Source of the DNA: Rhodosorus marinus CCMP1338
Lineage: Eukaryota > Plantae > Rhodophyta
Direction: 5' to 3'
Assembly: GCA_029953675.1 (NCBI GenBank)
Contig: JAMWBK010000004.1
Location: forward strand, 434,001 to 498,000
Length of the DNA stretch: 64,000 bases
Below, piece after piece: positions 1-64,000 of this stretch. The notes under the pieces were generated by a model. It made no database searches. It saw only the letters and a list, made by a program, of their open reading frames with translations, and was not told the DNA's origin. Within the stretch, counting starts at the first letter, position 1. Every line of letters starts with the position of its first letter. Position numbers and translations under genes: made by a program.

Positions 1-184
1 TGGAGGGTCTTAAACCAGATATCAAACGGTATATATACATCCAAGATGTGACTACGTTCGAGGATGCCCAGTCTCTGGGCCTAAAAATCGAAGGAGCTGA
101 CCACGCGAGTCAGGGGCTTCGACGGGATCCGCAAGACCAGCGACACCGTAAACCAGAGAGCCAAATAAACCCGATACCACGGGG
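1..184 (+). mobile_element. Truncated Ty3/gypsy gag fragment, inverted copy of ~748-931
   Basis: 1-184 is the reverse complement of ~748-931 (2 mismatches seen); it encodes EGLKPDIKRYIYIQDVTTFEDAQSLGLKIEGAD..., as in the minus-strand gag. It starts before the window edge and breaks at 184/185. Confidence 0.9.
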
Positions 185-590
185 TTCAACATCAGCAGCT
201 GATTTGGTAGGTCGAATCTTGCTTGATAGTAGTTGAGAAAATCTCTTCCCAAATACCCTGGGCTTGTGGCGTCTTCCACAACGTAAGGTTGCCAGTCGAA
301 GCTGTGACCGCCCAGTTGTAAGGTTACGTTGGCTTCGCCCAAGATTTATATGGATGTGCCCGGGGAGGCCGTGTCCAATTTCCCGTGTTCAGTCGGAATT
401 ATTGGGGTGGCGTCCGGTCTTCCTCTCAGTACGGAGTGGCTGCTACCTGTATCGACGAGCAGGGAAATCCTCTTGCCGTTGACCAGCCCTTCCACGGTCA
501 TGTCTTCCCTCATCGGAACCGGGGCGCCTTTATCAGCAACAGTATCGGCACCTCCTACTGCTGCTCCTCTTTTAACTCTGAAAACGAAGG
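185..590 (-). pseudogene. Retrotransposon aspartic protease (start of pol), interrupted by an in-frame stop and truncated before RT
   Basis: Manual translation gives RISLLVDTGSSHSVL (D-T-G active site)...GTSI*ILGEANVTLQLGG...YLGRDFL. The frame is -1 relative to gag and there is a TAA at ~346-348. Confidence 0.85.
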
Positions 591-1337
591 GGGTGCCGAT
601 TTTGACACAGTTGGGTCCCGACCCGGGTTATTCCAACAGATTCTTTGGGTATGTCCTTTCTTGCCGCAGAAATTGCAAATGACGTTGACATATTTCCCGT
701 TGCGTAGCTCCTGGGTTTTGGGTTGGTACGAAAGGCCGGATCTTGTTCCCCGTGGTATCAGGTTTATTTGGCTCTCTGGTTTACGGTGTCGCTGGTCTTG
801 CGGATCCCGTCGAAGCCCCTGACTCGCGTGGTCAGCTCCTTCGATTTTTAGGCCCAGAGACTGGGCATCCTCGAACGTAGTCACATCTTGGATATATATA
901 TACCGTTTGATATCTGGTTTAAGACCCTCCACAAATCGGTCAAATTTCTCTGAATCAGAGATTTCTCCCACTTGTATAAGGCATTGGTTGAAATATGCCG
1001 TATACGACGCGACTGTCGCGCGCTGGGTGGCTCGCGCAAGTCGTTGTTTGGCTCTGATCTTCGTGTCCGCTGGATAGAATTGAGATTTCAGCAGAATCTC
1101 AAAACCTTCAAACGTAGTAGGTTTTTGGTCGTCGGGAATCAAGCACCACCAGTAAGACGCGTCACCGGTTAAGTACCCTTCCACCAGGGTAATTTTATAA
1201 TCGTCGTCATCATCAGAGAGTCGAGCTAACTTGAAGTATGTTCTCAGGTTGTTCAAGAAGGTGCTTATGAGCAACGCGTCCCTTCTTCCGTCGTAAGCCT
1301 TCGGCTGCGGGGCTTGGATTTTGATCAATGCGGCCAT
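555..1337 (-). CDS. Ty3/gypsy-type Gag (retrotransposon gag domain plus CCHC zinc knuckle)
   Basis: PKAYDGRRD...FLNNLRTYF, YLTGDASYWW, TVASYTAYF, RFVEGLKPDI and the CNFCGKKGHTQRIC knuckle. Confidence 0.92.
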   Translation of the reverse strand: MAALIKIQAPQPKAYDGRRDALLISTFLNNLRTYFKLARLSDDDDDYKITLVEGYLTGDASYWWCLIPDDQKPTTFEGFEILLKSQFYPADTKIRAKQRLARATQRATVASYTAYFNQCLIQVGEISDSEKFDRFVEGLKPDIKRYIYIQDVTTFEDAQSLGLKIEGADHASQGLRRDPQDQRHRKPESQINLIPRGTRSGLSYQPKTQELRNGKYVNVICNFCGKKGHTQRICWNNPGRDPTVSKSAPPSFSELKEEQQ

Positions 1338-1528
1338 TCTGGTTCTGTCAGGTTTTCTGGTTCAGGGTTCTGGTTCTATACGGGTTCTCGTGGTTCACTG
1401 GTTATATAGGATTCCTCTGGTTCAACTGGTATAGGATTCCTCTGGTTCTTTTCTGGTTCTAGTAGTACTGGGCTCACTTTTCAGGTTCGCATAATGGTTC
1501 CTCAATCGCAACTTGCGATGAGACCACT

Positions 1529-1990
1529 TGATACGTCTCAACTATCAACCGGGTTGACGTCTCCAATTATTCCAGAATTCAGGTTTACTTCCCCCTAATT
1601 ACTCCCTAATTAGGGAATATATCCCAATTCTAACCTTTTGCTATTAATTCTGGTTCTCTCCCCTCCTCCTTCTCCAGCGAACCTTAGTGGCATCGGATTT
1701 TCCATCGTATTTATACTCTTGCTTCATCGGGACGTGCAATAACCATTGGGACCAAACTGGTGTTGCACCTCCATAGATTCTGGCACAGCCCGAGCATAAT
1801 TTTGCATAGCCGGACGTTGCTGGAAGGTGCAGACGTCACATCTCCTCCTGCAGACTCTGATGATGATACCGACTCTTCTGTGTTGATGATGTAGACTCTG
1901 ATGATCAAACTCTTCTGTGTCTACTCTCTTCTGTGTTGATGATGCAGACTCTGATGATCAGACTCTTCTGTGTCTGCATCATCATCAGAG
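1529..1990 (-). mobile_element. Putative 5' LTR of the gypsy element, with a PBS-like site at ~1512-1526
   Basis: The minus strand reads ...GTATCA|AG|TGGTCTCATCGC (LTR end, 2-nt spacer, TGG-initial PBS). TATAAATA lies at ~1707-1714 on the minus strand, and short repeats at 1850-1996 resemble U3. The distal boundary is uncertain and no second LTR is in the window. Confidence 0.45.
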
Positions 1991-1996
1991 TCTGCA
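1850..1996. repeat. Short direct and inverted repeats (GACTCTGATGAT / ACTCTTCTGTGT units)
   Basis: Repeated units are visible; TGCAGACTCTGATGAT (~1943-1958) is inverted at ~1981-1996. Confidence 0.8.
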
Positions 1997-2099
1997 AGAG
2001 GAGATCGATTCGGGAGGACGGCTGTCTAATGGACAGCTGTCTCGACAGCAGTTGTCCCAGATGGGACACCGCGCATGTGGGACATCCGCGGCCGCCGTC

Positions 2100-2633
2100 G
2101 TCGCGCCCGGACACGGGGCATCGGCAAAAGCAGTGAGCGCGGAAGTCAGTTCCGCGAGGCGGTTGGCTTCAGCAGCAGCAGCAACAGAGCAGGAAGGTGA
2201 ACTCAGGAGGGTGGCATACGAGTCCCAATGTATGTCCCCACGAAAGGGTTTTTTGGATTACATTGGTCCTCGAAAGGGCCGGACCCTACCGGGAAACGCC
2301 CTCCTCTGGCGGGCTCGACGGTACAGCCACGGCTTCAATATTCTCGGCAGTTTCTGCACCATTTCCAGCACACGGCGCTGCGGCAGAGACTCCCGAACGC
2401 TGGCCGCCGAGTGAGTCAAGAACTGCCGCCCAGGAATCGCAACGAGCCTGGGTACCACTCGGCAGGGCAGTACATTGTTGAAAGGCGGCCTCCAGTTCCG
2501 CAAAAACCACCCCGAGCCGCGGGGCGAGAGTCGCATCCAGCCTCCCAACCCGAAGCCCTCTCAACATACCACTCACATGCGGATCACGCTCCGTAGACCT
2601 TGTATTAACCGCGTTGGCCCACGAACTCACCAA
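2100..2633 (-). mobile_element. Degenerate CRE-like non-LTR retroelement fragment (post-RT linker)
   Basis: LAPRLGVVFAELEAAFQQCTALP...SRTNVIQKTRSWGH aligns by eye with LPPPLLSIYDALQQAFSKCNAVP...SRTDVIQHSRTWGQH in the 7.9-10 kb element and with 11650-12370. Confidence 0.75.
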
Positions 2634-4129
2634 TCCTCTCTACTTTGTTGAAAACTCCTCCTGCGCCGAGAACTGTTTTAGCGAATAAGGTTTTGACACG
2701 CGCCCGTGTTTCTTTAATGCCGGATTTTGACCGTTTCTCTTCGGAATCCCGCGCCCCTTCGGATCTTCTTGGCGCTTGCGCAGAGGACATTCTGACCTTG
2801 GCGGTTTCGGCCCATTTTCAGAGGCTTTCGAGGGGTCAGAAAAACCTTCTAGATCGTCTCCCAAATAGGGATTTCCTCCACATGCTGCTGTACAAGATTT
2901 CCTTGCCTCGGAAACTCCGCTTTTGGAAAATCATCCTGACTTTGCTCAGGTGTTTCCAGCTGGGCGTCTTTCTGTCGGTGCGGAGCCTTGTGAAGACGTG
3001 GGGGAGCCACCTTCTATGAATGTAAATGTCGATCCTGAGGTGGTCCCGCTCGCCATTGAGTCGAGCACCCCTTCGCCCTTTGGCGTCCGGGGGAGGGTCT
3101 CCGGCTCCTTAGGGGCTATCTATTTTCTCTCTCCTCTTTGCTCGATGGCCCCGCCGTGGGGCGATCACGCACTCCTGCCTGGGCCGGACGCTGTTGACGC
3201 ACGGAGGGCCTGCAGAGGACAAGGACGTCCGCTCCAGATGACGAGGGTGCTAAGCCGGGAGACACATCGTCATTCTCCGCCACACCGGTTACCTCACAAG
3301 CACCACCGCCGGTGCCTCCGGTCCCCTAGCGCTGAATCTGGTTTTGGCCCCGAATGGCACTCCCCGACGGCGAACTGTCCCGCGCAGCCCCCGTCGCCCT
3401 CACCTGCCTCGGGACAAGTTCAATTTGACTAACCGGCCGATTTTTACTGCCTTCAGCAACCGTCGTAATTCTGGGATTCAAACTGCTACCCGGGTTTGAA
3501 TTTCCCCGCGAAACCAGTCCCGATTCCAGCCCTCCAAGCTTCTGGGTTAGCTGAGGCAGGACGCCTCGATCACCCGCAGCAGTGATGAGGCTGATGACCG
3601 CCGCGAGTAGGGCACGCACTTGCGTGCCAGCTGCACCCTCCAATTCAACCTCTGAAAAGAAGGTGCCGCAGCTGAGGCGCACACTGAGTCCAACACCTGG
3701 CGGTGCCTCCTTGTTATGGAGCTCCGTCGAGCTCGGCGTCACCCCTACAATCCTGAGGGGATGTGTAAGAGAAACGTTGCGGCACTAAAGAAACCTCACC
3801 AAGGGAATGATTGACCACACCCGACCAGATAGGGAAAGCCCCTCAACGCACCCCCACGAGAGAGAGAGGAAGTTGCAGTTGCAAGCGACACCCCTCGGAA
3901 AAGCGGGGGGAAGGACTACCAGGGGAAGAGTTTCCCACAAACGAACACGCTCGCGACCGAAAAAGATTCAAAACCCCACTTCTTCTCCCCAGCCATTTTT
4001 CTAGCTTTGGTGTATTAGCTCACAGTGGCTCATGACGGTTCCAGCCTTTCCGCCCGTGACGCTTACGGATTTCGAAGTGCGTACTTCTGCGCTATTACCT
4101 CGGGTTACGTCAACCCCCCTGGCCTTACG

Positions 4130-4795
4130 ATATGGGTTCGCCGTGCCCTCTCTCCTCCCTGACTGAAGACACCGCAGATTTTGGCGCTCATCTGCTCGCC
4201 AGTTGCCCAGGGGTGCAAGGCGCGCGAACCCGTCGCCATACGCGGCTCTTGAACTTATTATACCGGGAAATTCGGGTCATCGTTCGGCAAGGCGGTCTCG
4301 AAATTGAACGTGAGAAGCCCCTGCCTGTCGCAGACTCCCAAACCGATGAGTGCTGAGTGGCCGGCCTAGTGCTTGGCTGCGACGATAGCCGCCGCAGTAC
4401 ATCCGTGGACCTGGCTGTTCCAAATCCCCAGGCTAGTCGTTATCTGCCTGCAGCGGGAGAGCGCCGTGGATTTGCCGCTGTCAGTATGCGTCGCCATAAA
4501 GGGGCGAAATATGCGAGGGCTCTGTCTACCCCAGAGGTTCGTGCTTAGGCTCTCGCACACCGGCTGGTGCCTCTAATCATCGAATCGTTTGGGTTTGTAG
4601 ACTCCATTGGATCTCGTTGGCTTCGGGAGATATTCCGTGAACGCCCGAACCGTCTAGAATCTTTGTTTACTCGCTTGAGTTTCTTGTTATGGCGCATGAA
4701 CGCTGCGTTGCTATTGGAGGCTCGCGACCTTCGCGGCGCTTAGTCTTTTTTCCCGTCGGGTTTTCCTCTTTCAGTCTCCGATTAAACAATTCATC
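4130..4795 (+). mobile_element. 5'-truncated CRE/R2-like element, family A (REL endonuclease end plus 3' UTR)
   Basis: HLLASC...RRHTRL...IEREKPLP...VDLAVPNP...KGAKY...LVPLIIESFG...LLLEARDLRGA*, with internal stops. Ends TCAGTCTCCGATTAAACAATTCATC. Confidence 0.85.
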
Positions 4796-5261
4796 ATATA
4801 TGCCAATCAAGAACACGTGTATCAGGTCTCCACGTTCTAGATGAGCCCATCTGCTTCAAATCCAATCCGAATCCTTCCCACTTGAGGGGGCCGTTCGACC
4901 CCCGGGGGGGGGGGGGTTAGGTTTGATACCTCCAGCTTGTTACGTTTATTCCAACTTGTTCAAACTACCGAAAGTAGCGCTAGTGATACTAGAGGGAAAC
5001 AGGAGGAGCTAGGCTAAGGAGACCCAGAGCGGGGTAGAAGTCTACTTTCGTACTTTCGATAGGGAACAGTTTCCGAACGTGATTATCATTGTGCATGGCA
5101 CGGATCGCCAAGCGAGCCGTACCACGCCATAGCTCTCGATTAAGGTCCACGTTACGAGCGTTTGGGCGTCCGCTTTGCGCTCAAGATGTTCGGTAGTTTC
5201 GCTAGTGAAGTCTTGGACCGCTTGGCCAAGTCATCCCAAAAACAACTAGAAGACGTTGATA

Positions 5262-5400
5262 CTGGTTTTATTAGCATAGCCTAAAGCGCTACGCAAAGCG
5301 TGAAAAGGAACTGAGAACTAGGTAGGGAAGCGTGCAAACCCAACGCCGATGGCGCGCCTCGGCAAGCATGCTGCTCGAATATCGCCACAGAGAGACACTA
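5262..5400 (-). mobile_element. 3'-end relic of CRE-like family B (~140 bp)
   Basis: Near-identical to 7949-8090 and 10024-10155 (AGCATAGCCTAAAGCGCTACGCAAA...GCATGCTGCTCGAATATCGC). Confidence 0.9.
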
Positions 5401-5507
5401 ATACTTGATACTAGAAGCACCATACAATTTATGAGAAGCCTTCAGCGCAGACATAGGCCACCGGCATTTTTTTCAGTTAGGCTTTTCACACAAGCCATAT
5501 GACTGGT

Positions 5508-6461
5508 TTACCGAGTAAAGTTCGTAAACCTGTCAGATGGATCCACCTCGTCCGAGACTATGCGGTTATCGCCAGTACCACCGTAAAATAGGTCTGTTTC
5601 TCCGTCGGGGCCCACATCATAAACGCGATCGCTACCATCTTTGCCGAAAAACCTATCTCTTCCATCCCCCGGAGTGAAATGGTCTGTACTATCAAAGCCG
5701 TAGAAGGTGTCATCCCCTCCACCTCCGAAGACATAGTCTGGCAGATACGAGCCGAACACAAAATCGTTCCCTTCGGCGGCGAAGACTTTGTTAACCTCTC
5801 TCGGGGTTTCGATATAGAAGACGTCGTCCTCATCGCTTCCGTAAAAATAGGTATAGTATGGGGGGGCTATACGGCCGGGCCTTGTAATCAAGTTGGGGCA
5901 GGTAATCTTCAGGTCACAGCCCTCTCCAGAGCATCTGAAGTCATCGACCGTCATTGTTTCTTCTTCACCGTCCACATCAACTGTCGCCTCGATTACAAGG
6001 CAACGAGTCGTATCGCAGCAAAGTTCCGACGCGGGAATTTTCTTGAAGCAGAGGAGGACGCTGTTAGCCAGGCCGTTCTTTTTCGTCGTCGGGTCCGCAT
6101 ATACTTGAAACTTCGAATCATCGCTGGGGATCGAGTTGCAGTCCGGGTGCACGCCAACGCTAATGCTTTTTACACTCGTTTTGGGCACATTCAGCACCGA
6201 GGCCTTAATACACTGACGACCGGTGCTCTTTGTACCATAGTTCTTCACGCAGAACTTTGCAGATCCGAGGTTCGATTTGCGGCAGTACGTCTCAGTCCAT
6301 AGAATCCTCCCGTCCGTCTGCAAATTTGCCCCTGGGTAGTCTTCCCCAGCGTCCTCCGCTGGGGCAGGAAGCTCAAAACTCTCGCAAGTTGTTTCTGGAT
6401 CAGCATTCGCGCGGTGAACCACCACCACCACCGAAGCAAACAAAACTAAAAACCCCTTCAT
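5508..6461 (-). CDS. Secreted protein: signal peptide, Cys-rich domain, C-terminal RTX/hemolysin-type Ca-binding repeats
   Basis: Intronless ORF; likely start MKGFLVLFASVVVVVHRANA at 6461; about a dozen Cys in the N-terminal half; GGxGxD-like nonapeptides FGGGGDDTFYG, PGDGRDRFFG, KDGSDRVYD, YGGTGDNRIV. Confidence 0.85.
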   Translation of the reverse strand: MKGFLVLFASVVVVVHRANADPETTCESFELPAPAEDAGEDYPGANLQTDGRILWTETYCRKSNLGSAKFCVKNYGTKSTGRQCIKASVLNVPKTSVKSISVGVHPDCNSIPSDDSKFQVYADPTTKKNGLANSVLLCFKKIPASELCCDTTRCLVIEATVDVDGEEETMTVDDFRCSGEGCDLKITCPNLITRPGRIAPPYYTYFYGSDEDDVFYIETPREVNKVFAAEGNDFVFGSYLPDYVFGGGGDDTFYGFDSTDHFTPGDGRDRFFGKDGSDRVYDVGPDGETDLFYGGTGDNRIVSDEVDPSDRFTNFTR

Positions 6462-6789
6462 CCTGCAGAAATCACTACCAACAAAAAAAGAAACCAACAC
6501 CCCACCACTGCCCCAACCCAGAGTGGACCGGTCCCTTCCCTCTTCGCCTAACCTCGTCTTATAATCGTCCTCCCCTCTAACCCTGGTGCATTTAGCTTAG
6601 CTACTAACGTCCGATCCAAAAAGAATTCACCAGCACCCCCCAAGATAGCCAGCTCCCCCTCCCATTCCAAACTTTGCAAAAAAACAAAAAAAAACATCCC
6701 CCCTCACCATATCACATCATACTCTCCGTCTTGCAAATTGAACAAAGAAAATCCACGTCATTCTACCGCCACGGACATTAACCCCAAGC

Positions 6790-6880
6790 GTTACTATTGG
6801 AGGCGCGCGACCTTCGCCTCGCTCCGTTTTTTTTCCCTCCGGTTTTTTTTTCTTTCAGTCTCCGATTAAACCATTCATTT
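6790..6880 (+). mobile_element. Minimal family A 3'-end insertion, bracketed by a 33-bp direct repeat (6757-6789 / 6905-6937)
   Basis: Matches 4710-4795 (CTATTGGAGG...CGACCTTCGC...TCAGTCTCCGATTAAAC). The flanks GTCATTCTACCGCCnnnGACATTAACCCCAAGC are identical at 30/33 positions. Confidence 0.8.
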
Positions 6881-7948
6881 CCACCCCAAACTGTCAAAAC
6901 ACCTGTCATTCTACCGCCGCTGACATTAACCCCAAGCTGTTTAGGCTTCCGTTCCCAATCCAACAAAGTGGGATCCCTTCAAGGGGAAGGGGGGAACAAG
7001 GGGATCCCACAGGGCCCAACGGATGCTGTTAGGCAACAATTCCAAAATCCACCAAAGTGGAATTCCTTCAAGGGGAAGAGGAACAAGGAGATCCCTCTGG
7101 ATACCAAGAAAAGCCCATCCACCACCACCGCCATGGCCCCCCCCCCCCTTCCACTTGAAGGTGGGGAACATGGCAATCCCACTGGATACGAAAAAAGCCG
7201 ATGCACTACCGATGCTATGGTGGTGCTCAACGATTTGTTTTTGGAAAACAAAATAGAACATCTATCCCACCAACAGATTTTCTTGAACCACGCAACCGAC
7301 CACCCCCCACCTCCCATCCCCAACCCAACACCTTCCATCGCCTCTCTCGCGCAACACCTTACCCTTCCCCCTACCAAGGGGGCCCAACCATTTCGTTTTG
7401 TGGAGGGTAAACGGCCACAATCTTTGTTGTTACAAAATTTCATTATTTTTTAAACGAGGTCGGGCCCGGGGAGGGGAGACAGGAAGACCCGGGGGTTTGG
7501 ACACTCCCCAAAAATTGGTGCTCAGGTTTTCCCGCATTTTGGCCGTGTCTCCCCCCCGGTTTTTGAGCCGTTTTAGATGGCGACACTTAAATCCGATTTA
7601 GCTCGGAGAACTAAATCGGCTGCACGCCCTGCGATTAGAGATTTGGATTGTAAGTACATGTTTTTCCCCAGAAGAGAGGGGGGGGGGGGTGTAAGGTCGC
7701 GAACAAGGCGAAAATTAGTTGGATAGATTAGATTTTTCGAAGAAGATCAACTTTTCCACAACAAACCCCGGCGTTGGAGGGTGAAATGGGTGCTTTTGTT
7801 TTCCGGCCTTGGAGGGGTCGGTTTGGTCAGGTGGATAGAAGTCGGGTTTTGGAGGGTGCTTTGCGGCAATGTATCGCGGAGCATAATCCTCTCGAATGAA
7901 GGGGAACTCTTAAAACTCGTTTCAGTGGCGCCCTGGGGGGGCGATATT

Positions 7949-10010
7949 CTGGTTTTATGAGCATAGCCTAAAGCGCTACGCAAAACGTGAAGGGAACTAA
8001 GAGCTAGGTAGGGAAGCGTGCAAACCCAGGCGCCGATGGCGCGCCTCTGCAAGCATGCTGCTCGAATATCGCCACAGAGAGACACTTAAAACGCCGCAAA
8101 AGTTCCAAGTACTCAACAGGATGCTCAGTAAAAAAGCCACTCCAAACCCGACTTCTCCTCGTGACCAAAGCTTTCCACAATTAAAGGATGGAACCAGCGG
8201 GAGCGACCCTCAGCGCGAGGCAGACTGGCCATACTCTCAGCATACCGTTGTTCCTTCACTCGGTGAAGGGCCGAAGCAGCTGCTCCCAGGCGGCGGGTGG
8301 CAAGCGCCGTGAGATGGGCGCTTGCCACTGGGCATGTAATCGCGAGGTCAACATATGCTGAGCGTGTGGCGGCAGCATCGGAGACGAGGAGATCTGCGAT
8401 ACAGCGGGGCGGTGCCGTGCCCGAGACCGATCTGGGTAGTTCCGATTCCACCTCAACCGTATGCCCTACCCGAGTCAAACATTCGCTGAGAATGTACTTG
8501 AAGCGAGTGTGACGCCTCGGCCGAAGACCTCGCAACAGTCCGCATGAACCTAAGAAGTGGTAACCACAAGCATCGATCCGACTCTCACATCCCTGACAGA
8601 AAGACGGCCGATCAGAGTGCCACGGAGCTTGCCGCAAACCCAGATAGATCCGTGCAGCAGAGCGGAACTGAAAGGCATCGAGAAAGTAACCCAGTGACGA
8701 AGGCAGCGTGGTTAACCACAAGCGCGACAGGTTGCCTCCCATGCCGCGGAGGCGTGCGGGGGTAGTAGGCGGTGTGAGGGGGTTAGTTGAGCAAGATGAC
8801 GTGAGCGGCAATGTGTTGGCCCCAGGTGCGGCTATGTTGAATCACATCAGTGCGCGAGCTCCTCAATCGGCTCAGCACCGGGTAATCGGCAACCGGTGAC
8901 CCGAGGCTAGCTTCCCCCTCGTCGGCGAGTACTCTGTCGATGGGAGAGTCCTCGATCGCCGCGGTTGGTCCCCACAAGAGCTCCTTGCAGGAGCGAAATC
9001 TGGATCGGCTCTCGTCCGGCACGGCGTTGCACTTACTGAACGCCTGTTGCAGAGCATCATAGATACTCAAAAGCGGAGGTGGAAGGGTCACGGGGTCTTC
9101 GCTAGTCAGTGCTCTAGCCAAAAAGCGGGCACTTCGCATCCGAAAATTCACCAAGGTGCAAAGCACGGTAGCCCAGGAAGCGAGCATACGAGTCCACGGT
9201 CGGCCACTCTAATCGCAACGGTAGGGACATCTGGGCACGAATTAGGTCCCTGTCAGGCGCCGCTTCCACATCCAGGGGTTCATCCATTCATCCAAGAGCG
9301 TTCCCCATGCTTCAGCATCGCCTCGTCCGGCTGGGCTGCTATCCACGAGCCCCAGTGTGGTGGAAGGCTTCGCAGCCAGTAATTCAGCCGGGGGCCGGCA
9401 CAAAAGCCGGAAAGCAGGCAAGCCGATTCTAGCATGCTGTCCGGTAGGCGCTCAATGGCTTCGGTGAGCTGCTTATGGCGTGCTGAAACTCGTTCGCAAG
9501 AGTCTTGCACGAAGTTGTCACTCCCCAAACCGACGCCATGATGCTCGAGCCCCTCATGTTCACCAAAGACTTGGAGACTAGATGGCAGGGAGCCCCTCGA
9601 AACTTCACGCGGGGCGAGAAACGGCATTTCTCGGGTTCCACGGTCAGACCTACTCCACGTGCTACGCGGCGCTCCTGTTCGGAGAGCCCTTCAGTCTGCC
9701 CTGTGGTCAGAAATTGCCCCGAGAGACGGTCGAATGCGAAATGCAGGGTGACCTGGGGGTGAGAACGCAACCAGCGGGCGTTTCAGGCCACTGTTCGGTG
9801 GGCTTGCCTGGTAAAGCCTGGAGGTACTTTGCCGCCCAAGGATTCCTCGAAAATGTTGCGGAAATCGCGCATATTCGGCACCTGGCCACAGGTTGTCTGC
9901 GGCCGAACGTTCCGCACCCACGCAAATTGCAAGGTCGTGTCTGTGGTTCCAACACTAGCCTCCGTATGAGGCAAAAGTCTTATCATTTCCGCCGTACGGA
10001 CGGCTGTGTT
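7949..10010 (-). mobile_element. Longest CRE/R2-like non-LTR retrotransposon copy (family B): RT C-terminal part, linker, CCHC finger, REL endonuclease, 3' UTR; frameshifted
   Basis: GVGLTVEPEKC and GVGLGSDNFV (RT motifs 6-7), GPRLNYWLRSLPP, FCQGC...HFLGSC (CCHC), RRH, IADLLV...YVDLAI...KEQRY...FHPLIVESFG (PD-(D/E)xK-type REL). Confidence 0.9.
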
Positions 10011-10023
10011 GCCCTTGGAATAT

Positions 10024-10320
10024 AACTAGCATAGCCTAAAGCGCTACGCAAAGCGTGAAAAGCAACTAACAACTTGGCCGGGAAGCGTGCAAACCCAGGC
10101 GCCGATGGCGAGCCTCGGCAAGCATGCTGCTCGAATATCGCTACAGAGAGACACTTAAACGCCGCAAAAGTTCCAAGTATTCAACAGGATGCTCAGTAAA
10201 ACATTTCCGCAACCACTCCAAACCCGACATCCCCACGTGACCAAAGCTTTCCGCGATGAAAGGCTGGAACTGGTGGTAGCGACCCTCAGCGTGAGGCAGC
10301 ATTGTTGCTGGACAGGACGC
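10024..10320 (-). mobile_element. Family B 3' fragment, head-to-tail with the 7.9-10 kb copy
   Basis: EGRYHQFQPFIAESFGHVGMSGLEWLRKCF...; nucleotide similarity to 7960-8230. Confidence 0.88.
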
Positions 10321-10375
10321 GCGAGTTCTACACGATACTAGGCACAAAATTACAAACTGTGATAGGCTGGTTTTG

Positions 10376-10800
10376 TTAGCATACTGTCAAAGTGCGCGCA
10401 GCGCCACACTCGACTTGAACAATCCATTGGTCTCCAGATTCCACAAAGTCTCCCTCGGGTTTGACAAGACCCGCGAAGCTGAATTCTTGATCATAGTCGT
10501 CTCGGCAGAATTTTCGAATGGTGGGGCCGACGTCTGAGCTTTTCTGGGAGAAGGTCCCCAGCGCGATCGGGTCATTCTCTCCAACATTCAGTTGGAAATC
10601 TTCGATAGTTATCGTGGCGGACAACCCTGCTTCAGCATATGCCATAAGGGACAGCTGACAGATTTCGTGGTCCTCTATCAGACCAGTGTCAAGGTCAAGA
10701 AAATCAGGTGCGCGATCGAATATGTACTCGACGCCACATGTGACTTTGGGGCCACTTGTTGGCATCTTGTCCGCAGGTCCAAGGCCCCCCGCCTCGACGC
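10376..10800 (-). pseudogene. Non-TE coding fragment, possibly a CUB-like extracellular domain
   Basis: Open frame TCGVEY...(25 aa)...CQLSLMA..GLSATITIEDFQL...D.I...IRKFC resembles CUB spacing. No clear start or signal peptide; flanked by TE ends. Confidence 0.3.
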
Positions 10801-11060
10801 CATTCTCAGGGTAGTTAGGCTCTGAACAAACCTGATGATGAAGCTCAACCGCTTGCTCTTCCACTATCTTCGTTCTCAGGTGCTGGGCACGGACCAGGAG
10901 GTGGAGTATGAGGTCCCCCTGCCGATGGCAACGGCAATTACCGATGAAGCTGACGCTCCAGTGGTGCAACGGGTGGCGGACCAAGGGGTCACTGATCTGA
11001 GTGCTCGTCGGAGTGAGTACATCGACCTTTCTATCCCTTGTTCTTTTTATTGAGAAACTA
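10790..11060 (+). mobile_element. Family A-type fragments (3' UTR relic plus REL fragment)
   Basis: TTCTCAGGGTAGTTAGGCTCTGAA matches 11560-11590; KLNRLLFHYLR...VEYEVPLP...RVAD...YIDLSIP resembles the REL region of 4130-4795. Confidence 0.7.
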
Positions 11061-11199
11061 ACAACCCCGGGTGGGTGTCCTACGATAGGGAACGGGGAGT
11101 CACCGACAGGTGACAGCAAGCAAGACTACGTACCTACCTAAGGCTATTAAAGGCAACCCAGGCATTGCCCCTCCACAGGGTCCGGTTAATCGAGGCGAG

Positions 11200-11616
11200 G
11201 GCTCTGTTGAGGACGTTGCCCTTGTTCTCAGGCTACCAGATACCTGCCATTCATCATCATGCTAGCGTCTGCCCAACACCGAGGCGCTGTAGCTCGTTCA
11301 ATGCGGCAACTGTGGGAACCCCAGCACGCTTCGGCTATGTTAGACTTTACGCTTCGCGATTCGGCATTGTCCTATCGGTTTGTTCCACTCATCATCGAGT
11401 GCTTTGGTTTAGATGATAGTGTAGGTTGTCGTTGGCTTCGTGGGCTCTTTCGGACCAACCCAGGTCGTCTTGATAGCCTCCTTACGGAGCTGTCCTTGAC
11501 CTTGTGGCGTTCCAACGATGCTTTATTGTTGGACGCGCGTCATCAGCGTCTTGTTCCTCGCTTCTCAGGGTAGCTAGGCTCTGAATAAGCGGATCATCAT
11601 CATCATCATCATCATC
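11200..11616 (+). mobile_element. Family A-type REL C-terminus plus 3' UTR with (ATC)8 tail
   Basis: YRFVPLIIECFGLDDSVGCRWLRGLFRTNPGRLDSLLTELSLTLWRSNDALLLDAR parallels 4560-4740; (ATC)8 at 11593-11616. Confidence 0.85.
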
Positions 11617-11649
11617 GACTACATGGTCTACAGAGAACAATCCATACGT

Positions 11650-12370
11650 GCGTAACCACGCGTGTCCTCGTAACAGGTTTGCTACGAGGACACACACCCT
11701 TCGCGTGGAATTGGACGTGACTCTCGCGTCGAGGCTCGGAGTCGTTTTTGCAGAATTGGGCTGCGTTGCCACAGTATATTGCCCTATCGTGCGGTGCACA
11801 GCCCCGTTACGAGTCCTGGCCGGCAGTTCTTGACTCTGTTGGCGGGCAACTTTCGGGAAGCTCTGCAGCCAAGCCGTGTGTAGGAAGCGGTGAACACCTG
11901 AAACCCGCGGCTGGTGAAGTCGTTTCCGCTGAAGATGGTGCTGAAATGGACTTTGTGCCGTCGAGGCGGCCTGAGGAGTCTGTTACCCGGTCGGAACGGG
12001 TCGGGTCCTGCCCCTTCGAGCACTGATTTAGTACAAAAAATCCTGTCGTCTTGGGACATACATGGGGACTCGTACGCCACCCTTCTGAGTTCGCCCTCCT
12101 CTCCTCTTTGACCCTGGCACGCCTCCGTGGTTTTGGGGGTAGTTGGGCATAACTCTTGCCTCCAGCCTCGGAAGCGTTTTTACATAGTTGGAGGCTACGT
12201 TGTAGTAGTGTATTGCACTGGCGAGCGGTACACCCCCCCGTATACAGGCTCGGGATCGTGCGCATCTCAAGTCGGTGAGCCTACCCGTAACCTTGCTCGG
12301 AAGCTACCCCCGGATGAGCAGGGATGCTAGTAAGCCATGAAGTGCTCAGCCATAGCGTGCTCGGCCGAGT
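11650..12370 (+). mobile_element. Degenerate CRE-like linker fragment
   Basis: LASRLGVVFAELG, RYESWPAVLDSVGG and LARLRGFGG are homologous to 2100-2633 and 8700-9100. Confidence 0.75.
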
Positions 12371-12725
12371 AAACGGATGATGAGGAGCTTCGAAACTCCA
12401 CAGTCGCACGCTGTCCGTGCAAGAGGGCTTCAGGGATGAGGGCAGCGTAATGCTGGTCAGTGGATACTGAACCGAAAGTTACGCTTTAGTTTCTAGTTGT
12501 CGCCTGTAGAAGGTGTTTGCACGAGTGACTTCGCTGTGCTAAGACATATACTCAGAGTTGGTGCTTTTCCAGTATACTGGAGAGTAGACCACAGAGTCAT
12601 CTTGAAAGAGAAGAAGGGAGAGGGAGCTTCAGGGCGGTCATGAAAGCTGACAGAGACTTCGCAACAACGCTTGGTCGCGGTATGTAGTCAGTCAGTCTGC
12701 TGTGTGCGCGGTGGTCCGTGAGTGA

Positions 12726-13785
12726 TCATGGTACAATCTTTGAAGTACTTGTCTGTATAGTGTAGGACCTTCGAGCTCGTCCTGATATCTTTTGCTTTCT
12801 TGCGCCCCAGCTAAACCGTGGATGAGCGACAAGGAGCTTGAGTGTCCCTAAAAGAAAAGTCGCCTTGGACATCGGAAGCGCAGTAACAGCAGCCGCGAGC
12901 CCATAGACAACCAGTATCGGGGCCGGGCAGAGTACAACAAGCGCGAGAAGGGCAACGCAGAGAAGGACCTTGTCTCGAAGGGATCCGGCGAGGTCCGACA
13001 ACTCGTCAAAAGCCAGAAACCTCCTTTGGATGCGACCTATCATTTCAGAGATTCTGGCGTGCCCGTCAATGATCTTATCAGTCTCCTCAGATGCATTTCT
13101 TATCAAGTCCTCCGTGCTAGCCTTGGCATCCCTCATTGACGCATACATTTCCTCCTGAAGCCTTCCAACCTGCTCCATGTTCTCAACGGTGAGCTTCAGG
13201 GCACTCCGAAGCTCAGCAATCAATCTACACAGGAACAGTTAGTTGTAGATTAAGAAATTTTGAAGATAAACGTTATGCCACGTTCACGACGATGAAATAT
13301 TTGGAAGTAGTTAGACTACATCCATCGTTTCTTAGAATTCATGTTAGGATTCCTCCCAATGGGAATAGTCGCGTTCACCTCTGCGTCTCGGAGTGAAAGT
13401 GATGCTCATGGTGCAGCAGGCAGATTGCGGGGAGATGTGTAAAGAAATATGTATAGACTTGGAACTCGTTCGATGACATGTTTCCGGTACACTCCACCGG
13501 GGAGAGTGCGGCGCAGTCGACCATTTTCCTTCCCGAGCCACGGACATAGCACTCGGTTACCTTCAGAGCTGCGGCGCGGAGGAGGTGTGCATTTTTTCCG
13601 TCCTCAAGGACCACACAGGAATCCATGGCCTCCAGGAGGCTGCCGCCGCAGGAAACCCGCTCCAACATCAGTACAGCCTGACGCCCGTCCTCAGCCACTT
13701 CATCCGGCAAAGCAAACAGCTGAATCAATATCACACCAAACAGAACCCCCAAAAACATCTTTTTTCTGACCACAAAACTTTTCAT
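12726..13785 (-). CDS. GEX1: GEX1/KAR5/Brambleberry-family nuclear envelope fusion protein (2 exons: 13785-13379, 13224-12726)
   Basis: Signal peptide; six-Cys domain SC...DSC...ALKVTEC...SGRKMVDC...VECTGNMSSNEFQVYTYFFTHLPAIC; a GT..CTAAC..AG intron at 13378-13225 joins in frame (SETQR-LIAEL) to a coiled coil and hydrophobic TM segments. The start could be 13758. Confidence 0.8.
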
Positions 13786-14499
13786 CTTTCACCTCCTAAC
13801 ACCTCCAGACCCCACTGGCAAAATACCGTCTTCCTCTCTCTCGGTCACCCAAAACCCCTCCCGACCAAACCCGTCCCATGAGGAGGATGTCCGTAACTCC
13901 AGAAACACATCAAAAAAAATTCTCAGCCTGAAGGAGAAGAAGAAGAGGAAGAGGTGAAGAAGAACGGTCGTGCCTTGTCACCAATCTAACGAACAAAACA
14001 CGCTCGGCTGAAACTATTTCCCCAATAAAAGCTTGAGAATTTTTGTCTCCCTTTTTGAGTCGAATTCTCTTGTTCAGCTGCCCAAGACTATTGGACTCTC
14101 ACTTAAGTAAACCCGACCGATTTCCAGTCTGCTGACACTGCGAATGGATCGAATTAGTCTCGAAGGGGTCACGATAAAGTCGGAACGCGGCAAAAGGGTT
14201 CGAAGCAGTTACGACGGAAAATAAGTTGAAAATACATGGGTTTTTATTCCGTGACTATGAAAAAGAGAAATCAATTCAGCATCCGAGGGGGAAAGAAAAC
14301 AACTACAGGAGGGCGAAGATCACGCCCGTCTCCAACATCAAAGTAGCTTTCCATACGGCAGGGGCAACAAGAAAAGTCAATCGGGTAAACAACGAGGAAC
14401 GAATGGTTTAACAACGAGGAGAGCCCGGCCGGGTCACCCGCGTAACAAAATTCCCGAAGCCAACGGGAAACCCAAACGGGAAAGTGTTGAGCTGGGGTT

Positions 14500-14618
14500 A
14501 AAGTGTACGCGGTTACGTTGAGCTGATGTTGGAGGCGCGCGATCCTCGCCGCGCTTAGTCTGTTTTTTTTGTTCCCTCGGGGTTTCTTCTTCAGTCTCTG
14601 ATTAAACAAATTCATTCA
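14500..14618 (+). mobile_element. Family A 3'-end relic
   Basis: TTGGAGGCGCGCGATCCTCGCCGCGCTTAGTC...TCAGTCTCTGATTAAACAAATTCATTCA matches 4715-4795. Confidence 0.85.
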
Positions 14619-14875
14619 ACGAGAAAGGAATCCAAACGGAATTCCTAAAATAGTCTACAGAGTTCTATCCCCTTCAAGACAATTTGAGATTATGTCGACC
14701 ATCCATTTTCTAGAACTGAGGAACCGTTCGATTTAGATTTAATGTAGAAATTCCAGTTTTTACGTAGGCTTTTGGTACTATTCTAAGGCTAGAGGCTTAG
14801 ATTAGAGCTGCTATTCCTATACCTAGCACGGATTTCCTGTGAATAGGAATATCAATATGGTGGTTTACAGGGAGA

Positions 14876-15100
14876 GCATTAAGCGTCGGCAGGGCGTGAA
14901 AGAGAACTAGGTGCCTCGGACCAAAGCGTGCAAGCCCAGGCGGCGGTGGCGCACCTCGGCGAGCATGATGCTAGACTATCGCCGTAGACCGACATTTGTA
15001 CGGCGTTGGAGTACCAGATACTCAGCATGATGGTCAATGAAACAATTCCGCAGCCACTCCAAGCGTGACTTTTCAAAATGACCATACACTGAAGGGCTGG
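14876..15100 (-). mobile_element. Older, diverged family B 3'-end relic
   Basis: Manual translation YGHFEKSRLEWLRNCF...SSIMLAEVRHRRLGLHA matches the family B C-terminus. Confidence 0.8.
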
Positions 15101-15635
15101 TAGATAATACGCTAGCCACTAAGTGATCAGAGGGGTTGCTCTACTGCAAGGCAACGGTGGATGCGACCCCTACTTCCAGCTCTAAAATCTGTACGGTTTA
15201 CGGCGAACCAGCCGCCTCCCCCCACCCGATTGGAGGCTTGACGCCAAAATCTGTATGGTTCGGATGTGTTCTGAGTTCCTTTGAAAGAATGGAATGAATG
15301 AATGACATGAGCGCCAGGATGCTCAGGTTGAAGAAGAAGACCTTCGGTTGTTCCATTACAGAACAGCAACGAGTAGTGGCATTCTATTGTTGATGAGGCG
15401 AAGAGCAGAGCTAGAAACTTTGCTTAAGGCTCTTGAGCGTAGCCAGAGACAGAATCGACAAGAGCGTGGATAGTCCCTGACGAGTTGTAGACAAGCCTGG
15501 CTTCAGAGGGGAGCTCTGCTTCTCTGGAATTAACAAGTAACCCGGTTTCCGTTCAACCATTAGAATAGTAATTGTCTATTTACAAGTTCAGTCTTCACCA
15601 ATGGGGTTGAGGTCCTAGAAAATGACATGTTCGCG

Positions 15636-18600
15636 TCACACCCAAGCCATCCATCCAGCATACATCTTCGACAAGTTTTCGCTGCTTGTCGCTTCATGTA
15701 TGAGCCGCTGCACTTGTCCCTCGATCGAAAGAGCAAGGCCACTGCCAACAATTCCTTCAAGTTTCATCTCCACAGCTCTCAGAGTCCTGACGGCATAAGC
15801 ATTCTTCGCATTCGGTTTTGAAGACGAGGCCTACGTTCGTTTTTTGCAGTCATTCAGCCAGTCAGATAACCCCGACCTCATCCACTGCAAGCCGTTCGGT
15901 TGCAGCTCTTACCTTTCCCTTCGAGAGCGAGGATGTATTCCACTCCACCAACGGGTCGTGCAAAAACGTTTCCAGCACTGACATGAGCGTTTCCTTGTTC
16001 TGTCGAAGGCACGCTAGACTCATCTCTGACACTCTCCGAAATGCTCCTTCTGGAGCATGAATTCCCATGGCGTCGATAAGATTCCTAGTCAGCCGAAACG
16101 GGACAAGCTCGGGCACCTTCAACGTCAAGCCCTTATCGAACATGCACGCAAAGTCAACGTGCACGCACGTCCCAGTGCTCATCTCGATCGTGATGTTTTC
16201 GCCGTGACGATCTCCAAGTCCAACGATGTACCTACAGGCGCGGAGTGCAAGCAAAGCGATTAGCCTCGCGATTCGCTTCAAGCGAACACCGTTTCACAAG
16301 GGAGTGGGATTGTGATACTTACCCTGTCATGGACCAAACAGCAACAGACCTGGTAAACCTCCTTCGTGCCTCTAACCACGTGGATGGATCGCGATACTTC
16401 CTCACGAAGAATGAGTGCAGCATGACTGGGAATAGCGGCGTCACAAACTCATCGAAAAATTCAACCTGGTAATCCGCAAGCCGGTTCTTTCGCATCAGCT
16501 TTTCCCTTCAAACGGCCGTGTGGTGATCGCAACTTACGTCAGAGCATGTTTTCACCTCTTTCGCCTTTATAATCTCCTGAAAGCTCGTGGTGAAGCCTTT
16601 CGATCTGTACATGTTCAGGTAAGCAGCTCGAATTGAGACCAAGTTATCAACCCACTCGACGAGGCCGCACTCCTCGTTGAGCGGCAAGACTTCGTACGTT
16701 CGCAGTGATAATGATCTTTGCTTCGATTGAGAGTCCTGTATGGAAAGCAACAACAGTGAGCAAATGCACCCCTCCATGGTCTACCGCACGATGCCGTTTC
16801 AGTTCACCTTGTTCAGCAATCGATTCACTACGCGGGCAAAATCCATGAGGCGAGCATCTTTCCTCATGTCCCCAGAGTCCTCCCGCTTACACAAAAACAC
16901 ATACTTGCGACCATCGGAACCTCTAAAGCTTACTTTCTTCGGCTTCATCAGTGACGGCATCAACACAACCTCCTCATCTACACCCTGGAAGCGCACATGG
17001 CTGTCGCCATCCACAAACGATTCGGGCTGACATGAAAGCGCCTTCTGAGTGGGGATTGCAACAGGGCTTGGAAAGAGCCTCAAAAGGCCCTTCAACGCGG
17101 ACGACGCTTTGATCATTCTCGTCTTTCGTAAACAAATTATTCGAAGAATCACAAAGCGCATTTCAGTTTTGGGCTTTTCATGTTTGTGCTTATGGAGCAG
17201 AGCCGCTGCAGCCTTACCCGCTGAGGGGCGCCTTGAATACAAACACGGATGAGCTCCTTAACGAGGGTCCCACCAGCACCAAGCACCTCCGTTGCTCTCT
17301 TGGACTTGGCGAGGGATACAGCGGACTTTACAATACTCCTCGCCCGAGCTGCTCTTTCTGAATCCGCACTTCGAGTAACCGGGACAACATACCACAGCGC
17401 TTGATCGGGATAAGCAGCAACTAAAGAGGCCAGAAGATCCATCAGGACTTGAACAACCTGCTCACTCGGATGAAGGAGTCTTGAGAGCAGCTGCGGCATA
17501 GTTGTAAGCCAGACTGACTTTGGAAGCTTCTCCACGACCTCTTTCATGCCTTGGCGAACTTTTTTCTGCAGTTCATGGCTGGTAGTTGTTGACGGCAGGG
17601 AACTTCAACGTGTTAGAAGAAAACCAGGGTGACACGGTGTGATTGAAACCCGTACCTTGGTCGAGCTGCAGCAGAGACCTCTCCGTTCGTTAGCTCGTAA
17701 AAGCTGAACCATAGAGTGAGCATTCTCGGAAGGACTTGGTGAATATACCTGACCGAGAGGTGCAACGAGTTGCTCCAGTTCTCTAGAATGTACGGAAGGT
17801 ACTCAAACGCTGAGGAAGCTGTACCTTCCCTAGCAGAAAACTCAGCCGGAAGCATAGGCTGTGCACGCGCTCCGGCGGGAAGCAACGACCCTGGTTTCTC
17901 AATTGGCGCCTGCAGCGTCTCAGTGAGGAGAACATCGAAGTACCTGTGCAGGACACTGAGCTGAGCGATCGGACAAGCGTTGACGGGGAGAGGAACCGGC
18001 CATGAAGACGTCAAGAGCATAAATACCTTCCCAGCATGTACGATGGCTTCTCGGAGTCAGGAGCTAAAAACGCGGCATTGCGGTAGTTGTCAAGGATTTC
18101 GGATGGCGCAGTTGACTTTGTAATCTCTGACCAGCGTCCAAGCCTCAGTCGGAGGGTTGCCAATCGACTCTTCGCGTCCCCATCGTTTTCTGAGAGACAC
18201 TCTTCGGAACGGATAATCTCTTTGCTCAGCATATTTATCGCATCTCTCTTGTGGCCCTTGATAAACTGCAACTTCGCGATCTCCACGACGGCGTTCTCAG
18301 CTCCCATGGACTGTACTCGAATAAGACGACTACGCTCAGCGAAAGGACGCGGGCCCGTGGATTGTCATGAGTGAGCACATAATGAAGAAAACAGGAGCGT
18401 GACTTACTAGTGCTCGATTCGAAGCTGCCATTGCAGCACCCGGGTTCCCAGACTTGCGAGCCAGTTTTGCAAGCTTGATAAACATCTCACCAGCTTCGTA
18501 GCGCTTTCCTAGAAGCTGCAACGAGGCTATCCGGCACGCCAGCACAGGCTCTCGGAACCTCAGCGAAGGTGACATCGCTTCTATTCTGTCGTCTACGCAA

Positions 18601-21600
18601 GCCAGAAGAGGTTCATGCTCTCCCTTCGCCGAATCAAGAACTACTAGCGCACAGTGAGCTTTCGAAAGCAGATCTGCAGCTTGGCGATAACCGACCAGCG
18701 ACGCTGAGGCCAGAGGTTGCGTTAGCGTCTTCACGGCGTCGTTGAAACCCCTTTTTGAAGTTGCACGATTGAGTGGGAAGAACATTTTTCAGCTGCTCGA
18801 ATAAGTAGGTGCGATTCTTCGCCACCTTTGAATAGCGGAAGATAGGATTATTACCTGATGACAAGCGACTCCTCATGTCTCCTAAAACCTAAAAACATTT
18901 CTCCTAGATGCTTCTCATACTTCGCTTCCCACGGTACAGCGTTTTGCCTAGGTCCAACATCTACAATTCAGCAGACATGTTTCAAGCTGAGAAGACGCAA
19001 ATTTCCCGTCATCCATCCCCTACCTCAATGTAAAAGAACGGCTGTGGACTTCTTCAAGCACGTCCCATCTAGAAAGCCTCCGAGCAGCCTCAGAAGCAAA
19101 CGGAGCGATCTCACGCGCTACATCTGGCAAATCAAAGACAGAAGATGTAAGGATATTGTCCAATGCACTTGAAGAAATAAGCTCAAAGGTCACCTACCAT
19201 GACTTGCACAGTTTTGCATAAGCCAGCGCGAGTGCACGAGCATAGATTCCCAATGTCCAAGGAGCTTGAGACACTGCAAGTATCGTCCATTTGCATTGAT
19301 GTCGTTCGGATCAATTGAAAGGAGCTGTTCGAGATACGTTAGTTGATCGTCAAAATTCCCTAGCGACTCTGCCTTAAGAATTTTCTCCTCCACAGTCTGG
19401 CTCTCACGCAATGATGCTACCCCAATGAGATCATCCAAGTCTTCTAGGTCCGCGTAAGCCTTGTCGTGATTTTGAAGACTTCCAAGTCAGAATATTGAGG
19501 CACAAACAACCAAGCCCCGAAAGTTAACATTGAAGAACGTCATCCTTACCTCCTCCAGAAGTCGCACCTCAGACGCGGATATGTGAGTATCAGACCTCTG
19601 ACCACGACGACTCTCCTCCATGTACAGAACTACTCTGGCACTGGCTGAGACCTAAGACAGCGTTAAAATGATGCATCTGTCAGCTCTGCAAACGCGCAAG
19701 ACATGACCACGAGAATGAGTCCAGTCGAAACTCACAGCTTTCGCCGCCTGAGCAAGGCGGTTTCTTGGTAGAAAAGTTGCCTCGGAAGCTGGCGATAGCG
19801 AATCCAACAGCGTTTCCTTCGCTTCCGGCCTCAGCCCCGCCTTTTTTTGACGCAGAACTGGATTGGGGAGGAACAGGGATGGGATAATTATGAGTACGCC
19901 TTTCCGTGCCGGAGACCTGGAAAGTCCATAATAGATACCATTCGCGTCGGATTTCAAGTCGCAGATGCTCTGAATCGTATCGACGACACTGAAAGTAACT
20001 TGAATTGATTCTCGATCGTGTTTCAGTGCCTCGAGGAGCTCTGCTGCTATGCTTTTGACAACTTCCTCAGAGTTCGAGTCCTCCACAAGTGCAGCGATCG
20101 CGTGCGGGAGACAGAAAAACCCAGTGCCGTAGTCGTTTCGAATGACGACGCGACTAGCAATGAGCACCTCGGCGGTTCCCGCCGTATCCTGATTCCCAAG
20201 TGCATCGATGATTCTCGCTGTAAACTCCTTCACCCAAGCCGAGGTTTTCATTCCAGGTTTCATGATCCGGAGCCGGTCCGACAGCCTGAGGACAACCGAT
20301 AAGTCTGCATTAGCAACTGCTTGCTGCACAGTGATCTGGCTATAACGGGCTCACCGTTGAGATAGTTCTCGTCCTCCTCCGTTTCGGAAAGTCGTCTCAA
20401 AATTTGCCTCGAGGTAGGGCTTTACCGACGCGCGGATGTTTTCCGGTAGGCTCCTCCAAAACGCAACGCCGTCTCGTGGACGCGCATCTGCTTGTTGCAT
20501 ATCGTCCTCGACCTCAGCCGCAGTAGACATCATCATTGAAGAGTCGCTGAGCTCGGCAAGAGACGGCGTCATGGGTGTGCAGCCATGCATTCGGAGGATT
20601 TCTTGTATGGAGAATCCTGCTTGGTTTTGTTGGTCGCCGCCTCCACGACTTTCTCCGCGCCTCAGAATAGGGACCAGATACTTGCACAGAAGCACCCTAG
20701 CGAGATCTGCTGAAGATTCCGGAACGGAAGTCCCAATCTGAAGCAACGCGAGAAGAGTAAGAATCCACGCTAGCAGAAAGGGAAAATGGAGAGAACTGAA
20801 GCTGCGCTCCTGGCGATTGCAAACTATGCCTCACCTGTTGTCGTTGAGCTCTCAGCATCGGGGAGGATTCGTTGTTAATCGTTTGTGGATCTGGAGCGCC
20901 GATCTCGGCAAGCACTTCAACGCAAATTTGCCGGTATTTTTCATCTCGAAAGCTCAGACTCTTGAGGACTTTGTTGATTAACGTTGGGAGGTAAGGATCG
21001 CTCATAATCGACGTGCGATGCTCGATTAGTTGGCGCCGCAAAGATCCGAGGGCGGCCTGCCGCAGTTTCGAGTTTTCGTGTCCAGTTGCTTTAGATGTCA
21101 GCCACTGGATGGTAAACTTTCTGGCCGGAGTTGTCGAGAATATTGTAGCGAAATATTCCCTCTTTGTTGCAGTGAACTGCGAAAATTTGTACGCAGATAC
21201 TTTCAGCAACAGTGTTCGGAAGAGCACGTAGAAGCAGGAAAAACCAAGAACGGGCATACTTCATCCAAAAGCAAATGCAGCTCCGCGATTTGGTCGCCAT
21301 TCTCATCTCCTTGAAGTGTGCCCTCAACGAAACCCTGGATCGACTTAATGATGTCATCACCAACGGTTGAAAACCGCGGGAGCAGAATCTCCATGATTGA
21401 AATCAGGTTTGGGCCTACGGAAATGAAAGTCATTGATGAGCGCGCCACCTAGTACTATTGATCCGGAGCTTGATACCCACGCTAAGATATTTGTCTCACT
21501 GTGGCTACTCACCGGCTTGCTTCGGAGTTAGACATCCGAGAAACGTTGCCCACGCTTGCTGAGCCTCATCCTTTACTTTGGTATCTTCCACCTCTATAGC

Positions 21601-24600
21601 CAGCTTGAGCGTCGCCATGACTTTCGGAATGAAAAGATGCACTTCGCCTGCGCAGAGAGGGAACATGTGATTCATCGCACGAAGCGCTCTTGGTCTATCG
21701 GCCTTCACCTTGCTAGCGAACAATCGAACGTTCAAGCTGTCGACCACACGGAGAAAATTTCGGCTCAGCAGGTCCTTGAGGGACTCCTGACCGGCAATCG
21801 ACTGTTGGGAAGGAACGACAGAGTGGAACGGAGCTCACTCATGTTTAGATACATGGCCTCTTCAACCAAAACCACCTCAACGTCTTCCTTTCTGCGCACC
21901 TCGAGCGCACGCAGCGCACGGTCGTTCTGGCTCCCACCGAGCTCCCAGACCAAGGTTTTTGTGATCTCACTTTCATTTTCATCAATGAGTTCCGACAAGC
22001 TGGATTTCGTAAACGACTCCAGGAGTCGTCGTGCCTTTGTCCCGCGAGAAAGGAGACTTTTGGCGAGGCAGCTTGGTAGGTTCTGCCGGATAACTTCTTC
22101 AGCAGATTTTTCCAGTCGTTTAGCAAGTCCGTTAATGCTCTCATCATCAGCGGTCCGTACTAGGCTCGGGAGGACGTATCGTGGGACATCGGACCAGAAC
22201 TCGCTGATGTCCAAGTCCGCTAGGGTAGAGAATATATCCGCGATTTCGTCATCATCGGCGAGCATTCGGTGGACAAACAGTGGCAGCACCTGGGGAAAAG
22301 CTAGCCGCAGTGTCTCCGCTATGGCTGCGGCGCTCTTTTTCTTCGTTGAAGACTTCTTCGCAACATTTGCCAGTGCTTCGTATGCACTCATGCTTCGCCC
22401 TGCTGGGTCTTTTATATCCAAGACAACCTCGCTCAGTAGAAGATCAAACGCGATGGCATGCAGCTCCCGGGGCTCCGTCAACATGCACAGATAACGCAAA
22501 GCATCCACATAAGCTTCGAGCGGGGCCAATTCGGAAGCTGATCTGAGCCGCTCTACAAAGCTCCATAACAGCGATTCGCGCTCGCTCACAACCGTATCCG
22601 TGGACTCCTCCGTTCCGATCATCATGCCTAACATACACGGCATAGTCTCAGTGTACTACGCAACTGCGTTCAAACGGCAGTCTAACTCACCGTCCTGCTT
22701 TCCAGCAGAAAAACTAATTCTTCTGGACAAAGGTAGGATCGAGTCCGCTGATGCCGCCGCCGATTTCCGTATGGTGCTGTTGATGGACCATAGATTCTCC
22801 AAAGCAGCGTGCGCAAGTGAGCTTAGAGTAGAAACTGTCATTGGGTCCGCGTGGATAGTCAACTTCCCAGCACCGTGGAGATAAATAAGTCCCTTCGGCT
22901 GCACAAAGTTGTGAGCAGCTACCTCAACTCGTTGGTACAGCGCCTGCCAGATGTCAAATGGACATCCCCCTCTACAGTTTCCTCCACCGATCTGCATGGC
23001 GACATCAACCGCATTTTAGCCCTTAATCAAGCCGTGGTTTTTGCTGCGTGAATCGCGGTCAGCCTTACCAGCGCAGGACATAGTGATGACGCGCACAATA
23101 TATTCGCAAAACAGCTCAAGGTCGTTGGATCGAGATCGAAACTAGTATTATCATCCATTAGGGCACAGGCCGTAGCCATGTTCTTTCGGATCAGCTCTGG
23201 AACAATTTCTCGTTCTTGTTCATTGTCCGAAGCCGCTACTGTCTTCAGGATATGAACGCCGCACGCGAGGAGGTCCAAGTTTCTGCTCTCGCCTGCGTGT
23301 CCCAGTGCGCTCTCTGCCAGGTGGATTAACCTCTCTGCGTCGTCAGGCGATTTCGGAGGCACCAGTCTGCGGACGACAGTGGAAACTTTTCGAGCCTGAA
23401 AATCATTGCCGGAGTTGAACACCGCAATCAGCGCCTCCACAATGACGTGAACCGCAGTGTTCTCTCCTGAGAACTGACAAAGCACGTCGCAAAGCGATAA
23501 TAGCATTAAACATGTGTCCTTCACCACTTTCGGGTCACCATTCGTTCCGAGTGATCCGCTCAGCCTCAACAGAACCTGGACCAGGGAATGGGGTTCTTTC
23601 ATGTCAGCTTGCCAGGCTTTTCGAGTTCAGCTAGGCCCAGCCCAGAGGTTTACACCATCGATTCAGAAATACGTTTTCTTTGCTTACCACAGCTGTAGAT
23701 TCCCGATAAAGGTCACCAACAGGGAACGGAAGGGGTGAATCGAGCTTGGTTAGGCAGGATCCTAGGGACAACAAGGAGTTTGCTCTCTCCTGAAGATTCA
23801 GAGTAACTGAAGAGGGCGGTCTGCAGATGTCCTCGACGCTCTGAGCGCATACCTGCAGCTCTAGAAGCAAAACAAAAAGTTGCAAAACAAAGTTGACGAA
23901 CCTTAACGACAAGAAGGAATAGATCACCAACTTGGGTTTGTCTATTCGGGGTCGCACCTCGATGCAGAGCGACGGCGAGGTAGCTCTCAACTGCGACTTT
24001 AGGCTTTAGGACTCCATGCGATTCGTTCAACGCGGTCGACAGAGGCGAAAGAAAGTTGATGTCCTTGACGTTTCCCATGATGGGGAGGTAGTGTAGTCGA
24101 ACAGTCTCGAGACAGAAGTTCAACGCTCTCATCTTCTCCGTTGAATCTCGCGCGTGGACGCATATCGCGATCATACATGAGCTAATACCCCGCCGAAGCT
24201 CTGATACCTAGGATCGCAAGGAATATGAGGTATTTCAGGCAGTACTCGGGGAATGGACGACCTCAGATCGTCACACCTTACCTCGGCGATCTGTTCTGTT
24301 CCTATGAACAGTCCCCCGCTCCCTGTGCTGGAACTGAAGACCGTTGCGAGCGCTGCGAGGCCATCGCTGAAGTCATGAACGCACAGATCCTCCATGACGG
24401 AGATCAACGTACACGCACATGATAGGGCCCTTTTGTTGTTCGATTTCGTGAACTGGGACTTGAGTTTCGCCACAATTTCGCCAAGGTACACACCGATACC
24501 TCCCGGCTGGAGAGTCACTTCAACTCGGACCAGGGCTTTCAAGAGTAGAGCCCGCCCGAGTAGCTTCTCCGAACTTTTAGAGCTGCTGATCGATCTCAGA

Positions 24601-26560
24601 CAGCACTTGAGCAGATCACGTCTGATATCTGACCGGCACATGAACCAAGTCCTGGCCGTGTTTAGGAACTGAGAAATCAAGTATTCCACCTTCCACAACT
24701 TGTCATCGGCGTCGTCTCGCTCTGATGACAGAAGACTTGCCGCCATGGTGACGATTCTCTCAACATTATAAGCCTCAGCTTGAACATAGGAAAGAGCAGA
24801 CGCAATCGCGACCAGGGTGTCTATACATGACCTGACCGCCCTCTCTTCCGTCAGAGTATTGATCGCCGAGTCGTAAAGCTCAGGAAGCACCGGTCCAGTC
24901 GACTTCAGTTGAGACGGAAAATCTCGAGCAGCCTGCTGGACCCCTGCCAGCCCTTGGAGCGCTTCCTCGACATGCTCTCCTTTTCGCAACAACGCCAGGA
25001 CCTTGCGCAAAGCCGTTATCACCAGCTTCCCGTCCTCCATCCGGGGTCCAAAAGAACCCAAAGAATCGCGCTCAGAAGAGGCTTGTCATTCTTCACGGAT
25101 CTGACATTTCCTCAGTCCCGAAGGTTTGGCAAGAGTACTAGTAGCCTCTCTTCCTCTGGATAAACTGCCAGTCTGTTCATGCTTTCCTCTCTATAGCTTC
25201 CATCCGTCTCTAGGAGAGCTTCGATCTGGTAGCCCAGGACCCTTTATCTGATATAAGGAACTATGAGACCTGAGGCGACCTTCATCTCAGGAGGAGCGCA
25301 GGTGGTGAAACCTGTACTGAATAGGAACAGACCGTAAGTTGGGCTCTCCTAGCCCTGACTTCGATTCTCATAGCTGGGATTGTGTAGGACTCTTGATCAA
25401 CTCGTAAGAAGTGAACCCATGTTTCGGGGTAGAGCCTGAATGTTTCGGGATCGAGCTGTTTGCAGTGAAGCTGTTTAGGGATCTGGCTTGTTTTTGGATT
25501 GCTCTGCTGCATTGATGCGTTCTGGTTTGCAAAGCGGTAGCTCTTGGAGCGGCGGTGTGGTTGCAGATCGTTAGAACTTGAATGTACTCCATCCAGATCG
25601 GAATTTGTCCAGCGCTGGTTGCGCAAAACGACAGGATGGATCTGGATGGTTGGTTCACTGATATCGCTGGCTGACGGAGAGCGAACCCGCTCTCCCCTCT
25701 TGCCAAAGACAAAAGATATAGACCAGCTAATTGTCCGCAGACAGCTAACAGCTGATGCGCTATCGAGCCAAAGAGTAACATAAGATAAAAGCAAGCAAAC
25801 TAAATTAAAGGCCATCTAGGCATTTCGTCTGTTCCAGGAAACATCAACAACCAACCACCAAGTTAAGCAACAAACGCGCTCCAGAACACCTCCTTCTAGC
25901 AGTATGGGCTAACTCGTAGGCCCAAAGTTAACTATGACCGGCCTCTCAAGCCACAAGACCATTCCTTTTCAGGACAGAAAACGAAGAGTGACAAAAATCA
26001 TCGTAAACCATCTTCACATCCTGAACCGCTTCTCAGTCAACTCCACCCGTCGCACCCACTCTGAATCTGATCAGATCGATATCAAGCTGGACGATTTCAG
26101 TTCGCATCGCTCGCGTGAATAACGCGGGGCTCATGATGGACCCAGTCTCCTATCTACTAGTTGTCCTCGATATTGGAACGCTCTCCCCTTTGCCTTGTAG
26201 CATCACACTGCGATGTGGGATGTGGTGCTAATGATCGGGCTTGCCCAAACCTCTCTCACATTCTGCTTTCCAGAAATACACATATTGCTGAAGAGTGAAA
26301 GCTTCCACATTCGAATTAACTCATGCAGACAAGACGAAGGCGAGGCGAGCCGAGGAGGAAGGGAAAAGCCCTCTCTCATGTTCGAAAACGTATTCACAGC
26401 CTTCTGGAAGCAGTATACTTCTGAATAGATCATCCCAACCATTACCAGGTAGTGATGATGATGGCCTGGTAGTACGAAGATGATACATTCTATAGACCAG
26501 GTTTTCGTATCGATTTCCAACTCAAACTCTGCAGAGTGGCCTTCTAAGTAAAGTTTGCAT
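15636..26560 (-). CDS. ATR: ATR (Mec1/Rad3) PIKK checkpoint kinase, multi-exon; 5' boundary uncertain (25.8-26.6 kb)
   Basis: UME-like segment (~21.5-21.75 kb), FAT repeats, KPKKVSFRGSDG..CK..DMRKDARL, LRTYEVLPLNEECGLVEWV, YIVGLGDRHGEN..VHVDF...VPFRLT..HDPLVEW, and FATC LSIEGQVQRLIHEATSSENLSKMYAGWMAWV* (stop at 15636-15638). Confidence 0.95.
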
Positions 26561-26760
26561 CCCTGTCTTCTCTCTCCTCTCTCTCTCTTCCCTACCAAGA
26601 AACAAAATATTTCGAATTATTTTAGAAGAACCTTCTAGAACAAGCCACTTATCGTTCCAATCATGAAGCCTTACACGAAAAGTAAACCAATAAAATACCA
26701 TTTTCTAATAACAATTCTTTTAAATATTTAAATACAATATATATTGACTAATTAAGAACG

Positions 26761-27225
26761 ACACGCGTTATATATTCCTTTTCTCAACAAATCGCAAGCT
26801 CGCAATCAAGATTCGGCGTTTCCTTATTTTTTTTTAGCATGCTTTATCTAATCATTTGATAGCACGTGTTATTCGAGAGTCTTTTTATTGGAATAATATC
26901 TATTGATTACAAATAATATTTCAAGATATATTTCTTACTACCCAATTAAACGAACTGTAGTTGAGTCGTTGTCAGAGAAACCGCAATTAGTTGGATAAAT
27001 ATTCAGCACGCACTACGTTATCTAATTAATATATAACACGCGTCGTTTGGGGGAAAGTTTAAGCAATCATAAAACGTTATCATACAATCTTGCCAGAATC
27101 TGAATTGATCAATATATTATAATAAATACAATTGAGTGAGTTTCTAACGCGTGTCTTTTATTTTTTTATTGGATTAAATAATAATTAATAAATATAATTA
27201 ATTACCAATATTATTCAACACGCGT
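26761..27225. promoter_or_regulatory. AT-rich divergent ATR/USP intergenic region with four ACACGCGT motifs
   Basis: ACGCGT cores at 26763, 27038, 27147 and 27220, all extending to ACACGCGT (three on +, one on -). Confidence 0.6.
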
Positions 27226-27547
27226 CCACAACTCTTTTTTTTGCTGAGTGGGTTTGGGGGATGATGCAATGGATACATAGAAGACATTTGGGGGAGGGAG
27301 AGAGACACAATGCAACTTTTAGGGGGTGGGGGGACGGGAGGAGGGGTGTGCTGTTAGAGTGAGAGGAGGGGGTTTGGACAGATGTAGTTTCTTTGATTTC
27401 GAAGAACGGCACATGGGAAGTATTTGAGATATTTATCTTGAGAGAGGAGGTTTGGTGAAAGTATTTAGGTTTGCGTTGTTCTTTTTGGTGGGTGGAGGGG
27501 AGTTGGGGAGGGGGGGAGAGGGAGTTGGGAATTTTTGTAATGTGAGG

Positions 27548-28618
27548 ATGGGATTGCCCGGATGGCTGGGAGGAATGGGTGAAGAGGACAAGGAGCTGAG
27601 GGTTGCAAAGGTAGTTTCGTGTTTTGAGGGCGGGGTTGAGTATGAGGAGGCGCGGAAGATTTTGTCGAAGTATGGCTGGGAGGTGGACCGAGCCAAGGAT
27701 GAGCTGACGGTTATTCGAGGGGCGCAGGATGGGCTCTTGATCCCGCTGTCTATGAGGGCTCCTGAGCTGCTTGGAGCTGAGAACAGTGGTAATTCTTGTT
27801 ACCTTGACTCGCTGCTGATGGCTATATTTGCGAATTCAGACAAGTATGATTATCTAATAACGGTTTTCAATGAACATTCGAAGCGGTTGGCGTCGCTCCT
27901 TCGCCTGTTTGTGAACAAGATTCGGATGGGGTTGAAGGTGGAGAAGGAGACAGTGAAGGAATTTCTCTCGGAACTGGTTGAGCTGGGATGGCGAGGAAGC
28001 AGTACTCAGGAGGATGCGTCAGAACTTTTCATCTTCCTCATGGAATTGCTGAAGGCCCCCGCTCTTGAAACATGCGAACAGCTCCATCATGGAGCGTTGC
28101 CAGATGAGGACGTGGATGATAAGAAAGTTGTAGACCGAATGATTATGTTGGGAATCACCGAAGGGGATGAGCGCTTGGACCTCTTGCAGCTCATTCGGAG
28201 AGAGCTTCACGAGACAGTCATCGAGGACCTCAGCAGGGAGGTATTTGCCTCTAGTACAGGTGGAGATAAGCGGTCTGTGCTCGTTAACGCATGGAAAACG
28301 GTTACGGTAGCAGACTCTCCTCTCAACATGCTGCCAATTCTTCTGAAACGCTCGGGCGGTTCCAAACGACCTGTTTCGATTCCCCTGGAGATCGACTCCT
28401 CGCAGCTCGTGGGTTCAAATTCGCAGATGAGGAGGAGCTGGCGACTCCGTTCCGCAGTTTGTCACTTGGGCTCCTCTTCATCATGTGGTCATTACATCAC
28501 TTTCCTGTTCAACGAGGACGGGACCTGTTCCAGATGGGACGACCTAAGAGGCTTTTCCGAATCCAGAGCCGACGCAAAGGAGTTGGAGACAAGCTCATAT
28601 CTTCTGTTCTATGAATGA
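27548..28618 (+). CDS. UBA-like domain plus USP-family deubiquitinase (CYLD-like Cys box)
   Basis: VEYEEARKILSKYGWEVDRAKDEL (UBA-like), GAENSGNSCYLDSLL (Cys box), QEDASE, CHLG....GHY and WDD (His box). The first in-frame ATG is at 27548. Confidence 0.88.
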   Translation: MGLPGWLGGMGEEDKELRVAKVVSCFEGGVEYEEARKILSKYGWEVDRAKDELTVIRGAQDGLLIPLSMRAPELLGAENSGNSCYLDSLLMAIFANSDKYDYLITVFNEHSKRLASLLRLFVNKIRMGLKVEKETVKEFLSELVELGWRGSSTQEDASELFIFLMELLKAPALETCEQLHHGALPDEDVDDKKVVDRMIMLGITEGDERLDLLQLIRRELHETVIEDLSREVFASSTGGDKRSVLVNAWKTVTVADSPLNMLPILLKRSGGSKRPVSIPLEIDSSQLVGSNSQMRRSWRLRSAVCHLGSSSSCGHYITFLFNEDGTCSRWDDLRGFSESRADAKELETSSYLLFYE

Positions 28619-29403
28619 AAGAATCACAATGTTCGCTCGACTACAACTCCAGTCGCGGTCGATGTGTGGTACCAATTGTACTTGTAATAGCCGATATTGG
28701 AGAGCCCGGGTGTTGCTCGCCGTCGGCATCCTTTTCTGCAGCTTCCCCTGTGAATAAAATTCTTCTTTCAAAAGTCGCGCGAATCCGTCACTTGTTTCTC
28801 TCCGAGTTGAGGCGTTGACCGCCCAAGCATAGCCAGGACAAAGTTTTCCTGTCAGTGAAGTGGAAAACGAGGGCTGGCGCGTTTACGGTAATTCCACAAA
28901 TTCGTGAGCAGAAGTCTCTATCTTCCCGTAGAATTCGAGCAAGCTTCGTATATAACCCTTGTGCCCATCACCAATCCATGGTGGAACGTCGCTGCCGACT
29001 ATTTCGTTAAGCAGATCTGCCGCTCGTCGACGAGAACAAAACAAAAGCCGTCTTTCGATCGCCTTCAAAAAATTTCAGCCTTCCACATGCTATCTCACAA
29101 GTCCCATAACTCATCTCTCCCGCGTTCCCGCCCCTGCCTCATCTGGCTTCATTCCGGCCAGAAAACATCTCCAAAAACACGACCACCACATCTTGGGTTA
29201 TCACAGCTCTGTCGGCGATGGGACATTGTCCAACCCGGTCCAAACGATTATCGACCAACAAGACAAACCTTTACTGGAAGTAAAAGCAGCCAATACTCAT
29301 CTGATACATCGTACCCTCAATGAGATTTGGCAAAGTCGATCGATCCTCAACTTTTAAAGCCCGCATTTTTCTGTTTGCGTTGCTAAGCAACGTCGATCGA
29401 TAA

Positions 29404-29541
29404 GAGTAAATTAGTGGCTAGGGTTTTGACAAGAGGGCGTTGGGGGAGAGATGGAGGGGGCGGGCAGGTGACGAGCGAAGAGGGGAGCTTGTGGAGTAAA
29501 TTAGTGGCTAGGGTTTTGACAAGAGGGCGTTGGGGGAGAGA
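29404..29541. repeat. Two-copy direct repeat (48 identical bp, period 90) upstream of TerC
   Basis: GAGTAAATTAGTGGCTAGGGTTTTGACAAGAGGGCGTTGGGGGAGAGA at 29404 and 29494. Confidence 0.9.
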
Positions 29542-29673
29542 CGGGAGGGGGTGGGGGGGGGTGGGGGGTTGGGGAGGGTGAGCTGTGGAGTTTCTTGTTT
29601 GAGTTATTGCTTCTGAGGTTCTTTTAGGTTTCAGAGGATAGGAATTCTGTTGATGGATAGGTTGGAGGCTAGG

Positions 29674-30994
29674 ATGGGATTTGTTGGGACCAGTGGTTTA
29701 CGGATTGGTCGGAGGGATGTCGCCGTGGTGTGCCCTCGGCGGGTTGGTGGGTTGGATGGTACGGTACACCGTAGGAGGGCTAACGTGGTCCCGAGGATGA
29801 CGAAGAAGAATGATCCGGTGAGAAAATCTGTGGAGGAGGTGGAGGATATCGGGCCTTACGTGCGGCAGCTGTTGGGCTGGGTGGGCGTAGCCATTGCTAC
29901 GGGGGTTGGAGTCTACTACGTAGATGGAGGAGCGAGGGCACAGGAATTCGCGGCGGGTTACATCATTGAACAGAGCCTATCTGTTGACAACCTCTTCGTC
30001 TTCCTCCTCATCTTCAACTACTTCAAAGTCCCCATCCACGCCCAGGAGAAGGTCCTCAACTGGGGCATCTTCGGCGCCGTCGTCATGCGCGGGATCATGA
30101 TCATCGCCGGAGAAGAGCTCATCAAGAAATTCGAGATCACCTCACTCTTCCTCGGCGCTCTCCTCTTCTACTCCTCAGTCAACATCCTCCTCTCCGCTGA
30201 CAGTGACGAAGAAGAAGACCTCTCAGACAACTTCATCGTCAAGACATCGAAAAAACTCTTCAAAACAGTCGACTTTTACGATGGCGAAAACTTCTTCACA
30301 AAGGTAATAAAAAAAAGTCGACAACAAATATATATTTATATACCAAAACCCTACTTCACATCATATCGTTTTTCATTTATAAAAACACCATTTCGACAGC
30401 CTGTTAAATTAAATTAAAAGACAGACTGTCCCTAGATGAGGACAAGCTGTCTTTTTATTTAATTTAACGGGCTGTCTAAATGGTGTTTTTATAAATGAAA
30501 AACATGGTTTGGGATTTCTTCTAAATTTTGAGTCACGTCATGTAAACTGATCACCATTTATCGTTTTTCGGTTGGGGTAGGTTATGGATGGGGACATAAT
30601 GAGGAGGGTGGCAACGCCTTTGTTGATCTGTATGATAACTGTAGAGGTATCTGATGTGATCTTTGCATTAGATTCTGTACCTGCTGTATTGGGAATATCC
30701 CGAGATTGGAAAGTTGTGTACTTGTCGAATATTTTAGCGATTTGTGGGCTTAGGAGTTTGTATTTTATATTGGAGTCTGTGATCGGGAGCCTGCGGTACC
30801 TTCCGCAGAGTTTGGCGATCGTCCTGTCCTTCGTTGGGGCGAAGCTTTGTGGATCGTACTTTGGGTTGACTGTGGATACGTCGCTCTCGCTTGGGATCGT
30901 GGTTTCGACCCTGGGGGTTGGGGTAGCCGCTAGTCTTTTGAATCCGGAGGATGAAGATCTTCCTCCCGCGGGTGCTGAGAAAAAGAGCGCCTGA
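29674..30994 (+). CDS. TERC: Plastid-targeted TerC-family membrane protein (exons ~29674-30303, 30581-30994)
   Basis: MGFV-type transit peptide; EFAAGYIIEQSLSVDNLFVF, VLNWGIFGAVVMRG; the GT-AG intron 30304-30580 joins in frame to ATPLL..VEVSDVIFALDSVPAV..LRSLYF. Confidence 0.93.
30368..30503. repeat. Intronic foldback (about 64-bp arms, 8-nt loop), MITE-like
   Basis: GTTTTTCATTTATAAAAACACCATTT.GACAGCC.GTTAAATTAAAT.AAAAGACAG..TGTCC is mirrored after the loop CTAGATGA with about 5 mismatches. Confidence 0.9.
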
Positions 30995-31089
30995 AAAAAC
31001 TGCCTACTGTAAACTTCTTACTGTAAAAAACGTTTTTTAGTACAAAATCACCTCGGGTTGTTCGTTTCCTCTCGCATTCTCAGAGTTGG

Positions 31090-31494
31090 TTAGGGAGCTA
31101 GCCTCCTCTTCACTCGGCCGCCTTCATCAAGTAGCCGCAAAGAGCCGGGGTTGTCCTTCCCTGCAGGAGCGGTATGATGATTATTTCCCAACAATTGCCC
31201 TTCCTGCCCTTCCTGCCCTTCCTGAGATGAGACAGGCATATCTGCTGCGTCGACATCAACATCAAACTCTGGTTCCAAGAAGGCGGAAGGGCTCGTCTTC
31301 GGCTTCGTTTCTTCAAGGAGCTCCTGGGCGATCCGCTTTCTTCTCTTGCCTAACCGATAGTCCGCGTAGACACCCACTTTGTACGCGACAACAGTAATTA
31401 ATACAACGGTAAGGAAGCGATCCAGTCGATAGATCGCTTTTTGCGAGAGCCAGGACTTCTTCCCTCTGTTCCCTCCACTGTCTGAACCCTCCAT
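31090..31494 (-). CDS. Hypothetical single-TM protein
   Basis: 134-aa ATG-initiated ORF with one hydrophobic segment (FLTVVLITVVAYKVGVYA) followed by basic and acidic tracts; convergent with TerC. Confidence 0.55.
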   Translation of the reverse strand: MEGSDSGGNRGKKSWLSQKAIYRLDRFLTVVLITVVAYKVGVYADYRLGKRRKRIAQELLEETKPKTSPSAFLEPEFDVDVDAADMPVSSQEGQEGQEGQLLGNNHHTAPAGKDNPGSLRLLDEGGRVKRRLAP

Positions 31495-32735
31495 ATCAGG
31501 TCCCTCAAATACCGATATCCAGCATCACCCGCAGCAACTAAAATTACGATCTTGTCTCCGACGAAACCTTCCCCTTCCTACGCGAAAACTCACAGCTTTT
31601 CTTCCCAAGCGCTTCGATCCACCAGCGTGTAGCCTCAGAAGCTCAGTCCACCCCTGGGGCATAACTATGGTCAAGGCTCCTCCTCCAAACCCCCCCCGGG
31701 CGCAGAGGATAAACCGTCGAGGGCGAATGCCTTGCGGACATATCAACCATCTTGAAGAATCGCTACGCCTTTTTCTAACGCTCGTACAGACTCACCTGCC
31801 GCGATGGAGCAATCCAATAGTCCACGTGCCGTCTACTGATTAGCGAGGGGGATGTGAACAGACACAAGCGTTGAGGGCGGATTGCCTTGCACTTCCTGCC
31901 CGAACAATTTCGAGGCCTGCATTTCTCACTCAATGTTTCGGTGTGCCCCAGGCGTTTAGTCACAAGACAGGAGGGCGAAAGCCCTTCCACGTTAAGGGAA
32001 TTGAACTACTTTCTCAGATAGCAGAGGAGCTTGGCGATGTTCTCTTAAAACTATTTGTTGCTTGGTGCGACCTTCAAAACTCGAGTCAGCATTCTCGTAC
32101 ATTGACAATCTTAATGTTGGATAGGAGAACGCGGAATAGCTTTCACCTGCAACCTTGAAAACGATTCTCCGGTCGCATTAGGTGGATCCAGACGAGGAAC
32201 AGAGCAGAGCTTTCTGTGTCCTTGAACGGATCCAGGTAGTGGTGGGAGATGAGAGAATAGTACGCATATTTTAGGGCTTCCCTGTCCACAATCATGGAGG
32301 ATTAGCACGGCTTCTGCTCGTGGTCAGGCGACCACGTTCATTTGGAGAATTGCTTGGTTCTCCTGAAGGCGAAGGTTGAGGACTTGATCAGAAGGGCCTC
32401 TTGACCACCAGCCAATGTCATTCTTCGTGGGTGACGGACATCCTTTGGAACTGCCGGGGCATGGTTACAACATACGTTCTTCCTGTTCATTTACTTTAAG
32501 AGCCAGGCCTCAGGTATCCAGTCCCAACCGCATTTGATCACAGGTGCCAAGCTATGAAGTACAAACACCGTTAGCCAGCTCCGTGCTGATGACGATGTCG
32601 GAACTTCTCACCAATGTCTACCTTACAAGCCCGTCAAGATCTGCGCTGAAAGCAACCCCTTGACTGTGGTCCACACTCTACCAAAGCCCCGCAACGACCC
32701 GACGGTACCAAAACAACCTTCCTCCGCGCAGCTCC

Positions 32736-35700
32736 TTATACAATAGAATACTTTCCATACTGAGGTTTCTCTTCCGGCCGTGACAGTGCCGCTTCGTCCA
32801 ACCTTCTCTTAATCTCCGACCTCGCGGTCTTAACCGATGATTCATCTGGCCCTTCTATTAGCAAATACAACTTCCTCTCCCCAGCCGCCGGATTCCTAAC
32901 GCACAACGCACATTCGAAACACGAGATCTTTTGTTCAATCCAATCCATTCCATGTACTCCTTTCAAACGCAGAACCGGATCGCCGTCCCAGAAGGAAGCA
33001 TACCTGCCAGGCGGGTAGAACAGTCCTTTGGTTGTCGTGGCACAGTTTGTAAACTCTTCAATGTCCGCGAGTGAATTCTTATGGGTCACCTGATAGTTGC
33101 AGTTACAAAGCATCCCCCGTGGGTTAGAGAAGGGAAAATCAATGAGCACCTCGCTGAGTTGTACCTACCTTCCATCGAGCGTGTTGAGGGTAATCGTTGA
33201 TCTCCAACTCTGTATACTTTCGAAGCGGCTCGTCGTCTTCCTCCGGTTCGGGTTGCTCTACTGGTGCAGCGGCTGCATGACCGAGTCGAAGGTTGATCTC
33301 CGCTGCTGCTTTCGCGGCGGCACTTTGCTCTGCAGACGCGGGGGTAGCAGCTGCGGGCGCTTGCTTCACTGGTTGTTGGGGAGCACTGGGCTGCGGCTAC
33401 ACATAGACGCAACAGATTAGGGGCATGATCTCTAATCAGTTTGGAGGCCTCGAGCAAAAGGATTGTCAGCAAACCGCAAAAACACGTACCCTTGGGGCTG
33501 GTTTGGCGGCCAAGTTGGAGAGCACACTCGCGATTTGTCGAGCGACGATATCTCCCTTCCTCTTCGGATCCACAACCCCTTCCTTCTCAACCTGCTGTTT
33601 TTTCAGCTCGATCTGAGCGCGTACCAATTCACCGTTGTTTGAACCCAAGCTCTCACTCAAAACCTTCTTCGATCCGTCTGGGTTTGTCAACACTGCAGCG
33701 GCGTTGGTGCTCAACGCTTCATTCTTCGCTGTCGCTTGGTCATCGGCTATGGCGCAGAGAATAAAAACGCTCCCTCAACTCAGTCGATGCCAAACGGACA
33801 GTGGATCGTCCACACTTTCACTAAGCTCACCCCTGTTCTGTCCTGATGAGTCCCTCTTTACGTCCTTGATAATAGGCTCATCTTCTTCGTCATCCTTCTT
33901 CTCCGTGCTCTTCACGGCGACGCCATACTCCTCAGCTTGAAGCTTCTTAATTGCAACGTTAGCCTGGTTTTATCCCACAGAAAATAGATGCGATTAGTGT
34001 TGGCATTGATATCGATACGGGTTGGAGGAAAGATGGCCTTTTCTTACGTTTTCCTCGTCTTCAGTGAACTTGAAGCCCTTGCCACCATATCCGGAACCAG
34101 CACCGTGCTTGACAATTCCGGCCTTCCTCTTCTCAGAGAATCCGTCCGCCAGCTTCTGGAGTTCCTCCGGAACAGCCGCTTTCGCAACCTCCTCCAGCTT
34201 TAGCTCCTCCTTTTTCTTGTTAGGATTGGCGTCCTCCACAGCCTTCTTAGCTGAAAGCTCAAGCGCTTTCACGAGCTCACCCGCGTGAATATCCTAAGAG
34301 TTTCCGGCGTTTTCGGGCACATGTCAAATCACAGAAGCGTCCTCAATCGATTCGGATTGTGGCGCAAGGAAGTTCACCTGTTCTTTCGTAATAAAAGTGT
34401 AGGCTGTGCCCTGGTTGCCTGCACGTCCTGTTCGTCCGACACGGTGAACGTAGTCTTCGTAGTGATTCGGAACGTCATAGTTGACCACCACACGTAGATG
34501 CTTGACATCCAAACCCCTCGCGGCTACGCTAGTTGCTACTAGGAGGTCCACAACTTGATTCTTGAAGTCAACGATTGCGGAATCCCGATCATCCTGGTCC
34601 ATGCCTCCGTGTAGAGACAGACATCGTTGCCTGCGTAGCAAGGCACAGTTAGAGAGCGTTCCAATATGGAGACCGGTTCAGTTCGACCAGAATTCAAGCG
34701 GTCTAGGAGAACAAATGGAGTTTGTCATACCCAGTGCGCGCGAGATCTCGGAATATTCTATCAGCTGACTCCTGCCTCTCGACAAAAACGAGGATCGAGC
34801 CTTTTCCTTGCCACTCTGAAATTATATCTAACAACCGACTCAACTTCTTGTCTTCATCGATAACTTCAACGTGCTGTTCGATGGTCGCTGAAGCAACGCT
34901 GTTTCCCCCCACCGTTATTTCAACCGGCGCCTTGAGAATCCTGCGAGCGAGAAATTCCACCTGCGCTTTCAAAGAGCCCGGAAACGCATTAGGGGTACTG
35001 CGTTCCGGATATAGATCCATTCAAGACAGCAAGACCTTAGGCAGCAAGTTGCACACCTGAGATGGAAAAGTAGCAGAGAACATAACTGTCTGCCGTTTGG
35101 GCCGAACGTTTTCGACTATCCTCGTAATCTGAGGTTCAAAGCCCATGTCAAACATCCGATCAGCTTCATCGAGTACGACAAAAGTAACCCGAGCGAGGTT
35201 GGTAATTCTGCCCTGGTTCATTGCGAGCAAATCAATCATTCTTCCAGGTGTGCATACGATGACATCCGCTCCACGTTTCAGGTCAGAAATCTGCTCTCCA
35301 ACCCCAGAACCTCCATACGCACAGACGCATTTGAACCCCATCGCCTTGCAAAATCTTCGGGCTTCGCCGTATATCTGCATCGCAAGCTCCCTTGTTGGAG
35401 CAATGATCAGTCCAACAGGTCCCTCTCCAGGCGCCACCCTCGGCTGTGAAGAGACGTAAACATGTTTCGAAAGAATGAGAAACCATGCGCTACCGAGCTA
35501 CACACAGTTTCAAGGGGGCAACCCTTACCTGAGCCGCCACGTGTCTCATCATTGGTAGCAAGAAGGACAGAGTTTTGCCTGACCCGGTCTTGGCTACGCC
35601 GATGACATCCCGTCCACTCATGATGCACGGAATTGCCTGAGCTTGTATTGGCGTTGGCTTCTCGTACTTCAGCTTAATAATAATCTCCAATACCTTGGAC

Positions 35701-37341
35701 GGTAGCCCACACTGTCCCCACGTCTTCACCGGTCTGGGACATCGCTTTCCACGTATCTTGATCCCACCCAACTCTTTTCGATAGCGCGCAACCTGTGAAT
35801 GAAAGCGGTTGGAGAAGCGAGCGAAGCGCGCATGCGTCAGTGATTGCGGGTTTTCAAATCCAGAAGAATCATTGCTCGAGAGATCACCTGCTCGTCTGTC
35901 ATTCGAGTGAGCTCCGCTGACTCGATGTAGAATGCCTTCTTCACTTCCTCATAGTTCATTGCAGAGTGATTGATTTTCTCATATGTCGGTCGCTTCTTTC
36001 TAAGTTTCGTGAGCCAACTTTCTTCCTCCTCCTCCTCTTCAACAACAAAGTCCTCCTCCTCATCCGATGCAGCCTTCCGAATACCTCCGGCGTCATCATC
36101 GTCAGAGAGAAGCCTTCCAGTGCCTTCTACTTTTTCCCAAAGGACGAAATTCACCACAGGGCTCTTAGTACCGGTGCGAAAAGTTTCACCCAATGAAACC
36201 ATACATTAACCACGGTGACAACTGCCTTACCTGCTTCCTCCTTTGAGTTCGTGACTTGAACTTGCTTCTCAATATTGTTCATAAACGCATCCAGAGTATC
36301 CTCATCGTCACCAGCTTGCTCAGCCGAATCAACCATAATCTCATCAGTCTTAGCTCCATTCGCAGCGCTGGGTGATATGGCAGCAGCGGTTTCTCTCGCT
36401 TTGCTGGCGTCGTTAACCACTTCAACCTCCTCGTCCTCCGCGTCGGAAAGGCCGACAAACTTCTTCTTGTTCTTCTGGAGCTGTTCTTCAAGTCCAGCAT
36501 CGTCGTCGTCCTCGTCACCTAGCGTATGTTGAGGGGGGATGCGTGCTGATGTTTTCAGCCATCCAAACCATATTGGATCGGAAAGCTTGGCGTCCACGCT
36601 AATAAGGCTTGCTGCTCACCTCCAAAAAAGCCGCGAATAGGCTTGGCTCTTTTCTGCTTGAATTTGGTCGTGGCAGGACGATAGTCGGGCGGCTTCGAGA
36701 ACCTGTCAATCTCCGTCCGATTGTCGACCTTGATGGTATCCTTAGCCTGGCTTTCTGCGGGTGGGACAGACTGCTTGTCCCCGATAGCGTCCTGCTTTTG
36801 ATTCTTCTCACTCTCCCGCAGGCCCCCGTTAACCTCTGCCGGTTTTACTACTTCAGATGCCTTTTCTTGCGGGCTCAACTTTGCGTTGGTCGGAGGTGGC
36901 TGCGGACCATGAGCCTCATCGTCTTCAGATGGGCTGCTTCTTCTGTCTCTACGTCGTGATCCCTAAGAAAAACAGACAAAAACGGCGTTTTAGACCTCCC
37001 AGAAAGTCTAATAAAAAAGTATTGGCACTGAATTTGGCGTTTACCTTTCTGTCCGATTCCTCTCGCTCACTTCTGTGTCGTCTGCGCCTTCGATCTCTTG
37101 ACCTACTTCTAGATCGACTCGGGCTATAATCTCTTCGGCTGCCTTTCCTCGAACGCCCATCTCTCTCTCCACTATAAGACCTTCTTCTATGCCTGCTTCT
37201 CTTCCTCGACCTCTCCCGAGGCAGATCCCGGGACCCTCGCCGATCAGTTGAAATCGACCGAGACCGAGACCGAGAACTAGTATGTCGACTCCTACTTGAT
37301 CGATGGTAGTCCTTTCTAGATGAATAGTCGTCTCGACCCAT
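32736..37341 (-). CDS. DDX46: DEAD-box RNA helicase Prp5/DDX46, multi-exon
   Basis: RS-rich N-terminus, [67 protein letters not shown] and a KH-like tail [25 protein letters not shown]. Confidence 0.96.
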
Positions 37342-38291
37342 CTTTGTTCCTATAAACTTCAGACTGAACGACTTATGTGAACTCCCCACACGCTCCCACT
37401 CCAGACCTCAAGCCCAAAAGTCATCAAAACCCAACCAAGTAACTAGAAAAACACCGTTTTTACCTACTTAGACAGCTTTTCGGGGGTCACGTTCATTCTA
37501 CTGGGGAACAAGGATGGCTAGGTTGTTTTCAAGTGAAACTGCAGGCTTCTTTATGGTATTCATAGTCTATACGTATCATCTAGAGCCGTGACTGAACAGT
37601 ACGAGCAGTCATCGCCAATCAGGACCCGCAGCCGTTGGGAGTGAACGGCTGCCTTTCCAAGGTGTGGAGCGTCGGAAGCAAGAACGAAATGTCCATCTGA
37701 ACAGACCCCAAGATCCTATATATGATGAGATATTCTGTCTATAATCTTCACCTGCTCACGTCAGTACGAGTCCTCGTCGATGACGGCGACGTTCGCTGTT
37801 GCCGAAAGGAAACGAACAGGCGGGGGCAGCCGAGTGGAACCATTCTGACAGGAACAAGCCGTACGTGCTTGACAATATCCAGTTCCACATAGCACGTTCT
37901 CTATCCTCATTTTACCGGCTGCCACTTTGTCTTCAACGTCGTTGCTGCCTCGTTCGGAGTCTATATGGCAATCTCAATCACCGAAAACACTTCAGGGTCA
38001 TCAACCCAACCAAATCAATCATTACAGAATATATTGATTGATATACCCGTAATGATTGCTTTCAGAAGTTCAGGTGTCATGAGCCGGTATTCTTTGGCCT
38101 GGAGATATTTCATGCTAGACGAATTTTCGGTTGCCTAGACATTAGATAAAGCGCTTGGATCGTGGGCTTGAGGAGGATGGGGGAGGAAGATGGGCTGCTG
38201 AGATTTGGACTGTTTCCCCTTTGTTCATTTGCTTTTATCGCTAGCCTTTTAATTGGATTTTTTTTCCTTAAGACGCTCCTTGGGCTTGAGG

Positions 38292-39418
38292 ATGGATAGG
38301 AAAGGTCAGGGCGATTGTACGGATAGGACGACAAGTTGTCGTGGTGGTTCGTCAAGGTATGGTGACGCTCCACGGTCGTTTTTTTCCGCCCCTGTGCGTC
38401 CTCCGATGCGAGAGGGGGATCCTACCGAGTACTCAAGACCGGTTCCAATGAGTGATCGACGTTCGGGGCCTCCGAATACCCGCTTGGGAGGCTTTCACTG
38501 TGTTCTTTCTTCAGGGCTGCCCGTGCAGAGCTCACTTAGTGAAGATTTGGTGAGAAGGACTGCTACCTAGAGGCCTCCGTGTTCTGTTGAAATATCGCTT
38601 CGCTCACCTCAGTACTTCAAATTCAAGAGGAGGAGGGACCTATTTCCTCGAAGCCAAAGCAACCCGGGCAGGAAGGACTCGGCTCTACCCAAGCACGAGT
38701 CTCCAAGCCAGGATCGCAGCCAGCAAGAACGGCCTTCTGGTACAATGGTCCGTGTGCAGGATCAGCGTCAACTGATTATGATCAAGGACCACTTGGAAAG
38801 GTTGGCCGCCAGCCCCTATCTGCTCCCTCACAGAAAAAGTGGAAACGGGGTTTGTCACCGATAGGAAGCTCAACTAACATCGTAAGAGAAATGTTCATCA
38901 GGATATCCGCCTCCGTAGAGGTTCTTTCAGCGAAGATTCATGACCTGCAAAATTCCAAGTCCGCATTTCTTGAAACACGTTTTAACCAATCACACGCTGA
39001 CTTGGAGCAAAGACTGGACGATCTTATTGCCAAGAGTCTTGCGGTATCGCGTGTCCACAGGCCATCACCATGTGCAGTCCATGGCTACACGTTTACTGCC
39101 TTGAATGTTCCTGAAACTTACATTCAGAACTCGGACTTGCCTTAGAATCAATCGGTGCAGATCAAGGCTGAGACTGCAGCCATTTTTGCTAGAAGCGCAT
39201 CAGAGCTCGAGAGAAAACTGCAAGCGCTCCTACAAGACCTACCTGCACGCAACTGGCAGGTCTTGGAAGACTCTCCAGTGACTCTTTCAACCTCCAGAGA
39301 TATATTTGAGGAGGTAGTCGGCATTTCAGACATAGTCGTGAAACGTAACCACAAAACTAATCCAGCGAGCACGGTGACCGCAGGATTCTCTGTCCGCAGC
39401 TTGGGAGACCTGCTCTGA
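38292..39418 (+). CDS. Hypothetical multi-exon protein with coiled-coil segments
   Basis: Consecutive + ORFs (38253-38570, 38852-39145, 39155-39418) with heptad-like ELERKLQALLQDL and DLEQRLDDL. Exon structure is unresolved. Confidence 0.45.
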
Positions 39419-40046
39419 TGACCGCTGATTGAGACTATGAAAATACAACTGCTGCGCTCTTGTCAGTGGACACGCCCATAATTCTGGACGTTTATGATTT
39501 CGGCGGTTTATAACTTCGCTAATTGGGATCGGCGGCCTCGCGACCGCGGAAATCGTACATGTTCAGGGCCTTCGTTAGAACTCGGCTGCTAGATAAGACT
39601 TTTAGCACTCGATTTTGCTATCTTTCCAGACAAGACAAGAGGCTCTAGGTAAAAACCGAAGCAGAATTTTGAAGTCTTTGAACGATTCTCGCACCCTCCC
39701 GTTTGTTTTAGCACCTGGAGAGTGGATCTCGTTCCGTCTGGCAGCTTTCGACGATCAAAAGCGCGTAGGATGGCATATGCAAGAAAATGAGTGAGCGATT
39801 GCTGTAGTCATATCGTCTAAGTAGAGGGGGTTCGGTATTCAAAAACCTGTCAATTTGGGGAAGAACGAATCGATGATGACTAGAAGTGAAGCTACCGGAT
39901 TCGCTGAGAACGATTGCGGGTTAACGTTCGGGTTACAGTTCCGATGTGGAGGAAAAGGACGCTGAGTAGGGAAAAGGCTGGTCTCTGGTGAAGGTTCTTG
40001 AACAAGGACGTGTTATTACGTCCAGGAAGTGGAAATTTGCCTGCGA

Positions 40047-40877
40047 ATGATGACGGCTCCTCCACTCATACCTCCTTTGAGGTTTCAGATCGTGGAGGAG
40101 AATCTGTACCGCGGGGCTTTTCCGTCTCTTAAGAACTATCGATTTCTTCGAAGGTTGAAGCTTAAGACGATCATTTCTCTTACCCCGGGAGACGTGTCTT
40201 CGGCTGATATTCGAGAATTCAATTCTCATGAGGACTTGAGGGACTTTTGTCAAAATGAAGGGGTCAAGCTCATTCATTTCAACGTCGCCAAGCATGCTGG
40301 CATGGTGATGATGACTCCCAATCTCGTCGCTCGAGTGGTGTCCTTGATGATCCGGGTGGAAAACTATCCCCTCTACGTTCACTGTCGAGATGGGGGCAAT
40401 AACACTGGCCTGGTCATCATGGTTCTGAGGCGACTGCAGAACTGGAATCTGTCCTCAATTTTCATCGAGTTTATGAGACACCTAAAAGCTTCTGAAACTC
40501 TGTCTAGGGAAGAGTCCCAGTTCGTAGAATCGTTCCGAGCTGTGATCGATGTACCACCAACTATACCAAAGTGGCTCTGGCAGGGAAGAGTTCCTACATA
40601 CCATCCGACCATGCAGCTGAATATAATATCCCCGCCTCCGTCCAAAGTCCCAAAGTCGCCATCAAACAAGGAGACGACTCGGCGACGGCAGGAGATCATG
40701 CAAGACATCACCAAGGGCTCGAAGAGAGTTGAGACCAGCCTCATCCGCGGGCTGCTTCTGGCTAACGGGAGGAAGTCCGACGATCCTCGCTCCGGAAAGG
40801 AACAGTCACAGTCGCGACTGATTCAGGGTCTCGGCTTGGAGGGGCTCTACCCTTTGACGAGGAGATCCGGGCGATAA
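40047..40877 (+). CDS. Siw14/OCA-family (OCA6-like) tyrosine-phosphatase-fold protein
   Basis: IPPLRFQIVEENLYRGAFPSLKNYRFLRRLKLKTIISLTP; YPLYVHCRDGGNNTGLV..LRRLQNW. Confidence 0.88.
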   Translation: MMTAPPLIPPLRFQIVEENLYRGAFPSLKNYRFLRRLKLKTIISLTPGDVSSADIREFNSHEDLRDFCQNEGVKLIHFNVAKHAGMVMMTPNLVARVVSLMIRVENYPLYVHCRDGGNNTGLVIMVLRRLQNWNLSSIFIEFMRHLKASETLSREESQFVESFRAVIDVPPTIPKWLWQGRVPTYHPTMQLNIISPPPSKVPKSPSNKETTRRRQEIMQDITKGSKRVETSLIRGLLLANGRKSDDPRSGKEQSQSRLIQGLGLEGLYPLTRRSGR

Positions 40878-41035
40878 TGGTCTATTCCTGACTCGCCTTG
40901 AACTTTCAGAAAACTGTACAATCACGCTCGGAAGGATTTGGATCAATTGCGCTGTGAAATTTTGGTGTGAGTTGCGAGTGCCCAAGGAACACGCCGAAGA
41001 GTAGCGCTTGAGAACTTTGTACGTTTGACGGTCTT

Positions 41036-42482
41036 TCACGTTCGCAACTCGTACTGGTCCTGGCCTTCGTTTGGGAAACTGTCGTCAAATTCGCTCTCCT
41101 CAGAGTAGTTGCTTGACGCGTATGGATACGAATAGTCGCTTTCAAATCCGTGAGCTGCAGGCCTGCAAGTATTCACAGAAGTCACAGCGGGAATAAAGGT
41201 ACAGGAGGATACCGAGACAAAACATTGTAAGGAGAGTGCTGCGGACGAGCCAAGTGATCCCCTCTCGACCCTCCCCTGGGGGCTGAGGTTGGAATCCACG
41301 CTGAAGATGGGAGCACTTCTGTGAGGAGCTACTTACTCGCAAGAACGTCGTAATCGAGCTAAAACTCGTTCGTTGTATATATAAACAAGAGCATAGAAGA
41401 AGCCCTGAAGACCCGAGCATAGGACGTGGATAACTTTGAGACCAAAGTTGGGGTTTGAGCCGAAGATCTCGTAAATACGATTAATAGTGCTTCCAGTTCT
41501 CACACCAAGGAATACCACTGGGTAGAGACTCGCTTTGAGACCCCTGACAAGCGAGCAAGAGTTGTAAGAACTGAGTCAGTCGACTGGTTTTCACCAAGCC
41601 CTTCCCAGAGGGAAGGTCGGGAAACAATCGACGCGGGGCTATGTAAACTCACCAAACAATCGTTTGCTTGGCAAAGTTTTGCGACTCCGGCCCTCTGCCT
41701 TGGACGTCGAGAGCTCGTTTGTACTTTCCGTAAACAGTCCATATGATGAATACATAGGCAACGCAGTTGATGAGCATGAGGATGAACATGGGAATGTAGA
41801 ACAGGGTGAACCTCCAGGGACCGCTTTCTATCCAACACCAGCCGACATCTTCGGTTTCAGTTTCGAAATGTCCGAAGAACAAGAGCAAAGCTACAGTGAT
41901 CAAAGGGATGCCCTGAAACAGACGAGATGTACCAAGACCAGGGTTAGTACAATCGTTAGCATCTTGAGTGACTGGCTATAGCACGACGTTGAGGCGGGCC
42001 CTACCCAGCACAGCAAGTGATAGGCGGGTAGATACTTGTTGGAGACGATAGGTAGGTCACAGCAAAGCACTTGGTACAATTGGTGAGCGATACAAGTCAC
42101 CCAGAGGAAAGATGCGACGTTGAAAAACTGATTTCCAGCTGCTTCTCCAACACACCATTCCGTTCCCCAGTTTCCTATCTTCAGAGTGAACACTGGCATC
42201 ATCAAACAGCAAAAGCTTAACGGGGAGAAAATAGTTCACAAACGCAAGAAAGGGAAGTCAGTTCTATGGTTCCCAGACTCAGCATTAACAACCGGCCAAA
42301 AGAGAAGCTGATCTGGGGTTGGCATACCTCAACCATAAAACGGGATCGTTAAACCTCCTCTGAGATTTTCTCAAGAAAATATGCGCGAGCAATACTATGA
42401 ACGAAAACGCGAAGGAAATGCCGCCGCAGATTACCATGACAAGGTACAGTTGATCAATCTGGCTTTGACTGAGGTTTGCCAT
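41036..42482 (-). CDS. 7-TM GPCR of the GCR1 / Dictyostelium cAMP-receptor-like family, multi-exon
   Basis: Hydrophobic exons with FFNVASFLWVTCIAHQLY, YHLLCW, GWCWI..WRFTLFYIP and GLQGFFYALVY; acidic C-terminal tail. Confidence 0.85.
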
Positions 42483-42509
42483 CCTTCCCGAGTCGTGCCG
42501 CACCACCCT

Positions 42510-42760
42510 TTCTCTCTCTCTCTCTATCTCTTTCTCTCTCTCCCAAAGGTTTGAAGCGGTAAAACGCCTTTCAACAAAAATTCCAAAACGATCTAGACCA
42601 CCTCTTCTGCATGTATCAGCGAAGGCAATGAGCTTGCACCCGAATCTACATACACCTTGCTACTATTATCTCTGTCTGTCTCTGTCTGTCTATCTGTCTC
42701 TCTGTCTCTCTCCCGCCAAAGGCTTCAAGAGGCAAATAGCCTTTCAGCAAAAATTCCAAA
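42510..42760. repeat. CT-rich microsatellites, each followed by a diverged ~55-bp repeat
   Basis: (CT)n at ~42510-42543 and ~42670-42715, each followed by CAAAGG...GCCTTTCA.CAAAAATTCCAAAAC. Confidence 0.7.
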
Positions 42761-43874
42761 ACAGACCGAAAGCCACTACCTCTTCTACATCTTAAACCCA
42801 AAAACGCAAACAAGCTATATTCGTATGCCTTCACTGGTGTCATCTACGATGGTGGTTACAATTGGGAGTAGAAGAAACGGACCTCTTCCAAAGTCATATC
42901 AAGATCTTCCTCAACCTCTTCCCGTCTTTGCCCTCAGCTGAAAAGACAGCACCGTAGTTAAGACAACACTCATGCTCTGCACAAATTCTGTTTCCGTGAC
43001 TGCGGGAAAGGAGGAGAACCATACGGCAGAGTCCATCCGAACCAGAGTTCAGGTTCTCTTCTTGATATCGAACTGGGGTATACCTTGATCACAGGCTAAA
43101 CGCATGTGTCCATTCTATAAGTGGACTTTTACTGTTCATCTGTAAACTGAGCTCGAAAACCGTCGGGCTAGAAACATATATTTGAGGTCGACTTGATGCC
43201 AATGACGAAGATGTCAGTTATGCCACACAGCATGACCCTCACAGTGAATCATAGAGTTTTGAGGAAGCTGATGTAGACCTATGCTTTGAGTGATCTGAAG
43301 AGCCAATGGATAAAGTGACTGTCTTACCAAACCGGCAAAGATGAGGCAAGTGTATATGAATAACTGGACTAGCTAATCGGTTAGCAGCCAAGTCGTGTGC
43401 CTTTCAGATCGGCTTCGTGTGGGGTGGTGTGTGTCCAGTGTCTCGCCTTGCGGTGAATTTCAACTGAAAGCAGTGAGGGTGGTTAGAGAAGTAGGTCGAG
43501 CAGGGTGTTTTCTTGTTCCAGAAAGCCATGCCTCAGGTGACGTCTTTACATCATTCGATTCATTATCGCGATTTCGCCCTTTCAAAAGGAAGAAGAAAGC
43601 ACAACAGACGCCCCGTTCTGTAGCCTGGATGGCGGCGTCCGCGACGCGTCGGAGAAGGGTTGGGTGTCTGCTCAAGAAAGACACGACGGGGTTTCCGAGA
43701 CCGAACCGAGCACCGAAGAGTTTTATGCAACTAAGGAGCGGAGGAAGAACTTCTTCGCGGTGCGGGGAACAAAAATTCGCCTTCGACTGAAAGACAAGCT
43801 AGTTGGCCTCGGCGCTTGGAGCTGATTTTGGTTCTTAGTTGAAGTCATCCTTTCCAACAAAAAGCCGTTTAGTT

Positions 43875-45271
43875 TTAGATGTCGATCCTATCGATGATCG
43901 CCTTTGTATAGTCAGAACACGATGAGTTGCCTCCAATGTCCTTCGTCGTGTACTGAAGACAAAAGCAGAGCAAGTTATTTCGGATCAGTAAGTCAGTTGG
44001 ATTCAGCATCTTTGGGCGGGGGACTGGAGGACCTACCTTGGCCTCCTTGAGGACAGAATAGGTGGCCTTGGCGATTTTATCAGCAGTATCATGAAGATCC
44101 ATCGATCTAAGCATCATCAAAGCGCTCATGAGGAGCGCCGTCGGGTTGGCCATATCCATTCCCTGAATATCAGGAGCGGTGCCATGAACAGCTTCTGCCA
44201 TCATACACCCTTTGCCCATGTTTCCGGACGGGGTAAGGCCGAGTCCACCTGAGCGGAGAGCAATTGGTGACGTCCATCAGACCTCGAAGAGGAGAGCTGG
44301 AAGTCTAGGCGGGTTTACGTACCGATAAGACCAGCGCAGAGATCACTGACAATATCACCGTAAAGGTTGGGCATGACCATAACATCCATACGTCCAGGAT
44401 TGGACACGAGATAGCTTGCGGCGTTGTCTATAAGCATCTCCTCGTAATGGATATCTGGGTAGTTCTTCGCGACCTGCTGAGCACAGCTCAGGAACAATCC
44501 GTCGGACATTTTCATGACGCTAGCTTTGTGAACGGCAGTGACCATTCTAAGGCAGCACAAGGTGTGAATTGTTTCTCAGAACGGTCCATAAGTGGAAACC
44601 CGGTTTGTCAACAACTCCGCTCAGATAGCTTACTTTCTCTTATTCGCCCGGGCGTAGGCGAACGCATATTCTGCAACTTTAAGGGATGCGCTCTTCGTAA
44701 TAACCTTTAGGGATTCAACGACACCAGGAGCTACTTCGTGCTCCAATCCACTGTATTCTCCTTCCGTGTTTTCTCGTACTGTGACGACGTCGACATCCTC
44801 TAAGATCGAATACACGCAAACGCATTTGCGGTGGTTAGAAGCATTGGTCTACATTCCGACTAGGTGGTTGGTAGGTCTACGACAATCCTTACGGTACGCA
44901 GTGTTTACGCCTGGAATACTCTTACAAGGTCTTACATTCGCATAAAGTCCTAGTTCCTTCCGAAGGGTCAAGTTCAGCGACCTATACCCTTTCCCGATTG
45001 GCGTTGCCATAGGACCCTTAAGCGCATATCCATTTTTCAAGACGGAATCCAGTGCCTCTCTGCTAACAATATCCTGTCCAGGCTTGACATTATCCACCGA
45101 AATAATATGCTCCTCCCAGGTTATCGGGACCTTGGATGCCTCCAGGATCTCAACTACCGCCGCTGATATTTCCGGCCCAATCCCATGTCCAGGAAAAAGC
45201 GTCGCTCGGAAGGACTTCCCCGCCGATGATGACGATAAACGCCTACCTACAGAATGAAACCTGCTCCCCAT
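43875..45271 (-). CDS. IDH3A: Mitochondrial NAD-dependent isocitrate dehydrogenase, catalytic subunit, multi-exon
   Basis: [51 protein letters not shown] (catalytic-type DIxSD), [10 protein letters not shown]; Arg/Ser-rich presequence. Confidence 0.95.
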
Positions 45272-46982
45272 TTCGCCTCCCCTCCACCCCAACCACAAAA
45301 TTTCCACAGATCCACAACTCCCTCCACAAACACGTCTTGGCCAGCAACACTTACAAACGCGACATCCTTTCCAATATCCCAAAACAAGTCTCTTCGACTT
45401 AACCCCCACACCTAAAACCACCCCCCTCCCCGGACTCTTTCCCTTTCCTTCTCTGCCATTGGAACCAAAAACAAAAGTCACACCCCCCAGCTCCCTACCA
45501 CCCTCCCACTACTACTAACCACCACAACATCAACAGCCAGCAGTAGCCAAGCAAGCAGCCGAACAGCAGCAGCAGCAGCAGCAGAAGAAGAGCAGCAGCC
45601 GTTGCCCGATCCAAATTCTGATCATCGATCAATCGAATTTTTCGATTAGTTCCGTTGACAATCCAATTCCGATCGATCGATCCAATCGCACAAGTAAACA
45701 GAATTAACAACTAAACCAATCTATCAATGATCAATTATTTTTCTTCTGTAATACTCTTGTGGAATGACATGGAGAGGGAGAGGGTGTTTGATTTTTGAGG
45801 GTTTTTTTGCTGTTTTTTTTTGGGGGGGAGATGGGGCTGGAATGGGGGTTTTGTTTTGGAGACTTTCGATGATCATTGAGTTGGAAGGATTGGGTGGTGT
45901 GGCTGGTGGGTTTGGGATCTGGTGGTGTCGGCTGGTGGGTTTAGGATCTGGTGGTGTCGGCTGGTGGTCTCGGACGTGGTAGTGAGTGGTGGTTTCAGAA
46001 CTGGTGAATGCCGATTTCGGAACTGCCGAGCGCGTGTGGGGTGGTTTCAGAACTGGTAGTGACCCCTTAGAATGCTGGTGGTTTCGAAGCTGCTGGGCAT
46101 TGACTGGTAGACGAGGCTGAGGACACCAGGGCGACAAAGGTGCTTTCAAGGAATCAACCACGCGGATAGTCAAAAACGAAGAGTCAGCTGGTATCCTTGT
46201 GTTGACGACAGACCTGGGAATGCATCTGGTTTTCAACGAATGCAAGGTGATCGCTGTGCGTTCAGTAGAAGAGGATTAATTCTGTTAATCTACCTTGACG
46301 ATATTAAACAACAACAACAATTTATTCAGAGCCTATCCGCTTGGAGGAGCCGGAAAAGGAGACGCAGATGGCGCGCGTCCAACAACAAACAGTATTCGAG
46401 CGCCAGAGAGTCAGAGATAGCTCCGGGGAGGCTGTCTAGATGGCCGGGCGCATGGCGGAAAACACGACGAAGCCAGCGAGAAGCAACACTGTCTTAGAGC
46501 CCAAAGCACTCGATGATCAGCAGTACAAACCGATGAGACAGCGCAATGGGATCTTGGACTTTCAATCATTGAAATGAAGGATTGGTAGTGACTGGTTGTT
46601 TCGGACTGGTGGGAGCTTGAGGCGTTCGGTCATTAGCTCAAGGACAACCTCTGGTGTGGAGGTGTTTGCCATTTGGTTTGTGAGAGGGCTTGGTCTGTAT
46701 GGTAGGTTGGGATGGGATTGATCGTCGAGTCACGTAACTGCCTGATGAGACAATCCGGAATGCGCGATTTGCCTAATACAAGGAATTGGGGCCGTCTTCG
46801 GGGGACTGGGAGGGAGGGTTGAGGGGTTGGGACTTGTTGGACGGGCTGGAGATGACGAAGGTGTTGTATTTGATGGGATTGATCGTGATCCCAGATCTGG
46901 GAGCGAGCTTGTTGATGAGGTGTCTGGTCCGCGTGTGGGAGGACTGGTTGTATGGCGGGTAATCGAAATTGATGTTCATGCC

Positions 46983-47197
46983 ACACAACAGCCGAGCGGT
47001 CATGAGCATACTTTCCGGCAAGCAGCGTTGCAGAGTGATCGAGCGATTTGGCAACAGGTGTTTGCAGTTGCGACAGCTCGCAAACACCTGTTGCCAAATC
47101 GCTCGATCACTCTGCAACGCTGCTTGCCGGAAAGTATGCTCATGACCGCTCGGCTGTTGTGTCAACAGGTGTTTGCAGTTGCGACAGCTCGCAAACA
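46983..47197. repeat. Perfect 83-bp inverted repeat (14-nt loop) followed by a 35-bp direct repeat of the hairpin apex
   Basis: 46983-47065 is the exact reverse complement of 47080-47162; 47163-47197 repeats 47052-47086. Confidence 0.95.
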
Positions 47198-47570
47198 GCT
47201 TCCTCCCTCTCGGCTTACTCTATTGTTCTTTTAGTGATGTTCCGAAACCTTGCGTACGCTACCCAGGAGACCCCTTTACTTATTCGTCCTTTCTCTGGAG
47301 CGTTCGATGGCCAGAGGTGACAATCCGCATCGCTTCTTCTCCACAGCAGATTTCCAACCAGAGTTGGGATCCCGGACTTTTCTAACAACATTCCGTTTGC
47401 TAGACGGGTTGAGCTGCGGAGTCTATGACTCTGCCGCCTCGATTTTCAGTTCTATTGGCAAGGGGGGTAAGCGCAGCCACACCTGCTCAAAATTCTCGTA
47501 AGGCTGCTTTCATTCGGGCGAAAGTCAGATTTTTTCGAAAGCCATTGGCTCACGAAGACGCACAAACGCC

Positions 47571-48302
47571 CTAGGGCGCACTCAGTTCCCGCTCTTGACT
47601 GGGTTCGACAACCAACTCTGCAAAGCTCTCGACTTTGTCGAAATCGAATGGGCCACCGACGCTCCCCCAGACGATCTCCTCGGTCTCGAAATCACGGCCA
47701 ACATCCATTGTTATCAGCTTCTTCTCTCCCAGTTCGTAGTTTCCATCGAGGTAAGTTTCCGCGCCCTCCCGAACCACAACGCACTTCCTTCCTGGACGCG
47801 TCGCTCCCTTCCAAGTCTTACTTCCGAAATCATATGACCAATGGCTTGCGCAGTTCAAAGATTCTTCAGATTCCAGTTTAATAACAGAGTTCGGTTTTAT
47901 CAGCTCCAACTTCTCCCTGTTCCTCGTCGCGCTCCTAAACTCAACCGGCTGCTCAAGTTTATACTTTTGACCAACAACGTAGCCATCCTCGTGTTCAGTG
48001 AAGCCAGTGATGAAAGTCAGGTACGGCTCTTTACTCCCATAGTTGTAATCGTAGAAAGACTCAGATAGGATACCAACTCCGTCCACAACCCCGTCTGGAA
48101 TTGGAACATGGAATTGATGAATATGTGCCCAAATCGCTGAATTCTCCCAGGCCTGGTCCTGATTCGACCAGTGTCCGCACAATGCCTTTGCAAGATCCCG
48201 CGCACCGGGAGGCTGATATGCCATACGGACCCTTACACGATCCCTGACTTGTGCAGGCCTGCGCGAACCGATTCCAACTCCCAAACCAGATACAAACGCC
48301 AT
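47571..48302 (-). CDS. cpcT: Nucleus-encoded, plastid-targeted CpcT/CpeT-family phycobiliprotein lyase
   Basis: MAFVSGLG transit peptide; GHWSNQDQAWEN..WAHI, PG.KC.V.R.G.ETYL, D.G.D.ET.E..WGSVGGPFDF. Confidence 0.9.
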   Translation of the reverse strand: MAFVSGLGVGIGSRRPAQVRDRVRVRMAYQPPGARDLAKALCGHWSNQDQAWENSAIWAHIHQFHVPIPDGVVDGVGILSESFYDYNYGSKEPYLTFITGFTEHEDGYVVGQKYKLEQPVEFRSATRNREKLELIKPNSVIKLESEESLNCASHWSYDFGSKTWKGATRPGRKCVVVREGAETYLDGNYELGEKKLITMDVGRDFETEEIVWGSVGGPFDFDKVESFAELVVEPSQERELSAP

Positions 48303-51300
48303 CCTGCAAGAACAAACCCCCCCCCGAACAAACCTTTCGAACGTCAGTGAAGCCTTCGTCGCCCAACGTCAAACTCTTTTCTCTTCCCACCGCCTGGCGC
48401 CCCCGACGTTCACCTTCTTAAAATAGGTCTGACCGAACTACCGAACAGGTGCACGCGGTCGGTGCAAAACGGTTCTGGGCAAACGGTGGGGGATTGTGGA
48501 TGGTTTTTTTTGTTTTTTCTCAGCGATAGCTGCTGCTCTCGAGAATTCTCCAGACCAGGATCTTCCACAAACAAAACACGGAAGAGGAGTTGTAGTAGTA
48601 GATCTCTTTCACATTGCCAGGAGCCTATCTCGGCTATCCATCTCCACTTCCTCGGACCAAATCGAGTCTCAATCGCCATCCTCATTCAACAGATTTCAGA
48701 TTTCCATACTGTCACTCTGAATTCAATCAAATTTAAAGACTGACTATTTCCGTTTGATCTCTGAGGGCCTTCTATTCAGTCTTTATCATACACGGATTGA
48801 AAACAAAGACGACACTGAAAAAGATTTTCAGCCGGATAACGTTTGCTAACAAAAAGAGGGCGTCCACAAACCTTGAAAGATTCCCAAAGTATTTCAAATA
48901 ATAATTTATTTTCTTTATTTACCCGTCGAGGGGATAGCTTGGGGGGCCAGCTAGGGAGCGGTGTGGTTTGATCTCCCTCCAGAATAAAAAATCACGAGAG
49001 CACGAAATCAGGGGCGAGATAGTATTAAATTTACGACAAAGTTGAGTCATAATTGGTTTTTGGAAAATAGTGATGTGAACAGCTGTCTCTTATTCTAAAT
49101 TTATTTTTTTGATTTAGAAGTAGCTTCTATAAAATGAAGAAAACGGCTGAAGCCACTTCAAAAATGCAAAAAAAGAGAGTTTAGAGTTTTTCCGATGGCC
49201 TAGTTTTATTTTTGTCTAGTGAAAAACAAACTTTTTTTTTATCCTTTGAACCGGGACGTGAATTGTAATAAATTTAGAACAGGGCTGAGATTGTTTAACA
49301 AAAACGTCAAAATTATTTATTTGACTGACATTAATATTTAATAAGTGGGTGGAAATTAGTTGACTGTTACCCACTGCGGGACGCAGCTCAAACTCTACTT
49401 GAGGATATTGTGAAGTTTTTAAAAAAGGAATAAAACAGCTTTGAAAAGTTTGTGAAGGCGGGCGGGGCCAGAGTGGTTATAGTTGAGGTTGGGGGGGCCA
49501 TTGCCTTCCGATAGAGCATACGGCCGGTGTAGGAGCTCACCAGGCAAGTAGAATTGCTGCTGGCTTTTGCTTCTGAAATCTTGTGATTCTCACCCTCCCC
49601 CGAACCAGCGACGGTTGTTTCTGGTCGGTGTCCCACTCATCAACACCTGCCCAACGAAACGAAAGAAACCGAAAAAGGAGCCTGGCCGCTGAATTCAGAA
49701 AACAGTGAGTGCTTGCAAAATAATTCCTTTTTTAGTTGTTGATGCTTCCGGGTTTTACCGGATCTCTACTTGTTCTTGGGGTTACGGTGCCCGACGGAAA
49801 TGTCAAAGTCAGCTACCGAGGATCTTGGACTCAGCTGCGCTTCGGCCCCGAGACAATCCGAGATGGAGGTGGGGGGTGGACACAAATATTGTGCATCGAG
49901 AAGGGCCTGAAGCCATCAACCTAAAGATATCCTCTAAGATTGTCCCTCCGGAAACCGCACTGTTGCGACCTCACCTGTACAACGAACCGACGTCGATCTT
50001 TACAAACTTCTAACGGCTTTTCTTCGTTGAGTGTCCCTTCTCTGATTGCTCAGAACCAAACTAGCCTGGGAAGATGAGTTTTGGAGCCCATGTGCTCTTC
50101 CATATTGAATCGACGACAAGTTGAACTTGATGATTCCATAAGATCAACTCAAACTAAAGCCGGAGACCATGGAAAGCACAGATCCACTGGCACAGAATCA
50201 AAGCTCACAGGAAACAGTCCAGGAATAGGCATGGCATATATACCTTCAACCGCCTCTCGCCGTTCCATACCATCATCTTCATACACGTCAAGAACCCAAA
50301 AATTCAAGGTGGAGAGTCCACGCGTCAAGAAAACCGACGCGCTCTCCTGAGCGCGAGTGGGTCTATGAAAATGAAAACTAATCCCATGCTCAGCAAATGT
50401 CCTTAAAATTAAACAAAAACAAAAATGAATTTTTTCTAGCGCTACAAAAAGTTATCAAAATTTCATCAAGCAACCTGGACAAGAATACGTACAAAAATTT
50501 CCTTCTCTGATTGGAAGAATATGAATTTTATACATATTACAGACAAAAACGATTTGGTACTTGATGGAAAATTCCATCTAATTTTTTTTTGGAATGCGAA
50601 GGGAATTTATTTATTGCTTTCTTTTCGCTCAAGCAGCATTATTTTATTCGTCATATTAGGTTCCCAGAGTTTGATTGAGACAACCACCCCCCCTGTTAGT
50701 ACATCATTTTTCTTCAGGGTTGTCTGAACGATTTGGGCATGGGGGCGCGGGGAGGGGGGGGGCGGGGTTGGGGAAGTCGTCTAGAGGGTCACAAATGGGA
50801 CAGGTGGTTTTGGATGTACAGAAGGGAACAGATGGCTTTGCAGGGGATGTATTCAACGGTGGCGCCTTTGTTTTCGACATAGCAGGATATGCCGGTGGAG
50901 CTCGAAGCAGGATGGAATAGAGTCCTTTCTTCAGCATTTCGGAAAGCGCGACGGGAGTGAAGACCGCTTTTGATGTTCGAAGACGGTCCCCGTGACCTTG
51001 GGGTGCCAAGTAGCTTAACTCTGAACCGAACCCGGCAGCTTCACAACCGTGAGCTGCTCATGCAACTCGAAATCATTTTCGTTCTTGCCTTGTGGTTTTG
51101 CTTTGCTTCTATTGCTTTCTTCATAGCCAAGTTCATGAACCGTGTCCACTTCCATGAGACAGCTCAATTTGAGTAACTTTGTCCGCGCCCCCTATGAGAT
51201 GACACAGACGGTAAGGAGGACCCCTCACCTCACCTCACTCCTCAACTTAACGTGACGTAGGAGTACTCCAGAGCGCTTCCAAACCGCTGCCCAGGTCTTC

Positions 51301-53141
51301 ACCAGATCATCTCGCTCCCGCAAGTTCCAAACCACCACAACGAGCGTTAAGAGAAGATACATCACCGCTTCAGGGACCCCCGAAGTTGACCAACCCAACC
51401 ATTTCCCGTTCCCAACACCCTCCATCTGCTCGATCTTTCCAAAAGGGAGAAACTCGTTTTGTCCCAAACGCTTGGGACAAACGATGATCGATTCCTTGTC
51501 TTCCTCCCCCCACCCCTTCACAAGCATTGTCTAGGACCACCGTCCGATTTTTTCGTTCCCAAAGGCCTCCCTGCCCGCGAGGACTCCTCAAGCACCAGCA
51601 CGTATCGATCCACTAAGAAAATGCCCCGTCCACACGGAGGGCTTAGTTGTGTAGGAAATGCTGGTTTTTCAAAAATATTATTCAAAGGTCCATAAAATTT
51701 ATTCACAACCAACTGTCTGGCCGTTCAATCAGAGCGCTCTAGCTGGGATTTATGGTATTTTCTAGTCACAAATACAACCAATAAAATACCGTAATAGATT
51801 CATGATATCCAATCGTTATGATGCTAATCGTCGGTAGTTCTAGATTTTCCCAAAACACATATTCCATTTTTTATATCCCCCTGTTACTTTACTTTTATTT
51901 GTATTTTTCTGAATGCAGCCTTCTCCCCCAATGACCTGCCATCGACTGAATCCATTTTGTTTTCCACCAAACAACAGACGTTTGGTCTAAATGCATACAA
52001 AACTGTTTGCACATCCCCGTACAACTAGCTATTTTACAGGGGGGGTAGCGGGCATGGTTTAATCTTCTCCTTCCTCGAAACAGGATAATTAATATCCAAT
52101 AAACCTGATCAAGATTCGTTGTTCATACCTTTCTTGTTTTTCCAAGCCGTATTTTATTGCATCCTCTTTTTTTTCTCAGTAACAAAATACACCAAAAAAA
52201 AGGGTCATCGGAAAATCAGTGAAAAAACTCCAACCATTCTGTTTCCATACCTCAAAAGGGGCCTTTTACAGCCCACGCCAATTTCTCGGAAAATCTTTGA
52301 AAAAAGCTTAGTTTTTGGAACCCGGCCGCGTTTTTTTTTGGTTTGGAAGCCGCTTACGCGCTAACGAAAAAACCACTATAATTCATTTTATTTCCAATCG
52401 CTGAAGCTTTTTTTCACGAAAAAATCTGTTTCGCTTGTTTTTTTTTTCGGATGGGGAGTTGTCGTTTTAACTATTGGGAGCAGGGGTCATATTTTGTTAT
52501 AAAATATCTGCCCTCACGGAGAGGAAACGAGAGGGGGAAAAAGGAGGGGGGGGTTTTTTGTTGAGGACGAGATGGAAATGGTATTTTTCGGACCAGATTG
52601 GGCATGTATTGAGCACTCGAAGCTAACGTCTGATCCACCCCCCTTTTTTCGACCCCCTTTTCGTTGGGGTTTTAATTCTATGGAAATATAGGGTAGGGTA
52701 TGGAAAAACCATGAGATTCCTGACGTTTAGAAAATTGTTTCGTTTGATACGTATTTACGAACATATCTTGTTGATGGAAAAACGGGAAGGGGGGGTGGAG
52801 TGGGGTAGGTGTTTGATGGAAATTTCTTTGTTCTGAGGAGCATTTGTCATCCATTTTCTCCGGAGGAGATGGGGTTGCGTGGGTTGGGGCTATTGTTCCG
52901 CTGTTGTGTGAGCATATAGGTTTGAGGGTTTGGACGATTTGGGAATGGAGAGGGTAGTAGCGGTGGACGGGGAGTTAGGACGGACGGGGTAGCTAGTGTG
53001 TGGGATGGGTTCGGATAAAACCGGACGAGGTGAGACCATTTCGATTTTGGTTGAAAGGAGGGGTAGAGGGGGGTGAGGCGGTTGGATAGACTAGCATTTG
53101 TTTGGGGGTAGGGAGGGTGTTGCCACGTGAGAGCGTCAAGG

Positions 53142-54332
53142 ATGAGGACCTTTTTTGTTATAGGGCTCGTGGTTGTCTTGGGAGTGGTTAGGGGTCAGGG
53201 TGGAGATTTTGTGCTGGATGAGTCGAGGATTCCGGACTGTCCGACAGATGAAGGGGGGAAGCTGACGGAGGAGTTTCAGCTCACTGTGGTCCGCCCGTTG
53301 TGTACGAATGAATGTTATCCTTATGACGAAGGAATTGATGTGCTTCTAGAAGCTCTGGAGGACGGTCTGAAGTGCCAACAGGAGTTTATTCGGAGCGCCA
53401 GCTCCGACGCGGAAGAAACAATGCCTCCGCTTACCCCGGACGAGGCAGCGTTTGCCCAACTCGTGTGGGACGGTACCCTAGAGACGGCTGCGTATGACAA
53501 CTCTTGTACAGCCATTGTGGATGGAGAGAAGAAGTTGTGCTTCAATGCGGAGGCTGTTCTTGAGCTTGTGAAGGCGAACGAATTATTCTGCTTTGATCCC
53601 GAGTCAAATTCGCCTTTACCGACACCATCTGACTTGTCAATAGTCTTGAACTGCGATCCGGAGTTCACCTTTAGGATGGACTCCTTCAAGCCATCCGCTG
53701 AACTTCAGGAGCAGGTTGATGCACCGCCACCTGTGGAGGATCCATCGCAATGCGTCGTGCCCAACGGGTGTTCTGTCGGTGACACGATTAGGCTTTACTA
53801 TTACCAGGCGAACTTAGTAGTGAATCTTCAAACTTTGATTGAAGAGCAGTTCACAATGAAGCAGAAACTGTTCAGACAGAAGAGATTCGTTAGGGAGTTG
53901 AAGGAGACTTGCGAGAGCCCTAACTGCGTATCTATTCTGCAGCAAAAGCTTCCGGTTCTCAATGACGAAATTGCGACCATTCAGGATCGACTTGGTCAAG
54001 TTGAGATACAGTTGGCTGAGGCTGAGGCGTTCTTGGAGCTGGTCGTGGCGCAGCTTCCGGGCGGTGGCGGAGCTGTTCGTGTCGCGACAACGTTGGTGAG
54101 TCGAGCAGACTCAGGAACCACTTGGCCAAGGTGTAGGGATAGGAGGGAATGTGATGGCCACGTTTGGCAAGCAAACGTCTGGATCAACTCACAATGCCGA
54201 TCGATTTGCGTCGGATTCCCATGTCAGCAACGGCTGACGATTAAGTGGTGCTTATCGGAAACGCTCAAGAGCGGGCTCACAAGGCCGAACTGCCATGCCA
54301 ACGCCTACACTCGAGATACGTGCTTCCCATAG
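53142..54332 (+). CDS. Secreted Cys-rich coiled-coil protein, acidic paralog
   Basis: Signal peptide MRTFFVIGLVVVLGVVRG; intronless; collinear Cys pattern with 56143-57357; C-terminal WPRCRDRRECDGH...CHANAYTRDTCFP. Confidence 0.9.
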   Translation: MRTFFVIGLVVVLGVVRGQGGDFVLDESRIPDCPTDEGGKLTEEFQLTVVRPLCTNECYPYDEGIDVLLEALEDGLKCQQEFIRSASSDAEETMPPLTPDEAAFAQLVWDGTLETAAYDNSCTAIVDGEKKLCFNAEAVLELVKANELFCFDPESNSPLPTPSDLSIVLNCDPEFTFRMDSFKPSAELQEQVDAPPPVEDPSQCVVPNGCSVGDTIRLYYYQANLVVNLQTLIEEQFTMKQKLFRQKRFVRELKETCESPNCVSILQQKLPVLNDEIATIQDRLGQVEIQLAEAEAFLELVVAQLPGGGGAVRVATTLVSRADSGTTWPRCRDRRECDGHVWQANVWINSQCRSICVGFPCQQRLTIKWCLSETLKSGLTRPNCHANAYTRDTCFP

Positions 54333-56142
54333 GCTTTGGTGGTAGTGTTCAAGAGGTCATTAATTTCATGTACAGAGTCGGATCACGCGAAGATCAGTTG
54401 TGGTCCACGAGTTTTCTATTAAACGGAGCCGTGTAGAAAACCTGCTTCAGAACCTGAGGTTGCCGAGTAATACATCCTGTTGCAGGCGTCGTGGATTTGA
54501 CTGTGGACACGAAGGGCCTGTTCAAATTTCCTCCAGCCACCAGCGAGGAACCCATTGTTTAAGCGCAGCACGCGTCGTAGAGAGAGAACCATGACAGGAA
54601 CCATGGACAGAATCACTCATCCGTAGTTCCTGACACCGACAGCCGTATTGTCTCAGCCGTGCTTTGAACCCTGGTTCGTCCGGAGAACGGTTATTCCGTT
54701 CACAGAACATGAGAAGCGCCTTGCTCCAACTCGGGACCGAAATTCGGCTTCGTCAACCCTCGTACCTTCTTCGCCTGCACCGCTTGCTTAAATCTCTGGC
54801 TGTCTATACGAACCCCGTTCTTGCTCTCCACCCACTAACACAGTACAGCACATATATCCTCCGTGCGCTTTTCCTTTACCCACCAGCCAACCGTCAACGG
54901 CCAATCAAAAAAAAAAACACAGAAAGAGAGAAAAAAAAACCAACCCATGACGGTATATCTCTCCAGTACAGATTTAGGTGCTAGTTCACAAAATATGAAT
55001 TTTTGGGAGATAAATATTCAATTTGACAAAATTTTTGATCATACGTGACATAAATTATGAAGTAACTTTCTACATTTATTCGATAATGTTTCATGGTTGT
55101 TTTTTTTTCCTTAAAAGTTGATCGGAGAGGGCGACTGAGATATTTGCCAGTTGGCTAACTCGATCTGCACTTTGAAAGCGTGGCGTGGAGGAAGTTTCCG
55201 TTGAATGATGAATGGGGTCAAAGAAGAACCGCCACCTAACTCTCTTCGCGATCAGGAAACAGTACCGAAAAGCAATCGAAAAGTGGCCAGGGTAGAGAGG
55301 GGGGAGGAGGAGCTGTCCCGGGTATTGATCTCTATCCTTTTTTTTGAATTCTGATTATCCGGGAGATGAAGAGGCGCGCGGTGTGTGGGTGTGTGGGAAT
55401 GGGGCTCTTCTTTGTCTGCGGTACACGACATCCGAGGCGCGTAACCCGAGCACACAGTGCTCGGCTAATCAAAAGAAAAAGGAGTGATACTTCTTATCTA
55501 CTCAAAACAATAACACAATATACGCTTTAACCTTCCCAGAAAAAGAAGATAAGAAACCATCACCCAGACCGCCATTCCACCTAATCTTTGACTGCCAAAA
55601 CCTACCTCACCCCGGACCTCCCACTCCTCCCCCTCCCAAACTGCAATGCGCAATGTTCCGGAGGGCCTCGGGCCCCAACACCTTAAAACGAAAGTTACTG
55701 ACTAGAAACCTAACGAAAGTTAATACTAAGGGGGGGGGGTTAACTTATTCTCGTTTACTTAATATTTGATTCTGAATCTTTTCATATTAAACTATTTTTA
55801 TCCAGTATTTTTACCCTTCTTACATTCCAAATTCAATTTTAATAAGGGGGGGAGAAGGTTGAGGGGAGAAATTAATTTTTTTTCTTGCGTTGATCAAAAT
55901 TTCTTTTTCTGGTTGGCAAGCAGTTGCTCGGCTTGCATGTAAGATTTCTTCACGGGCTGAACTTCTCAGCTTCGCTTGTAGGGCTGGCGACGAGTATATA
56001 TATCTAGAGAGCCGGTGAGATATGGGAGCTTTGTTGAGGGTAAGGGGAGAAAGGGATGAGGAGGATGAGAATGGGTTTCCTGGTGGTGGTGGAGTTTTTT
56101 GGAGGAGGGTGTTTTTGGCGGATCGCTGGATTTTGATGAGAG

Positions 56143-57357
56143 ATGAGGGTTTTGGGATTGGCGTGCCTGGTGATTGTCCTGGTTTTTCTGCCGGGAGGGG
56201 AATGTGGTAGTAACTTTAATTTGAACAAGTCGAGGATACCAAAGTGCCCTGTGAACAGAAAAGGCCAGCTGACGGAGGAGTTTCGGCTGGGCCTGGTACG
56301 GCCTCTGTGCGTCCATGAGTGTTGGCCGTTCAAGGAGGGAAAGGAGACGCTTTTGATCGCCTTGGAAGCTGGTTTGAAGTGTCATCGGGAGAATATTGCG
56401 TATTCTGGTTTCGGTTATAGGGGTCTCGGTGGTCGTCCGCTTACCCCGGAGGAGCTTAAGTTCACTAAAAGGACTTGGAACAAGGTATTGAAGAGGGTGG
56501 CGTATAAAGATTCCTGCCGATTCAAGGGTCCAAGTGCAGGAAACAAGTTATGCTTCAGTGCAGAGGCTGTGGTTGAGCTCGTGAGGGCAAACGAAGAGTA
56601 CTGCTTCGACCCTGGTTGCGGCAAACGACGATCTCCCCCCAAGGACTTGGCAATAGTGATGAACTGCGATCCCGAGTTTTCTTTGGAAGAAGATCCGTTC
56701 AAGCCATCTCCTGAACTGCAGGACCGAATAGCTGAAGTGGCCCCCGTGCGAAGCCCCTCCCGATGTCTGCTACCTGGCCGGTGCACTGATGCAGAGATCC
56801 TTCTGCTTTACTTCTACCAGTCTCGTCTGGTGATGAACCTTCAGCAACTGATAGCAGAGCTGGAGAAGATGAAAAGAAAATTCTTCAGACAGAAGCGGTT
56901 CATTAGAAACTTTCAGTGCAAATGCAGGCGGAGGGGTTGCAAGGATCTCCTCGCGAGAAAGATTCCAGTCATCCTGGAGGAAATTACGCAGCTTACCGAG
57001 CGGATTCAGTACCTGAAGCGAGAGCTAAGAGTTGCTGAGGACTTTTTAGAGCGGTTGAAGGAGGTTCTCCCTTCTCATGGTCCAGGGGAGCCTACTCTAG
57101 CCGCGACTGTGGGGGGGGCCCTTTCCGTGCGAGCCGATATCCAGTGGCCAAAATGCAGGGACAGGACTGTATGTGACGGCCACAATTGGAAGCCAAACGT
57201 GTGGCTCAACTCCCAATGTCGTTCCGTATGCGTCGGTTTTCCCTGTATTGACAGGCTCACTATAAAGTGGTGCGTATCGGAAACGGTCAAGAGTGGTCTA
57301 ACCAAGAAGAACTGCCACGCCAACGCCTACACGAGGGACAGATGCTTCCCTTTTTAG
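56143..57357 (+). CDS. Secreted Cys-rich coiled-coil protein, basic paralog
   Basis: Signal peptide MRVLGLACLVIVLVFLPGGECG; 404 aa; collinear with 53142-54332. Confidence 0.9.
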   Translation: MRVLGLACLVIVLVFLPGGECGSNFNLNKSRIPKCPVNRKGQLTEEFRLGLVRPLCVHECWPFKEGKETLLIALEAGLKCHRENIAYSGFGYRGLGGRPLTPEELKFTKRTWNKVLKRVAYKDSCRFKGPSAGNKLCFSAEAVVELVRANEEYCFDPGCGKRRSPPKDLAIVMNCDPEFSLEEDPFKPSPELQDRIAEVAPVRSPSRCLLPGRCTDAEILLLYFYQSRLVMNLQQLIAELEKMKRKFFRQKRFIRNFQCKCRRRGCKDLLARKIPVILEEITQLTERIQYLKRELRVAEDFLERLKEVLPSHGPGEPTLAATVGGALSVRADIQWPKCRDRTVCDGHNWKPNVWLNSQCRSVCVGFPCIDRLTIKWCVSETVKSGLTKKNCHANAYTRDRCFPF

Positions 57358-57858
57358 GCTGTGTTTCAGAACGGCCAGGTGAAGTTGTTGTGACTCTTCA
57401 CTGAGGCGCCACGTTCATCAATTTTGCTACATCGCTGGTCCTTGCCGTTTCCAATAGATCCCGTGAAACCCGCTCGCAACATCCAACCTTTGAGCACCAG
57501 CGGGAGCTTTGCGACCTTTTATGTCAATGATCCTATGGAACGAGACGACGACTTCAGGCAGTCCTAATATGATTAGGAAACAAGACTAAACAGCAAAAAA
57601 CGGGAAGTTTCTATGCATGTGCTCTTTTTGGACGAGGCCTTTCCTTCTGCTTGGTTCCTACTTCACAAGGCTGACCCCCTGGGGTTACGTTAGCTCATAC
57701 GGTTTTAATGATGCGCAACTACATGTCCGACGTTATACAGGAAATTGGGACACGAGGTGGAGATTATCCTTTCACACTGCACGGAAACAATTTGCTTTGG
57801 AGATCAACCGCAGCCCAGCTGCACTGGATCTGGGACCTGGAATATGTTAACACCCGTT

Positions 57859-58050
57859 GTAGCTTACAGCAGCCGTTGACTAAATCATGCTGGTCTTCCT
57901 CCACGGGCACTGCCCCAGCTTGAATTTGGTGAGTGAGGACGACCTCCCCTCGGTAGCTTACAGCAGTCGTTGATTAGGTTTGATAGTCTGCCTCCACGGT
58001 CACAACCCGGACTTCAATCCGGTAAGTGGGGACGAGCTCCCCTTGGTCAA
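57859..58050. repeat. Diverged two-copy tandem repeat, period 94
   Basis: GTAGCTTACAGCAG.CGTTGA.TA...CCTCCACGG...GT(G/A)AGTG.GGACGA.CTCCCCT at 57859 and 57953. Confidence 0.8.
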
Positions 58051-58409
58051 CTTGTTGAGCCGAGGCTGCTGACGTCGAAACGTACCGGAGCCCGGGTCAA
58101 TCTACCGGAGACGTCGTGGCGACTCGGCTAGATATTTAACGGTCATTCGGAGATGAACCCCATTAGTTTTGGTAGCAATCAGTCCCAGTACATGACGAGG
58201 AAAATTGCGCGGGGGTGGACGGATACGAGGAAGGAGACGATCAAATGAATCTGGCAGAAGCAGAATTTGAGCAAGAACAATCTCTTAGTTTCGTGACGGC
58301 AAATGGGGAGACGTAGTAGGCACATATGCATTCCTGATCAGCTTCCAGTTGAGGCTGGAACTGACCTGTATCCAAAGGGAAACTCCTCCAAACGCTATTG
58401 ACCGTCAAA

Positions 58410-58812
58410 GACCTGCAAGAAAACGCGATTTTCTGCAAAGAATCATCTCAGGGCTTATTGTGAAAAGCAGTTGCTCATGTATTGCCTCGAGAACGTGGGC
58501 TACCAGCCTCCACCTTACTACATCACGTCTTCCGTTTACGACCAACAATGTTGTCAAAGGGGTGTCCGCCTTTCACAGCCTCCAAGAAGTCGGGGGTTTT
58601 TCTCTCCAGGATGTGTTTTCTCCTGCTGCATTCGTGGAAGGCGCCGCGCGGTGCGCTCTGCGGGTGATCCGTGGGCCGACCTCTGGAAACCGGTGTTCGA
58701 GACTCCAACCAAATCTCAGCTTAACAAAGTTCACCACTGCGGGTATAAGACTGATGGAAAACGGGTACCAAACCCCGGAGAGTCATTAGCAAGCGTTCCT
58801 GGTAGCAAGTGA
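58410..58812 (+). CDS. Possible terminal exon of an unresolved Cys-rich protein
   Basis: Open frame TCKKTRF...AYCEKQLLMYCLEN...QQCCQRG...GCVFSCCI...HHCGY...* after a candidate AG acceptor. No family recognised. Confidence 0.3.
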
Positions 58813-58843
58813 ACTATTATATTGAGAACAGATCCAACAAGAT

Positions 58844-59398
58844 ATGATTCGGATGTTGAGCCTGCGTGCTTTCCTGGCCGTTGGACTTGTGGCAGGCTTC
58901 GCTTATGCAGGAGAAACAGGCTTTCAAGAAGCTGCTTTTGACTATGAACTAGAGGATGCAGGCATTGCAGTTGATTACGAAAGCATCAACTGGGCCGCGA
59001 ACGAGCTCAGCGATGGTAGTGGTGATCGATCAGCATGGGACTTCGAGGGCTTGATCGATAAGTATGGACCTGACTATTTCACCGACAATCCGCCTCCTGG
59101 GAGTTTTCAGGGAGAGTATGATCGGTACAGCGGTGACTACGAGGGAGACTATGGCTACGACTCGGATGGTCTCAGTGGTGGTGCCATCGCGGGTATCGTG
59201 ATCGGCTCTGTGGTCGGCGCGGCACTTCTCGCTGGGCTTATGATCTTCGCTCTGAAAAGGAAGAGGAGGCGAAGAAGAGGAGAAGAGAAAACAGATGCAG
59301 AGACCGAGGAAGATGCCGAAAACTTGGAAGCGGACCACGGGGGAGAGTTTAAGGCCTACTACGACCGCTCAGGCCAGTGCACGTGTTGCTGCTGCTGA
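58844..59398 (+). CDS. Type I single-pass membrane protein, Tyr/Asp-rich ectodomain, C-terminal CTCCCC
   Basis: Signal peptide, GLSGGAIAGIVIGSVVGAALLAGLMIFAL TM, KRKRRRRR stop-transfer and a terminal Cys cluster. Confidence 0.88.
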   Translation: MIRMLSLRAFLAVGLVAGFAYAGETGFQEAAFDYELEDAGIAVDYESINWAANELSDGSGDRSAWDFEGLIDKYGPDYFTDNPPPGSFQGEYDRYSGDYEGDYGYDSDGLSGGAIAGIVIGSVVGAALLAGLMIFALKRKRRRRRGEEKTDAETEEDAENLEADHGGEFKAYYDRSGQCTCCCC

Positions 59399-60189
59399 GA
59401 TCTGAATAGAATCCGTCCCTACCTAGAAATAGCGCTTGTCGTACTTGAGGACCTAAATAGGAGTTCCAACTGACCAATTATGCGTCGAACGCCAAAAGTC
59501 GCCGGTGGCTTTTCCCAAGGGCCGTAGTCAAGCTAGCTTAGTTATTCAGCATAGTTCTACCGGACGGAGGGAAGAGGGAAGACAGTGCCGTGCCCTATCA
59601 CGAACGCTTGATCCTGCAATGACCTTGAGCATATATTTCAAAAATAAATTACAGAAATCTTGTTCAAAACGATTGAGCGCAGCTGCGGAACCGTTTTGTG
59701 ACTCGGTCCGTGACCGTAAATCGTCACCGAAGCAGATAGCCCGCCTTATGAACCTCAAGGTCAGCTAATAAGCTCGTCCGCTCATCCGTTTGTTCAATGT
59801 GAAGACACCTCGTCACTGGAAGGCATGTGCGCACCATGCTTTTATTTTTTTCTGGGGGAAAGGAGCATCCAAGACTAGAATCCACAGCTAAAAAGAAACG
59901 GGATTGTTTTATGTGCGGGCAAAGCAAAGTCTTGAACATAACCCCGGACTTTCGAAATCATCGCCGTTTCAAGGTCAATTTGGATAAATTCCAAAAGTCG
60001 GGGCGAAAATTTCACAAGGAAACAACGCGCCAGGCCTCGTTCCACTTGTCAAGGGCTAACAAACCCCTTTCCCGAGAAACGGATCGAATGCTATTGGGCT
60101 TAAGCCCGCCAGCTGCGGTTGTCAGTACAAAAGGGAGCAGATGATAAAATTTTCTGTATAGGGTAGATGTTTGCTGCTGGGTACGTTTT

Positions 60190-60270
60190 GCCGATGGAGA
60201 CCAACTCACCCTCGCCGATGGGGACCAACTAATCCTCGCCGATGGGGACCAACTAATCCTCGCCGATGGG
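60190..60270. repeat. 24-bp tandem repeat, about 3.4 copies
   Basis: GCCGATGG(A/G)GACCAACT(CA/AA)(C/T)CCTC at 60190, 60214, 60238 and a partial copy at 60262. Confidence 0.9.
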
Positions 60271-61407
60271 CGAACACCGACCTTCCAACTTGTCCAAGCT
60301 TACGCTACTTTCCACTCTTGACCGCTTCCACATTCCACAGTTGCAGCCGATTGTCGTATTTTAAGATACCTATTTCCCAAATAAGTTTAAAAGCCCACAA
60401 TAAATTAATATTATTCCATATTATTAAACCATGTGTTTCAGAAATAGATAAAAAATTACACACATCTACGAAACAGGGTCGCATAGCGGGGCCGACTGCT
60501 GACGTTTCTTGACCATATTTAAAGAAGAAAAAGGTTCTTCTCTCTACTTCAAAGTCAATATGACGTAAAAGAAGACAATATACTCAAAAATATTTCCAAA
60601 ATATTCTCATAAAATAAAGACCTGGACGTACAAAAATAGGAACTTTAATAATTTTAATTATTTCGAAGTATATTCGTGAATAAGATCCAACTATTCATAA
60701 TGTAGACTTTTCTTGTTGTGACAAATATATCGATTTAATTGTCTGGATTTTATTATATACGAACTTAATAACAAAAATAAAAAGAGGATGTTCATGAAAA
60801 TGTAGAATAAATTTATTTTATAGTAGGAAAAGCTTAGATTGTATTACGAGTTATTTTGAAATAATTGGATTTATAATATATTAAATAAGATGTTTTAATA
60901 GCTTGTATGACATGTAGTTGGTTTTAATAAAAGTCAATGGCTTGTGGATTGGCTTCCTAGCTTTGCTTAGCGTGGTTGGTGAGCCAACGGATTCCCTATT
61001 GCGATGGCAAACCGAAGTTGGATGTTGGCCTTTAGAGAAGGGGCTGGAGTCCCACGATGTACGGAGTAAATTTTAGATTTTAGATCGTCAACCGTGGAAT
61101 CAGGCTGATTCTGAAAGTCATGGGAGTTGAGAAAATCCTGTTAATTTTACGATTGTGATGGGATGGGGTTCAGATCTTCGAGTCATTTGTAAACGAGGGT
61201 TGGAATCACGGCCTTGAGAACCTTTGATCGCTTCAAGTCTGGAAGGGCGGCTTGTATGTCCGATGTTGAGAACACCGTGGTTCATTTGGCTTGATAGATG
61301 TGGGATGATGGGCATAAAAGGATCCCATCGAGTCAGCGGAGGATTGTCTGAGGAGTACAGGATGAAGTAGACCAGGACTTTAGAGAGAAAAGCAGAGAAA
61401 ATCGAAT

Positions 61408-61926
61408 ATGGCGATGACGAGTATCTTCACCCCGCTACTTCTTGGAGCCTTCCTGTTGGCGGTTGCCCTTGGTCATGGCGTGAGCGAAGAGTTCGATAAC
61501 AATCTCCAGCAAGTTGGAAAGTGGGCTAGCCATGTCGATGAGCGGGATAGTGCACAATCTCCGTACGGCAGATCCCCGTACTACAGCGAACGCAATGAAG
61601 ATTACGATGAGAGGTATCCGCAGTACGAAGGAAACTATGACTACAACTATGACGATGGCCTTGGTGCCGGTGCTATCGCTGGGATCGTAGTTGGTTCCGT
61701 GGTTGTTGTTGCCGGAATTGGAACCGGCCTCGCTTTCGGGCTCAAGAGAAGGAGGAAGAGGAGAAAGAACCAGGATATTGAAGATGGCGGCGACGACGAC
61801 CAATACCAGAGCAATAGGCCAGATCTCTGCTCGCTGAGCGATCTGTGCGGTTGTTCTCAGACCAACAACGAGGGCTACTACGATGACGATGGTAATTTTG
61901 TCGAGGATATTGAAGATAAGGTTTAG
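61408..61926 (+). CDS. Type I single-pass membrane protein, paralog of 58844-59398
   Basis: Signal peptide, YEGNYDYNYDDGLGAGAIAGIVVGSVV TM, KRRRKRRK and cytosolic LCSLSDLCGC. Confidence 0.88.
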   Translation: MAMTSIFTPLLLGAFLLAVALGHGVSEEFDNNLQQVGKWASHVDERDSAQSPYGRSPYYSERNEDYDERYPQYEGNYDYNYDDGLGAGAIAGIVVGSVVVVAGIGTGLAFGLKRRRKRRKNQDIEDGGDDDQYQSNRPDLCSLSDLCGCSQTNNEGYYDDDGNFVEDIEDKV

Positions 61927-63614
61927 AAGACCATCCCCAGTGCAGACTGAATAGAGCCTCTGCTGAGGGTCCCTATTATCTCCAGGCTCATATCAAACCA
62001 ACTGATTATGACTTAGTAAAGCTATAACTAGTATCAAGCAAAACCTGAAGTCCATCCAAAACTGTGACATAGTGCCTAACACTAGGGGACTGCAGAATCA
62101 CCACAGCGAACTGTTCACTGAGAAATAGAAGCCGGGAGCTCGAATTGAGCTCTCGACCCTCAGTTTTCATGGGATATTGCCCAGCGCTGTCTTCAGATTC
62201 GCGAGAGCGACATGAGCATTGATAACCAACAGTCCCGTAACCCGCGAGCTTATTCCCCTGAGTCCCTTACCAGCGCTGCTTGGATAGCCCCGCTACTAGC
62301 GAGGTGATTCAGTTGGTGGTGAATGCGACGGGAAAAAAAACACGTGCGCTTCAGTAGCAACAAGTCTCTCACCACGTCAAGTTGTCTCCCTACCTTCTCG
62401 AATAGGTTAAATTCCTTCCTAAAGCTACAATCGCTTGGTGGAAGTGCAAAAGGTTAAAGGTCGGGAGTGAATGAGCCCGGAGGAGGTAAAAGCTCTTTCT
62501 TTGGCCTGAAACAAGAATTTGGCGGACGAAAAACGTATCATGCTGGGATTCTCTGATAATAATTCTATTCTTTCCAGTATAGCAGACCACGCGAAGTCGT
62601 GCTGCCGATTCCAGGAACCGCGGATTTTTGGTGTAGCTGCATTCTTGCCGGTATTGGTCTCCAGAAAACCACAACCCCAACACGTAAGACGACAGAAGCA
62701 TCCTCCCTTGAATCACTACGACTGTGGAACCAATAAATGCTGAAGGAGACGCGGAATTATTCCGATTGTTCTTGCCCATCGCGGCGGTTGAACCTCACTA
62801 CCAGATTCTTTTTTTTCGTACTGATTTCGACGAATGTAGCCCTCTGGCAGCCCTGGGATGGCCCTTTCACTTTCTAAATATCCCCCACGGACTTCACACA
62901 CTGCAGACGACCAGACGGCTCTCTGCGTCGGTAGGCGCAGGCGCGATGCACCCTAGTCTACCGCCCATCCGTGTGCGAGCCCGAAAATCGAACGCGAAAA
63001 TCGAACGCCACGGCATCATATTCTACGATCCCTATAAACGAAAAAACCAGATTGTTTATTTCCCAAAACAATATTCCACTCAACGCAGAGATTTAAAAGA
63101 ACAAATAAATTATATCAGAACGTTCTTCCAATCTCTAAAGTTTATTGGCTGCGGCAGACCTAACCCAATTACAAACCAGAAGTCATAAAATATATCTAAT
63201 TATTAGTGAAAGATCTATTAATAAGGGTAGAAAAATAGAAATATAATATCAGATATCAATTATTGTATTTACGAAGAAAATAAACCGAAGAGTATTTTGG
63301 CTGACACTATGTTTTTTAGAAATATTGGAATTTTGGATGAGATTTTTTTTTTGCTTAGGGTTTGCCCTGGAAGAGAGAGCACCATGATGAGGATGAGGAA
63401 GGATTGGACTGAGTTCCAGGGCATGAGACAGAAATCATATTATGGAGCAGAAGCATGTAATGAGATAGACAGTGAGTAATAGAGTTGATAAGGAGTGAAT
63501 GGTGACGTATATAGCCTATGCGTCGGATCGTGGTGTGGGGGTGGGAGATTTGGAAGGGAGTAGGTCTTTGTGGGGCCTGTAGAAAGGAAAAAGGATCCGC
63601 GCGGTGGGGGGGAT

Positions 63615-64000
63615 ATGGGGACGGTACTGATCTTGATAGCCGTACTGGCATTGTATGTGAATCGCTGCCATGGGAGTGCGGGCGTACGAGATCGTGATTT
63701 GCTGTGGCCTGAGCAAGTGTTCTTTGAGTTCGACGAGACCATTGACTTCGTCGTTGGGGTCGTGGTGCACAAGGCGATACGGAAGTTTGAGTCGGCGACT
63801 TGCAGGGAGTTCATCTACGACACGGAAAAACTGAATCGCATAAAATTTGTTCTGGACAAGGACAGGTGCTTCCAGACCAAGGTTGGTTACCGTAGTAGGG
63901 TTCACAAAGTCTATATTCATCCAGAGTGCACCGAAGAAGAAGACAGAATCGGAACCTTCACCCACCAAGTCATTCACGAGCTTGGACATGCTCTTGGACT
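63615..64000 (+). CDS. Secreted astacin-like (M12A) zinc metalloprotease, 3' end beyond the window
   Basis: Manual translation MGTVLILIAVLALYVNRCHG...LLWPEQVFFEFDE...KAIRKFESATCREF...RCFQTKVGY...C...VIHELGHALG (HExxHxxG). Not listed in the ORF track because it has no stop in the window. Confidence 0.9.
   Translation, partial: MGTVLILIAVLALYVNRCHGSAGVRDRDLLWPEQVFFEFDETIDFVVGVVVHKAIRKFESATCREFIYDTEKLNRIKFVLDKDRCFQTKVGYRSRVHKVYIHPECTEEEDRIGTFTHQVIHELGHALG

Follow-up and report, generated by a model that had tools for sequence, protein, structure and literature searches.

Two tandem genes, A and B, lie on the same strand of the window, the 64,000-nucleotide stretch of Rhodosorus marinus CCMP1338 DNA that was analysed. 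Gene A is a called gene in assembly GCA_029953675.1, and the product of gene B is identical to a database protein, P0004, located on a 3.19-Mb contig. The two proteins are 50% identical over their full length (BLASTP, E = 2e-139), and a tblastn search of the 64-kb window returned no third copy. The locus comprises the following features.

53111..53141, plus strand: probable 5′ untranslated region (UTR) of A; the orthologous transcript contigs L001 and L002 are colinear from 53111 and 53128
53142..54332, plus strand: coding sequence of gene A, an intron-less open reading frame of 396 residues from the first ATG; the acidic copy
53142..53195, plus strand: predicted signal peptide of A (MRTFFVIGLVVVLGVVRG), read by eye from the sequence
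53211..53756, plus strand: N-terminal Cys-rich α/β domain of A, residues 24–205 (AF2 model, pLDDT mostly 65–90); net charge −29
53757..54071, plus strand: helical hairpin of A, residues 206–310 (AF2 secondary structure, pLDDT 74–92, and heptad analysis); net charge −3
54123..54329, plus strand: C-terminal 8-Cys/2-His domain of A, residues 328–396 (alignment conservation); net charge +5
54333..54845, plus strand: probable 3′ UTR of A, minimum extent; L001 is colinear up to 54845
55995..56003, plus strand: TATATATAT run, a possible TATA element of B, suggested by sequence
56026..56142, plus strand: probable 5′ UTR of B; transcript contig L004 aligns from 56026 and L003 from 56133
56143..57357, plus strand: coding sequence of gene B, an intron-less open reading frame of 404 residues; the basic copy
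57145..57354, plus strand: C-terminal 8-Cys/2-His domain of B (alignment conservation); net charge +7
57358..57790, plus strand: probable 3′ UTR of B, minimum extent; L003 is colinear up to 57790

A and B are real, transcribed genes. Two MMETSP Rhodosorus transcriptomes contain distinct contigs for each gene, which follow the genome colinearly and without introns, and both genes are kept and expressed in all three Rhodosorus isolates. The TATATATAT run lies about 20–30 nt upstream of 56026, where the orthologous transcript L004 begins to align. No promoter motifs common to A and B were found, similarity between the two being limited to the coding regions. The three called genes that follow on this strand appear to be secretory as well: two encode small membrane proteins with a single pass and an acidic ectodomain rich in Tyr and Asp, and the third encodes an astacin-domain protein.

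The predicted signal peptide of A, assigned by eye rather than with a trained predictor, has a basic n-region and a 14-residue hydrophobic core, with V-R-G preceding Q19. This signal-like N terminus is the top hydropathy window of both A and B, and all 13 aligned family members begin with M-R/K followed by a hydrophobic stretch and have no other hydrophobic segment. No C-terminal sorting extension was found on B, which ends in CFPF where A ends in CFP (one extra residue only), nor was a second targeting signal or a membrane segment; conserved N-glycosylation sequons were likewise looked for and not found. Family members contain 17–25 Cys each. The shared Cys scaffold reported in the preliminary description of this DNA is complete, with 20 of the 20 Cys of A aligning with Cys of B; of the four further Cys of B, two are clade-specific and align with S155 and E255 of A, and the other two lie within the signal peptide or close to it. 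In the N-terminal domain, C33, C54, C78, C122, C150 and C171 (A numbering) are invariant across the family, C58 is invariant within Rhodosorus only, and the full set of invariant columns (C33, P52, C54, E57, C78, C122, C150 and C171) is present in both A and B.

An AF2 model built from 13 sequences was usable (pLDDT 76, pTM 0.67), whereas an earlier one from 6 sequences was too poor for use (pLDDT 48). In the usable model, the hairpin of A is predicted to consist of two helices of 45 residues each (212–256 and 260–304), joined by a C257-ESPN-C262 loop. The first carries a basic cluster, KQKLFRQKRFVR, that is common to B, with the consensus MK[RQ]K[LF]FRQKRF[VI]R. Two helices of this length connected by a short C-x4-C loop are probably, and most simply, an intramolecular antiparallel hairpin. 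The central coiled coil previously ascribed to both proteins is predicted as two long helices that most simply pair within one chain, and the e and g charges of the regular helix are not inverted between the copies. In the heptad registers of helix 260–304, the g positions of A and B read K/K, E/E and R/R, and only two e positions are more basic in B, through an E to K reversal and a V to K gain. The C-terminal domain follows the pattern C-x5-C-x2-H ... C-x3-C-x4-C-x8-C ... G-x-T-x3-C-H ... R-x2-C-F, with 13 columns invariant in 13 proteins (C331, C337, H340, C352, C356, C361, C370, G378, T380, C384, R391, C394 and F395). It had been called near-identical in the two copies; it is the best-conserved part, but its identity is only 76% over the C-terminal 71 residues, and the nucleotide identity of the A domain with 57145–57350 of B is likewise 76%.

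Searches for homologues of known identity covered Pfam, PDB sequences and structures, and they agree with the earlier remark that the proteins belong to no recognisable family. Pfam searches with A, B, all six orthologues and the C-terminal domains of 13 members gave nothing above noise and recognised no Ca-binding motif in A. Profile searches against all PDB sequences with the whole protein, the C-terminal domain and the N-terminal domain gave no match, and Foldseek comparisons of the whole model with the PDB and BFVD returned generic helical hairpins only (best E = 0.27 and 0.07). Across the Pfam, PDB-profile and Foldseek searches, no similarity to known wall, matrix or defence proteins was found. 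Three specific identities were rejected. The first, CAP/SCP/PR-1 (PF00188), came from the UniRef name 'SCP domain-containing' of the B orthologue P0003; CAP had no match at E ≤ 10 in Pfam with six full-length members, none in PDB sequences at E ≤ 10 with the N-domain profile, and no CAP structure was among the Foldseek matches listed (best E = 0.27). The second was a ShKT/Crisp domain, for which the sole match was Crisp in the N-terminal domain at E = 4.2 (8.5 bits, where the cut-off is 27); the C-terminal domains of the 13 members, with 8 Cys at a different spacing, had no ShKT/Crisp match. The third was a ClyA-type α-pore-forming toxin, AhlC, whose E of 0.4–0.7, query TM-score of 0.13–0.23 and r.m.s.d. 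of 15–34 Å indicate generic long-helix similarity only.

A and B are old tandem duplicates. They belong to a family of disulfide-rich secreted proteins that is uncharacterised and so far found only in the stylonematophycean red algae Rhodosorus and Bangiopsis. Rhodosorus has four members (A, B, P0014 and P0015) and Bangiopsis six (P0008, P0009, P0010, P0012, P0013 and P0016). A profile search retrieved Bangiopsis members through the C-terminal domain (E = 1.5e-16 to 2.9e-6), and one further protein, P0016, came from a word-indexed search that used the family alignment. The word-indexed search with the C-domain alignment gave no matches, a scan of metagenome contigs with the 6-sequence alignment found no relative, and a literature search found no paper on the family. 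The family tree groups A with B as sister copies (bootstrap 100%).

The preliminary description had singled out the pair as tandem paralogues of inverted charge. Each string it quoted is in place, and the calculated pI values are far from similar, at 4.4 and 9.35. The mature forms of A and B have pI values of 4.42 and 9.35 (4.49 and 9.32 for the whole proteins) and net charges of about −27 and +24. A contains 59 Asp + Glu and 34 Lys + Arg, and B contains 45 and 69. Over the whole alignment, 64 columns carry a more positive charge in B than in A and 23 a more negative one (binomial p = 1.3e-5); past residue 20, the counts are 64 and 22, a net change of +51 for which a sign-randomisation test gives z = 4.7. 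The shift from A to B is therefore beyond chance. It is directional in all three isolates (z = 4.4–5.4), whereas charge changes inside each clade are balanced (|z| < 1.4). The net charges of A and B in each isolate (−27/+24, −30/+29 and −26/+20) come near to cancelling, on three data points only. GC content is identical in the two genes (0.521) and GC3 is 0.58 and 0.60, so base composition offers no explanation for the charge split.

The shift is unevenly distributed. The N-terminal domain has a net charge of −29 in A and +8 in B and contributes 37 charges, roughly three quarters of the shift. The hairpin, at −3 and +10, carries about one quarter, and the conserved C-terminal domain, at +5 and +7, has almost no share. 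The changes fall on the polar halves of predicted amphipathic helices, with the direction of the hydrophobic moment preserved; helix 99–119, for example, has 5 acidic and 0 basic residues in A, and 7 basic and 2 acidic residues in B.

Relatives outside the pair reveal the direction of change. The N-terminal domains of the two Rhodosorus outgroup paralogues have charges of −18 and −19, and of the fixed charge changes that the outgroups polarise, 20 are derived in B and 5 in A. The family is ancestrally acidic, and B is the derived copy, recharged to strongly basic; A itself grew somewhat more acidic after the duplication. Recharging affected solvent-facing residues of the N-terminal domain and hairpin and spared the hydrophobic core, every cysteine and the C-terminal domain. 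Paralogues in Bangiopsis also differ in charge: P0012 (pI 6.5) and P0016 (pI 8.8) are sisters with 100% bootstrap support.

Both charge states have been held by purifying selection since the duplication. The A orthologues in the other two isolates are 86% and 83% identical to A, with dN/dS of 0.17–0.27, and the B orthologues P0003 and P0005 give 0.26–0.29. Net charge has stayed steady within the clades despite a residue turnover of 13–19%. Between A and B, synonymous sites are saturated (dS from 1.4 to above 2.7); paralogue dN is 0.23 in the C-terminal domain and 0.45–0.55 elsewhere, and the lowest paralogue dN/dS, 0.12, is also that of the C-terminal domain. Because the charge difference is kept in three isolates, directional, located on predicted polar helix faces and under purifying selection, it is very probably functional.

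As a tentative best explanation, we propose that A and B belong to the extracellular matrix and have specialised through their charge, B being the copy that binds polyanionic mucilage. A matrix role is our best guess from the signal peptide, the cysteines and the charge. Stylonematophycean cells sit in anionic mucilage. Both proteins would be mucilage or cell-surface components that make a common contact through the conserved C-terminal domain. Basic B would adhere to the polyanionic matrix of sulfated or carboxylated polysaccharide, or to other anionic surfaces, and acidic A would retain the ancestral behaviour, either repulsion from the matrix or attachment to it through cation bridges. Polyanion binding may nevertheless not distinguish A from B, because both keep the basic cluster on hairpin helix 1. 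The two proteins would also attract each other and may associate, although the data do not call for a defined A·B heterodimer.

Such a heterodimer, obligate or regulated, is a possible reading to which we give some weight. The acidic N-terminal domain and stalk of A would dock by electrostatic complementarity on the basic N-terminal domain and stalk of B. Consistent with this arrangement, the genes are in tandem on one strand, both copies are retained and expressed in three isolates, and the face of helix 99–119 is acidic in A and basic in B. The two clade-specific conserved Cys of B, and a possibly odd number of Cys in its mature form, could moreover serve an intermolecular disulfide. The net charges are near equal and opposite in each isolate, with the most acidic A co-occurring with the most basic B, but this correlation consists of three points and its rank order has a 1 in 6 chance of arising at random. 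Against the dimer, a shift of about 50 charges over about 300 residues goes far beyond the need of one interface. An acid/base zipper, of the keratin I/II or Fos/Jun type, fits poorly with e and g positions of the regular helix that are largely the same in A and B, and with a shift of which the N-terminal globular domain carries roughly three quarters. In addition, two 45-residue helices stapled by a loop of 3–4 residues fit an intramolecular hairpin, and their e and g positions are polar, hence provide no extra hydrophobic seam for a four-helix bundle. A more ambitious version, which we regard as doubtful, would make A and B the halves of a self-assembling extracellular system of opposite charge, either a heterodimer or a charge-driven network with anionic mucilage. 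In that version the fold would have no known relative, the C-terminal domain would be a new binding module (for sulfated polysaccharide, for example), and only stylonematophycean red algae would possess the system.

A defence function of B is an unlikely alternative: B would be a neofunctionalised cationic protein that attaches to the anionic envelopes of microbes, and A would have stayed in the ancestral role. In favour of this, B is derived, has about 35 more Lys and Arg than A (69 versus 34), and is secreted, cysteine-rich and stable; repeated charge variation between paralogues, Bangiopsis included, is typical of families at external interfaces. However, dN/dS in the B clade gives no hint that diversifying selection is ongoing, typical cationic antimicrobial proteins fall well short of the roughly 380 residues of B, and B has no similarity to known defence proteins. 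It is improbable that A and B do the same job in different compartments or in different ionic or pH settings, in the manner of plant PR isoforms. The scaffold and every invariant residue are kept in both copies, and acidic/basic isoform pairs are a common outcome of duplication among secreted plant proteins, but B lacks a C-terminal sorting extension and neither a second targeting signal nor a membrane segment was found. Finally, it is highly improbable that neutral divergence or mutational bias produced the charge difference as a side effect without functional meaning: the paralogues are old, with dS above 1.4, and bimodal proteome pI distributions let paralogues fall in different modes, yet the shift is strongly directional in three isolates, GC and GC3 are equal, net charge is steady per clade despite the turnover of residues, and the shift is confined to two of three modules.

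Our account is descriptive, concerning an orphan family whose function we infer. The extracellular matrices of red algae are of ecological and commercial importance, and beyond a few species almost nothing is known of the proteins in them. A and B offer a clean natural experiment, with one scaffold in two selection-maintained versions about 50 net-charge units apart, in an organism whose genome is assembled to chromosome level. Should matrix binding or pairing underlie the charge split, the pair would provide a handle on how mucilage is organised in unicellular red algae, and might also bring to light a disulfide-rich fold and a binding domain that are both new. Otherwise, A and B stand as a well-documented case of surface recharging after gene duplication.

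Several known systems resemble this pair in part. The acidic type I and basic type II keratins are, like A and B, co-retained paralogues of opposite net charge with helical heptad segments. Keratins, however, are cytoplasmic and form obligate heterodimers through a long parallel coiled-coil rod, whereas A and B are secreted and disulfide-rich, have helices that are predicted to form hairpins with e and g positions not inverted, and carry the shift mostly in a globular domain; the two systems have no relation in sequence or fold. Eosinophil cationic protein (RNase 3) arose from an RNase duplicate by gaining arginines. With eosinophil-derived neurotoxin (RNase 2), it forms a pair of secreted, disulfide-bonded tandem duplicates in which, as in A and B, one copy gained basic residues directionally. 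Both RNases are nevertheless basic and have a known fold and catalytic residues, whereas the A/B pair flips from about −27 to +24. Isoforms of plant PR-1, PR-2, PR-3 and PR-5 are likewise secreted, Cys-containing paralogues with one fold and widely different pI. Acidic PR isoforms are apoplastic and basic ones vacuolar; the basic isoforms usually carry a C-terminal vacuolar sorting peptide, which B lacks, and they have no homology to A or B. In Penicillium digitatum, the secreted cysteine-rich anionic protein Sca modulates the cationic antifungal protein AfpB (PMC7711571). Like A and B, these are an anionic and a cationic secreted cysteine-rich protein of one organism (PMC7711571). In the part of that report on which we draw, Sca and AfpB are small, are not presented as mutually related, and interact functionally, with no complex shown (PMC7711571); A and B, by contrast, are 50% identical paralogues of about 400 residues.

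The window DNA is nuclear, from the unicellular red alga Rhodosorus marinus, and protein B is a 100% match to a protein called on JAMWBK010000004.1 (GCA_029953675.1); the chromosome-level assembly of CCMP1338 is described in PMC10250338. Genes in the window are sparse and the ORFs mostly lack introns.

Features around genes A and B
47571-48302, minus strand: CpeT/CpcT bilin-lyase ORF, upstream of A
53142-54332, plus strand: gene A ORF, 396 aa
56143-57357, plus strand: gene B ORF, 404 aa
58844-59398, plus strand: small protein 1, 184 aa, called in the assembly
61408-61926, plus strand: small protein 2, 172 aa, called in the assembly
~63615 to beyond 64000, plus strand: called gene whose 530-aa product has the Pfam domains Astacin and C2, extending past the window end

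The ~4.7 kb between the CpeT gene and A (48400-53100) has few ORFs, a lower GC content (0.45) and no called gene in the assembly. The 350 nt upstream of A are rich in G and purines, and no element comparable to the TATA-like run upstream of B is evident there. A TATATATAT run at 55995-56003, ~20-30 nt 5′ of the start of the B-orthologue transcript alignment, is a possible candidate for the TATA box of B. No third copy was found within the window by tblastn. Similarity between the A and B loci is absent outside the coding regions, and the duplication is therefore old.

Close database relatives of A and B are confined to two MMETSP transcriptomes of Rhodosorus marinus: the A orthologues P0001 and P0002 (86% and 83% identity) and the B orthologues P0003 and P0005, each carried by a separate transcript contig of 1.6-2.0 kb. 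These contigs align with the window without gaps and colinearly (A, 53111-54845; B, 56026-57790), so both genes are expressed, monocistronic and intron-less, with UTRs. A and B are genuine genes. Between orthologues, dS is 0.27-0.49 and dN/dS lies at a purifying level (0.17-0.29) in both clades and all regions. Between A and B, at saturated synonymous sites, dN/dS is 0.12 in the C-terminal domain versus 0.24-0.26 elsewhere. The C-terminal domain is thus the part under strongest constraint, although 'near-identical', as the preliminary description called it, overstates 76% identity over 71 residues.

Every string quoted in that description was found in the two ORFs, and the shared Cys scaffold and inverted charge that it reported were borne out. 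A and B align over their full length (50% identity, E 2e-139), and 20 of the 20 Cys of A are kept in B, which has four more. The calculated pI is 4.49 for A and 9.32 for B (4.42 and 9.35 without the first 20 residues), with net charges of about -27 and +24. Past residue 20, charge is higher in B at 64 columns and lower at 22, a net shift of +51 (sign-randomization, z = 4.7); over the whole alignment the counts are 64 and 23 (binomial p 1.3e-5). The shift falls mostly on the N-domain (A -29, B +8) and hairpin (-3, +10), whereas the linker (+1, -1) and C-domain (+5, +7) differ little. It peaks at +13 in 40 columns covering helix 99-119 (A, PDEAAFAQLVWDGTLETAAYD; B, PEELKFTKRTWNKVLKRVAYK), and both proteins keep a cluster of basic residues in the first hairpin helix, MK[RQ]K[LF]FRQKRF[VI]R. 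GC is 0.521 in both genes and GC3 is 0.58 and 0.60, so mutational bias does not account for the shift. In all three isolates the pI is kept (A clade, 4.39-4.42; B clade, 9.2-9.5); charge-altering replacements occur inside each clade yet balance (|z| < 1.4).

Two extra Cys, in CFDPGC and FQCKC (columns S155 and E255 of A), are conserved in the B clade. Another B-clade Cys, C21, adjoins the signal-peptide cleavage region and is present in Bangiopsis members, but absent from the A clade. The Cys count of mature B may be odd, subject to where cleavage occurs, which would imply an unpaired thiol or a disulfide to another molecule.

A profile search against 1.84 billion representative proteins returned eight genuine relatives plus a single coiled-coil false positive, with no family member beyond Rhodosorus and Bangiopsis, in other red algae or other organisms. 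Both genera belong to the Stylonematophyceae. Rhodosorus has two more paralogues, P0014 (pI 5.4) and P0015 (pI 5.2), and Bangiopsis sp. CCMP1999 has six proteins (pI 4.8-8.8), five of them found by the profile search, with P0016 added by a later search. P0009 and P0013 carry the Bangiopsis name; P0008, P0010 and P0012 were assigned with them because they share the sample of P0009, and P0016 only because it pairs closely with P0012 in the tree (100% bootstrap). Neighbour-joining recovers A and B as sisters (100%) and unites all Rhodosorus copies (98%) apart from those of Bangiopsis. Members begin with a signal-like stretch, followed by an N-domain in which Cys, P52 and E57 are invariant (numbered as in A), a variable helical middle and a C-terminal domain with eight invariant Cys, invariant H340, G378, T380, R391 and F395, and near-invariant H385. 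In P0010 from Bangiopsis, the hairpin is almost absent and a Lys/Glu-rich insertion (EKEAEKAEK...) follows the signal peptide.

N-domain charge is -18 and -19 in the Rhodosorus outgroup paralogues and -4 to -18 across the Bangiopsis proteins, and clade-fixed changes polarized by outgroups comprise 20 derived in B and 5 derived in A; the family was therefore ancestrally acidic. By this sequence-based polarity, recharging took place in B, whereas A drifted to a still more acidic state. P0012 and P0016 differ by 13 in net charge (pI 6.5 versus 8.8), so charge diversification recurs outside Rhodosorus.

An AlphaFold2 model from a 13-sequence alignment, shallow because the family is known from two genera only, was usable (pLDDT 76, pTM 0.67). 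It predicts an alpha/beta N-domain (strand 56-60; helices 61-86 and 99-119; beta hairpin 121-135; helix 136-150), two 45-residue helices (212-256 and 260-304) connected by the loop C257-ESPN-C262, and a small mixed C-domain. The central 'coiled coil' described earlier is better termed a helical hairpin: in helix 260-304 the a/d heptad is clean and the e/g positions are polar, which fits a self-closed two-stranded antiparallel hairpin with no additional seam for oligomerization. Charged residues lie mainly on the polar half of the predicted amphipathic helices, and the hydrophobic-moment direction is nearly equal in A and B. On this model, the core is retained and the surface charge rewritten. 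As in the preliminary description, no family was recognized: Pfam and PDB-sequence profile searches (whole protein and each terminal domain) were empty, and Foldseek gave only generic long-helix matches to PDB and BFVD (best E 0.27 and 0.07). P0003 (UniRef entry A0A7S2ZNC3) is named 'SCP domain-containing protein'. No CAP/SCP signal was found in Pfam, PDB profiles or Foldseek, so the name is unsupported; the five closest relatives of P0003 are named 'uncharacterized', and the SCP label is probably a marginal automatic match.

A and B are real, expressed, selectively maintained paralogues, rich in disulfides and inverted in surface charge, and are probably secreted, judging from sequence; their family is an orphan restricted to one lineage. 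Tentatively, we favour electrostatic specialization of extracellular-matrix proteins. The conserved C-domain would make a contact common to both, B would stick to polyanionic mucilage or other anionic surfaces through its recharged N-domain and stalk, and A would retain the ancestral acidic behaviour. An A·B heterodimer seems somewhat doubtful. In each isolate the two net charges come close to cancelling (-27/+24, -30/+29 and -26/+20, three points only) and the two B-clade-specific Cys could form an intermolecular bond, but the shift extends across ~300 residues, with no inversion at the e/g positions of the heptads, which makes a simple acid/base zipper unlikely. That B is a cationic defence protein is improbable, and residence of A and B in different compartments still more so. 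Neutral drift of charge, contradicted by the directionality of the shift, equal GC in the two genes and steady charge within clades, is very unlikely.

Directly 3′ of B lies an apparent second tandem pair, the small proteins at 58844-59398 and 61408-61926. Both have a predicted signal peptide, an ectodomain that is acidic and rich in Tyr and Asp (GEYDRYSGDYEGDYGYDSDG versus YDERYPQYEGNYDYNYDDG), the transmembrane helix motif GAIAGIV[IV]GSVV, a polybasic stop-transfer (KRKRRRRR versus KRRRKRRK) and a tail of acidic character. The C-terminus of the first is CTCCCC. They match weakly by BLASTP (E 0.007), in the juxtamembrane motif only. In principle, these acidic ectodomains might pair with basic B. 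Together with A, B and the Astacin/C2 protein, the two make up five consecutive plus-strand genes from 53 kb whose products show features of secretion or an extracellular location.

Precedents for paralogues whose charge is opposite or shifted are keratins I/II, RNase 2/3 duplicates and PR isoforms. An anionic and cationic pair of secreted proteins is also described from Penicillium (PMC7711571). A and B fall in none of these families: the type of outcome is already known, whereas the protein family and its predicted fold appear, from sequence and model searches, to be without recognized relatives.
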